In this document: positions 1 to 64,000 of the stretch, piece by piece | Layout of the letters: every line of letters starts with the position of its first letter | How positions within the stretch are numbered: position 1 is the first letter of the stretch | Assembly (NCBI GenBank): GCA_001938485.1 | Contig: MQRK01223727.1 | Location: forward strand, 7,213 to 71,212 | Direction: 5' to 3' | From: Girardia tigrina | Taxonomy: Eukaryota | DNA length: 64,000 bases | Notes under the pieces: model-generated | The model's input: the letters and a program-made list of their open reading frames with translations, nothing else | The model's database searches: none | Told to the model about the DNA's origin: nothing | Translations under genes and position numbers: made by a program

Positions 1-384
1 TATATATATAAATTAAGCTAATAAAAAGAATGTAAAAATCGTGTTGAAAGGGTTAATTAAGATATTTTTTGTATTTGGTTTTTTTATTCATTAGAGATTT
101 TGTATTCTATTAGGGATTATATCTACTACCCAAATTCATATGTATTTGGGCACGTAAAATATTTTTTTATTAAACATTTTAAATTATAAATATTAAATAC
201 TTATTTATATTATAGATGAACTAATTTGATATTTTACGATAATCTAAAATACAATTCTAAAATAATTTGAAGAAATCAAATAAGAAAGTTAAATTATTCA
301 AAAATTATTCACATTCAAAAATGTGTAGTCTAATTCAAAAGAATTCTGAAATTTGATTTTCAATTCAAAAGAAATCGGACACAT

Positions 385-790
385 TTAAAATCTTGTAACA
401 TCACCCTTTGCTTTTATGAGATCTTCCATTCTATTATTCATTGAATTGTATAAATCCTGACATTTATCAATGGGAAAACTATTCCATATTGAAAAAATTT
501 ATTCTTCAAATCAATTTTATTTTAGGACGTTTTTTTCGTAATTCCTGTTTTCATAATTACACAAACATTCTCTATGTAACTTAAATCTCTGCTTCTTGAA
601 GACCATTTCCAGAAGAAAATATTATTTTTGTAAACTTAGATGTATGACAACAAGATGATCCATCTTTTTGAAAAAGGAAATTTCTATTGTCAAAATGTTA
701 TGTAATAAATTGGATCAGACTTTCCGTTAATATCTCGGTATACATTTTTAGAGTTCATAATTCAAAAACATTTATTATCCAAAGAATGTG
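385..790 (-). mobile_element. Degenerate Tc1-like transposase, C-terminal remnant
   Basis: Minus-strand translation gives QKDGSSCCHTSK (QQDNAxCH-like) and IWNSFPIDKCQDLYNSMNNRMEDLIKAKGDVTRF, a typical Tc1 C-terminus. The frame is disrupted and no TIR pair was found. Confidence 0.6.
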
Positions 791-3431
791 TGATTTCAAA
801 TTAAGAACAATATGAGTGATATGAAGAGATAAAATTGACGTATGGAAATTTATAATATTATAAAAGGGATCATTTTTAATAGATCTTTAATAGGCCTTTA
901 CAGTCTGTCATGGTTAAAATTTAATGTCATTCCCCCCTCGTCACACTTCGCCACAAAATTCTGACCTGCCTCCCCCTCCTACGTGACGTCATTTATGGAC
1001 AGTCTCCAATCGTTAGTTAGAATATGTGTTTGATCAATATGAAAAATTAAAAAGAAATCTCATCCGTTATCAAAATATCAGGAAGGAGGAACACATTCTA
1101 TTGGAGATTTTTTAACACTAAAATATTTGATTGAACATGATATCGTAACGAATCGAGCATATATGGAAATCAGTGAATTACGTTCAGCGCCACGGAATTA
1201 TTACTGCAGAATTTACCTCTCAGTACTGAAAATATTAATGAAGAATTCATTGTAAAATAAATTTATCGGTCTAAAAATTCATTAATCATTTTTTTGCATT
1301 TTTATTTGTTTAAATTACATCTTTTTCGACATGTGTTTACTAAAATATTTTAAATTTGTTTTATTTGCAGTTGAAAAAATAAATATTAAAATGATAATTG
1401 ATTAACCTCATCAGACCTGACTTTATTTTAAATATTTTTCAAAATTTGCAAGAATGGCACATAAAACAAATGTTACTCACTCGATGGGGACACTGGCAAG
1501 AATAAACGAATAAATATTGTGTACACTTTGATGTATAATAGGTTCCCAATAAAAACAAGTTGAAAATGGCTTTGAAAGAAGGATTGAAATTTATGTACAT
1601 TACAATGTGCACTGGGTCTGAGGAGGTTAATTAAATTGAATTTATTAAACTTCATCTGTAAGTATGGCCAATAACAATATTAAGCACAGTAATAGAAATG
1701 CGGTTAACATTGGGCTCCAATACCGAGTAAAAGAATTTGGATAGGATAAATTTTTTGCGAAGGTGGATTACTGCCAGTTGATCATATTAAACACCAGACT
1801 ACAGCTGATTATTTACAGGCATAGAAGCACTCAGTCCTTGCAAAAAACAACAACATGAAGTCATGAATTACCTCACAAGCAACAAAGGATGAAGTGCCAT
1901 TATTGGATGCATTAAACGATCAACTATTTCAACTGCTGCTACAGATATGTTAATAATGGAATTGGTTGAATCAGTTATGGTAGCTAATATACCACTGGAG
2001 AACGTTGACAACATTACATGTGTAGTTTTATATAGCAGAACCCAAAGGATGGTGGTAGTATACCACGAGCAAATACACTTAAAAAACTATATGTCACAAA
2101 AACATTCAAAGAAAGTGGTCGAATGTTGTTGTTATACTGTGAATGTACTGATTCAACCTCTCAATGCTTTAAAACCAGATCTCATTGGAAACATGTTTTA
2201 ATATTTCCTTTTTCATCTTAGACTCTAAATTACATTGTATTTGTTCGAATAAATTTCTGATCCAATTAATTAAAGAGTCTGTCTTATTTTTTGTCAAGTG
2301 CGTTTATTTGCTTTTTTTGCTGATTTTGAGTCTCTTTATTACCCTCTAATTTATCGAACAATTTATTGGAATTAAAGTGTACGCTTTCAAACTACCTCCT
2401 CAAAGATATATTGGAAATCAAATTTATAAAATGAATAATTAAATTTCATATATTATTATAAAATAATATTATTTTGTGAAATTGGCAATTGTACTAGACT
2501 GATGGAACATCGTACCCTTCTATTTGAACTGTTACGAGAAACAAGGTCACTTAATCGTAATTATATGTTATGTCAATTCAAAAATAAGGAATTAATGATT
2601 ATTATTTCCATACGTAAATTATTTATTTGCGTGTGATTAGTTAAAAACAACTAATTTAATTAATGTCTGTTAGAATTTTATATTAGAATGAATTTGTATA
2701 ATTATATATTGTATGTATAGGACAAACTAAAAGTTAACTAATTGATTCGCAATCCTAAATTCTGCTCCAAATAATAACCTATATACCATCAATTGGGGTT
2801 GATGTTAGAGACAATCTGAATCTTTTTAAGTGTACAAAAAATATAGCCCATAAACATTTTTTTAAACTATTATTTAAAAAAGTATTCAATAAACCAATCT
2901 TACCTTTAAACCTTGTCAATTTATTTAAACGAATGGTTCAAAACCAGAGATACTTTAAGTTTTTAAAATGGTGAATTTATAAGTGATGAATTTAAGTGGT
3001 GGAGATTTAAAAAATTAGTCCTGTTATACATAAAGTGCCTTTTATAACAGTGAAAATGCATCTCAACACAAAAAAAATCATAGTAATCCAAGAGATAATC
3101 GTATGAAACATTTGTCATTATGGAATTACTCATTTACCAAAGTTAAATTGAATAAGCAAACTTGAAAAGGTAGTTCTATATACATGTTCTATTTGGACTC
3201 CATTTGAATATAAAGTCATAGTTAATTAACTTCTACAATTGTTTTTTAAATTAAGATTTGCAAACTTTGTATTCATATAAATTGTAAAATTTTTTATGAC
3301 TTGGCTTTAAGTACTGCCGCTTTCAATCTGAATTGTTATTACATTAAGTTAATATTGTTAAATAATTTGAATATGTTTGGTTTTATTGTTTATAATTTCA
3401 TTTCTAATTGAAATTTAATTCTAAATTTTAG

Positions 3432-6400
3432 AAAATTTAGATGTAAAGCCATTTAATGTGATGGAAACTTCATCGTCCAGTGTTCTTGGTGATCCTCCAC
3501 TTATTAAATGGAACATATTACGAAACCAACAAGGTACTGTGTTTGAAGAGATTGATGGAAGTCGCATTGAAAAACAATTGGATCTTGATGGATTTGAAAA
3601 AATATTTAAAGTACCCCCCGTTGAACATGAATATGATGTTCCTCCATTAGATACCATTGATGGAAAAGGTGCTGAGAGACCTGATAGAATTTTAAATAAT
3701 GGTCAAGGAAATCAAGGAAATGACCAGGCTGATAAAATCTCATTACTAGATCAAAATCGTCAAAAGTAGGTCATAAAGTTTATGCGAACTTTATTTTAAA
3801 ATAACTTAACTAGATGTATTAAAATGGTGGTCAATTATTTAATTCAAGAAAAACTTTTGCAAAGTGATGCAATCTCTTTCCGTGAATGGGGAAGGCCCTT
3901 GGCATGCGCTATTACTAACTTTGATATGCCTTCCGAAGCTGCTGATCGATTGTTGTATCAGTTACCAAGCTTCCAGGAAACTGATATGTATCGTGATATT
4001 ACCGGTGAAAGTCTCAATGTTTTGGCTAATGAAGATCGTTTAGTAGCACTTTTATCATGTATCGATCGAGTTGAAATGAAATTAGAAGCCATTTTGTATA
4101 TGGATGCCTTTGATGAAACATATTTTGCTTTACAAGAGGTTTTCATTATATCTTTTTCTTAATTTCTTATCATTAATAATTATGTTTATTAGTAATTATT
4201 AATTATAGTTATTAAAATTTATCATTTTGTATAATTATGTATTGGGTTGTTGCATAAGCTCCCGCCGTTACATGAAACTATTTGTTCTACAAAGACTTTT
4301 TTATGTTTGGCGAAGTGTTATATACCAATAGAAAGCCCGTGCTATGCTCTACAAGATTAAAGTAATCGTTTTTGACTATATTATTTTTTTGCCTTTTTTT
4401 AGAACCGTCAAATGGATTGTCAAGTCGACAAAAAATCGCATTTTCGACACCTGTTTTCGCCTTTAATCGAGATCAAAAAGCGAGTGAAGCTACCAGAGAT
4501 ATTTGTGCCATGTATGGAGAGGACGCTATAGCTGAGAAAACTGCTCGGGATTGGTTTGCCAGGTTCAAACACGATAATTTCGACCTCAACGACACTCCTC
4601 GTTCCGGAAGACCAGTCGAGATGGACGAGGACAAACTCGGGGATCTTTTGATGGAAGATGGCCGAAAAGATGAATTGTGATTTGGCGACAATTTCACGCC
4701 ATCTTCAGTCGATGAATTTCACTCAAAAGCTTGGAGCTTGGGTCCCGCACGAAGTCACCCAAAAACAGAAGGATAAGCGGCTTTCCATTGCTGCTCAAAA
4801 TCTCGCTCGACACCAAGGAACCCATGACCACAGGCAACGTTTCTTATACAGAATCGTCACTGGAGACGAGAAATGGTGTCTCTATGTGAATATGAAACAA
4901 AGGAAAGAGTGGATGAGTCCTGGAGAGAAGCCTAAGCCCAGGATCAGGAAAGACCTGCACCCGATGAGGACAATGATTTGTGTATGTGGGATTGGGAAGG
5001 TGTAATTCACTGGGAAATGCTTGGAAAGAACATGACAGTAGAAAAGAAGTACTCAGTAGAGCTCGGTTGGGAGGTCCTTCAACATCCTCCCTATTTCCCG
5101 CTCTTCCGCTGCCTTTCAAATGAAATGAGGGGTCTTAGCTTCGAAAATCAGGATCATCTTGAGTATTGGCTCAACAACTTCTTCGAGACTCGACCTAAGG
5201 ATTTCTGGCGAAGTGGAATCAACAAACTGGTGGAAAGATGGGAAGAAGTAGTGAACAATGAATGAGAGTACATAATTGATTGAAGTGTTATTATTTTTGC
5301 TGTTAAAATTTTATGATTTCATTAAATATATAATTAACTGAGTCATTATTTTGGTTGTTAAAATTCTTTGATTTCTTTGAAAATAAATGTTTAAAAAACG
5401 GCGGGAACTTATGCAACAACCCAATATACTTAGTTTGGAACGAACGTTTTGTCAGTTATTTATAAAACTGTAAATAATATTTTAAATTTTATTTTATATG
5501 GATATTATATATATATATATATATATATTATGGATCGTTCTTAATTACCGTATTTTTCCGTGTATAAGATCCCCCCTTATTTTTGGATGTGCATTTTTGG
5601 AAAAGAATTCAAAAATGTACATTAATTCATTCCAGAAAATAAATTAAAATCTTTTGTGTTCGATAAATATTTCAAATATTTACTAATTTTTGAAAATTCG
5701 CGCTAAATATTCATTAAATTTTGACAAAAAAGGGGTCTTATACACGGAAAATACGGTAGTTATGTTCTTAAGCATCTACCATATGCTCCAATACCTCACT
5801 TTGCATCCGGGTTACGTTTCATAAAAACAAGACGCAAATTTTTGTCACCAAGCTGATAGTTTTTTTATTTTTATAATTCTACCAGCAGCGCCCTGTCCAC
5901 TCATTTGGCTAAAAAATTACTAATGCATGTAAAAAAATAATATAGCTCTGCCAATAAATAAATTGGAAAAATATTTACCTTTTTTGTAACTAGAAACAAC
6001 CCGTTAAAAATGTATAAAAAATTATTATTCTCTTTTAAAAAAAGCACAATTTACTAAATGAAACGTTACAAAAAGCCCAACACACTACATAATTGAAACT
6101 GAACTCTAAAATTAACAAAACAAAATGAAAAGAAAACTGTATTAAAATTGCGTTATTTTTCAGTTAGAAAAGGAATCCCCGAGTTTTGATGACATTGCGC
6201 AATTAGAAACAAAACTTATGTCATCTTTTAGAAAAAAAAGAAAATGTCAAAAAAATAAAAAAAAATTAAAGACCCAAAAAACGCAACCTCGAAAATCTAA
6301 CGGCGCACAGTGAAAATTAGTACTAATTAAGCAGCAACGCAACTTCGAAAAAATGCAAAACGAAACGACGCAAAGCGAGATAATAGTGTAGTCTTGATAT

Positions 6401-9400
6401 TGCACCATCCGATTATCGTTTGTTTCATTCATTGCAGCATTTTCTTAGTGGAAAAAAAATCCAAAATGAAGAGTGCATCAAAAATGTCTTGACCGAATTT
6501 TTTGAATCTAAATCACAAGAATTTAATAACAGAGGTATTAAGATGTCACCTGAACTTTAGGCATAAGTAGTGGAAAACAACGGCGAATATATTGTTGATT
6601 AAATTCTTTTGTTTGTTTTAATAAATTTGTTTCAAATATTTTTTAAAAATGACATCAATTATTACTTGGCTATACTTTTAGAATTTTTGAATTTAAGTCA
6701 ATTTTCTAATAACATTGCTTTCAAATATTACTTTTTAAATTCAATCGTGGTAAATAATTTTAAAAATAATTTTTAATGTGCAATTTAAATTTTATAGTAG
6801 TAATCATTTTTCAAGTTATTAAAATTCTATCAAGCTAATTCATAATAATCGACCTTATGGGTAGAATAAAACAATACTAGAAATAGCATACAACAAGAAA
6901 CTGAACATTTTGAAGTATCACAATGTTGTCCTATCAATTGCTACTATCAAAAATATATTTCTTTAATTTCAAAATTTGATTAATGTCGTTAACTGCATTC
7001 AGAAAATAAGAACTGTGGCTTTGGCTTGTCGTAGTGTTATGGAAAGTCAAAAACTAAAAAAGATATTGGAAATCGTTCTTGCTTTTGGTAATCGAATGAA
7101 TGATTCTAGGCGTGGGAAAGCAATGGGATTTCGAATTCAAAGTTTAGATATGGTGAGTTAAAAAATATTACAAATCTCAAAATTCATTACACTTTTAATA
7201 ATAACGATAATATTGAGTTATAATTATAGTAAAAAGTTTGTTTTCTATTTATAAATTATATATGATTCCATTAAATTACAGTTGTTTGGTTTGTCGAGAC
7301 ATTGGTTATCATTTAGCGATAACAAAATTAATAGGAATTTATAATCCTAAAAATATACTTTTGATAAACAGAATAACACTGGGTAACAAAAAAATATTTT
7401 TTGTAAATGCTCCAGGGATTTTCAGCTGAATTAGACTAATTTTGATGCTTTGAGTTCGAAAATGACCTTGGTTTTGCTCAATCAAGTCAGGTTTTTTTCT
7501 TACAGAAATTTTTAAAAAATCGATTTTTCTTAAAAAAGACTTTTTACGGATCATCAGCTGAGAAACTCCTGATGATTTTTTCCATTTTCCTCGAGAAATA
7601 AAAGTCCACATATCCAAATTCATTCAGTTTTTATTTAGTCAGCGACTGTCAGTAGTCCGCCATCATGACTACGTCCCACGTCCGCTGGTACATCTCCATT
7701 TGGTGCATGTCCTGATGGAAACTTTCTCCGTACTCGTCGCTCATCGCCCCATGGTTTTCAGAAAAGTTCTCCATTTGTGAGAACAGGAAGTGCATCTTTA
7801 TATTCATCAAACAACCGAGTTTTTGGAAGGCCTCTATCATGCTGCTAATGAGTCTGGCGTGGTTTGCTGACTTCATATTCCCCTGGAAGTTGTTCACCAC
7901 CTGCACAAACGATTTCCACGCGGTGCACTGTAGCGTATTCATGGAGTTTTGGAAGTTTGTGTCCTTGATGAGCTGTCGCATCTGTGGGCCAACGAAAATG
8001 CCGGCCTTCAGCTTCTTAATGGTCAGTTGAGGAAAGGCTCGGCACAGGTAGTGGAAGCACTTTCAATCCTTGTCCAGAGCGCGCTTAAACTGTTTCATTA
8101 ACCCAAGCTTCATATGTAGTGGTGGGATCAATATCTTCTCCCGGTCAACAAGAGGTTCGTTTATTATGTTTCTCGCCTCAGGTACTAACTGCTCTCGCGC
8201 CGGCCACTCTATCTTTACATAGTTCTGGGCTCTGTTTCGCCTGTCACATATACATATAAAGCATGGGTACTTCGTGAACCCGGACTACGACCAAGTAGAA
8301 ACTTCACCATCTTTAAGACGCAGATCATCCATTGGTGCTGCTCGTGTTGGAATTTGTAGAGCAAGTACTTCACTGCTTCATATTTCTCTTTGAGAGTTGA
8401 GGAGCGCACAAGAGGGATTGAGGCAAACTGGTCCAGGTAGGTATATGGCTGTATCTCAAAACGTTTACCTGATAGAGCAATATCAATGTGATATGCGGAC
8501 TCAGAACACCAAAATTAATCTAAATCGGCTGAGAAACCCCTGACGATTTTTCAGTTGTTACCCAGTGTAATATATCAAAATATTTTTTAATAGTACTTTA
8601 ATCTGAAGGATTTATAAAACTTGAAAATGTTATGTTAAGAACAATTATTTTTGGTTTATTTCGACGATTTAATCATCATCTTTAGAACAACTAATTTTAA
8701 ATTCATATCAGGACACTGTTTTTTAAAATTTATTTTAGTAACTAATTTTGGTGAATTTGCCAAATCGTGCTATAATCAAAGTAAATTAACATTAGTTTCA
8801 CTGTTTATATTAATAATAGTTCACATATAATCACTAAAATGATGAGGCCCTATTTAGAAATGTTTAGCAGAGAAGTAGAGTGTGCTACTTGAATATTAAT
8901 TAATCCAAGATTTTTTAATAAGGCCTCACGCGTCACTTTCCTAATATTTTTAAAATAGATTTTACAGCTCATAATCCTTTTTTTTTAATTGTATAATCCG
9001 AATGAGGAATCTTCAAAATTTCCTTTTTTACTACGTCTCCAAAGAAAATATTAACTATTTCTAAACATGTAGGCATAATTAAAGATTCTTCCGTAGTATG
9101 TACCTTACATTGTGCAGCAATTACTTCCGCAAGTTTAATGGACACTATTAAGAACACCAATTTGACTTTTCATATTTTGATTAACATAACAAGGTTGATT
9201 ATCCTCAAGACAATCTTTTTCGAAGCTTTCGCATGATTGTATTCTAACTAATTGATTAATCTTATTTAGCAAATGGTTATATAAATAATTTGTTAAAATA
9301 TTTACTCAAAATTTATTAGATAAAATTTAAATACTTATTAATTATTTAAAAAAATATTACTTCAATTTATTTATTTAAAATTGTAAATGAAATTAATTAA

Positions 9401-12400
9401 CATATTTAAAATTTTACCATTATTTTAAATTAAAAATAAATTTAAGCATTACATATTTTCAGATAGTAAAAATTAAAATATTAATCATCCATCTGGGTAG
9501 GAAAGACACAATTCCAAATCAACATACACATTCAAACACAAAACATCAAACATTCAAAATATTCCTCACAGACACAATTTGAGCTATATCTGAAATTTTC
9601 ACCTTTTTTAAAACATTTTGACTGTTTTTGTTGCATTTCTATTAATCGTTCAAAAGAAGATTTCGTTCTCGAGGCTAGATTTGGATGTTTTGTGTTGAAA
9701 TGGCGTTTTAATTTGGTTGTAGAGATGGGCGTTCATCCTTAAAAATCTCTCAATCCGACCCGAATTTTCATGAGTCAAACCCGAACCCAACCCAACCCGG
9801 ATTTATTATATTGCAATCCGATCCGAATGTATTTTAGAACAATCTGAATTAACCCGAATGCTAATGGATCTTTATTGGACAACACATTATCAGTATGCTG
9901 CAAATGATGGGAGCCCCATTAAAGATAACATAAAAAGCATTTAATCTAGGGCAGTTGGTGAAAAATGAACACGTCTTTTATTTATTATAAAACCAGCTTC
10001 ACTGAAGCCTCTCTCTGATGTTGCAGAAGAAGAAGGTACGCTAAAAATAATTCGAGAGACTAGACAAAAATGTAAAAAAACTCGAATGTAAATAAATGTT
10101 GATTTTGAAACATTGTGCTAAATCGGAAATTTGTCAACCCGAACCCAACCCGATTTTCTAAACTGTAACCGGAACCCGACCCGATACTGAGTCGGGTTCG
10201 GGTCACAATCGTCCATCTCTATTTGGTTGATACCATGGCGCTATTTGCTAGTTTTTAGCCACAAATAACACACTGTGGTATAGTAAAGCCAAAACTTAAG
10301 TAGTCTTTGGAGTAACGTCTCTTATTATTACAGTTATTGATAGTGAAGTTCTGTATTTATTCTGATCTGCATCTACGTCACCAGTATTCGTTTTACATAC
10401 ACTTGCTTCAATTATGTCAGAATCTAGTTTTCTTTTAAGAATATATTTATCTATCTTTTAACACAAGCAGCTAAAATAATCGAGAAATAACCATTAAAAT
10501 CATATTTAAATACAAAAGATCAACACAATAAATTTGATAATTAAATTTTAATTACACGAGTAATATTTGATTGTTTGAATAAAATATAATTTTTCCGAAA
10601 TTTCGCAGAACACCTACTGTAAATTCACGGAACGCTAGTGTTCTGTGGAACAACGGTTAAAAACCAGCGCCCTAACATAGCACTACAACTTCGCGAGCAT
10701 TACCATTTATGTCGACAAATAACAATCATTACAGAAGTCAGAAAGTTCAGTGAATAATAATAAAACTTAGAAAACAATACAAATTAAATTGTAAAAACGA
10801 ATATTTTAACTCCTTTGGTACAAATTGTTTAAGAAACATTCGAAAAAGTTTGTTGAATTGTAAAAACTAGCGACTTGAATGAAGTGAATTACACACTAAT
10901 GTCATTAATCTGCCATATTTATTTCGAATCTTAATCAAGCGTCGGTAAATTTACAAATCTCAAGCTCTAAACATAGAACAGATAACTGAATTTAATATTA
11001 TAATTTAAATTACGTATTTTGGAACATGTATAAAAATGAATGTTGATTTCTATTTTTTATTTTTATTTTTATTTGAGAGAAAAAAACCAACTTTATTATA
11101 TAAGACTACTGAATGGGTGGCTAAACTCCATTGATCTTCTGCCAACTAAGGCACGTCTGTGGTAGATCATTTGGTTGGGTTATCTCGATAAATTCTCGCA
11201 TCTCTCCAGCAGCGACATTGTTTGACTGATACTTGTGTCCGCTGCACGGTCTACTGGCCCTTTGTTGTGGCTGGTCCAGGTGACACAGCTGTGTTTGATG
11301 TTTGATAAGATGCTGTCTTTTGTAGTTGTCAAGTGATGTTTTCGTAGATGTGTGAATATTTTTATAATATAATATTTTATTGAATAATAGTTTCAGCATT
11401 CAAAATCCAGGGTTGCAATATTTAATATCGGAGTAGGACGTATTTCACAGTCTTGTGCTATATGTTTTCGTTCGACATAATTTGATAGTTTCTGCTGAAA
11501 TTAGATTGAAATTAAAATCGGTGCCCTTTGACACTTAGACCAATCAATTTTAGGGGGACTTGGTATTTTAGGCTCTGCATACTTATTTATCGCGTCCAAT
11601 GTCGGTATTGTTTCAGTTTTTGTCATTGAAAATTGACTGCATTGTTTTTTCGGTTCCATTTAAAATTTCGTTCTCAAGCAGTGGTCGTGTTGCTTACTGT
11701 TATTTTTTACTTTTCCTCTCGTTAAGATTTTGGCGAGCTTATTGCGTGTTTCTAGTATAATGTTCATGAGAAATGACTATAAGACATGCATAGTTTCTGT
11801 AATGAAGTTGTATAAGTTCATTTATTTTGGCAATACGGAGAATTTTGTCAATAATTTGCCGTGTTAAGACAAGGGAATTTCCTGAGTTGTCTCTTTCTAC
11901 CACTTTTTCCACTTGTCGGATCATATATAATTTCTCTGATGTTTTGTCGATATCTTCTCCTTTAATGAGTTGCCAAATGTAGCTGACAATCCAATAGCCT
12001 GATTCCGTGAATTAATTTGATGTGATTTTATTCTTTGTTTCGATTGGTCATTCTTTGGTTTCTAATCTAAAAAATGTTTGTAGCGTTCCATTAGCGTTTA
12101 AATTGCATCGCTTTGACATTCAGTTAGTTTTGGATATCTATTGTAGATTTCCAGTTTGTTTTTTTTTCAAATCACAGGCGACCAGAATCCACTGGTAGTT
12201 GTTTATACTTTTTGTACAAAAAGAACCTAGAAAAAAGATAACTTTCCTTTTGACAATCAAATCTTAATGTCATTATACCAAAAGAATTAAATAAGTATAA
12301 TTAAATAAATGTGTTTGTTAAATTCTTTATAATCAAACAATTGTAGAATTAATATCAAAAGAATAACTCAGGTTATAGTTGTAGAAAACTTCAGGAAAAT

Positions 12401-15400
12401 TTAATTCTACACATATCTATTCATAGGTTTATTTCGCATTTATTATGTATAATTAAATCTCTCTAAACTCCATGATCTTTTATTCATTCAGTTTTTGCTA
12501 TTAAAAAATGTAAGGTTTACCCATTAAAATCATATCGAGTAGATTGATAAACTTTTTACATAGATATTTTAGAACCATTAATTTTGACTAAACCAGAACG
12601 ATGATAAATAGAGTGAGTTAAAGAATGTTTCTGAACAGTAATATCCGATGTGTTTTGTTCTATGATATGATATAAATTGGCCATTTCATTATATGTTTGA
12701 ATAATAAACGAATGGTAACATGAATACTCTTCTTGCAGCTCCCTGAATGTCGAAGTCCTGATGATAAATGGTCCTTAATGAATTACATTGCGTTTTGCAT
12801 TGAAGATAAATTTCCTGATTTAAAAAACTTTATGTCCGAATTACAATACGTAGAAGACGCTTCCAGAGGTTTGTTTTGTTACATTTTAAATTGTAAATTG
12901 TCGTTTGATAAATTGTTTAATGAATCATATTTCCGTAAAATATAAAGTTTTGTTTGAACTATCCAATATATTTAAAAAAATTAAAATATAAATCGATAAA
13001 TAGGCGATAGTATTATCGATTAATGTGCTCTTAAATTTATCCTATAAATTAGTAAAAATGATGTTAAATTAATTTAATTGCAATAATTTATAATAAATGA
13101 CAATATTATTAAATTAAAATCATTTGAATATTTCAATCTATATTTTATCACACTTCGTGGAATATTTTCGTTAAATGGTAAGTTGTGCGCTGTATGTAAT
13201 GCTGCTGGATTGTTCCTCAACTCAGATGATTAGTTGATATACTCGAGATCAGACGGTTCTTAATAACATGTAAAATTTTGATGGGATATCTTTAATTTAT
13301 TAAAATATTTTTTCTAAATAAAATTTACATTTTACAATAAGTAATTTACAATTTTTATAAATAGAAAATTAAATTCAGGATTAAATAGAATTTCAAAGAA
13401 AGCATGAATTAAATGTAAAAATAAATAGAAGTTTAGAATTAAGTGTTTAAAATAAAGGATAATCAATTACGCCATTCAAATAATAAATTTTATGGTCGCA
13501 ATATATTTCGGTGAATTTTCCACTATCTTCAGGCTTAATTGACAACAATTTAGCAGTTTTATAGATATCGAATTGATGATTATGTAATAACTAATTAAAT
13601 ATTTTCAAAAAAGTGGAAGAGAGTAGAGAGCGACGCAACGTATCGTACATCGTTACATATGGTCGATGCATGGGAAAACATTAATCGTTAAACGATGCAT
13701 CGAAAGAATAACAGTAAAATATAAAACAGCTAGATTCAAATATAAAATTTTATTTGGTCATTGATATTTGCTATTGTGATACAATAATGGCAATGAAAAT
13801 TTACAGAAATGAAAACAAGAAAATGTCTAGGAAGCGACGATGTATCGTTTAACAATGATTCGATCAATCGTATTCGATGCATGGAACACGGTTAATCGAA
13901 CAAAGATGTACCTCAATGATTTGCCATGTGTTATTTAAATATTATATAAAATGGTATAAAATTATTTACATTACTTGTGTTTTAGATTTCCGATTATGTT
14001 CCTTACTGTAACGTTCAAACCCATACCTTTGTTATCTAACATATAATTGAATCACACCTTTGTTCACATATATTTGTTCACATATCACTCAACGATATAA
14101 ATACTACAAAAATATTATCACATATTCCACAATGAAATTTACTATAAAAAATATTATTACAAATTCGGCGATGAAATTTACTAGAAAAAGATTTAGCAAA
14201 AAACTCAGTCACTACTTATTGGAATCAACTTCTCTTTTGTTTTTTTCGCTTGGAATCTTTCTACATTTGCATTCCTGACATTCTCCTATAACGATTTGCA
14301 CCACTTTCGCTAAATCTGGTAGCATAAAATGATTTTGGATATATTTCTTTGTCTTTTTTATGTCTACATGACATAAATCTCCTGATGAAATCTCTTCTAA
14401 TTTACTTTGGAACCAATGGTAACATACAATTCCCTTCTTGCCTACCCCATAACCCATTCTGATTAACTAATTGGTCCTTTAGTTATAATAACTCCTTTGT
14501 GATTTCGCTCTTTTCACGCGCTTGGTGAATATATTGTTTCGTTAGTTTTTTTTTATTCTGTAACAATATTTTTGATATTTTCAATAATGCGTGTGTGGCT
14601 ATAGATCAATTATTCCTATGGAATGATGTTCTTTGACTCTGAAAAATAATAATTAATAATTTTAAAAAGTACTTAACTGCGTATGTCGAATATGTCTACT
14701 ATACATTATTTATAATTATAGTAATCATCTGTGTGTATTGTTGTGACAATGAAGTTTCTTTAAGGACCGCCTGAAAAGGTGTGTAACTCTAGGTACATAT
14801 AAACACAAATGAGCGTCTATATTTCGATGGAAGTACATCATACATAGCAATACTGGTCGCTCTTGTGACTCAAAGGCCAGACTATAGGCTTGTACATGCC
14901 CACTGACAGGTAAATAAGTGTGGTAAACTGTGTGGTAAACTTTTAACCGTTACTGTTCTACATGAACTTTCACCGACAATACATAAAATAAAATGTTACA
15001 TTCATTTTAACACAAAATTATTTCTTTTCAAAACAAGAGTTAATCAACAAAGCAGTAATTCAATTTGAGACAGTAACATTCAGTGTTGTACTTTGAACAC
15101 ATGGGGTGTTCCTCATAAAAGTTTTTTGATGAGCAAATGCCGAGAGTGATGTTGTATTGTGCGGCAGACACACAACCAGACACGTGTTGTGTGCCAGGCA
15201 GAGGAGGAGGTATTTATTAGGCCCGTTGACATTTGTAATAGATGTGGGCTTTGCTGTTGACTTCTATGGTTTGTTTATCGGTGTTTCGTTTTTTATAAAT
15301 TTGGCAAATATTCTAATTGAAATATATTTAATTTGAAAATGTAACATAAATGCATTTCAAATAAGTGAAAAGAAAATGTATAAATATAATATTTTTATTG

Positions 15401-18400
15401 CAAAGCGTAATCTAAAACTGGCCAAATGTAATACTGATTTTATTGTGAATACTTCTCACAATTGTCACATTTTGAATCATGACTGTATTCGAGTGACTTA
15501 TTCTTCGTCATTTGGGTTAAGGATTAACCTAGGTAACGATCTTGTCTCACTATCCTTTGTTCCAATATCTTAGGAATATTTTCTTTATGGCGGATGATAG
15601 AGTCTTAAATGGAAATGATGTCTTACTCGATTTTGATTTGACAGAATTAGGTAGACGATGAGATTATTTTAAAACATTCTGCATAAGTGGTTGCAATCAA
15701 AATTTTCTGATTTAGTATTGTATGATACAGTGTAAAAAAGGACAGCCTCAACATTCGTTACTCAATTTCTTGGTAGCCTAAATATAGTTTTGCCAATCCA
15801 TGTACAGGATTAATGTTCGTGATCGTCGAGGGGTAAAATGAGACTTGTTTAAGCAAAAATGATGTTTTTAATTGAATTCTTTTCAAATTTTGAAAATAAA
15901 TTTAAATGTGAAATGATTTGATAAACAAACACTGTTTATTTCGGATAGTCTTTTTTCATGAATGAAAGCGATGCATTGGTTATTTGGAAAAGTACTTTTA
16001 TTGTGACATTGCATTCAATTGTTCATCAACTCCCAGGGATACCTAACAGCAGGATGATTTTGTTACTTTTTTAATTCTGCTCATTTGTACTTTTGGTTAG
16101 AGTATAAACTTGTATTGCAAATCAGGGAAGTAATGTTAAACTTCGTGTTACACTTTAATATCTAATGAAAAAAGACTTCGCTAATGAATGGCTTATCCTA
16201 TGTTTTGATAAATATTATTTTTTGTGTTATAAATTTTACGTTATTCATTAATGTTTTATTACCATCTGACTTTTAAAAACGGTATATCTGTGTCAAAATT
16301 ATATGTATCATGTTTTAATATCTACACATTTAATGTGGACTAAATTCTTGCTGAAGCAAATGTGAATTTCAAGTCTTTCTCAAAGATATTGATCTCTTTC
16401 GTGGTTCTTAGACATGTAGTATGAAAAATCATTTCTACTAGTGCAAAAATAAATGTTTTATCATCATACGAACATAGAACCCACTGTCGTAGAAGTGTTC
16501 ACATCATATTGTTCAACTTCGATACTGAGAATCTACTAACTGCTTTTGCTAATGCGCAACTAAAAGTAAAGTTAAAAATTTTAATTAACGACACCAAATG
16601 CGGAAGTATGTTTTCTAGCTTATAATGTCCCCAAAGGGAATAATACTGTAATATACATTTGACGATTTATTATTTCAAATAGTCATAAAGGTTTTTGAAC
16701 TTATTGAATATCGGTATATAAAGTGGAGGATTTCTGTGTTGACCATGTTGTTATTTTGCTCTGAAAATTTATTACCAAATCTCTTTAAGAAGCTTGTTAT
16801 ATTTGAGTTGGCAATTTAAGTAATTGTTATTATTTCAATATTTTATTTTTAGTTGTATTTGGTTTTTCTCATATATTATACTTTTTTTAAAAAAAATAAC
16901 CAAAATGAAAATTGAAAATCATGTTTGAAGAATTTAAAATTTATAAAGGTTGTTTTGTTATAATATATGTTGAAGAAATTTTTATTATACAGTCAGTCTT
17001 TGTAATCTCATGGCTGCTCTGGAAGAACTTAGCACCGGTTTAGAAAGAGTTGCAGAAGAATTAGCATTAATAAAGAATGCAGTGGAAAATAATCCAGATC
17101 TCATTCCCACAAGATTAGTTAATTTTGTCAGAGAAAATAATAATCGAGTGAATCTACTTAAAAATCAAACAGAACAAGCAAAAATAGCTTTTGTGAAAAC
17201 TGTCGAATGGTTTGGTGAAAAAGATCTCCAAACAGCGTCGCCGGACTTGTTTTTTGGCGCTCTTGTTCGATTTATGGACAGTTTCAAAGTAATTTTTTTA
17301 TTGATTTTAGTTTATTTGATTACTAAGACTTAATTTATTTAAAATAATTGTAATTTTTAATGAAGATGCCAAACGTAGTTTAACTAGAATAAATAAATAT
17401 TATTTCAAATTTTATTACTAGTGTATATTTTCGTTATTTTATTTAAATTATATATTTTTATTAAAGATATTATCTGGGATACGTTCAATAAACACCCAGA
17501 CTAGATCAGAATGTAAATTATTAGAATAATAATCGTTAAGTCTGTAAGCTATTTAGTCAATAATGTTATATGATATGTTAAACAAGTTTTACACTTTAAA
17601 TTGAGATTTTTATCCCTTAATAATATTAGGTTGTTGCAAAACCAATGCAGGTTTTTGCACATAAACTTTAAACAAATGTAACTCAGTACAGAAAAAACTC
17701 TATTAATCAAAATAAAAACCATCAGAATCAATACATTTTTGCCAACGAGAAACAAGTTAATTGATGCCTCTAGTGTAGAACGCCTGAATTCTGAATGCGA
17801 TGAAAGCGTTAAAGGCGTCTTTGGCGTCGTCTTGGTTTTGAAGCATTTTTCCTGGAGCGAGTTGTCCAGATGCTTGAAAATATGGTAGTCGGTGGGCGAG
17901 AAGTCCGATGAGTAGGTTGGATGAGGCAGAGTTTAGTTGCCCAATTTGTTTATCTTTTGTAGGGTCGGTTTTGCGATGTGTGTCCTGGCGTTGTTGTGGC
18001 CGCTTCATATTGACCAATCTCGGACACATACGTCGGAGCTCGTGATGCATTTTTTCAATTTTTGCCAGTACTTCTCTGCGGTGTTCGTTTCACCCTTATT
18101 CAGAAGGCTGTGATGGATAAGACCTGCTGCAGACCACCAAACAGTTAACATAACCTTCTTTAGGTGGAGTTTCGGTTTCGTAAAGTAGTGAGTAGTCTCA
18201 TCGCGGTCCAACCATTGTGCCAAATATCGCAAATTGTCGTAGAGATTCCAATTCTCATCACACGTCACAACCCGATCGAGAAACGGGTCGTTCTTGTTGC
18301 GCAGTAGTAGCGTGGAAGACACCTCAAAACGACGATTTATTTTTACTTTCGTTCAATTCGTGAGGCACCCATTTATCGAGCTTTTTCGACTTAACAATTT

Positions 18401-21400
18401 GCTTCAAGTGCCGAGCGACGGTTGAAGGATAAACGTTAAGCTCTTCTGTGAGTGCTCGAACAGTTGTGCATGGATCAGCTTCCGCCAGCTCCTTCAATTC
18501 GTTATTGTCAATCTTCGATGGACGGCTGCCATGAGGCTCATCTTTCATCTGGTATTGCCAGAGCAAAACTTTGATACCAGTGCTGCAACGTGCATTCGTT
18601 GACACTTCCCTTGCCCCAAACTTGGTTGATGTTTCGAGCTGTTTGAGCTGCATTACGTCCTAGCTTGAACTTGTAGAAAAAATGCTATGAAAATCATATT
18701 TTGACATCTGCAATTAAAATCAAAATTATTAACAAAAGAAACATTATAATAAGTTTTAGACAAATCTATCTGAAAGATTATAAATTAAGCTTTCGAATGA
18801 CTCATAACATCACACATGCTTTAGTCGTATAACATTGCTGTAAATACAAAAATATCTGTAAGATTTATAAGTATAATTTATAAGATATTTTAATTCTCAA
18901 CATTTAAATAATTATTAATGTTATTAAATATCTATATCTATATCAATATCCGTATTTATAAGAAATGGTTAAAAATAGAAATACTAAAAATATCCTCAAA
19001 TAAATTCAGTTGTTTAAATAAACAGAAATTTTGTGGAAAATTCAAAAGTTATCGATTAATAAATTATTTTGATCCAGGCTTATTTCTTTTGTTATTTGAA
19101 TGTCGGAAGAAATAGGAGACATTTATGCGACCAATGTCGTTCCTAACAATATCAAAAACCTGTATTCATTTTGTAACAACCTAATATATCTATGCTCTTC
19201 GTGGAATCGCAGAAATAGTTTACTTTTCAGAAAATTAATAACGTTATAAATTAATAAAGCTTCATTCAATTATAAAACAAATAATTTTCTCTCAGAAAAA
19301 AACTATTTCCATGATTACACGAAGAGCACAAATATATTAGTAATTGATAAAAATATCAATTTAAAGTGAAAACATAACACTGAATTATTTTTCAAATAAA
19401 AATGCAAAGGTTTTGTGATATAAATATAGTACAAGAAGTAATATACATAATTTAGAATTGAGCAGTTCCTTTAGAGATAAGTAACCCATGAAATTTGAAT
19501 TTAAGAGGTCATAAGGTTTGATTACATGTATGTTGCCTAGCTCCGTTCTTCTGAAATAATATTCGCGAATGTTTTTTCTTTAATTTGAGCTGAGGAGTCA
19601 CAAAAGAATTTATCATATCTTAAAAGCTATCAGATGTCACTCTAGTCTTAAATGGTTATGGTTAGGATTATGGGTTAGGGTTAACCAACCATTTCAACTG
19701 AAACACATAATCAGATCCGAATCATCTTTTATATATTTCATTTTATTAATTGCTGCACATCACAAAACTTAAAATTAATTTGTTTACGCCATACTGACTA
19801 AGCCAAAGCTTTCTGATGCCAAGCTTTCAGAATTTGACATCATTCTAAATTGATAAATTGTTTTTTTAATAAACAATTATTCGAACAAATTTTCATTTTA
19901 AATCATTTTCAGATTTTAATTTTAAAGTTCTTTTTTATAATTTCGGTAATAATTTTATCTAAAATTAATTTAATTTTAAAAATGATTTTATTTAAAGAAG
20001 TAACATTTGTTTAATTTAAAACTTACTTAAAAGTTATTTACTTTATTTAAATTTTTGATATTAAAATTTGAAACGATTTAATATTTAAAAGTTTTTAAAT
20101 GTTTTATGCTGTAATTTAAAATGCAAACTATGCTCGAATAACTATCCATCGCGAACATCCAAAATATCAATTTTCCATCTGGGTGGGAGAAACACATTTC
20201 CAAATACTAAACTCAACATACAAAGTTCAGCATAACACATTTAAAACATTCCTCACAATTCTACTATTCAAAAGTATTACATCACTCAGAAAAATTAATT
20301 TTCTTATAAATGATCAAAAAAAACGAATTTCATTAGTTTAAATTAAAAATTAGTTGAAACATTTAATTTAAATTTAAATCAAATTAGTTTTCTATAATAA
20401 CATTTCTAAATCAACACAAAACATCAAATTTTCTTCACAACATAAGCGTTAAAAAAGCACAAAATCAATGGTCTGATGATTTGATCAAAATTACGTAATA
20501 TTTACAAGCTTTTCTTATTACGTTTGATTTACGTTTCATTTGTTTGTTTGTCTGTCTGGATGCATCAAATCTTGCGATCGAAAATTCACCCACTTCCCGT
20601 TCACCTAGCGACATGAAACTTTCAGGACTGATGTATTCTAGGTGACAATACACTTTTCACTTTTTTTTCTCTCATATTTTTTTGAAAAGTAAGTGTTCTT
20701 AAAGACAATTGAGACCAAGTTTTAACAAAAACTCTCTTTCTTATTTCAGATTTAAATCACACTTCTATGAACTTTCTCATCTTTGGTTTTTGTGAGCAAA
20801 ATTATTCAATTGAATGAATTTATATACAACAAATCACTACATTCCAAGTCTTTTAATGTGGGAAGTGGGTGAAATAGATACAGTACCGCAAACATATGAC
20901 AAATTATAAAAGTTTTTACACCAAAAAATTTTTTGGCATGATTATTTTACTATATATGCGAAGAAGCTGTATTGTATAAATTTTTTAACCTTTTGTAACA
21001 TTAACAAAAATTACTTGTTTTATCAATAATTTCCAGAAAGCCATTTCTGAGAATGCTCGCAGAAAAATTGGCGATGAAAATAATCGCAAGAAAAACAAAG
21101 AAGTAAATAAATAATATAATTTCTTTGTAAAATTGATTCGAAAAATGCTCATAATATAGCGAAAGATTAACGAACCAAAAGGTGATCTTACACGTAAAAA
21201 GAATCGTACTCGTCAAATTAACGCAGATGGAATAGTCGATGATATTATGGCTGGTAGGATCACTGCGTTCACTCTTCTGTTCTCTTTTATTAAGCCACTC
21301 TTTCTTCTTCAGGACTCGATTACCAGCCTCTCCAAGTCGGCCTGCATGCCAGAAGAGGCAAGCGGGATAACACCGACAGTCCTGAAACCAGTATTTACCA

Positions 21401-21410
21401 GGAACACTAA
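3432..21410 (+). CDS. FMNL: FMNL-type (formin-like) formin, FH2 + DAD portion; 5' exons lie upstream of the window
   Basis: Phase-consistent GT-AG exons: 3432 (or 3441)-3765, 3814-4138, 7003-7152, 12739-12868, 16993-17288, 21037-21102, 21160-21253, 21313-21410 (TAA). The spliced protein follows the FMNL FH2: PLIKW..GTVFEEIDG..FEKIFK, KISLLDQNRQK, SQKLKKILEIVLAFGNRMN..GFRIQSLD, ELQYVEDASRVSL, WFGE..SPDLFFGALVRFMDSFKKAISEN. It ends with a DAD-like DGIVDDIMAGLDYQP..RRGKR. Confidence 0.92.
4242..5424 (+). mobile_element. Mariner element, internally deleted and frameshifted, in a formin intron
   Basis: TIR TTGGGTTGTTGCATAAG(C/T)TCCCGCCGTT at both ends with TA TSD (4240-41, 5425-26). ORF pieces contain RSGRP, WVPHE, IVTGDEKW and LGWEVLQHPPY. 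The segment with the second catalytic Asp is missing. Confidence 0.95.
5548..5756. mobile_element. Tc2/pogo-type MITE
   Basis: TIR CCGTATTT(T)TCCGTGTATAAGA / TCTTATACACGGAAAATACGG with TA on both sides; 209 bp, non-coding. Confidence 0.85.
6470..6670 (+). mobile_element. Mariner 3'-end remnant
   Basis: Translates KNVLTEFFESKSQEFNNRGIKMSPEL*A*VVENNGEYIVD*, the mariner C-terminal motif. Confidence 0.65.
7377..8567 (-). mobile_element. Chapaev3-type (CMC) DNA transposon, deletion derivative
   Basis: Termini CACTGGGTAACAA / TTGTTACCCAGTG, 3-bp TAA TSD (7374-76, 8568-70), ~110-bp imperfect subterminal inverted similarity. Transposase fragments LKEKYEAVK..WMICV and IKMHFLFSQMENFSENHGAMSDEYGESFHQD. 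Confidence 0.85.
9146..9570. mobile_element. Solo-LTR-like insertion with 5-bp TSD
   Basis: GACAC is duplicated at 9141-45 and 9571-75. Ends are TATTAAGAA..TTCCTCACA. Excision restores the hAT reading frame. The terminal ~90 bp recur at ~20170-20257. Confidence 0.75.
9720..10221. mobile_element. hAT (Ac-type) MITE
   Basis: TIR TAGAGATGG / CCATCTCTA, perfect 8-bp TSD TTTGGTTG (9712-19, 10222-29), multiple subterminal ACCCGA motifs. Confidence 0.9.
14212..14460 (-). mobile_element. Gypsy-type integrase zinc-binding (HHCC) remnant
   Basis: DLCHVDIKKTKKYIQNHFMLPDLAKVVQIVIGECQECKCRK matches the integrase H2C2 pattern. Confidence 0.65.
17626..19184 (-). mobile_element. Mariner element (frameshifted) in a formin intron
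   Basis: TIR TTAGGTTGTTGCAAAA / TTTTGTAACAACCTAA with TA TSD. Fragments KLDKWVPHEL, FLDRVVTCDENW, KKVMLTVWW and YTRGIN. Confidence 0.93.
18857..19148. mobile_element. Solo LTR nested in the mariner 5' UTR
   Basis: TGTAAG..CCTAACA termini with perfect 5-bp TSD ATATC (18852-56, 19149-53). Confidence 0.8.
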
Positions 21411-22082
21411 AATCTGCCAAATATGTGTTCCTGGAATTCGATTCCGTTATCAACAATCGATATTATTTGCATTTCTCTAAAATGAGAACAAACTTTCTGT
21501 ATAGGTGCAATAAGGACGTTGAATGAATGTTTTGATTGGCTGTCGCATCTCTGTATGGTGTAGTGTGTGTGTGTGTATGTGAGTCTGAGTGTCTGTATCT
21601 GCTTCCTGGTCTGTTGTCAATCTGAGGAGAAATACGGGCGGTGATTTTCTGTCTGATTTTGTGCAGTTTCGATCGATCTGCGATATAATTTTCAATATTT
21701 TTTTTAATTTAAACTTTTATTTATTTTCATTTTAAAACAAATAACGAAGACCGAAAAAAAAGCAAAAATCACATTCGACATTTCTTCGTTATAATTTTTG
21801 GAACAATTTAATTTTTCAATTCATTATTTTTTAATTGAAACCAACGTTCTTTTCTGCAAAAGTAAGCCATTTTGATTTTCATTGATTGGATCAATTGTTG
21901 ATGTTGGGATTGTTCGATTGGTTGGTTGAATGTAAACGATGATTGGATTGCGAAATATCTTTATCATTTGGTTTCAAATTGTCGAAATTGGTGAGATTTT
22001 TAAATAAAATTGTGGAAATTTAGTGTGTGTTTTGTTTTGCAAAGAGACTTTTTTTATCCAAGGGGAATGAACTGGGCACTGC

Positions 22083-22243
22083 GTTCACTAAGGTTATGGC
22101 TAACGTTGCTAAGGTGATCTGAACCGTTGCTAGGGAAATTGTGACAGTTGTTAGGGTACCGGGAAGCAATCAGAACCGTTTATATGGTAATGGGAAGCAA
22201 TCAGAACCGTTGTTAAGGTAACTGGAACCGTTGCCATGGTAAC
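22083..22243. promoter_or_regulatory. Tandem array of X-box (RFX-site)-like motifs
   Basis: 14-mers GTTGCTAAGGTGAT (22105), GTTGCTAGGGAAAT (22126), GTTGTTAGGGTACC (22147), GTTTATATGGTAAT (22178), GTTGTTAAGGTAAC (22209) and consensus GTTGCCATGGTAAC (22230). Function is unproven. Confidence 0.45.
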
Positions 22244-22813
22244 GGGTACCCCGGGGTCGGGGGAGAAGCCACATGTTTCCCCTTCTTTGAGCATGTGAAA
22301 GCTTAAGTACAGGAAATGTCTTTGTTTTCGAAAATATTATCGTGTCGCGAAAGTCTTTCGGGTTATTTAAAGATCTCTGTTGGCTTTTGTTCGGAATGAT
22401 CTTCTTGATTCCGTATCGATAGTTTTAGATTTAAATAGTCATAGCATTAATCTCCTTTCTCGAATTTTTTTATGATATGCCCCTCCATTCCTCATCCGAA
22501 ACATTTCTTAGATTTTCGTTGTCTACTAGTTCCTCCCGCGTGCTGGTTTCTCTCCCAGTTATGATCATTCGTATATTTGTTGTTTTCTGAACCCCAACTC
22601 TTGTTTGTTTCTGTTCAAATCTGCTATTATTTCTTGTCACCACCTTGTAACTCTTGCTTATGTTCTGTGTACCGTTATCTCTCACTACTTTTACTTGTTC
22701 TACCACCATTTTAACAACATACACTGCTTTGATCTTCTCTTTTATTTCTGCCACTCATTTTGGCTTATTCATGTCGTCACAAAGTTTAATAATAATGTTT
22801 CCATGATACTCTA

Positions 22814-24310
22814 CAGTGCTGGAAAAATGTCTTTTGACAGTGCACTTTTTTGCGATTTTTAGTGAAAATATATTACCAAAAACAGTTTTTCAACCCAATT
22901 TTTTAATACAACCTTATAAACGTATAATTTATCTATTTTAAGTAAAGAATTAATACCAGGATTTTTTTAATTTCAATCAAGAGAGAAAACAGCTTCGATA
23001 CGGCGTTGCATGCTCTCAGCAAGTTTCTGGCACTCCTCTGCAGTGGTCTCTAGGCACCATACCCGTTTGATTTCCTCTTTTAATTGACTTATAGATGTTA
23101 TTTCGATCTCACTGAGTTTCCTCTTCATGTTGGACCACAGATGTTCAATTGGATTCAGGTCTGGGCTGTTGGATGGTTAGTCAAGCAGCTCAATGTTGTT
23201 GTCCTGAAACCATTTTAGCGCCTTTTTCAACAATGGCAAGGGGCATTGTCTTGCTGGAAAATTGTACAACCATGGACGCACATAAAATGAGCCAACTTCT
23301 CTTCTAAAATATTGATATAACCATCAGTATAGAGTCTTTGGTTTGAATTGAGAAGTGTAAGCCCCCCTCGGCCATTGTGGGAAAAACAGTCCCAAACCAT
23401 GACAGAAGCTGGATGCTTGCTAGTCTTCTTTGTGTACCTTGGGTTCACCGGTGATGAGCAACTGGTCTTCGAACTGTCTGATTGGGGCAATTGTTGATTT
23501 GGAATGAGTTTTCATCACTGAACATAACCTTTTTCCACTGTTCAATCGTATAATTGTAGTATTTTTCACAAATTGTAATCGCTTCTTTCTCATTGCACTT
23601 GTATTGATTGGTTTTTTCACAGCTTTACGGCTGGAATTTTGAATTCCTTGCACAGGCGATTTCTTATGGTACGTGTAGTAACATTGCTGCACTGCACTGC
23701 CAGATTGCGCTTGATTTGGGCAGAAGTAATAAAGGGATTCTTCACTGCTTGCATTCTTATTAGTGCATCAACTCGAGGCGTGGTTGCTTTAGGCCTGCCT
23801 GATCTTGTTTTAATTGAAGTATTGCCTTCGGATTCATATCTTTTCATTATATTGGCAACAAATTGATGGAAAATTCCATACTGAGCCGCAATTTCTCTTG
23901 TTGACAGACTTGTATTTCAGTGTGAGGCTAATATAGTACATCGAATCTCTTGGTCTACTTATTTTTCAGGCATATCAAAAAAAATTCGCGATTTGATTGA
24001 TTGATGAGGGAAGAAAGAAGGATAATGCATCATATGCAATACAAGTGACGCAGCTTATTTTGCATGCACTGTGCATATAATAACATATTCACATGTGTAT
24101 ACATGGTCATGCATACATATTAATATGTAAGCATTATGTATGCTCACATAATATCCTTAAATAGTCTCTATTAATTGTTTACTTAAAATAGATAAAATAT
24201 ACGTTTATAAGATTGTATTTAAAAAATTGGGTTGAAAAACTGTTTTTGGTAATATATTTTCATTAAAAATCGCAAAAAAGTGCACTGTCAAAAGACTTTT
24301 TCCAGCACTG
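22814..24310 (-). mobile_element. Tc1 (DD34E) transposon with long TIRs, decayed ORF
   Basis: ~130-bp TIRs starting CAGTGCTGGAAAAA with TA TSD (22812-13, 24311-12). Fragments RSGRPKATT, KHPASVMVW and FQQDNAPCH..NSPDLNPIEHLW, with 34 residues between D and E after correcting one frameshift. Confidence 0.93.
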
Positions 24311-25040
24311 TACTTCATCATATTGTATTTTAGTATATTTTCCATGAGTTTTGTTTCTTTTCGAAGAAAACTTCTGGTATATCTTTCATTCTATCGTAGC
24401 ATACGGAATCACCTTTTATTACGAGATAAAAAATACTCGTGACATAAATTTTTAATCTTGATGTTCTCGAACTACCGTCCTCATATACAGTAATAACCTG
24501 AAAGCGGGAAGTTCAATATCATGTGACGGACGAGGGGGGCTTCAATATTGCAAAGATTTTGTCCATGTACTGTACGTCGAATAATTATCATTCAAGATAT
24601 ATATCTGCTTCTGATTGATCGAGGTAAAGTGCATTTGAAAAGCTACTTGGCTTCAGTTGCCTCTCTCTGGAAACTAAAAATTCTACCATCCTTACAGCAA
24701 AACCTAATTTTTAAGTAGCTTTCTTCAGTAATCTTGACTATTGGTTCGGCGGGCATCAACTATTGTTTGTCCTCATATGGGTTGCTTAAAAAAATAGTTT
24801 TTAATATCCTATCAAGCTTCGTTTCCAGAATCTGATATTCTAAGTTACTTTTGCCAGTGATGTAAGTCAAATTATGTGGAAATTCTTGATGGTCCATTCC
24901 GGGGCAAATTCTGATGACTGACTTCTTTTTCACGTGGCGATTTACCTCGTCAACTGTGCATTGTCGTCCAAAGTATGGTTTGTCAACGAGACGTCCATTA
25001 AATCATTAAACCGAGCCGGCCGAACCTTCACTTTGCATGG

Positions 25041-28000
25041 CATCTCCCCTCTTACTTCATCGTTATGAGGCCCAGGGCTCTTCGATTTGCCGTCGTTACG
25101 AACCTTAGATGACTTCTCTTCTGAATTGGAGCTACTTTCTTCGGATCCGCTCGTATATTTACGGTGGTACCCTTGGATCTGTTATACCTTCCTCCGGCAA
25201 GCGTTTTGAGTAAATGTTTCTGGATTTCATCAATATCCACTTTATGAAGATACCTGAACTCAGTGACAACATTTTATCTCCACTGTGTAGTGTACGTTGG
25301 GTTCGTCGGCTTCACGAACACTGAGTCTCCAACCTGTATTTCCTTTACTCCTAGTCCTCTGAAACTGCTTCACGTAATCAACCGAGAGGCGACAACCGTC
25401 GCTGGCAAACTCAGTCAATACTGAGATCACCCCACTCAATTTTGCGGGTGATATTGTACTACGCAACCATGTCATTCATCAGTTTCCCATTTCTAGCTTC
25501 CATACCAGTGATCGCCCGGTGACACCACTCCATGATCCTATTCTCATTGAGACAATTGGTACATTTAAATCGCACCTCCATGTCCCTGTCAGACAGCAAA
25601 CTGTGAGTGGCCGCTTCACAATGTATATTAAATTATCGAGCAGTAACTCCTAGGGTGGACCAAACTCGTAGAACACCGATTTTAGTGCAGAGAATACATC
25701 AATTTTTCCCTCTGAACCGATTTTCTTTCACAGCATGAAGCACCCTGACCAACAATCCACAATCGTTATAAACTTTCCCTCCGTTATGTGCGTTACATCC
25801 ATCGTGAGCCGCTGCCAGGTTTTCTTGAGACCCAATTTACTTTCTTCCCATTTCCCTGGTGAAGGGTCAATCGACGCAAAGCGATGGCATGACTTCACAA
25901 CTGCTTGAACTTGTTTCTCGATAACCATTATCTTCTTGTTATGAACATAATCCTTTTTATTCAGAAATTATGAATGTAGCCTTTTATAGGATATCAAATG
26001 ACTCTCGCTCCCCATCAACCGCTATGACTGCTACCTTCAATCTTTCTTTGCCACGCTCAATCAATTACAGGAAACTCGGGTAAGGCCATTACCTTCGTTC
26101 TTCGCGGATCCGACCAAACCTAATTTTACTTGCAACCCCTCTTCCTTGATGGCTTTCTTAATGTTACTGATGTGCTGTTTAACCAGCAGTTCGATCATCC
26201 CACGGGATTTAACTGGCCTTACACCTACCATCGTGTTAGTTAGCCATCGAAACACGATGGTGGAATCAGTCATAATCTTACACTCGCTCAGACCCCACAC
26301 AAAAGCACTTAACTCTAAGAAATTATTTATTTCAATAATAATACTCAAAAAAATAATAAAATAAATAAAAATATATAAAAAATACAAAAATAAGGAAAAA
26401 ACAAAATAAAAATTAGGGAGCGACAATGTATCGTTTAACGATAAGTCGATGTATCGTTAACGATGCTTGTTTCGATGCATCGTTAACTCGCTCAGACCAC
26501 ACGCAAAAGCACCCTTAATAGCTTTGTTTGCTGACACGAGCTCTGTCAGTTTTATGTTATAAGCAACATCTTTCTTTCGCAACTACGAGGTGTTCTCAAC
26601 CTCTGTTCCCCAATTTTTACATAGATACCGATTTCGATGGATTGCGTTGCAACACACTCGACCATGGTTCTAATGGGCACTTCCCGTTTTCCGTTCACTG
26701 GGTGCTCGTTTCAATGAAGTTTTGCCAATGTATCAACAATATCCACTACTCTCGATTCCATTGGTTAGTACAATCCACCAGTGACATGCCATTCTTCAAA
26801 AAGCTGCATGCTGTACTCAATTACTTACCAACTGGAAAATGACCTACCAGTTAATCAACATAAGAGAAAGCCTTCCACCGTGTCATATGAGGGGCCAATT
26901 CCGGCATCTTGCGTCCCGTTGCCAACGTATTTCACCATCCCTATGGAGCATAAAGAGTCTGAGTACTCTCCAAAAATTTATCTTCATCGGCTGTTTTTTT
27001 TCTCGAGCAAGAAATTATTGCTTACGGACTTCACACGTTCACCCAATATTTTTCTACTGTCTACTGTGACGTCATCATAGTATGCATCTGGTGCCATTAC
27101 CCCTTTTCTATCTATCTCGAGTACGTGGTCCATGATATATCTCATGATTTCTTAAGCCCTGTTGGGAGTGTTGTTGAGTTCATAAATTTTTTGAAGTTAC
27201 AATCTTATCAAATTAATAATTAAACAATTACATTCCATAAAATATTGTTATAGATATGTTAAAATAAGATTTTCAGAAATTAATTCATGTAAGAAATAAA
27301 ATAAATTTTACGGTAGGTTTATTGAAAGATTTATTATAAAGTAAAAAAGTTAATTTCAAATTTGATGAAAATATTTAAGTTAAATAAAATCAAAAGTAAT
27401 ATAAAGTTTAATATTTTATTTGCGAAATGAAAGTAAACTAAAATATTTTTTTAACTTTCTTTTATTTTACACTATTAAATCGAAGTAAATTAAAAAATGT
27501 CACTATAATTTTATTTTTTGGAAATTTTAATTGAAATCAAAGTATAATTGTAAAACAATTAAATCGATTTAAATGAATCTGTGGTTTTAATTTTATTTTG
27601 GAAAGCGTAATTATTAATGGAAATATAATTTTATTTTTAATGAAAAAAAGGGGTAATTTAAAAAATGTTAAATTAAACGAAATTGCGATTTTAAATTCTA
27701 TTTTCAAATATTATTAAATCCAAGTATTTTTTAAATTTATTATGAAAACGAAATGAAAAATGCTATTGTATAGAATGGGGACATTTAATTGAGAAACAGG
27801 TAAATTTCAAGGTACAATAAAATTTAAATTTAATAAAAGGCGAAACAAAATCTTTGTGACCAAATTTTAATTCACTTTATAATTTTTTATTAAACAAAAG
27901 TATAGAATTTTAATTCGAAAAAAATACAATAACCATATTTATATTTAATTCAATTAAATTTAATTAAATTTAAATTAAATTTAATTATTTAATTTAATTC

Positions 28001-28680
28001 AATTCTTATTTATAATGGTTTGTGTAAAAGTAAAGTGTAAAAGTTCCTCGGAAATATTTGTTTAAAAAAACTCAAATTGTGGTAGAAATAAAGTTTTGTG
28101 TTCATGACAACGCCTTTTGATCAAGAACCCAATAAGCCCCATTTAGCATGAATACTAGACACGCTAGACAACTTCTCCGACTTGCATGCTGAATTACCTG
28201 ATAAGGTCACAGACTACGATACACCTTAATTTGAAGGTATGTTCGCCTCAGGCTGGATTCATTCGACTGAAATGCCATTCTTGGCGTCTGTGAAACTTTT
28301 CTACGTGAAACGAGATTCTCTGCAGTGTGACTGAACACGAGTTCGTTTAGGGTTCGATAGTTTATTACTGGTATCAATTTTTCATCGGCCGCTAGAATTA
28401 TTCACAACGTCTGCCGCTGCACTGTGCTCTGTTTGCCCAAACTTTGTAGCACAACCATCGCCTCACATCTAGACTCCTCCAAGCTGTCTAACTGCGTCCA
28501 TACCGAGAAGCAACTATGGCCTCACCCCGATGACCTCCAGTAAAACAAGAACACGGCACAAAATCCAACAGGATCATCTTAAACCTAAAGTTAGTCCAGC
28601 TTTGCTGGTGAAAAAGCCGCCTTCATGACGACCATTGTCGAACAATTTTTCCTCATCGCCCATTGTCCTCATCGTCCTTC
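25041..28680 (-). mobile_element. Degenerate LTR retrotransposon pol (RT-RNaseH-integrase) with PPT
   Basis: RT AYLQIKV..EIMRYIMDHVL..AYYDDVTV (rejoined across the 27160-28134 insert); RNaseH-like IMTDSTIVFRWL; integrase VKSC..SIDPSPGKW..WQRLTMDVTH..TIVDC. A polypurine tract AAGAGGGGAGA (25043-53, minus) is followed by TG. Confidence 0.75.
27160..28134 (+). mobile_element. Solo LTR (975 bp) inserted into RT
   Basis: TGTTGGG..CCCAATA termini with 5-bp TSD AGCCC (27155-59, 28135-39). Its 3' end (AAAGTTCCTC..TTTTGATCAAGAACCCAA) matches the LTR end at ~30349-30441. Confidence 0.85.
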
Positions 28681-28789
28681 CACACATGAAAATTCGACAA
28701 GAAAATGTGTATTAAATAATGAAACATTTATTTTATCCCACCAAAAATTAGTTTCCTATTTCTAAATCACTCTTCCATATTGGTTCTCA

Positions 28790-29600
28790 CATCACTCTAC
28801 CGCTTATACATAGCTCATAACGATTTTTATTGTCCATGGTCTCCTCTTGACTCGACTCGGAATCATCAAAATTGATTTCATCTTCGATTATTTTAACTAC
28901 TTGTTAAACAACATTTCCTGTAAGATCTACTACTGAGTCTGTGATTATCAATATCTTTTTAACGTTTCATTTCAGTACCAAATTGATCCCTTTCATAATC
29001 TTTTCAAGTTCAGCAATACTTATGTCTGCAGTCATTTTTCTGCTGTAGTCAACTTCCATCTTCGACAACATAATATATGATTTGTAATCCTTATCCAATG
29101 GCAATAGAGCTTGCATCACATCACGCAGTACACTCTTTGCTCATATCTGCATTCCAATGGCCACGTAAAGAATCTAAATTTCAAATGCCATTCCATCACT
29201 TTGCGGATAAAACTGATAGTTTCCTCATGTACCGGTTCTTTCCACTGTAATTCATTACATGACCGATTTATAAAAATACATGCAACACGCAACCAGTTCC
29301 CAGTCGGAAAATTACCGATTAAATATCCGCGGATCGAATACTTACCTCTTCGAGTGACTTTATCTGGAACGTTACTAGGTAGCTGAGTGCTCCTTGACAA
29401 ATTTCACACTCCATCACGTGGAAACTATTGAAGACTGAGAACTAAAACTCTGTTTAATTAGTCTGGATCTTTATATGGCAAACCGAACATCAATAGGTGA
29501 TCTCGTACCTCTCCTACACATATTACATCTTCATTTACAATGATATGATCTGCCTGATATAAACTACCGACCCTGCATCTACTTGGTTTAATTTGAATTA
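28790..29600 (-). mobile_element. Second fragment of the same LTR-pol family (RT connection/RNaseH)
   Basis: VTRRGKYSIRGYLIGNFPTGNWLRVACIFINRSCNELQWKEPV and ISIAELEKIMKGINL..IITDS parallel the copy at 26060-26900. Confidence 0.6.
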
Positions 29601-31637
29601 ACTCTCGAAAGTCCATTAAAGGCATTATATTGTCATTTTTTAATAGATAACAAAGCTATAATTTCTTCTTCCCTATAGTTTACATTTTTTCCATTGGTCT
29701 TAGTCTCACGATATTTGTAAATAATAACAGTGCTTAATTATTTTCAAAATTTTAAGACTATTTTTCCAAACATACGAAAATAATAATGCTATCAATCAAG
29801 AAATTTTAAGTATTCTATATTTTAAATGTTCTCCTATTTCCTTTTTTCGTTTAAAAAACAAAACATAAACCGGTCTCAGAAACCCTTTATTTTTACACTC
29901 ACACCAATGGAAATTATCGATTTTTAGCCTTTTTTAACAAAACTACAATCAACGTTGTTCAGCAACGATTTATATAAACAAAAAACTTCAGAATTTTCTA
30001 GATCTCAAAATAAAAGAATAAAAACCTTATTACACAAATTCTCACTATAAGTATTGTGAAGGACAGGTTCACTCTTAAAATTTTTGAAATAATTAATTTT
30101 TATAAATAATCTCTAAAATAAGGAAATATTTAAAATCAAAAGTTTTTTAAAGAATTATAACTAAAAAACTAAGTTTAAAATGATAAATATTTTTTGTAAA
30201 GTTAATTACACCAATTCATCTTGTATTTTAAATTCATAAATTGTATTTCAAAAATGTAGACATGTAAAACAAATGAAACGAATAAATAGCCTATCAGTAT
30301 TTATAATTCCATATTTTTATGTATAAGGAATCTGGTCAAAAGAAAGCGAAAGTTCCTCAGAAAAATTGTTTAAATAATTGTTATTTGTGTTATTAAATAA
30401 AATTTAGTGTTAATGAATCTTAATTTTGATCAAGAACCCAAAATGTCGACCATCGCCAGCAGCTCCGAACATCTAATTTCGAGGCCCATACCTGACAAAT
30501 TTAGGTGACAAGATAATGTAGAAACATTCATTTCGGCTTGCGCAAGAAACTTCAAAGTGACCAAAGTATCGGAAAGTATGCAAGAGATATTGGTAATTGG
30601 TTTACTCAGTAAACCTTTATAAAGTTTAAACAGTAAACTTTACTGTCACATAAACTCGTACCAATATACGAAAGCGTGGGTCCCGAAGTGAAGGGATATG
30701 AAGCCCTTTTACGACAAGCTTTTCAGACGAAAAGTACGTTAATGGAGGATTTGATAGAGGTGGTAAACTTCGAGAGATCAGGAGAATCAGTAGAGGAATT
30801 CTTCGTTAAGACAAAAAAGTTGGCGGTAAAATTGATGGAACATGAGTGAACAGAGACGGAGGTAGAGAAATGCCTTCTCATTCACGGGTCAAAAGATAGT
30901 GACGTGAAGAAAGAAATCAGATTTAGAGAAGTGAAAGAATTAATAGAAGTGAAGGTCGTCATTAAGAAAGTAGACGAAGTCCGGAGAATGGAAAAACCGG
31001 TGAACGCAATACGACCAACTTAAAGAGATGTGGTCAAAACAGGCACGACGACGGAAATGGCAACAAGAAACATGATGAGGAAAGGAGATACCTTCGGAAG
31101 ACGATCTTCTATGCAGAAGAACATCATATGTTAGAACTGTAAGGAAGTAGGACATAGAAGTTATGAATGTAAACGTCAGATGAAGATCACATGCCATGTA
31201 TGTGGTGAAGAAGGCCATATGCGACGCGAATGCAAAAAGATAAGATATGGAAGATTTTACAATCCAAGACATAGAGCTGAAGAATGTTACACGAATTTGA
31301 ATAAACGATATCAAGGAAGAACGGATTGTCAAAGGAGAACCCAAAGAGATAGCCGACAATTCTCAGATGCACAAACGAAAAGCACAGGAAACCGGAACTC
31401 AGACGACTACAGAAGAGGATTCGAAAGAGGAAGACAGATCGCGGTGATGGAGAAGGAAGATTATTGAGAAGAGCGAGAACATATAGAAAAAAACGAATCC
31501 TGCCAAGACGACGAGGAACCGATCTTGGCACTAGAGTAAGGTTTCTTAAACAAAGACCAGATCATATAAATTATATATAGTAGTAAATTTTTTAATGATA
31601 TAAATAAAATAAATAATAAATTAAATATAAATAACAT

Positions 31638-32397
31638 TGTGAGAAGTGGTTGCAACATCGTTATCCGAATTCATTTTTTTATACCAAAATTTTATTTATA
31701 TAACAACAATTGACATATTTAAAACAAATTTTTCTGTTAATTTAATTATCTCACCACAAATTAATCTATTAAATTCTTTTCGATTCAGTTTTTAAAATCT
31801 TGCAAATTTATTAAATAATTTTCCCATTATAACTAAAAATTCTTGCAAATTTATTAAATACATTTCACATTAAAACCAAAAATTTATTTTAAAATTTATT
31901 TAAATTGCTTAATACTTCTATTAAAATATATAAATTGTTATGACAATAAAAATATTTTTNNNNNNNNNNNNNNNNNNNNNNNNNNNNNNNNNNNNNNNNN
32001 NNNNNNNNNTATTAAAATATATAAATTGTTATGACAATAAAAATATTTTTATTTATAAATAAATATTTAATATTTAATGGTTTTCTTATAATTTTTAATT
32101 TTAAGATATTTAATAGATACATTAAAAATATATTTTTTTATTTTTAAATAGATATTTAATTTTTTTATGATTTTCTTTTATTATATCATTTTGAATTTTT
32201 TTAAATATTTAAAAAACACATTAAAAACATACTTTATTTTTAAATACGTATTTGATTTTTTAATAGTTGTTTTATTATATCATTTTTAATTTTAAAATAT
32301 TGAATAAGGATATTAACATTAAAATATTTTACCTTTTAAATTAAAAAAAAATAATAAATTATTCTGGCGAGATGAAAATTTAAATTAACCCCTCATA
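31638..32397. mobile_element. Solo-LTR-like AT-rich insertion between gag and protease
   Basis: TGTGAG..CTCATA termini, 5-bp TSD AACAT (31633-37, 32398-402); spans an N gap. Confidence 0.7.
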
Positions 32398-33221
32398 AAC
32401 ATGAAATATAAAATTAATAAAAATAAATCAGAATTCATGAGTGAGACGAACTTCTATCAGGAACCAGAAACAAGTCACAAAGTGGTAAAGTTCATAAAAA
32501 CAGGACACGTATAATGAAAGAGAATTGTTGATAATAAATAATTATGAAAATGTACCAATTGTATACAACAGATTGGAGGGTAGACCAAGTATCAGAGTCA
32601 GGATTGAGGACACAGAAATTGAATGTCTATTAGATACTGGAGCAGCCTTAAACGTGATGACAGAAGAAATACTTAAGAAATTAAAGAGCACACGAATGAA
32701 ACAAACAAATCAGAAATTGACAGCAGCATATAGATTACAAATGGATGTTAGAGGAGAAATAGAGACACTGATAAAAATTGGGAAGAAATCAGAGAAAATA
32801 AGATTTATAATAGTAAAGAATTTAAGACCAGACATGATTGGGGGCATGCCATTAATGAAGGAATTCGGAATAGAGCTACAATGGAAAGAAAATAAACAAC
32901 AAGATAAGAGTAAGATTAACATATGTGAAATCGAGGCCAAATTTGGGAAAGGAATCACAGACGAAGAACGAAGAAAAGAAGCAGTGAAAATGATCGATAC
33001 GCAAAAGGATAAAGTACTATAGGAAATAAATCACCAATATCAAGGAATATTCATGGCAAACGACCGGGATATAGGCTGTACGAACTTGTTACGGCACAGA
33101 AGAGGAACAATAGGGGGACCTATAAACATAAAACCGAGAAGACAGCCAGTACACTTAGAGGACAAATCTGAGGAAGCAATCAAAAATCTAGAGGAAAATG
33201 GAATAATAAAGCCATGCAATT

Positions 33222-34688
33222 TGTAAAAATAGAATCAAGTATTCAACAATAAAGATTCTACTTTTACTACAAATAAGTTATAAAAAAAAGGAAAAAAAAA
33301 TTATGATAACGTCGCAATTATAACACTAAAAAAAACAAATAAAAAATAACCTCATAGCATATAAAACAATATTTATTGGCCTAAACAGTCACAGATAAAC
33401 ATTCCGTAATAATAAGCTTCAGACGGTAATTAATTATAATTTCTATTTTATCATTCGATATCTTTATTGATTTTTGTTTTCAAATATAATTTAATATTTT
33501 TCAAATGAATATTCATTAACGATATATAAAAATCTCAGAAAATAAATATTACAGAGATCGGATTGTATGAGTGTAGAAACTGGAAATTTTAAACAATTAA
33601 ATATGAATTAGAAATAAATTCTTTATTTAAACGATGTTTAAATCATTCCGACCCAATTGATGAGCATACGAATGGCAGTTATCAATTAATTCGAGTTTTG
33701 AATGAAATCTTTCATAATCATTTGCACCAGGAAAAGCGCATAATACGTCTGGAAATATTTGTAGGGTCCTGAGACTTTGTAACTGACACGAGAGATAGAG
33801 AATGTGATGGAGCAAGTCCGCAGGAAGTGGGGTAAAGTTTTGAATACAAAGAACTCTTAGGCTTATAATTTCAGCCANGCACGTATCTTGAAGGACACAT
33901 TTGGATTTGACTTTCTGTTCAAACTTGAACTTTGGAACTGGTGGAAATATTCTATCTGGAGTTATTAGAGGAGACATTATGGTTTTCCCAATCAACTTAA
34001 GGCATTTGCAAAGTTTTTGTCCTGGAATGCTACAGTACGCGATGGAGAAGTACACGAGATTCCCGTTTAGGACACTACGAGCAATTAGTGCTTTGATTAA
34101 GCGGTCGGGGATTTCGCTGAAGTTATTCCGAGAAAGNNNNNNNNNNNNNNNNNNNNNNNNNNNNNNNNNNNNNNNNNNNNNNNNNNAAGTTCCTTTACAA
34201 ATGGAAACGGTCTCCACGAGTAAATTAAAAATTCAAGATCATCAATTTGCAAAGAACAATCCTTTTATTTGATATTCTTCTATTTAATTCAGCCAATATC
34301 TTTTTTCAAATAAAATTGAATTCACCGTTCGTTTTGTTTGTTAACAAAATATTGTTTTCAGTTGATTCTGTTTAATTTTCTTTTCTTGAAGAGGATGTGT
34401 TTGATTAATATGAAACTTGTTTACTGTCTTTATTTAATTGATGCAACGTTTTTNNNNNNNNNNNNNNNNNNNNNNNNNNNNNNNNNNNNNNNNNNNNNNN
34501 NTTTTCAAACAAAACAACAAACGAACACCAACACCCACACTTCTCCAAATACAAAAGGTACCAAAATACACAGGACTCCCTATGTAAAAAGAAAAACCAA
34601 TCACACCAAGGCCTTGTACAAAAAACAAAAGAAAGAAAATCACATACACACATAACCAAAAAAAATAAAGAATCAGTAGGGCACTACA
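33222..34688. mobile_element. TG..CA element with 5-bp TSD carrying a host-like LRR sequence
   Basis: Termini TGTAAAA..CAGTAGGGCACTACA and perfect TSD CAATT (33217-21, 34689-93). Excision restores the Gypsy RT frame. Contains two N gaps. Confidence 0.8.
33627..34264 (-). pseudogene. LRRC14/PRAME-like leucine-rich-repeat gene fragment (cargo)
   Basis: 170 stop-free codons (34136-33627) with LRR units LSRNNF, NLVYFSIAYCSI, LRVLCIQNFTPL and LQSLRTLQIFP. Before the gap another frame reads KDCSLQIDDLEFLI..FPFVKEL. The family call is from recalled resemblance of the C-terminus, not a search. Confidence 0.55.
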
Positions 34689-35166
34689 CAATTCACAATG
34701 GAACACACCAATAGTATGTGTTTGGAAAAAAGACAAGGACGAAATCAAACTGTGTCTAGATTTCAGACAGTTAAACCAAATTACAAATAGACAGGCATTC
34801 CCCATACCAAATATAGCGGAAATGATGGTTAGGCTACATGGAACCAGATTTTTCAGCACAATAGACTTAGGAAACAAGTACTACCAGGTAGAATTGGACA
34901 AGGAATCACAGGAAAAAACGGTGTTTTCCACTAAATCAGGACAATTCTGTTTTAAACGGATGACTTTCGGGATAGCAGCAGCCCCATGAATATTTCAGGA
35001 ACTAATGAACAAAGTATTAAAACCGATAAAGAAGGAAGCATCAGTTTATCTGGATGACATATTAATAGCAACAAGCACAAAGGAAGAACATTATAACGTA
35101 GTCAAAGAAGTATTTTGAAGAATAAAGGAGACAGGCTTAAGAATCAAACCACCGAAATGTAAAATA

Positions 35167-36695
35167 CAGGGTGACGCAAAATAAACTCCAAGGTACTTTT
35201 CTTTTGGATCTTTTTATCCTCCTACTTTTTTATAGGTTAAGTATACATTTTTAGAATCCTGAGCGTCGCCAATTTCTGATGCTATATAAAAAAATCAAAA
35301 ATTAAAAAAAAATTTTGAAACGAAAAATTTAACAAACTTTTTATTCCATAAAAGCATAACAACAATTAATTATCGAATTTCAACTTGTCCTCCATCTCTA
35401 AGAAAACATTCATGCAAACGTCGTCTGTAGTCGGCCAAAACGCGTTCACGAAGTGCGTGGTCTCCACGGATTTCATTGGCAAATCCTTCAATCGCTGCTC
35501 TCAACTCTTCGAGTGTGCTTGGACGTTGTTCGCGATGATAAATTCGACTTTTCATGTAGCCCCACAACCAATAGTCACATGCTGTAAGATCTGGCGAGCG
35601 AAATGGCCATGTAACTGGAGCAGGATGCGCCCGTGTTTTGCGACCTATCCATCGATTTGGAAACTGTTGACCCAACAATTCAAGAAAATCTCTAAGAATG
35701 TGTGGCGGAGCGCCGTCATGCTGCTCAATGAGAGAATTGAAATTCGGCCAAGTTTGAAGCTCTGGAATAGTGTGCTCTTGATACAATTCAGTCATCCAAC
35801 GACCATTGATTCCGCGCTCATTTCCTTGTCGCTCCCAAAAGTATGGGCCAACAACACCTTCGACACCAATTCCTATCCAAACTGTCAATTTTTAGGATGA
35901 AGTCGACGAACATCAAACCAATGAGGATTTTCATCGGCCCACATGATCCAGTCTTGACAATGAGTCTGTTTGCATCTTCATCCAATCGATCCAATTCGGT
36001 TCGAGCAAACTCAATTCGAGCGGCGTAGTCGGTCTCCTCCAAGGCATCAGCCATTTGCAAATGATAGGGACGCATCTGTAAGTCTTCTTTCAAAATTCGC
36101 TGCAAGCTTCTTTGTGACATACGAACTGTTCCGTGATCGTCTTCTTCGCTGTCAGTGTCGCCAGTTGAATTAATTGGATTGCGTCGAGTTGATAGATGAG
36201 GATTTGCAGTAAAGGCTTCACGGACGTCTTCAATGGCTTCTTTGGTGCGAACACGTTTTGGCTTGTTCTTTCCGTGCTTTTCATGGACACTTCCAGTCGC
36301 TCGAAAATCGTCAATCCATTTTACAATGACTCTTTTTTCCGGAATCTTTGCTCGACCATTTCTTGTTTCACTTCGAAATTGAGTTTTGAGCTGCGCATAA
36401 TCATAGGCTTCCTCAACAAGAATCAAAACGAGATGAGCTTTTTGCTCATCTTTATACGTCATTTGAATCAAATTTTAGGGTAAAACTTTCTAAGTTCATT
36501 TAAAAAAACGCTTGTTAATTTTTTTTTTAATTTTTGATGTTTTTTTTATTTTTTTTTATTTTTTTTATTTTTTTATATACCATCAGAATTTGGTGACGCT
36601 CAGGATTCTAAAAATGTATACTTTACCTATAAAAAAGTAGGTGGATAAAAAGATCCAATAGAAAAGTACCTTGGAGTTTATTTTGCATCACCCTG
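35167..36695 (-). mobile_element. Tc1/mariner element of the DD41D (rosa/VS)-like group, long TIRs
   Basis: ~140-bp near-identical TIRs starting CAGGGTGA(C/T)GCAAAATAAACTCCAAGG with TA TSD (35165-66, 36696-97). Transposase motifs FRATGSV, PYHLQM, QHDGAPPH, FPNRWIGR and WPFRSPDLTACDYWLWGYMKSRIY. The first-Asp segment is deleted with a frameshift. Confidence 0.92.
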
Positions 36696-37358
36696 TATTA
36701 CGACAAGAAGTAAAATTCTTAGGACACGTTATAAATGATAAAGAGATATAGTTAAATTAAGTTAATTAATTAATTAATTGTATTAAATATTAATATAAAA
36801 TTTTTCTTTAAAGATAATAAGATTTTTCCTTTTTATAATAAAAATTTCTTATTTTTCAATTCGGAACCGATACAATACATCAATACTTCTGAAATTCGAT
36901 TAAAATCAACAAAAACTACATAATAAATAAATAATAAATAAAAAGAATCATTATTATGCTAATTGTCATCATCGAAAAGAAATCGACTCATTTGTGAAAG
37001 GTTCATATTTATCCTTTATAAACATTAGTACCCCTTACCTTGTATCACGCTTGAATAACCTATGTTGATAGAATAAAACATAAATATTGTGAAGATATCT
37101 TTAAACAACTTGATTTATGCAGTGTGGATCAAGCGTTACCTGGCAAGATCTTGTAAATACATTTTACTTGTGAACATAAGCAAAAATATCGAAAATTTTT
37201 CAATGATTCTGTCTTGGATATTTTTGTCTTTATTTATGATATAAAATACTTAATAATATATACTCATTATAGTTTCAAAAATATTAATTTCATTAAATTT
37301 ATACATGTATTCATTTAATATAAGAGGAAAGCTATATTTTATTTTTCAACACAAACAA

Positions 37359-38459
37359 TTATAATGGCTTGCATTTATCGGTTACTACTCTTTTAGTTTC
37401 ACCAGGTGTATAAGAGGTTGCAGTTGTATATTTTCCTGAACCGACTTCTAGTCCAGTTTCGTATTCAATCCAGTCTAGATAGGAAGAAATTCTTGTATAT
37501 ACACCAGGCGTGTCTTTTCCACCGCATCCACTGCCATAAGAAACAACTCCTGCTAATACGAATTGTTTAAATCCACCTTCCGATAACTTTTCACAAACAA
37601 TAGGACCACCACTATCTCCTGTACATGCGTCTCTCTTTCCCTCTTTGAAACCCGCACATAGATTTTCTTCGTATATAACATTTGAACCACAATGTTTTTC
37701 CTGACATGTATCCGCAGCTATTATAGGTAAGTTTACTTCCAATAAATAATTACTAGCGGCATCACCATGTTCTGTTTTGCCGTACCCACTTAAAGTGCAA
37801 ACATTATCATCAAATGCTTCACCAGGGTTTGGAAGGCAAACAGGAGCAACAAATTTATAGTCAAAAAACATCGGTTCAGCCAATTCAATTAGAGAAATGT
37901 CATTATATTTTGTGAACAAAGTAAAACCAGGATGATCAATTAATTTCTTTACCTTGACATTTTGTTCCGGGGCTTCAGTTATATTTATTTGAGTTTTTCC
38001 AGCTCTAATTCGCCACTTTTCAATTGGTAAATCTTGAAAGAAGAATGTACAATGAGCCGCTGTTAGAACCCAATTAGGATGAATAAGAGCTCCTCCACAA
38101 TGATGAGCACCATCTCTTTCGATTTGAACCTGCCAAGGCCATTCTCCGGGCATTGATCGCCAACCTCCGAAAACTTTGAATTTTGAACCATTACTGATTC
38201 CACATCTTTGATTTCTTTTTTGTGGTTTTTCATTTTTATTTAAAGGTTTACAGCAACGATGTTTGTCATTAGGACAAATTTTTTCACTTCCTTGTGGTTT
38301 AACCTCAGTGAATTCTCCTTTAAACGGACATGGATCCTCTTTAGTTACACAGACTCCATCATATTTAGCAAAACATAATGGTGTTTCATCTACATAACAC
38401 AGAATTAATGAAGTTTGTAACACAAATATAACAAAACAAAATAATTTTCTTTCAAACAT
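37359..38459 (-). CDS. Secreted trypsin-like (S1A) serine protease with N-terminal six-Cys (clip/beta-defensin-like) module
   Basis: Intact 366-aa single-exon ORF with a hydrophobic signal peptide, C-x7-C-x6-C-x17-C-x6-CC, and activation site K|VFGG. Catalytic triad TAAHC / NDISL / GDSGGP; Asp in the S1 pocket (RDAC). Confidence 0.95.
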   Translation of the reverse strand: MFERKLFCFVIFVLQTSLILCYVDETPLCFAKYDGVCVTKEDPCPFKGEFTEVKPQGSEKICPNDKHRCCKPLNKNEKPQKRNQRCGISNGSKFKVFGGWRSMPGEWPWQVQIERDGAHHCGGALIHPNWVLTAAHCTFFFQDLPIEKWRIRAGKTQINITEAPEQNVKVKKLIDHPGFTLFTKYNDISLIELAEPMFFDYKFVAPVCLPNPGEAFDDNVCTLSGYGKTEHGDAASNYLLEVNLPIIAADTCQEKHCGSNVIYEENLCAGFKEGKRDACTGDSGGPIVCEKLSEGGFKQFVLAGVVSYGSGCGGKDTPGVYTRISSYLDWIEYETGLEVGSGKYTTATSYTPGETKRVVTDKCKPL

Positions 38460-38999
38460 TTTTTAGTTCAAATAAATTATAATGGGATCAAATTTAAAGT
38501 GATTGTTATTATAATAGAATGGATCAGTTTTAAATAAATATATAAATATTTGAGAGTTTATTAAGCAAACTTTTCAAAGACATTTTAGATTGAGTTCAAA
38601 AATAGGCAAACAAATTGTTTAATAACATTTAGAAAGTTTAACGATCGTACATTATATCAATTTGCTTTATAAATTTTAAATCGAGGTTAATATTGTTTTG
38701 CCATAATAAGTTGTTAATTAAAAATAATTATTTTAAAAAATTATTTCGGGACAGGTGATACATATATGTGCCATATACCTTTGCGCGCTTCTTTCTTATC
38801 TCAGCTTGATTTTTCATCTAAAGTAGCATATGTTTGACATTACTCATCAATAACGTCTCATTTCATTCATCAATTCATTTTATTTTCCTCTATCACACAA
38901 TTAAACACTTTCAATGCATATTTTAGATGAAAAATAAATTTAAAATTTTTCCAAAAAAAGCCGGTCCTGAAAGTGTTAAAGACGAAAAATTATGACTAC

Positions 39000-40885
39000 A
39001 CTTTTTATTAGCAAGCTAAATGCTTGGCATTTTTAATCCAGATAGGCAGCTCCGAAGTGCCTTCTTCAATGCTTTAAACAACTGTTTCAATCATAGGAAC
39101 AGTACACCAAAACGACAATAGATCACGGTGCAACCAGTTCTTCATAAGCTTCCCTAACTCCCTTGTTGTGTCTGTAGTAGCGCTTTCGTCATCTCTAGTA
39201 ACACTAATCAGCTTGGAAGTTTGTGTGGCCTTGGTGTTAATGGCATGCTGAGTGGCTTATGTAGTCGAAAGGTTCCAATATGTTGAAGTTCGTTGAAGGC
39301 TCTGAATACGTTCTTTACTTCATCCTCTTCTGTTACTATTCTCGTAGAGACTTACTTATAATCCACCATTTGCAGATTGACGCAACTATCAACTTGCGCT
39401 GCGTAAGCAACAAAATCCTGTAGCTCACGAGGGAGTTCCTTCTGAACTTCTCCAGCAACGATGAGTAGCATTTCTTGATAACAGTTTGAGTATCTGTAAT
39501 GTAATATCGATGAGTGAGGTTGAAATTCCTCCAATGGAGAATTCATTTCTATTGTATACGCCAAATCCACAACATTAAAAAATTATTTAAAATTCAAGAA
39601 CTAAATTAACAAATTAATAAAAATCCAAAACTATATTAACAATTAATAAAATAAAAATTCAAAATTAAATTAAAATTCATAAAATTCACGATTCATAAAA
39701 ATATGAAAATTCAAACATAAAGAATTTGTTTTACTATATAAATTAAAAAATTAACAAAACGAACAAATTCATATTACAAAACTAATCTGTTTAGTGGTGG
39801 AATGAGGAGGATTAATTTGATACTACATTGTTTATAAATAAACGTTTATCAAAAATTTTCGTTCTCATTAAATACTAAAAACAAAAGACTGTCAAGACGG
39901 AGCGATTAAATAAATCGACTGTTACGTCGATTAAAATTACATCCGGGACAAATCAGGTTGAACATCAACTTTTATCGTGTAATTTGTACAATTTAGGTGC
40001 CGGTCATCCAGTCGCTAACGAACGCATCAAACTTGATCAAGTCAACAGTATTGAGGACGGGGTTACACACAACAACCTGTCGCGATATAACTTCATTTTC
40101 GAGAAGATTGTTAATAAAATATGACCTGTGTACTTAAGTTAAATACCTTGAGGGCAAGAGGTTGACAGAAAGAGTACTTATCAGACTGTCATAATAAATG
40201 TCCACGGCGAGTGAGATAAGAAACTCCACAACTTGCGCACAGTGCTTTTGCTAACATTTCAGCCAATGGTGATGAGAGGAATGAATTTTCCACTGCAGTT
40301 CTCAATCTACATGTCGCACTTCTGCCTTTTGGAAAATTGAATCAAAATGATCTGTGACAGCCTCACTTTTACAGTTGTATCTGCACGGCAGCCATAAGCC
40401 AAGTAAACACTGCAATTGTGAACAAGCTTGCAAGCTACATTCACAAACTTTTCATACTCTCTAAATTTCACATAATGTGTTTGAAGCTTCCCTTCAGCAG
40501 GTGCAAACATAAAAACATCCAAGCAGTCGCTATTATTTTCTACTTACCATTTTACATTCACTTTTCTGTGCTTGTAACATTCTATAGTATTGTGAGAAGT
40601 GCTGATAATGGATTCTTCTATTGCGAAGGGGCCAATATACGTATTTTTGGTTCAGTATTTTGCTAGAACAGCAAAGTTTAAGCCTTCTGTTGTTGCAAAA
40701 GCATCACAAAAAATAGAAAGGTAGTTTTAAAAATCGATTTTAAAAAAATGCCCCCTCAGTCTATCACTTTTGCTTTGGACTGGGTGGCATTTTTGGTGAC
40801 TGGCGGGGGAACTGTCCCCACAGTCAATATGTTAAAAAGGCCCTGCAAAAAGACGCCGCGAATTAATAATCTACTTATTAAATTT
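39000..40885 (-). mobile_element. Highly degenerate hAT-like remnant
   Basis: CAGGGCC-type terminus on the minus strand at ~40885 and scattered transposase-like fragments (e.g. DAFVSDWMTG); no second end found. Confidence 0.35.
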
Positions 40886-41132
40886 TGTAAAAGGTATGAG
40901 ACCCTTATTATAACTTTTAATCATTTTTTAAAAAGTGTTTTGTGATTCTTTCAAAACATTCGACATATTTTAAAGGTTTTATTTTGTTTTTAAAAAGCAT
41001 TAAAATATTTTTATAATCACTTAGAAAATTTTTAATAAGTTAAAGAAATAAAATATTTCAAATTTTTGAAATTTGATACTTTTTTAAAAAAAACGCAATG
41101 TTTTTTACAAATGCTGATTACCATTTACGTAA

Positions 41133-42506
41133 GGGCTAATTCGTATAATACGTAACGCGAAAAAATTGAATTTTTAGACACGCCCCTCCCTCAATTTGAA
41201 ATAATTTGAAAGGAATTATTAATAAATTGATAATATTAATGGTAATAGTAATTCAAAAAATAATAAATAAATAAATAATCAAAATAATAACAGTAAATCT
41301 AATTATAATAATAAAAAATAAAAATATAATAATGATAGTAATAATTATAAAATACAACAAATAATTTCATTTTATTCCTAAAATTCTTAATTCATTTCAA
41401 ATTATTTCATTTGATTCCTAAAATTCCTAATTAATAATAAATTATTCTATTTAATTCCTAAAATTCCTAATTAATGATAAATTATTTCATTTTATTCCTA
41501 AAAATCCTAATTCATTACAAATTATTTCATTTGTTCCTAAAATTCGTAATTAATAACAAATAATTTCAATTTATTCCTTAAATTCCTAAATCACTACAAA
41601 TTATTTCATTTATTCCTAAAATTATTATTATTATTCCTAAACTATTTATTCATTACAAATTATTTCATTTATTCCTAAAATTCCTAATTCATTTCAAATT
41701 ATTTTGTCCGCGGCGTCTTTGTTCGCGGTGTTTTTATTCGCGGCGTTTTGTCGTGGAACCATTTTAACTGTTAATTAATTATAAAAATATTAGGGACATG
41801 GTTTTTTAAAAGGTACGATTTTCTAAAAAGTGTCCCTAAAAAAGCCGACTACTGTATTAAGGTTTTTAACTTAATTTAATCCACTGTGTAAATAATTTTA
41901 ACCATCCTTTAATTAAAAATTCTTTTTTTGGGTTTGTAATATTATAAACATTTTTTTTAATAAAATCATTTACCATAAATCGTTAGGCTTTCCTGTGTTA
42001 TCTGAATAAACTCGTGATATTGATGTTTGCTATTTTGTAGAAATGAAAATCACATAAAAATTTCATAGAATTCAAGCATTTTGAAATTCTTTTCTAATAA
42101 GATATTTTATTTTTTTAAATATACGTGACACGTATTTATGCAGTATAAATGTTTAAGATGTTCAGTAGTGACATTTATATAAAATATTGAAAAGGCGAAA
42201 CAATTTTAAAGAAATAAATATGTTATATATATTAGGAGAATAAATTTCAAAAGATTTTCATATAACTTTAAATTAGAAGACTTTATATATTTGGTATAAA
42301 AATATTTGATATTCCAGTGACAGAAAATCTTTAAATATTGTTATCCTATGTATGACATTTATCTAAAAATCTTCTGATTGGAATGAAAATGAACTTATAG
42401 TTGTGTAAAAAATTCTCGCCCCTCCCTCCCATCCCCGTAACAAAATGTAACAAAATCTTTGATCCCTCTCCCCTGTTTTTAAGTTGCATAATATGCGAAA
42501 AAGCCC
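41133..42506. mobile_element. Non-autonomous TIR element with TAA TSD (PIF/Harbinger-like), containing nested repeats
   Basis: Imperfect TIR GGGCTAATTCGTATAATACGTAAC / GTTGCATAATATGCGAAAAAGCCC, with TAA on both sides. Related GGG..CCCCTCC-type ends occur at ~930-1006 and 51516-51999. Confidence 0.55.
41358..41705. repeat. ~39-40-bp minisatellite
   Basis: About 8-9 copies of AAATTATTTCATTT(T)ATTCCTAAAATTCCTAATT.., followed by a MULE-like end (..CGCGGCGTTTTGTCGTGGAACC) at 41706-41760. Confidence 0.8.
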
Positions 42507-42899
42507 TAATGATAACAATTTTCCAAAATTTTCTATTCTTTTACGAACAAAAAAATATCATTTTTATTAATAGTTATAATTGTTTTGTCCGCGGCGATTT
42601 GTCCTGGAAGTGATTTGGTGTAACGATACAATGCAGCGGAAAATCTGTATTATTAATAATCTGTATAACATGATCGTTTCAATGTAATAAAAATTTTATT
42701 CAGTCTTTAATGCTTCTCTAAATTTCACAATTCCATTCTCGAGAATGAAATTGATCACATTTAGTATATTTTTGCGTAATTTTTAACTTTTTCAATCCAA
42801 TGATTTATTGGTAAATGTTTTTTAATTAATTTATGCTTCCGTATAGTGTATTAGTTGAGTACATGGTGTGTTTTGACCTGATATATACTCCTTGTACTT

Positions 42900-43772
42900 A
42901 TTTGAGTGTACAAGCTAATTTAGTTTATCAATTTAAATGTCACAAGTGTAAATCCGTGTACATTGTGTAAAAGAGTTAATTGAAAAAATTAAAGTTCAAT
43001 TAGCTCTTTTAACGTGAATAAATAAAAATATAAACAAAAATAAATTTTAAATTAACGGTAAATACAATTAACAAATAGAAATTCTTTTGATATGGTGACG
43101 AAAAGAGTTTCTACGAACGATTCGACGGACAATAATTTGCTGGAAAGTTTCAGGTATGATAATGGGAATAAATGTCTTCTATAAAACTTTCGATCGGATA
43201 CACATAATTCCAAAACTCTTGAATGTCAGTGTTGTATTTGATACAGTTGTGATTATTAATTTGTTTAAGTATTCTAAAAAGATTGTAAATATTAAATAAA
43301 TTCTACTTGTTGATATTATGAATCCTGAAGTGAAACCTGGAGATTTAACTGATACTGTCTAGGATTTTTGATTATTTGTCGTATCTATATTCCTGTGGAT
43401 TTAACATTGGCATTGATATTTTTTTTAAAAAAATCAATTTTATATTTATATTAATATTTTTAATATTTATATGTACATATAAAAATATATTTAATTTTAT
43501 ATATATAAATATATAAAATACGTATGTGTGACAGTAGGTCACTACATATTGGAGAAACACATCGTCATTTCCATACTAGAATAGCAGAACACACTCAAAT
43601 GAGTAGAAACAACTCCATTCTCGATCATATATATATAGTTTTCGTGATCATGAAAAAAATAAATTATGAAAAAGAATTCAAAGTATTAAGTAAAAATTTT
43701 GACACAAATTTCGAGCGGATAATCACTGAAGCATTATTTATTAAGCAATTAAAACCATGCTTAAATATATAA
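42900..43772 (+). mobile_element. Penelope-like GIY-YIG endonuclease remnant, split by an insertion
   Basis: Rejoined frame NLVYQFKCHKCKSVYI|GETHRHFHTRIAEH..RIITEALFIKQLKPCLN. Confidence 0.85.
42966..43546. mobile_element. TG..CA element with 5-bp TSD; same termini as 33222-34688
   Basis: TGTAAAA..CAGTAGGTCACTACA; TSD CATTG/TATTG (42961-65, 43547-51). Excision restores YIGET. Confidence 0.8.
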
Positions 43773-44762
43773 AGTGATTTATCTAAACACATTTAAGTTT
43801 TTAAAAATATGGAAATTATTTATAAACGCAATCCTAACGGTGTTGAAGATTTATTACTGAACTTACCTTCGATTTTTGGGTACAGGCTTATTTTTAAATT
43901 TATTGTATTATGTACTGCTTTTAAAATAGAATTTTTAAATGTTTGAAACCTTCTGAATAAGGTACTATTAAAATATATCCAAGATCTAAACTATTTAAAC
44001 TAGTTTAGATCTTGAATATATATTTTTCTCAAATCTCTCAAGAAGCCATAGTACCTTCTCCATAATTTGTATCCTAATCGCCGAACATGCTAACTTTACC
44101 AACTGTGCAATCGGATAAATGCCTGACAATTGCTCGCACAGCGAATTTAACTCTCACCGAGACATAGATTCCGATAATTTTTTTATTCTGATTTGATTTT
44201 CACGTTTCCAGGTGACCTCCCCTAAACATTTTTTGCTTGTAAACCACGAACCCTCACACTATTGATGTAGTCCACTTGGTTCGGGTGGTTTTCATTCTAG
44301 CCCAAATTTACCGAACAGCTGTCGCACATCTTCTGCTTTAACTTTAGATTAATTAATTAGATTAATTTAATTATATTAAAGATTTCTAATACCTAACAAT
44401 AGTACACGAATAAAATAATAGAACAAAGAAAAGTGTTGATTTTAATATATAATATATTATTAGATTTTATATAAATTTGAATACACTAAATTTAAGATAT
44501 AATTAATAAGGTTATTATACAATTTCAAATGACTTAATTTTCGAATATAATAAATTAATATTTCAAATAATATATGTTGAAAAAATTGTCAGAATTTCAG
44601 ATACATACACATATCTTTTATTTTTATTTAAATAATGTTATCAGTTCTTTTGTCAATTTGAAAAAAAGTACTTTAATAATAATTTATAATTGAAAAGCAA
44701 ATATGAAACTTAATAATAATAATTGAAATATCGATTCAGTATTTGAAAATCTCATCGATAAA

Positions 44763-45209
44763 ATGCAGCAGCAAATCCAACCCAAACCGTCGCTGCAATC
44801 TAACAAAGTTAAAAAAATGTCTCGAGGTTACTCGAGACTCTATAAACAACGCGTTTCAGCAGTGGAGAACACGTTGCCCAAATTGACATTTAAATTACAT
44901 TATTCGAGAATACAAAACGATATTGTGCAACATTTAGACTCATTAATCGATGATTTGACTTTTGACTCCGATGGTGAAACACTTACTACAATTACAAATC
45001 AATTGTTGAGTGTCTTGAAAAAAAGCGTTGATTTTTTCCCGAGATTCAAGTTCGTTATCTTTACGGTGTTGACGCAAAGTACGGGAACATTGCAGATCTC
45101 GAGCGAATGTCTGTGGAATATCGAACAAGGAGACCACTGTATTCGGATGACCAAATCCAATAAAGAGGTTAATATAACTGTTGTTATATTCGGACTGTGC
45201 AAAGATTGA
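44763..45209 (+). CDS. Tctex-1 domain dynein light chain (TCTEX1D/DYNLT family), divergent
   Basis: Intact 148-aa single-exon ORF with the Tctex-1 C-terminal signature PRFKFVIFTVLTQ..G.LQISSECLWN..GD..SN..ITVVIFGL. Confidence 0.85.
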   Translation: MQQQIQPKPSLQSNKVKKMSRGYSRLYKQRVSAVENTLPKLTFKLHYSRIQNDIVQHLDSLIDDLTFDSDGETLTTITNQLLSVLKKSVDFFPRFKFVIFTVLTQSTGTLQISSECLWNIEQGDHCIRMTKSNKEVNITVVIFGLCKD

Positions 45210-45638
45210 TATTCAAAAAGAATTTGCTTTTGAATAGAAAGAATATTATTTATTTGAAATTAAACGAAAGAATTAAAGAATAAATCGATAATTGACAGGT
45301 ATAGTGATTGTCATTTGGAAAACAGTTTGTTTTCTTGATCATTTCATACTTTACAAAGTATTTGAGACAGGAATATTCCGAATTGTGTATGGATGTGGTG
45401 TGTTTATTTGAGTGTGCTGAAATTGGAATTGTGATTCTCCAACAACTCGTTGGAAAATTGGTGCTTTATTTTATTTGCGATAACTGGTGATTCGAACAGA
45501 GATCACATTTTTAAATTAATGGAAATTAAATAATCTGATAAAATTTAAATTTAACTAGAAAATTAAAAAACAAATTTTTATATCCATGCTTTGTGCAGGC
45601 TAAACTCTGCTTAACCAACTGAATTTTTGGATCATGTT

Positions 45639-45826
45639 AAAAGTATGCCCCTAAAATTACACAACTAAAAAGTACGCACCTAAAATTACACAACTAAAAA
45701 GTACGCACCTAAAATTACACAACTAAAAAGTACGCCCCTAAAATTACACAACTAAAAAGTATGACCCTAAAATTTCACAACTAAAAAGTATGTTCCTGAA
45801 ATAACACAACGAAAAAATATGCCCCG
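45639..45826. repeat. 29-bp tandem repeat, left Merlin end
   Basis: About 6.5 units of CTAAAATTACACAACTAAAAAGTA(C/T)GC(A/C)C, period 29. Confidence 0.9.
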
Positions 45827-46839
45827 TGTAATAAATACAATAAAAACACAATACAAAATTATGAAATTTATTCATCATTAAAGTAATTTTTCAATAAATT
45901 CATCAATTTTTCAAAAGAATCTCCAGAAATGTTGTCTCGCCACATAAACTCATTAAGGTAATCCTGCAAAAATTCTTTTATGACTCCTCTCATTTTCTTG
46001 CACCGTGTTTTGTTTTTATTCCAATAAGATTCAACATTTTGTGTGTGACTCCTGGTTCTAGGATCTACAAAATTAATCGAATGATTAACTGTATCATGAT
46101 CATATCCTAGAGCATTTAAATTGGAATATGCTTTCCATTCACCACTGTGAATAATTGTACCCGGCAATATTACTTCACAGATAATGGGTCTCGAAATAGC
46201 CGCATATCTGTTTGGAACCACTCGCATTATACCTCTTGCCAGAGTAAAAGATGTATCTACGATACCAAATACCAATACCTGATGGTTAGCAACTCAGCCA
46301 CGATGATACCTTTGTTTGTGGCAAAAAAGATTTTCATCGATTTGACAGATTACATTTTCGCTGCCCAATCTTACAGGATTAGCTTCAAAATATTCAAAAA
46401 TGCATTTTCTAATGGTTTTGAATATTTTAATAAGGGTGGGCGTTGATACAGTCAAAGACCGTTGAATCGCCATAATTGATCCTTCATTACTCCATCTGTT
46501 GAGCAAATTTATCCATGTTTGAAGACTGATTCTGAAAATGCCCAAAAAAGAATTAGTTCTAATTGACAAAGTTGTTTTGTAATTTGAACACCTCTTATTT
46601 TGGCAGTTCCAGACATATTGATCTATAACACTTTGCTTAGCTGTCCAGATCATTACCTCGCCGCAACTGCCACACTTCATTGATGATTTCAAAATCCCCT
46701 TTGTTTTAAAAAATGCTATCGTGTCTTGTAAATCAGCATTCTATAGTCTTCTTATGATTGTTTCATACGTACTAGGTGACATGATCCAAAAAATATTTAT
46801 GAACATTAAAATAAATAAGATGTATTTATAATGAGATAT

Positions 46840-46967
46840 AATTACACAACTAAAAAGTATGACCCTAAAATTTCACAACTAAAAAGTATGCCCCTAAAAT
46901 TACACAACTAAAAAGTACGCCCCTAAAATTACACAACTAAAAAATACGCCCCTAAAATTACACAACT
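46840..46967. repeat. 29-bp tandem repeat, right Merlin end, same orientation as the left
   Basis: About 4.5 units of the same 29-mer. Confidence 0.9.
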
Positions 46968-47121
46968 TTCCATATTGAGATTTATCTGCGTGCCTAGTAT
47001 GAATGCTAAAATGGATGTTTATATGTGTGCTTGTGAAGTGACTTATTTTAGAGAAAATAGATGCGTTAAAGAGAGAAAAGGATTGTTTAAGTGAATCAAT
47101 TTAATTGTAAAGTATGTACGT

Positions 47122-47502
47122 CAGAGGTTTTCAACCTTTTTTCCGAATGACACACTCGACACAATACATGAAATTTTGTGACACATCTGTTATCAAGCGA
47201 AGTTATTATGTAACTTTGAGGTTTTCAAAGTAGTAATTCTAGACTCTAATCACTAGAGTCCATGTTGATGTTTTGACCTGTTTTATCGAGGATGGTTAAC
47301 CGCAATCGCATTGATTTTATTTGATAACAGTATACAGTCTACAGTGTAGACTCTACACTACAAAGTTGAATCTTGAAAATTATTATATAAAATTTAAGAG
47401 TATTGCATATTATCAAGAAAATCATCGCGACACACCTGCGACACACCAATTTATCGCGACACACTGCCGATCCAATCGCGACACACCGGTTGAGAAACAC
47501 TG
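47122..47502. mobile_element. hAT Charlie/Buster-type MITE
   Basis: Ends CAGAGGTTTTCAACC / GGTTGAGAAACACTG; 8-bp TSD ATGTACGT/GTGTACGT with central TA; CGACACA subterminal repeats. Confidence 0.85.
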
Positions 47503-48949
47503 GTGTACGTGACTTATATTTTTGATTTTGTTTTAACAAATTAATTATATGTTTGCAGAATTTTATTGTTTTTGAACGAAGATATGAAATATTTTTGAGT
47601 GTTTCCTTCGAATTAAATGAGATTATAAAGCAAAAATAAGTGAAAATATAAACGTTAGTGTATCTAAAACCATTATAAATTTGACCACTGGCAAATAAGT
47701 ATCGAAAATTTTGTCGGGTAAAAAGCGGGCTTATACGACCACCGTGGCCTAATTACTAAGCTGGAGTATTCGACCGCCATGGCAATCAACCTGTAAAACG
47801 CGGTTAAATCTCCCATTGCAATTAAATTACTTCATCTCTGTGATTGAATCCAAGAGCACGGTTAGAGAGGGTAAGAGTAATATTTATGTAGTTAACAGGT
47901 CATCCATACATGGAGAGAAGATATACAGCGCTAGGTTACTTGCCTAATGACACACTAAAAAGATACCTTTGGCTTGAACATAATTGAGTACACCCAAGGC
48001 CTAAATGACTAAGGTCCCAAAAAAGAGTAATATTACTGAGAACAGGAAAGCTAGAAAATATAACTTTTTATAAAGGATTTCAAAATTCTATGCAAGCATT
48101 AAAAAATATTAAAAGGTATAATTTTCAGAATTGTTAATAAGATCTACAATCCATGTTCAAATGCCATTCTCAAACTGAAAAATATTATAGTTGAGAATTT
48201 TCGATAAATTTTGTGCAATTGATTACATAATCTCCGATTTCACAAATATTAACAGTTGAAAAGCACCTAATCAATAATTATTGATTATACTCGGATTATA
48301 ATCTGAAGGTGATCGTAAAACTGTCGAAATATTTTATTATTAAATATATGGTTCGAATAACGTAGCATTACAGCTTCAAAATGTTATTGATTTATTAATT
48401 GTAACGACAATTATTTTCAATGTTCAAATATTTGCTGTTTATATTATAAGAATTTTATTTGAACGAATTTAAGCCATATCACATTGAACACTTGAGAACA
48501 AAATATTACTTGTTCACCTTTTATGAAAATGAAAGGATTGACACTGTTACTTTGCGAATGTTTAGAACAATTCAAGGAATTCACGATGTACATCATAGCC
48601 GCTACAGGCATCTCTATCTCTATCCTTATCGTATTCATGATACCCATACTCTTATAGCTAAGAGTTATGAAGAACGAATACCTCAAAGAGCTCAAAACAA
48701 GACAACTACTTCAAAGACAGTTCGATGATAGGCTTATTGAAATCGTTTTGATTTTTCATAGCACGTCAGAATTCCTGATTTGAGGTCATGTATGTTTTAA
48801 GTATAGAAAATGCTGAAAGTCAATTTTTACAATCCAATTCGAACATCTTTTACTGAACTTAAACAGAGAATTCAGCAAGCACTTTTAGCAATACTAAAAG
48901 ATAGGCTCTACTCTGTTGTGGACAGCGTTATTTCATGTATGATTATAGC

Positions 48950-49330
48950 TGAAGGTGGTAGTTTGAATCTATAGGTTGAACCCATCCATGGGCAAGTTGT
49001 GCGATCCCGCTGCGGTACCAATCCTTGTTCTTAGAAGCGAAGAACTGGTGACACCCGTTTTCGATCTCGGTCAGATTATTGAAGAAAGTGTGCCATAGAG
49101 CGGAAAAGGTGATAATCGGATGGCGCACGATCCGGACTATACGCTGGGTGTGGAAGAAGTTCAAGGGCATCGAGATTTTTGATTTTTTTCCTTTGTTTGT
49201 TTGGCGGTGTGCGGTTTTGCATTGTCCTGTTGTAGAAGAACTCGTTTTCGATTGATCAAAGCAGGGTATTTCTCGCCAAGTGCCGCATACATTCGATCAA
49301 GTTGGGCGCAGTAAAGGTCAGAATTTATTT
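48950..49330 (-). mobile_element. Mariner transposase C-terminal remnant
   Basis: RVLLQQDNAKPHTAKQTKEK..LELLPHPAYSPDRAPSDYHLFRSM..FFASKNKDWYRSGI; probably continues at ~50640-50720 beyond the MULE insertion. Confidence 0.85.
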
Positions 49331-49397
49331 ATTCAAAACCGGAAAATTTTGCCGGTGCCGAAAACCGAATGATTTATATTTAGATAGATATTGTAAC

Positions 49398-50630
49398 GGT
49401 TCCATGACAATTCGACACACGACAATTCGACACAGACAATTCGACACAAGACAATTCAACACAAATTTTTTAATTCGACATATTTGTCATTCATTTCGAC
49501 ACAAATTTTTTAATTCGACACATTGTTTTAATGGGACAAATATTTTATTTCGACATTTTTAAATTTCGATTAGTTTTTTTTAATTCAACACTTTTTTTTA
49601 ATTCGACCAATAACTAAAATGAAATATTTTCATTATTACTACACATTTTTTGAAACTCGACATTTTCAATAACTATATTTTTGGTTAGACTAATGAGTTT
49701 TTCTGTATTTAATATGTAAAAAATATCAATTTAATATGAAAAAAAATCAATTTTTATGAAAAAATATGTATTTACTATGAAAAATGTTTTTAATATAAAA
49801 ATATGTATTTCATATATAAATATATCATTTTAATATGATAAAAATCAATTCTCACATATTTCTTATCAACTTATATTGAGGGTGCTCTTGGTAGAGCTCC
49901 TCAGTTTCCAATAAAATACTGGAACCATTTCGATTCAGCTGGTGAGCAGACACCAAAAACTACAAATTGTTGTGAAGGTTTCCACAATGCTCTTAATGCC
50001 ATATTTCAATGCAGCCACTCCAGTGTTTGGACCTTGCTTGATGGACTTGGAAGAGATATAGCTTGTCACAGACTGACTTTGGCAAATGCTCTGTCAGGTC
50101 GCCTTGTGGTTGTAAAGAAAAAATATGTATCATTGAGTGAGGCTATTGCAATGGCTGTGCAGCAAGAATACAATTTGAATGCATCGAATGATGAAAAACT
50201 GAAATAGTTGCGTTGGCTAGCTGATTTGCAATGAATAAAATGTTAAAAATTAACTTTTACTGTGTCGAATTAAAAAATTTGTTTCATAAAAATTGATTTT
50301 TTTCATATTAAATTGATATTTTTTAATATATAATTGATTTTTTATATAAAATTGAAATCTATGTTCAAAATAATGTGGCAGGCTGAATTGTAAACGAATG
50401 CATTTTTAAAACATTAGTTCATATTAAATTGATATTTTTTCATTGATATAACTCATTAGTCTAACCAAAAATATAGTTATTGAAAATGTCGAGTTTCAAA
50501 AAATGTGTAGTAATAATGAAAATATTTCATTTTAGTTATTGGTCGAATTAAAAAAAACTAATCGAAATTTAAAAATGTCGAAATAAAATATTTGTCCCAT
50601 TAAAAAAATGTGTCGAATTGTCTGGTTACC
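49398..50630 (+). mobile_element. Mutator-like (MULE) deletion derivative
   Basis: GG..CC termini, long inverted arms with AATTCGACA repeats, TSD ATTGTAAC (49390-97, 50631-38). Internal fragment PQFPIKYWNHF..PKTTNCCEGFHNALN..HSSVWTLL. Confidence 0.88.
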
Positions 50631-50981
50631 ATTGTAACAGTCTTTCTGATCAATATTACCACATATTCGTTATGCGTCCCAACTTTCGGAACCGAATAGA
50701 GACGCAAAGCGGGGCCTTGGTGTAATTGTTGTCATGACAATTCTACTTGATAAATGTTCGAAAAATCATATTGGTGTTGTTATATTGTGATGAAGATGAT
50801 GCAAATTGTGACTGTAACAAATCTGCGATCAATAACAAACAGAATAGAGATAAAATCAACAAGTAAAGACACATAAATAATTTATTGATTAATGTACACA
50901 ATATAAAACAGGGTTCTCTCTCTATCCATCTACCGCAATCTCTGCAAGCCAGTGACTGTCACCGGTGTGCCGACCGCGCTC

Positions 50982-53900
50982 TCATTCGTCGATCTGTGGA
51001 GCCCAGAATGTGAGGTTGGTCACGGCCGATGCGATCATGGCGAATTTGGGATTGAACGCGATGCAGTTGATTGGCTGGGAGGCGCTGTTGGGCGTGTGGT
51101 CGATGCCCGGGATCAGGGCCACCTTGTTCTTGTTCTCGGTGTTCCACACGCACAGCTGGCCGTCTGGAGAGCCGCACACGAGGTACTGGCTGTCGGGACT
51201 GAAGCACACGTCGATCGGGTGTCGCTGAGGGTTCGCGCCCATAATCTACCAATCGATCAATCAATCACCAGCCGGTCATAATGACTCTTTGAGTCGATAC
51301 AAATTATCGATGCCAAACTACACCGGGTAACCGAAAGGCAAGTGCAGTAGCACTAGAAACGATCAGGACTTGAAAATATTAACAATTTAGATATGGTTTT
51401 GTTCATTTGTATCGTCATTTCCAAATTCGTGAATCGATTTTGGTGACCGCAGATTTCCCCCAGAAGAAAAATCCCGGTAACCGAAAATCCAATTTTTCAA
51501 AGGCTCGCATTGTGTGGGATCATCCATTTATTACGTACGCAAAAAAATTAATATTTTAACCTCCATTGCACCCAGTACATTTTGAACTACCATAAGCACA
51601 CACAAATTGAGTCTCGATCCACCAGTTTTATACAATGTTCTCAATTTCTTCCAGCAAACACTGTATCATAACAAGTGCTGGCTGTGTGCATTGTATGCCA
51701 TATCCCCTGTATTATTAGAGTACAGCGAAAAGGAACAGAACAACAACAATATGCGCTAGGGAATCTTACAATTCTAACTCTATATTTTTACACCGACATT
51801 TAATTCTTTATTAGATTTCATATTCCACCTGTGTTGATAGAATGATGTGTGTTCACAGAGCAGAACAATAAAAAGATGTTTTTAAGGAAGCCATTTGATA
51901 CTTACCCACCCCCATTATCATACGCACCCATACGCAAAATCTTTTAAATCTAAACACCCCCCTCCCCCTTCAGTGCGTACATAATATACGGATGGTCCCT
52001 CTCGACATTTACTGAACCGAATCTTTTACAGTGTGTAATTAGAACTAGTACATCAAAACAAAATTTTCATGTCCATTCTTTATACTGGCAGAGCTCTACT
52101 TGGGCGAGAGAAAGTAGAAGATGACAACTAACAGCACACCAAAAGCTAATCTTTGAGATGAAACTTCTCACACTCAATACAATCAACTCAATTTCAGCCT
52201 TCCATCAAATCCAAAACAATGTGTATATTCAGACGCAAAAATCAATTATTTTTTGAACAACTTGGAAAGAACGAAGAAATTCAAAACAAAATGTATTTTG
52301 TCTTGTGTAATTGTTTTGCATTGGCCAGATGTGTTATTATACTGAGTGTCACCAGTGTCAAACCTGGTACAGTTGAGAGAAAAAAAGGAGCTGACCAGGC
52401 ACCTCTAGCGGGATCATAAATTGGAGAACCGACAATGACACCAGCGCAAACCAGTACAACAAATAAAACAGAAGAAAGAGTCGTAGAAAACTACAATATT
52501 TCAGGCAACCAGATTCAATCCGTGACGGACCCCCCGACTATCTCGACGGCGGTGGAAGAAGCGATAGGTACTGAAGAAACACATCTGACTTTTAGGATTG
52601 CAGATCTAACTGNNNNNNNNNNNNNNNNNNNNNNNNNNNNNNNNNNNNNNNNNNNNNNNNNNNNNNNNNNNNNNNNNNNNNNNNNNNNNNNNNNNNNNNN
52701 NNNNNNNNNNNNNNNNNNNNNNNNNNNNNNNNNNNNNNNNNNNNNNNNNNNNNNNNNNNNNNNNNNNNNNNNNNNNNNNNNNNNNNNNNNNNNNNNNNNN
52801 NNNNNNNNNNNNNNNNNNNNNNNNNNNNNNNNNNNNNNNNNNNNNNNNNNNNNNNNNNNNNNNNNNNNNNNNNNNNNNNNNNNNNNNNNNNNNNNNNNNN
52901 NNNNNNNNNNNNNNNNNNNNNNNNNNNNNNNNNNNNNNNNNNNNNNNNNNNNNNNNNNNNNNNNNNNNNNNNNNNNNNNNNNNNNNNNNNNNNNNNNNNN
53001 NNNNNNNNNNNNNNNNNNNNNNNNNNNNNNNNNNNNNNNNNNNNNNNNNNNNNNNNNNNNNNNNNNNNNNNNNNNNNNNNNNNNNNNNNNNNNNNNNNNN
53101 NNNNNNNNNNNNNNNNNNNNNNNNNNNNNNNNNNNNNNNNNNNNNNNNNNNNNNNNNNNNNNNNNNNNNNNNNNNNATTTATTGGATAAATTAAATTTAT
53201 TTTCGGCAAGCTACCATATAGTGTACTTGCGTAGTGTATTTTGTGACCTGATGATGGGATTATTATTATCTCGAAACGCGTCGTCTTATTTTTATTCCTA
53301 TTATATAGATTTTACTGTACAATGTGAATATACATCGATATTATTATTTATATTTAGAATTTCAAAATCTGGTTTATGTAACTGAAATATTGATCCTCAT
53401 AAATTTGTTTGAGTGATGAACAATGACTCTGGATTTTAATCACGAACCCGATATACACAAATACATTGTGAAATAAACTGTCCTCGTCCTTTTCAGCGGC
53501 ACACAAAAAACGTTTTTTGTTTCGAATGTTGAAATTCAGTAAAGTTATGTGTGAAATCAATTTGGAAATATCGATAAACAGTGAACGAAACAAACAGCAG
53601 ATAAATCGTCGATATTATTACGTGTCTCTATGGCGATATTGTCGCTATATGGCGATATTGACAGCAAAAAATTAGGAAAAAATAAAAATTAATTACAAAA
53701 AATTATTGAAAAATTTATAAAATTATGAAAAAATACTTAAAAATCAAAAAATTATTACAAAAATTTTTTACTGAAAATATTTTGAAAATTGTTTAAAAAA
53801 ATATTAAAAAATATCAAAAAGTAAAAGATTCAAAATGAAGAAAAATGAAGAATTATAATAATAATCAAAGATTCAATTTTTTACTTTTTAAAAATCAAAT

Positions 53901-56900
53901 AACAGCAAAAATTTACGAAAAAAATACTTAAAAATAAAAAAAATATTACTGAAAATATTTAGAAAATTAATTAAAAAAATCAAAAATTGTAAAAATTTAT
54001 TATAAAAAAATTATTGAAAAATTTATAAAATTATGAAAAAAATACTTAAAAATTAAAAAAAATATAACAACATTTTTTTTACTGGAACTATTATGAAAAT
54101 TATTTAAAAAATAATTAAAAAATGTAAAAAAAGTAAAAGATTCAAAATGAAGAAATATAATAAAATCAGGGATTCAATTTTTTACTTTTTCTTTTAAAAA
54201 TCAAATAACAGCAAAAATTTACGAAAAAGAATATTAAAAAAACAAAAATTAATTACAAAAAATATTGAAAATTATGAAAAAAATACTTAAAAATCAAAAA
54301 ATATTACAAAAATTTTTTACTGAAAATATTTTGAAAATTGTTTAAAAAAATATTAAAAAATATCAAAATGTAAAAGATTCAAAATGAAGAATTATAATAA
54401 TAATCAAAGATTCAATTTTTTACTTTTTAAAAATCAAATAACAGCAAAAATTTACGAAAAAAATACTTAAAAATAAAAAAAATATTACTGAAAATATTTA
54501 GAAAATTAATTAAAAAAATATTGAAAAAAATCAAAAATTGTAAAAATTTATTATAAAAAAAATTATTGAAAAATTTATAAAATTATGAAAAAAATACTTA
54601 AAAATTAAAAAAAATATAACAAAATTTTTTTACTGGAACTATTATGAAAATTATTTAAAAAATTATTAAAAAATGTAAAAAAAGTAAAAGATTCAAAATG
54701 AAGAAATATAATAAAATCAGGGATTCAATTTTTTACTTTTTCTTTTAAAATTTCTTTTAAAAATCAAATAACAGCAAAAATTTACGAAAAAGAATATTAA
54801 AAAAATAAAAATTAATTACAAAAAAATTATTGAAAATTATGAAAAAAATACTTAAAAATCAAAAAATATTACAAAAATTTTTTACTGAAAATATTTTGAA
54901 AATTATTTAAAAAAATAAGAGATTCAAAATGAAGAAATATAATAATAATCAGGGATTCAATTTTTTCCCAATTCGCACTCCTGTTACCGGGAAATAAAAA
55001 TCCTAAAAATTAATTTCCCGGGAAATCTGAGGAGCGGATTATAATACGATTCAACTTATTGATTAAAGTAATTTATAAATCGCAAATTATTATTTTTTGA
55101 CAACAAGAAATTAATTTTACAAATTAAAAAAAAATAATAATAAATATTTAAAAAATAAATAAAATATTTTAAATTATGTCAAAATAAAAAAAATGAAAAT
55201 AAATGTAAAGATCGATTAAATAATTTTAAAAAAATAAGAAAATTTTTCTATATATTTTTAGTTATTTTTTTATAAAATTTTTTTATCTTTTTTGATTTTC
55301 AAAAGAAATTTACCGATTCGTCACCAACTTAAATAATATTTCTTATTTTAATTAATTAATTAAATGACACTTATACGTTGAAATTACAGTGACCCTTAGA
55401 GAATGTGCCCGATTGTGCAGTCCCCATGAAAAGTTACTGTTGTCATGACAACCGATCAAGAATCATTACCATAAAGTTAGCGACCGATTTCCCGTCGAAC
55501 GCGTCAATGACTTTGATCTGGCTGCCGTTGCTGCAGATCGCGATCATCCTCCCGTTCGGACTGAACTTGAGCGCGTTCCACTCGTCCTCGGCCTCCTGGG
55601 TCACCTCGAACGTCACGAACGGCCCCTTGTCGTAGGCGCGCAGGTCGTACAGTCGCATGCTCTCCGAGTTCACCCCGGCCACGAATATGTGGCCCTCCGG
55701 GTCGAATGCGCCGACCGGGCGACCGGCGGTGTGGATGAATCCCTGGTGGAACGAGATTATCGATTATCGATCGATTACAACCATTTGCACCCACTTGAGA
55801 ATTGTGAGCCTTGAGATCCCACAATCGGATGGTCTTGTCGAGCGAGCCCGACAGGAACAGGTCGCTCACCGGGGACATGTTGAGCGTCACCACTCTGAAC
55901 GTTTTTATAACACCACACAAATATTATTAATTAAATCAATAAAATTAATTAAATTTTAAATTTAAAAATAATCTAAAAAATAATAAATATAAAAATGAAA
56001 TAACAAAAAAATTCTAAAAATTAAAAAAAATAATTTTATAACAATTAAAAATTTAATTTATCAGAAAATATCATTTAAATAATTTTTAATGGTAAAAAAA
56101 TTTTTTTGTAAAATATTCTTTAAATCATTAGGAATAAATTTTAATTTGAAAAAATTATAAAAATATAAAGAATAAAAAATTAAGTTTTAATTTTTCAGAA
56201 AAAAAATCGTATCGATTTAAATATTTTTAACGATAAAAAATATTCTAAAAATTAAATTTTAATTTTGAATAATCTAAAAATAATAAATAAAAAATTAAAA
56301 TATTTTTAACGGTAAAAAAACGTTCTAAAATATTATTTAAAAATCAATAAAATTAAATTTTAATTTTGAAAATTATAAAAAAATATAGAAAAAATTATAA
56401 ATATTAAATTTAAAAATAATTTTGAAACAATTAATTTCTACGGTAAAAAAATGTTCTAAAATATTATTTAAATCAAAAATAATTAAATTTGAATTTTGAA
56501 AAATTATTATAATATAAAAAAAATTTTAAATTTAAAAATAATAAATATAAAAATGAAATAACAAAAAATTCTAAAAATTAAAAAATATTAATTTTGTAAC
56601 AATTAAAAATTTAATTTTTCAGAAAATATCATTTAAATAATTTTTAATGGTAAAAATTTTTTTTTCGTAAAATATTCTTTAAATCATTGAGAATAAATTT
56701 TAATTTTAAATATAAAAATAATATAAAAAAATAATAAATATAAAAATTAAAATATTNNNNNNNNNNNNNNNNNNNNNNNNNNNNNNNNNNNNNNNNNNNN
56801 NNNNNNAAAAATAATATAAAAAAATAATAAATATAAAAATTAAAATATTTTAGCGGTAAAAAAACGTTCTAAAATATTATTTAAAAATCAATAAAATTCA

Positions 56901-59900
56901 ATTTTAATTTTACAAAATTAAAAAAAAATATATTTAATATAAAATTAATATTTTAAAAATAAAATAATAATAGATAAATGCGTACCGTTTTGTGTGACCG
57001 ATGAAATAGCGAATGTATTTGTTATCGTGCAGGGAGAGATAGCGAATTGTGTCTGTTAAATAGAAATAGATTATTTTGAATGCAATTTATTTTCTTCCGA
57101 TTTATTAACTAATAAAATATTTTACTAATGTAAAATTAATTTTTTTCTAAAATTCCGAAATCGATTAAATCATAAAAAAACTATTTAATTGAATTTATTA
57201 GTCTAAAAAAATTATAAAAAATTACAAAAAAATATAGAATAATTTAAAAAAATCGGTAAATATTTTACAATTATCAAATATTAAATTATTTTGAAAATAA
57301 CTAAAATAACATATTTTAATATTTAATTTAAATAGTATTAAAAAATTCCAATAAAAATAAATTGATTAATTTTAAGGACGTTTTTTAATATAAATATATT
57401 TAAAATAAATAATAATAATTAAAGTAAATAATAATAAAATAAAAATATAGTAATAATTATTTTGATGTATTAATATATTTATTCAAAGCGCCCTCGAACA
57501 AATTCAAATAAATTCTTTGGTTTACCGTCGATCTTGGTGGAGGCGTGAATGGCCGTGTTGGAGGAGTGCGTGAATTGCATCAGATTCACTCCGTATTTCT
57601 TGCTGTTCAAATGGCGCTTCGCTCTTAAAATAGACACAAATTTATCATTGCGACACAAAATTGCTAATAAATTAATTCTTTTTAATTACTTTCTTCACTT
57701 AATAATTATAACTTATTTCTTTTTATTTATTATTTAATAATTTATCAATGTAACGTAGTCTTAATGGAAAATATCTATGGTCATTGTGTAATCAATGACT
57801 ATTTTTAATTCTTTGTAATTTTTTGCCTCATTTTTTAAAACTATTTTTATTTAATCTTATTTTTCCATAGAAAATTTAACTGAAACTAATTTAAAAAATA
57901 GAGAAAACAATTCCTAAAAAATATTTTAAATTTACAATAAGGAACGAATGTTATACTGTCCCCATATAGTATGTAATCTGTATAGATTATATAATTTCGT
58001 TTCGAATTAGAGGAATAACTGGTGGAATGGATGAATAAAATAGTTAATTAATCAATAAAAAATTAAATAATTAATTATTAATTTTGATTGAAATTCAATC
58101 AAATCAAATTTAATAATTTATTTGTTAAATAATTTATTTAAGAAAATAAATAATAAATTAAATAATTTATTCATTCAATAATTGATTTATTGATTTACTA
58201 ATTTATTTATTCAATGAATTAAATTAATTAATTGAAATAATTTATTATTAATTTATTAAATAAATAATTAATCTTAAAGAATAAATTAATTAAAAAAAAT
58301 AAATAATTAATTAATTAAAAGTTATTTAATTAAAATTTATTCAATGAATTAAATTAATTAATTAATTAAAATAAAAATTCGAAAGCCAATTGAAAACATT
58401 TATTAATTTCGACGGTTCAACCGTCATCGTCAGAACAAATGATTTTTCAAACGAAATTTACTTATATAGTGCAGTTAATGATTGTGTAATCAATTCGTAA
58501 TCATCATTTAAAAAAGGGGATGAAGAGAGGATTATTCCTTCTTTTATATTTAAGAAGAAATTTCATGAATGCCTAGAGAATGAAGAAGTTCGGAAAATTC
58601 AGCACAAGATCCTGAGAAGAATGTTGGAAAAAGAAAAGCAAAGACGAAACGAAATTATCACACATCTGGACAATCAATCGAAACCTCCTTAATGATGTAA
58701 GTGGTGATTTTTGTTATCAATTATGTATAAGTATGGCTGAAAATTCTTCTAATAAAACCATTAATGATAAAATTAGTGCACAGAATAAAAAGTTGTCTAA
58801 ACTGTGCCATATTCAGAGGGGTTTAAAATATTTAAAAATTCTATTTTGAAAGCGCTAGATAATGCAATAAGTTTAAAGGTAATATCCCGCACTCAGAAAA
58901 TTGAAAGCATGTTCTGCAATAAATCTCCAACGCCATTGGGATTGTGTTCGGATGTCATTTACCAATATACATGTAATGGGTGTAACGCCACATACATTGG
59001 AGAGACTTCACGTCATCTCTGTAAGAGAATCCAGGAACACAGTCGCAATGAAAGTGGAAGTAACATTGCATGACATAGAAGACATTGTAAAGGAGATATA
59101 AATTCACAATACTTTAAAATCTGTGCACTCAATTTAAGAATTACTGGGAGAGAGTGACTGTGTTCCTGGATTCTCTTACAGAGATGAGGTGATGTCTCTG
59201 CAATATATGTGACAAGAGCAATCGTGTAACACTAATGATAACAGTTTGAGAATTGGTTATGTGTTAACTGTGCCATATTCAGAGGGGTTTAAAATATTTG
59301 AAAATTCTATTTTGAAAGCGCTAGATAATGCAATAAGTTTAAAAGTAATAAATAAATCTCCAACGCCATTGGGATTGTGTTCGGATCTCATTTACGAATA
59401 CACATGTAATGGGTGTAACGCCACACACATTGGAGAGACTTCGCGTCATCTCTGTAAGAAAATCCAGGAACACAGTCGCAATGAAGGTGGAAGTAACATT
59501 GCTGGACACAGAAGACATTGTAAAGGAGATATAACTTCACAATACTTTAAAATCTGTGCACTCAATTTAAGAATTACTGGGAGAGAGTGACTCGTGTGAA
59601 GCGTTGTATATCAGATCTTTGGATCCTAAAATTAGCGTTCAAACTGCACTCTCTACAACTTTGTTGAGAGTTTTTAAATGATGTACTGATTACGTATTGA
59701 TTTCATAATCATTAACTGCACTATATAAGTAAATTTCGTTTGAAAAATCATTTGTTCTGACGATGACGGTTAAACCTTCGAAATTAATAAATATTTTCAA
59801 TTGGCTTTCGAATTTTGATTTAAATAATCTGCCAATTTTATTTCAATTTATTCATAATTAATTGAAATAAATTAAATTAATTATTAATAATTTATTAAAT

Positions 59901-60614
59901 AAAGTAATTAAATAAATAATTAATCTTAAAGAATATATAAATCTTCACAGATTACACAATATGTGTGGGCGGTATAACAGTGTACCTACAATAATTTTAG
60001 ATATATAAAATGTATCAGGTATGACTGGAAAAAATATGAAATAAATTTATTTCCATCTGAAATAGGGGTATAAATATTTTCTAAAATAAGTCGAATATTT
60101 TCCAGATTAAATCAGTGAAGTTAGTAGTTGTGTAATCATTTTAAATATTTTTAAAGTTCACTTAAATTTTTTTTAAAAATATTAAATTTTTTTATTTTTG
60201 TATTAACTGGAAAAAACTAAATAAAATATTTAAAAAAATAATTTAAATAAAATATCAATAAATAAATGGCTTTTTAGAAATAAATCAATAAATAATAAAA
60301 AAATAAAGTCGAAAAATAATATGTACAAATTCGATTCTTCACCGAGCAGTTATAATTAATTTATTTCAGTAGATTTATGGAAATGAATTAATTAAAACCA
60401 AATAGACGACCGACAACCAAAAACCACACAAAATCGGGTACAAATACACTTACACTCCAGTCACACAATCGTAAATGATCATTTGCTCATCGTAACTCGA
60501 TGAAATCAAATTCTCTCCATTCGATGAGAAACTCAACGAATTGATTTTATCGGTGTTGTCTTTGAAATATTTCGATGGGACGAATTTTTTGATGTTATTA
60601 TCGTTCAATTTCAT
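50982..60614 (-). CDS. WDR82: WD repeat-containing protein 82 (Swd2; SET1/COMPASS and PNUTS-PP1 subunit)
   Basis: Six phase-consistent GT-AG exons: 60614-60454, 57623-57526, 57052-56986, 55894-55795, 55742-55470, 51245-50982 (TGA). Protein [85 protein letters not shown] on the minus strand at 50881-86. Confidence 0.97.
51516..51999. mobile_element. MITE in WDR82 intron 5
   Basis: Imperfect TIR GGGATCATCCATTTATTACGTACGCA / TGCGTACATAATATACGGATGGTCCC. Confidence 0.65.
52335..52612 (+). mobile_element. Possible non-LTR retrotransposon 5' remnant with a C2H2 zinc finger
   Basis: Frame [30 protein letters not shown]; runs into an N gap. Confidence 0.35.
53660..54965. repeat. A-rich satellite with ~550-bp higher-order period
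   Basis: AGATTCAAAATGAAGA recurs at ~53826, 54138, 54375, 54690 and 54920, with alternating ~312/~235-bp spacing. Confidence 0.85.
55945..56960. repeat. AT-rich tandem duplication (~570-bp period) in WDR82 intron 3
   Basis: The block starting ~55951 recurs at ~56521; contains an N gap. Confidence 0.75.
58397..58441 (-). ncRNA. Minimal hammerhead-ribozyme-like motif (Penelope-associated)
   Basis: Minus strand CATTTGTT-CTGACGA-T-GACGG TTGAA CCGTC-GAAA-TTAATAAATG: conserved cores flanking a perfect stem II. Stem III is minimal or defective. Confidence 0.55.
59749..59792 (+). ncRNA. Second hammerhead-like motif (inverted copy)
   Basis: CATTTGTT-CTGACGA-T-GACGG TTAAA CCTTC-GAAA-TTAATAAAT; one mismatch in stem II. 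Confidence 0.5.
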
Positions 60615-63600
60615 TGTTGGTTTTTATTTTGTCGCTATTATAATCCAATCGTTCAAAATGTCTTCTTGAAAAAAATGTGAATATTTAAACAAATTTGTTT
60701 ACATTGTCTTTATTTTGAATCTAATGTTTTATGATGAAAATAAAAAATTAAATCATTTTAAATAACCAATCATAGAAATCTGTTATTATTATTTTTGAAA
60801 AAAATAATCTAATGAAATTTTTTTAGTTTTGGAAATAATGGAAATTTTGGTAACAAAAATATGTGTTTCAATTTCATTTTGATTGGTACATAGGAATATA
60901 TATGTACCTAATTTTTAAGAAAAAATAAAACAATTAATACTGAAATAAGATTTTAATAATTCGGTTTTTGCAAAAACGTTTTGCGAATATTCCACAAATG
61001 TTTAAAATGTATTACATAGAAAGATTTTGGTGTTTTTTCTTCCGTTCTTTAAAGTTTATTATGTTATTAGTAACTATTTTAATTACAGTGGTAATGTAAA
61101 AAAATTGTATGAAATTTTCCTTTCTACAAAGGATTTAAATATTTACCAATAACATAATAAAGTTATTAAATAAAATGTAATAGTAATTTTCTTTTCTACA
61201 AAAGGTAACAAAAAATTCTGTTGGCCAGGTAGAGTTTTGTCTGCATAATCCATTGATATTAAAATGTTTTTTTTGATTTCTAGTTAAAATACTATTTTGA
61301 TTTATTAATTTGCAAGTTTTATTATCTAAAATTTATAAAATCTTTTAAAATATTCAATCTTAATTAATTAAAAATAAAATTGTATATTAAGTCTAAATTT
61401 GAATAAATTAATTTCAGATATAAAGAACTAAAATATTAGTCAATCATATGACTATGAGAGACACAATCATAATATAATAAATTAAACTTGCGAAATTTTC
61501 GATTATGTTGGGGTATTGGGTAGATATTTGCAATTTGTGTATAGGTATATAGATTTAATTCAAAACAAAAGGAAATTATTAAAATAAATTACATTAAATC
61601 TTTATGACAATTACAAATTACAAAAAAGTTGAAAAAAACCTTATTTAAATTTACCGTAGGTGGTGGGATAATATATCCTCACGACCTTCTTATTTAAATT
61701 AAGATTTAAACAATTTTATGAAAAATCAATTGATCATTCTTGGGTAGATTACCTTTCAGTCAATAACTTGCACTTTGATTAATAATTTCGATTGGTGCTT
61801 ATATTAAATTCGGTTTCACGTACAGTTCAGGGTCCAAACCGTGATCGTCCAAATTACGGTTACTAAAAATAAAGCAGCTAGGTCAAAGTGCAAAACTAAT
61901 TAACTTTTCATTAACTTTTAATTAATTTTGTTGTACTTTTTTATTCTTTTCTTTCCTTTTTTATACTTCTTTTTAACTTTTTAATTAATTTATTTACAAT
62001 TTGATGTTTAATGTTTTTATTCTTTATGTAAATATTCTATTTTCTAATCATTTTTATGCTTATTATTTATTTGTTTTTATTATTGAGTTTATAGTAAAAA
62101 GTAAATAATTTTCTTATTTTACTGATTTAAACAAAATTTTAATTTTTAAAACTTTATTAATATTTCTTTACTCAACAATTATATGAAAGTGTTGAGATTA
62201 TCTAGTGTTCATTAAAATTAACAAAAAATCAAGTGATTTTATACAAAAGGGATTTTATCTTAATTACAATCAGAATAAAATGTTAAAAAGTTTTTCGGCT
62301 CCTGGTCGATTTTATACTTGATTACATAGAGCCTTAATGACAACTCGCAATCTTAGTTTAGTTAAATAAGATTGTACTTTTTCAGAACAATAAATGTATA
62401 TATAGTAATATATTAAACTTTTTAATTATTAAAATAATTCTATTAATTACACAGGAATAAATTCTGTCAACTTCAGTAAAGAATCTTTTTTCGTCAAGTA
62501 TCGCAAGACCTCTCGATTACATTTTTACGTACTTCACACTTAGATGTTTACGCACTTCTCGATTAGATTCTTACGTTCTCTCTATAAGATTTTACGTTCT
62601 CCCTTAATTTGAAAAGTAGATTTTTAAAGTAGATTTTTAAAGTAGATTTTTAAGTAAATATATGCGACGCTTGAATGTCGTCTAGACCAGGTCATTTAAC
62701 CATCTGATTTCAAAATAAACTATCTTAAATTTCTCTTGTTAGATCTTAAAATCTTGAACTTGAAAATATAATTAATCTTAATTAATAATTACCTTTTATA
62801 ATGTAATTTCTTATTTACTTTCTTTTAAAATTAATTTTATTTATAATTTTTATATTTTTGTTTGTTATTTCTTCTAAATAATTTAAATTTTACTTTTCTT
62901 TTATTTATCTAAACTTTCTTATTTCCTTTATTTATTATTTCCTTTATTTATTTCATTTAGAATTTATCGAGGGTGGCGATTTAATGAGGGGTGTCTTAAC
63001 GAGGTGAGACAGTATAAAATGTATAAAAGAATTATTTTGTTTTGTTCTTCGTGTTTGCTTGTGGTTGTTATCTCTGTCATTGCGAATATTTATGGGGATG
63101 TGATATTTATGTATGCTGCTTGGGTATATTTGTGGGTAATGTTGATGTTGATTAGGTATTTAAAACTAAGGTACGGCTTCGATCACAATAAAATAAAAAT
63201 CTCGATAGAAAATGAAAATAAACATAATACTACATACAAATACATAAAATTTAAAATATTCCTCTCAATAACATAGTTTAAATTTATTGTATTCTAGAAT
63301 AATAAATTTTGTAATAATTAATTTCGGTCATTTGGGAATTCGGTCTTTTGGGATTCGGTCATTTGACCGGATCCCATTTTAAAGCCATTTAACAATTAAT
63401 ATTGTGTCGCGCTCCATTCTCTTCGAAACATTTTTGACAGCCCTGAGCCCCCAGTCGTACATAACGGGGAACGGCAACCCACTAACACTCTCTACACTTA
63501 CAAGGTGAGCGGACGCGTCTCTTCCACGTACATCTATCCAGTGGTGTACGCTTCGGGGAGCCAACGGGTTCGAACCGGTAACGTGTATTGCTCGACCAGT

Positions 63601-64000
63601 AACCTCAGCGCCTAAGGACTTGAAGTCTTTCATCATTTACTACACTTCGTTTGCCTCCACAATTTATATTCATTTCAAATTTCGGGCGAATAGAGCCCCA
63701 AAGAAATAAACGTCGATCAATCCACGTGCCCCTTGCATTCTGTGGTCAGCCTGCGTCCCCTCCGAAAGGTTCTTCGCCTCAGTTATAGATTCAGCTGTTA
63801 TTGTTCATACCTATTGTTGAGTTCACCTTAGGACGGAGAACTCGTGACCTGTAAAATCGGTGAAACTCGCGCGCTGCTCCGAAGCGAGGGCTGAACGGAG
63901 AAAGAGGATTCGTCGCTAACTGCTGTGACGAAAATTCGGTAATTTGAAAATATCTCCGAAAGGTTTCACGATTTTTTTGGTTCGGAAGAATAATGAGGAT

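Follow-up and report, generated by a model that had tools for sequence, protein, structure and literature searches.

Pack-MULEs are DNA transposons that have long terminal inverted repeats, are flanked by duplications of 8-11 bp and carry genomic cargo. TR-GAG elements are non-autonomous elements of plants, in which an LTR is followed by a primer site, gag as the only gene, a polypurine tract and a second LTR. For retroviruses, the oncogene-transduction model invokes read-through, splicing and recombination in reverse transcription. In the sections of the literature drawn on here, splicing from retroviral or cryptic donors to host acceptors has been described (PMC515179), and Tan et al. (2016; PMC5131818) reported LTR-mediated retrocopies in which the cargo replaced part of the internal ORFs via microsimilarity that "can occur anywhere". 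The excerpted LTR motif survey of the Metaviridae (Ty3/Gypsy) gives the Zam motif AGTTAYRK / TAAYT (PMC3601003), and the corresponding passages on the CsRn1 clade of Gypsy elements, which includes PwRn1 and AgCR, give a CsRn1-like Gag motif, CX2HX9CX3C (PMC2582038).

The window analysed here, i.e. the whole stretch of DNA under study, comprises 64,000 nucleotides of the Girardia tigrina contig MQRK01223727.1. An earlier note, made from the letters alone, had picked out an element at 42966-43546 (el2) with the same termini as a longer one at 33222-34688 (el1) and an unrelated interior, and had proposed a 'Pack'-type family with conserved ends and variable cargo. Its description of the element was confirmed: el2 measures 581 bp, starts with TGTAAAA and ends with CAGTAGGTCACTACA. 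The following features were assigned to el2 and its borders:

42961..42965, no strand: left target-site copy of el2, CATTG
42966..43546, minus strand: el2, a solo LTR (TG...CA) belonging to a gag-only Ty3/Gypsy-type family; minus the nested insert, it measures about 470 bp
43240-43244 and 43351-43355: perfect GATAC duplication of the nested insert
43245..43350, plus strand: nested 106-bp solo LTR of an unrelated young family, with AGTT...AACT ends, antisense to el2
43356..43430, minus strand: variant-specific ('A') segment in the el2 LTR, directly following its AT-rich start and A-run/TCAAT motif; searches gave no source outside LTRs
43547..43551, no strand: right target-site copy of el2, TATTG, with one mismatch
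43548..43766, plus strand: right flank of el2, a frame beginning IGETHRHFHTRIAEH and interrupted by el2

Very probably, el2 is a solo LTR that stems from a short gag-only retrotransposon and has a 106-bp solo LTR of another family nested in it. It was likely left by LTR-LTR recombination in an element that likely depends on the reverse transcriptase and integrase of an autonomous Gypsy relative, and it holds no detectable host cargo; its sister family, el1, carries spliced host exons at a fixed junction, likely acquired via a donor in the LTR. The genome contains at least 60 matches to el2, of up to 93% identity apart from el2 itself (best 40 of 2126 candidates scored), and most of them cover the blocks 1-282 and 385-550. 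Alignment of el2 with ten short copies (409-468 bp) extends over 401-448 bases at 88-91% and, for most copies, leaves a single el2-only segment of 111 bp. The interior of el2 thus aligns along its length with solo LTR copies, as ordinary diverged solo LTRs do, and the suggestion that el2 is a 'Pack'-type carrier has to be given up: it is an ordinary solo LTR with a nested mini-LTR, not a cargo carrier. Among 14 solo copies with both ends (two pairs of which have common flanks), the 5-bp duplication is perfect in nine, has one mismatch in four and two mismatches in one, and is hence within one mismatch in 13 of the 14. The duplication around el2 itself is imperfect (CATTG/TATTG, 4/5 bases), so that the previously noted 5-bp target-site duplication stands as to its length and not as a perfect repeat.

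The terminal 15-mer occurs twice in the window, both times exactly, and has 261 exact matches in the 1.43-Gb genome compared with one for the reversed control; the T form found in el2 accounts for 4/100 among the matches listed. The reported 14/15 identity with the end at 34688 was reproduced, though the alignment attributes it in part to a 2-nt insertion private to el2. At 44 places (control: 0), the CACTACA end is adjoined by the reverse complement of a polypurine tract, three of these junctions having el2-type interiors (L064/L065 and L127). Since the tract abuts this end, the sense strand of el2 is the minus strand; the element described earlier is therefore real, and the direction in which it had been read was the wrong one. 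Like the solo LTRs of the Metaviridae in the survey passages cited above, el2 has short inverted TG...CA ends; it differs from them in holding a nested LTR and in belonging to a family with many interior types between fixed ends. The insertion point of el2 lies at the YIG motif of a Penelope-like endonuclease frame, and other el2 copies have unrelated flanks. A Pfam search with the frame to the right of el2 (IGETHRHFHTRIAEH) gave zero matches; presumably, it resembles a Penelope-type GIY-YIG endonuclease.

The two-LTR relatives of el2 consist of an LTR, a TGGTGTCAGAA primer site, one ORF of about 450 aa, a polypurine tract and a second LTR, with LTR pairs that are 98% (L112), 94% (L131) and 95% (L417) identical and an internal domain of about 1.3-1.6 kb. 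Their ORF features a CX2HX9CX3C motif, which reads CWYHERYGNDAFRCQKHC in L064/L065, and a GPY-like stretch near its end. In L064/L065 and L127, an el2-type LTR follows the polypurine tract and the 5' LTRs are of other types; no element with el2-type LTRs at both ends was found, paired LTRs having been seen for the related types L112, L131 and L417. About 80 bp of flank are repeated on both sides of the element in L065. Among 20 gag loci picked from 150 gag matches, none had a reverse-transcriptase match and none an autonomous partner of the el2 or el1 families, such as the earlier note had hoped to find with the same ends; an integrase lies upstream of gag in one of the 20 and is likely a neighbour. 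As in TR-GAG, the el2- and el1-type elements harbor a gag-like ORF without pol between their LTRs; they differ in occurring in an animal genome and in an ORF that also keeps an integrase-tail-like stretch. With the CsRn1 clade, as far as the cited passages describe it, the el2 family shares the CX2HX9CX3C Gag motif and a GPY/F-like stretch near the end of the ORF, while it lacks pol, its primer site TGGTGTCAGAA is not of the tRNA-Trp type and its duplication comprises 5 bp instead of the 4 bp given for PwRn1.

The 106-bp insert belongs to a very young, high-copy LTR family with AGTT...AACT ends and 5-bp duplications (43245-43350; L086-L105). The best 40 of 1525 genome candidates scored are all 99-100% identical to it, and 20 loci read included five with a perfect 5-bp duplication, seven with a polypurine tract before the insert and one with a TGG primer-like site after it. 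Its AGTT...TAACT ends are similar to the Zam motif as given in the survey passages. As a high-copy mini-LTR, the insert was ruled out as a host exon. The decayed minus-strand frame reported for el2 does exist as a peptide, with its halves on opposite sides of this insert. The frame runs through because insert and duplication together amount to 111 bp, a multiple of three, and a one-base indel private to the el2 copy puts the first half in frame. In ten el2 copies, the longest open frames measure 46-77 aa and lie in differing frames; the peptide is thus there, and the frame is not kept in other copies. In this respect, el2 is a caution, as a nested mini-LTR created both its odd length and the apparent decayed frame.

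Past an AT-rich start and an A-run/TCAAT motif, the el2-family LTRs form mosaics with many types of interior. The interior of el2 could be old host cargo, if the TGTAGTGACC family swapped the part after its AT-rich start for 5' pieces of cellular RNAs, which would make both families gene-capturing. The many interior types with common ends and nested 3' parts would fit, as would open frames of 87-120 aa within some interiors and two non-LTR-looking homologues (69-77%) of the L318 interior type that end at a GTAAGA donor; these homologues may be other LTRs or first exons. The genome searches speak against such an origin. All 22 matches (22 candidates) to the variant-specific segment of el2 lie in LTR context, which leaves the idea of a host-derived interior in el2 without a source, and the 23 matches of the B segment all belong to LTRs or to repeats of another kind. 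For an el2 copy that lacks the insert, the 65-aa frame has at least 46 genome matches among 60 candidates listed; the five unexpected contigs inspected turned out to be LTR copies or, in the case of a '441-aa open frame', an assembly-gap artefact. The el2 peptide has zero matches in Pfam and no credible match among 1.84 billion proteins (there were two hits, both to tandem-repeat proteins with one weak 22-aa stretch), and the frame is not conserved among copies. Old cargo in el2 is therefore unlikely. The continuation of L312, considered as host cargo, matches another repeat family.

The features of the second element, el1, are as follows:

33222..34688, minus strand: el1, a solo LTR of the sister family, with a perfect CAATT duplication, inside a reverse-transcriptase frame
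33222..33470, minus strand: 3' module of the el1 LTR, with the A-run/TCAAT motif at its start
33471..33977, minus strand: captured host exon B, which includes the stop codon and the 3' UTR; no intron separates it from exon A
33978..34261, minus strand: captured host exon A, LRR-like and AG/GT-bounded, with a length of 237 bp in the host; the el1 copy has an assembly gap
34262..34688, minus strand: fixed 5' module of the el1 LTR; its last bases, ...AAAAG, border the cargo junction

The frame that el1 interrupts was recognized by Pfam as RVT_1 (E=3e-8). As stated in the earlier note, the interiors of el1 and el2 have no real similarity, the best local match reaching E=0.03. Between the two families, the internal ORFs show 35% identity over 214 aa (E=3e-20), and primer site and type of polypurine tract are common to both. 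Given these homologous ORFs and shared sites, el1 and el2 represent two sister families and not, as had been assumed, one family with swapped cargo. A third sister family (L402, L404-L406, L408, L410, L411, L414) has LTRs of about 170 bp, 95-99% identical in pairs, with the same primer site, a single ORF and no pol.

In the LTR of the el1 family, the cargo junction has a fixed position at about 425 bp. The genome has 34 matches to a pattern for the last bases of the fixed 5' module, and 30 of these matches were read, which together with the window copy gave 31 junctions (a single locus may account for three contigs of the L186 type, and two of the junctions form the arms of an inverted duplication). 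Twelve are empty and continue with GTCTTG; the other 19 bear cargo of seven types. The base before the junction is G in 18/19 cargo copies compared with 4/12 empty ones, the copies not being independent. All five cargos tested out of the seven types, the other two being L177 and L179, have a non-LTR host match of 95-100% that starts right after a pyrimidine-rich acceptor AG. For the interior of el1, six genome candidates include two stand-alone host pieces at 99%; both start after a pyrimidine-rich AG, and the first ends before GT. Fixed LTR-type ends with variable host cargo, the core of the original proposal, are thus borne out for the el1 family, with seven cargo types and host exons as the source of all five tested.

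GT-AG introns are absent from two of the five cargos, those of the LRR and L186 types. A third, the L023 cargo, joins pieces that lie 14 kb apart in the source, with a canonical donor and with TG, not AG, before the second piece. On their 3' side, the cargos are joined within A-rich stretches that also occur where the LTR 3' module begins; four of the five joins lie in sequence resembling a 3' UTR and one immediately beyond the open frame. Only one of five cargos examined is in frame with the ATG upstream of the junction, so that selection for fusion proteins is not apparent. Copying continued for several cargos, and some of the copies have internal deletions. Those of L191 and L196 (L380-L386, L392-L401) are found again with internal deletions or downstream of different 5' LTR parts, which indicates a reshuffling of cargos among LTR variants.

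Among the longer proteins searched, the LRR cargo of el1 had no public homologue at E<=0.001, which is weak evidence, and Pfam returned only LRR_1 (E=0.004), below the cutoff. For the other cargos of the family, the only Pfam hit was LRR_8 in L196, likewise below the cutoff; we take them to resemble WIPI/ATG18-like, FN3-like and membrane-tail sequences. In L109:1345-1990 and L177/L178 (C70853), pieces of el1-family LTRs and cargo stand in inverted, fold-back arrangements. Adjoining LTR elements, L257:2405-3358 (plus strand) and L165:2210-2911 (minus strand) contain intron-less frames that resemble a sulfotransferase and a Nudix/decapping-like protein, respectively.

These findings point to an exon trap inside the el1-family LTR, in which splicing is followed by a template switch. 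The capture mechanism of the el1 family is RNA-level and retroviral-like, and not the Pack-MULE-like DNA capture that had been proposed, as there are two-LTR elements and the cargo lacks introns. On balance, we favor the view that this gag-only Gypsy-type group is a natural exon trap: the splice donor of the LTR joins host acceptors in cis or in trans, the A-run with which R begins allows the first-strand DNA to jump onto host 3' ends, and the exons spread as solo LTRs, with at least seven captures in the el1 family and with the el2 family as a perhaps older branch that acts similarly at a different LTR position. The AAG|GT site in U3 would serve as splice donor in transcripts that read through the 3' LTR, its partner being the next acceptor of the host. 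If the A-run/TCAAT motif marks the beginning of R (the U3/R borders being deduced), the first-strand DNA would end in a T-run, which could jump onto an A-rich spot or the poly(A) region of the chimeric RNA. The host exons would thereby become part of U3 and be copied into both LTRs, recombination between which would leave cargo-bearing solo LTRs. Mobilisation could be provided by an autonomous partner, which was not seen in the loci read. The presumed donor, AAG|GTCTTG, poorly matches the usual splice-donor consensus. A few contigs from public runs leave the empty el1-family LTR near the junction; they may be genomic cargo copies, their RNA status being mostly guessed.

With retroviral read-through, as described in the cited passages (PMC515179), the el1 family has in common the joining of an element donor to a host acceptor and a subsequent recombination inferred to occur in reverse transcription; it differs from what these passages describe in a donor located in the LTR, in cargo present in both LTRs and in solo LTRs, and in at least seven captures in one family. 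As an LTR-mediated retrocopy, it presents intron-less host mRNA flanked by element sequence, with host sources in 5/5 cases. Like the retrocopies in the excerpted text of Tan et al., it shows spliced, partial host mRNA in a non-autonomous LTR element that was copied further; unlike in that text, the el1 cargo is located within the LTR, always at the same position, and begins at acceptors of the host, although the supplementary junctions of that study may hold exon-boundary cases. The literature searched, which left out most subscription papers, contained no report of fixed-donor splice capture inside an LTR.

Within 144.7 kb read around the five source genes, gaps included, none (0/5) had a family member nearby, which weakens the cis read-through step. 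The LTR donor could instead be trans-spliced to acceptors of host pre-mRNAs, so that no insertion in the gene would be needed. In favor of such trans-splicing are the 0/5 source loci, and also the source exon of L196, which encodes a likely signal peptide and upstream of which about 30 kb were read. Set against this are the short and gapped contigs, and intronic insertions may be polymorphic or purged; trans-splicing of this kind is rather improbable. Ordinary microhomology template switching on a co-packaged mRNA, with the AG of an exon end as the match, would be a further way to obtain the cargo. The LTR junction does end in AG, as many exons do, the 3' joins lie in shared A-rich stretches, and no element was found upstream of the source genes. 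Yet, 5/5 cargos begin exactly at an exon start, and seven cargo types occupy one LTR position just before GT. Also, the microsimilarity described in the passages from PMC5131818 can lie anywhere and involves cargo replacing internal ORFs, unlike in the el1 family, and microhomology switching appears improbable.

The similar termini, 5-bp duplications and unlike interiors of el1 and el2 might have pointed to a single family of Pack-MULE-like DNA transposons that pick up gene fragments from genomic DNA between common ends. This reading retains practically no probability: the inversion of the ends is limited to 4 bp, there are a primer site, a polypurine tract, a gag-like ORF and direct repeats in pairs, and the cargo is spliced rather than genomic. 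Fixed ends, a variable host-derived interior and multi-copy cargo are what Pack-MULEs have in common with the el1 family only, whereas both el1 and el2 are LTRs with 5-bp duplications. Two-LTR elements and missing introns refute the DNA transposon reading.

For the favored exon trap, the location of the cargo has consequences. Host sequence inside an LTR is duplicated at every replication and outlasts the loss of the element body; hence, processed exons can scatter across the genome in sense orientation to the LTR promoter. With a fixed donor, RNA sequencing can address the capture route directly, and the lack of elements upstream of the source genes poses the question whether splicing takes place in cis or in trans.

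Elsewhere in the window, an open frame of 367 aa at 37359-38462 (minus strand) resembles, by its motifs, a secreted trypsin-like serine protease. The frames at 3425-4162 and 16974-17333 (plus strand) and at 50907-51281 and 55443-55923 (minus strand) are exon-like frames presumably resembling a formin, and GC-rich exons presumably resembling WD-repeat proteins, amid transposon debris. Pairs of inverted repeats of 70-150 bp surround transposase-like frames at 22824-24301, 35163-36699 and 49512-50619, and these are likely DNA transposons.
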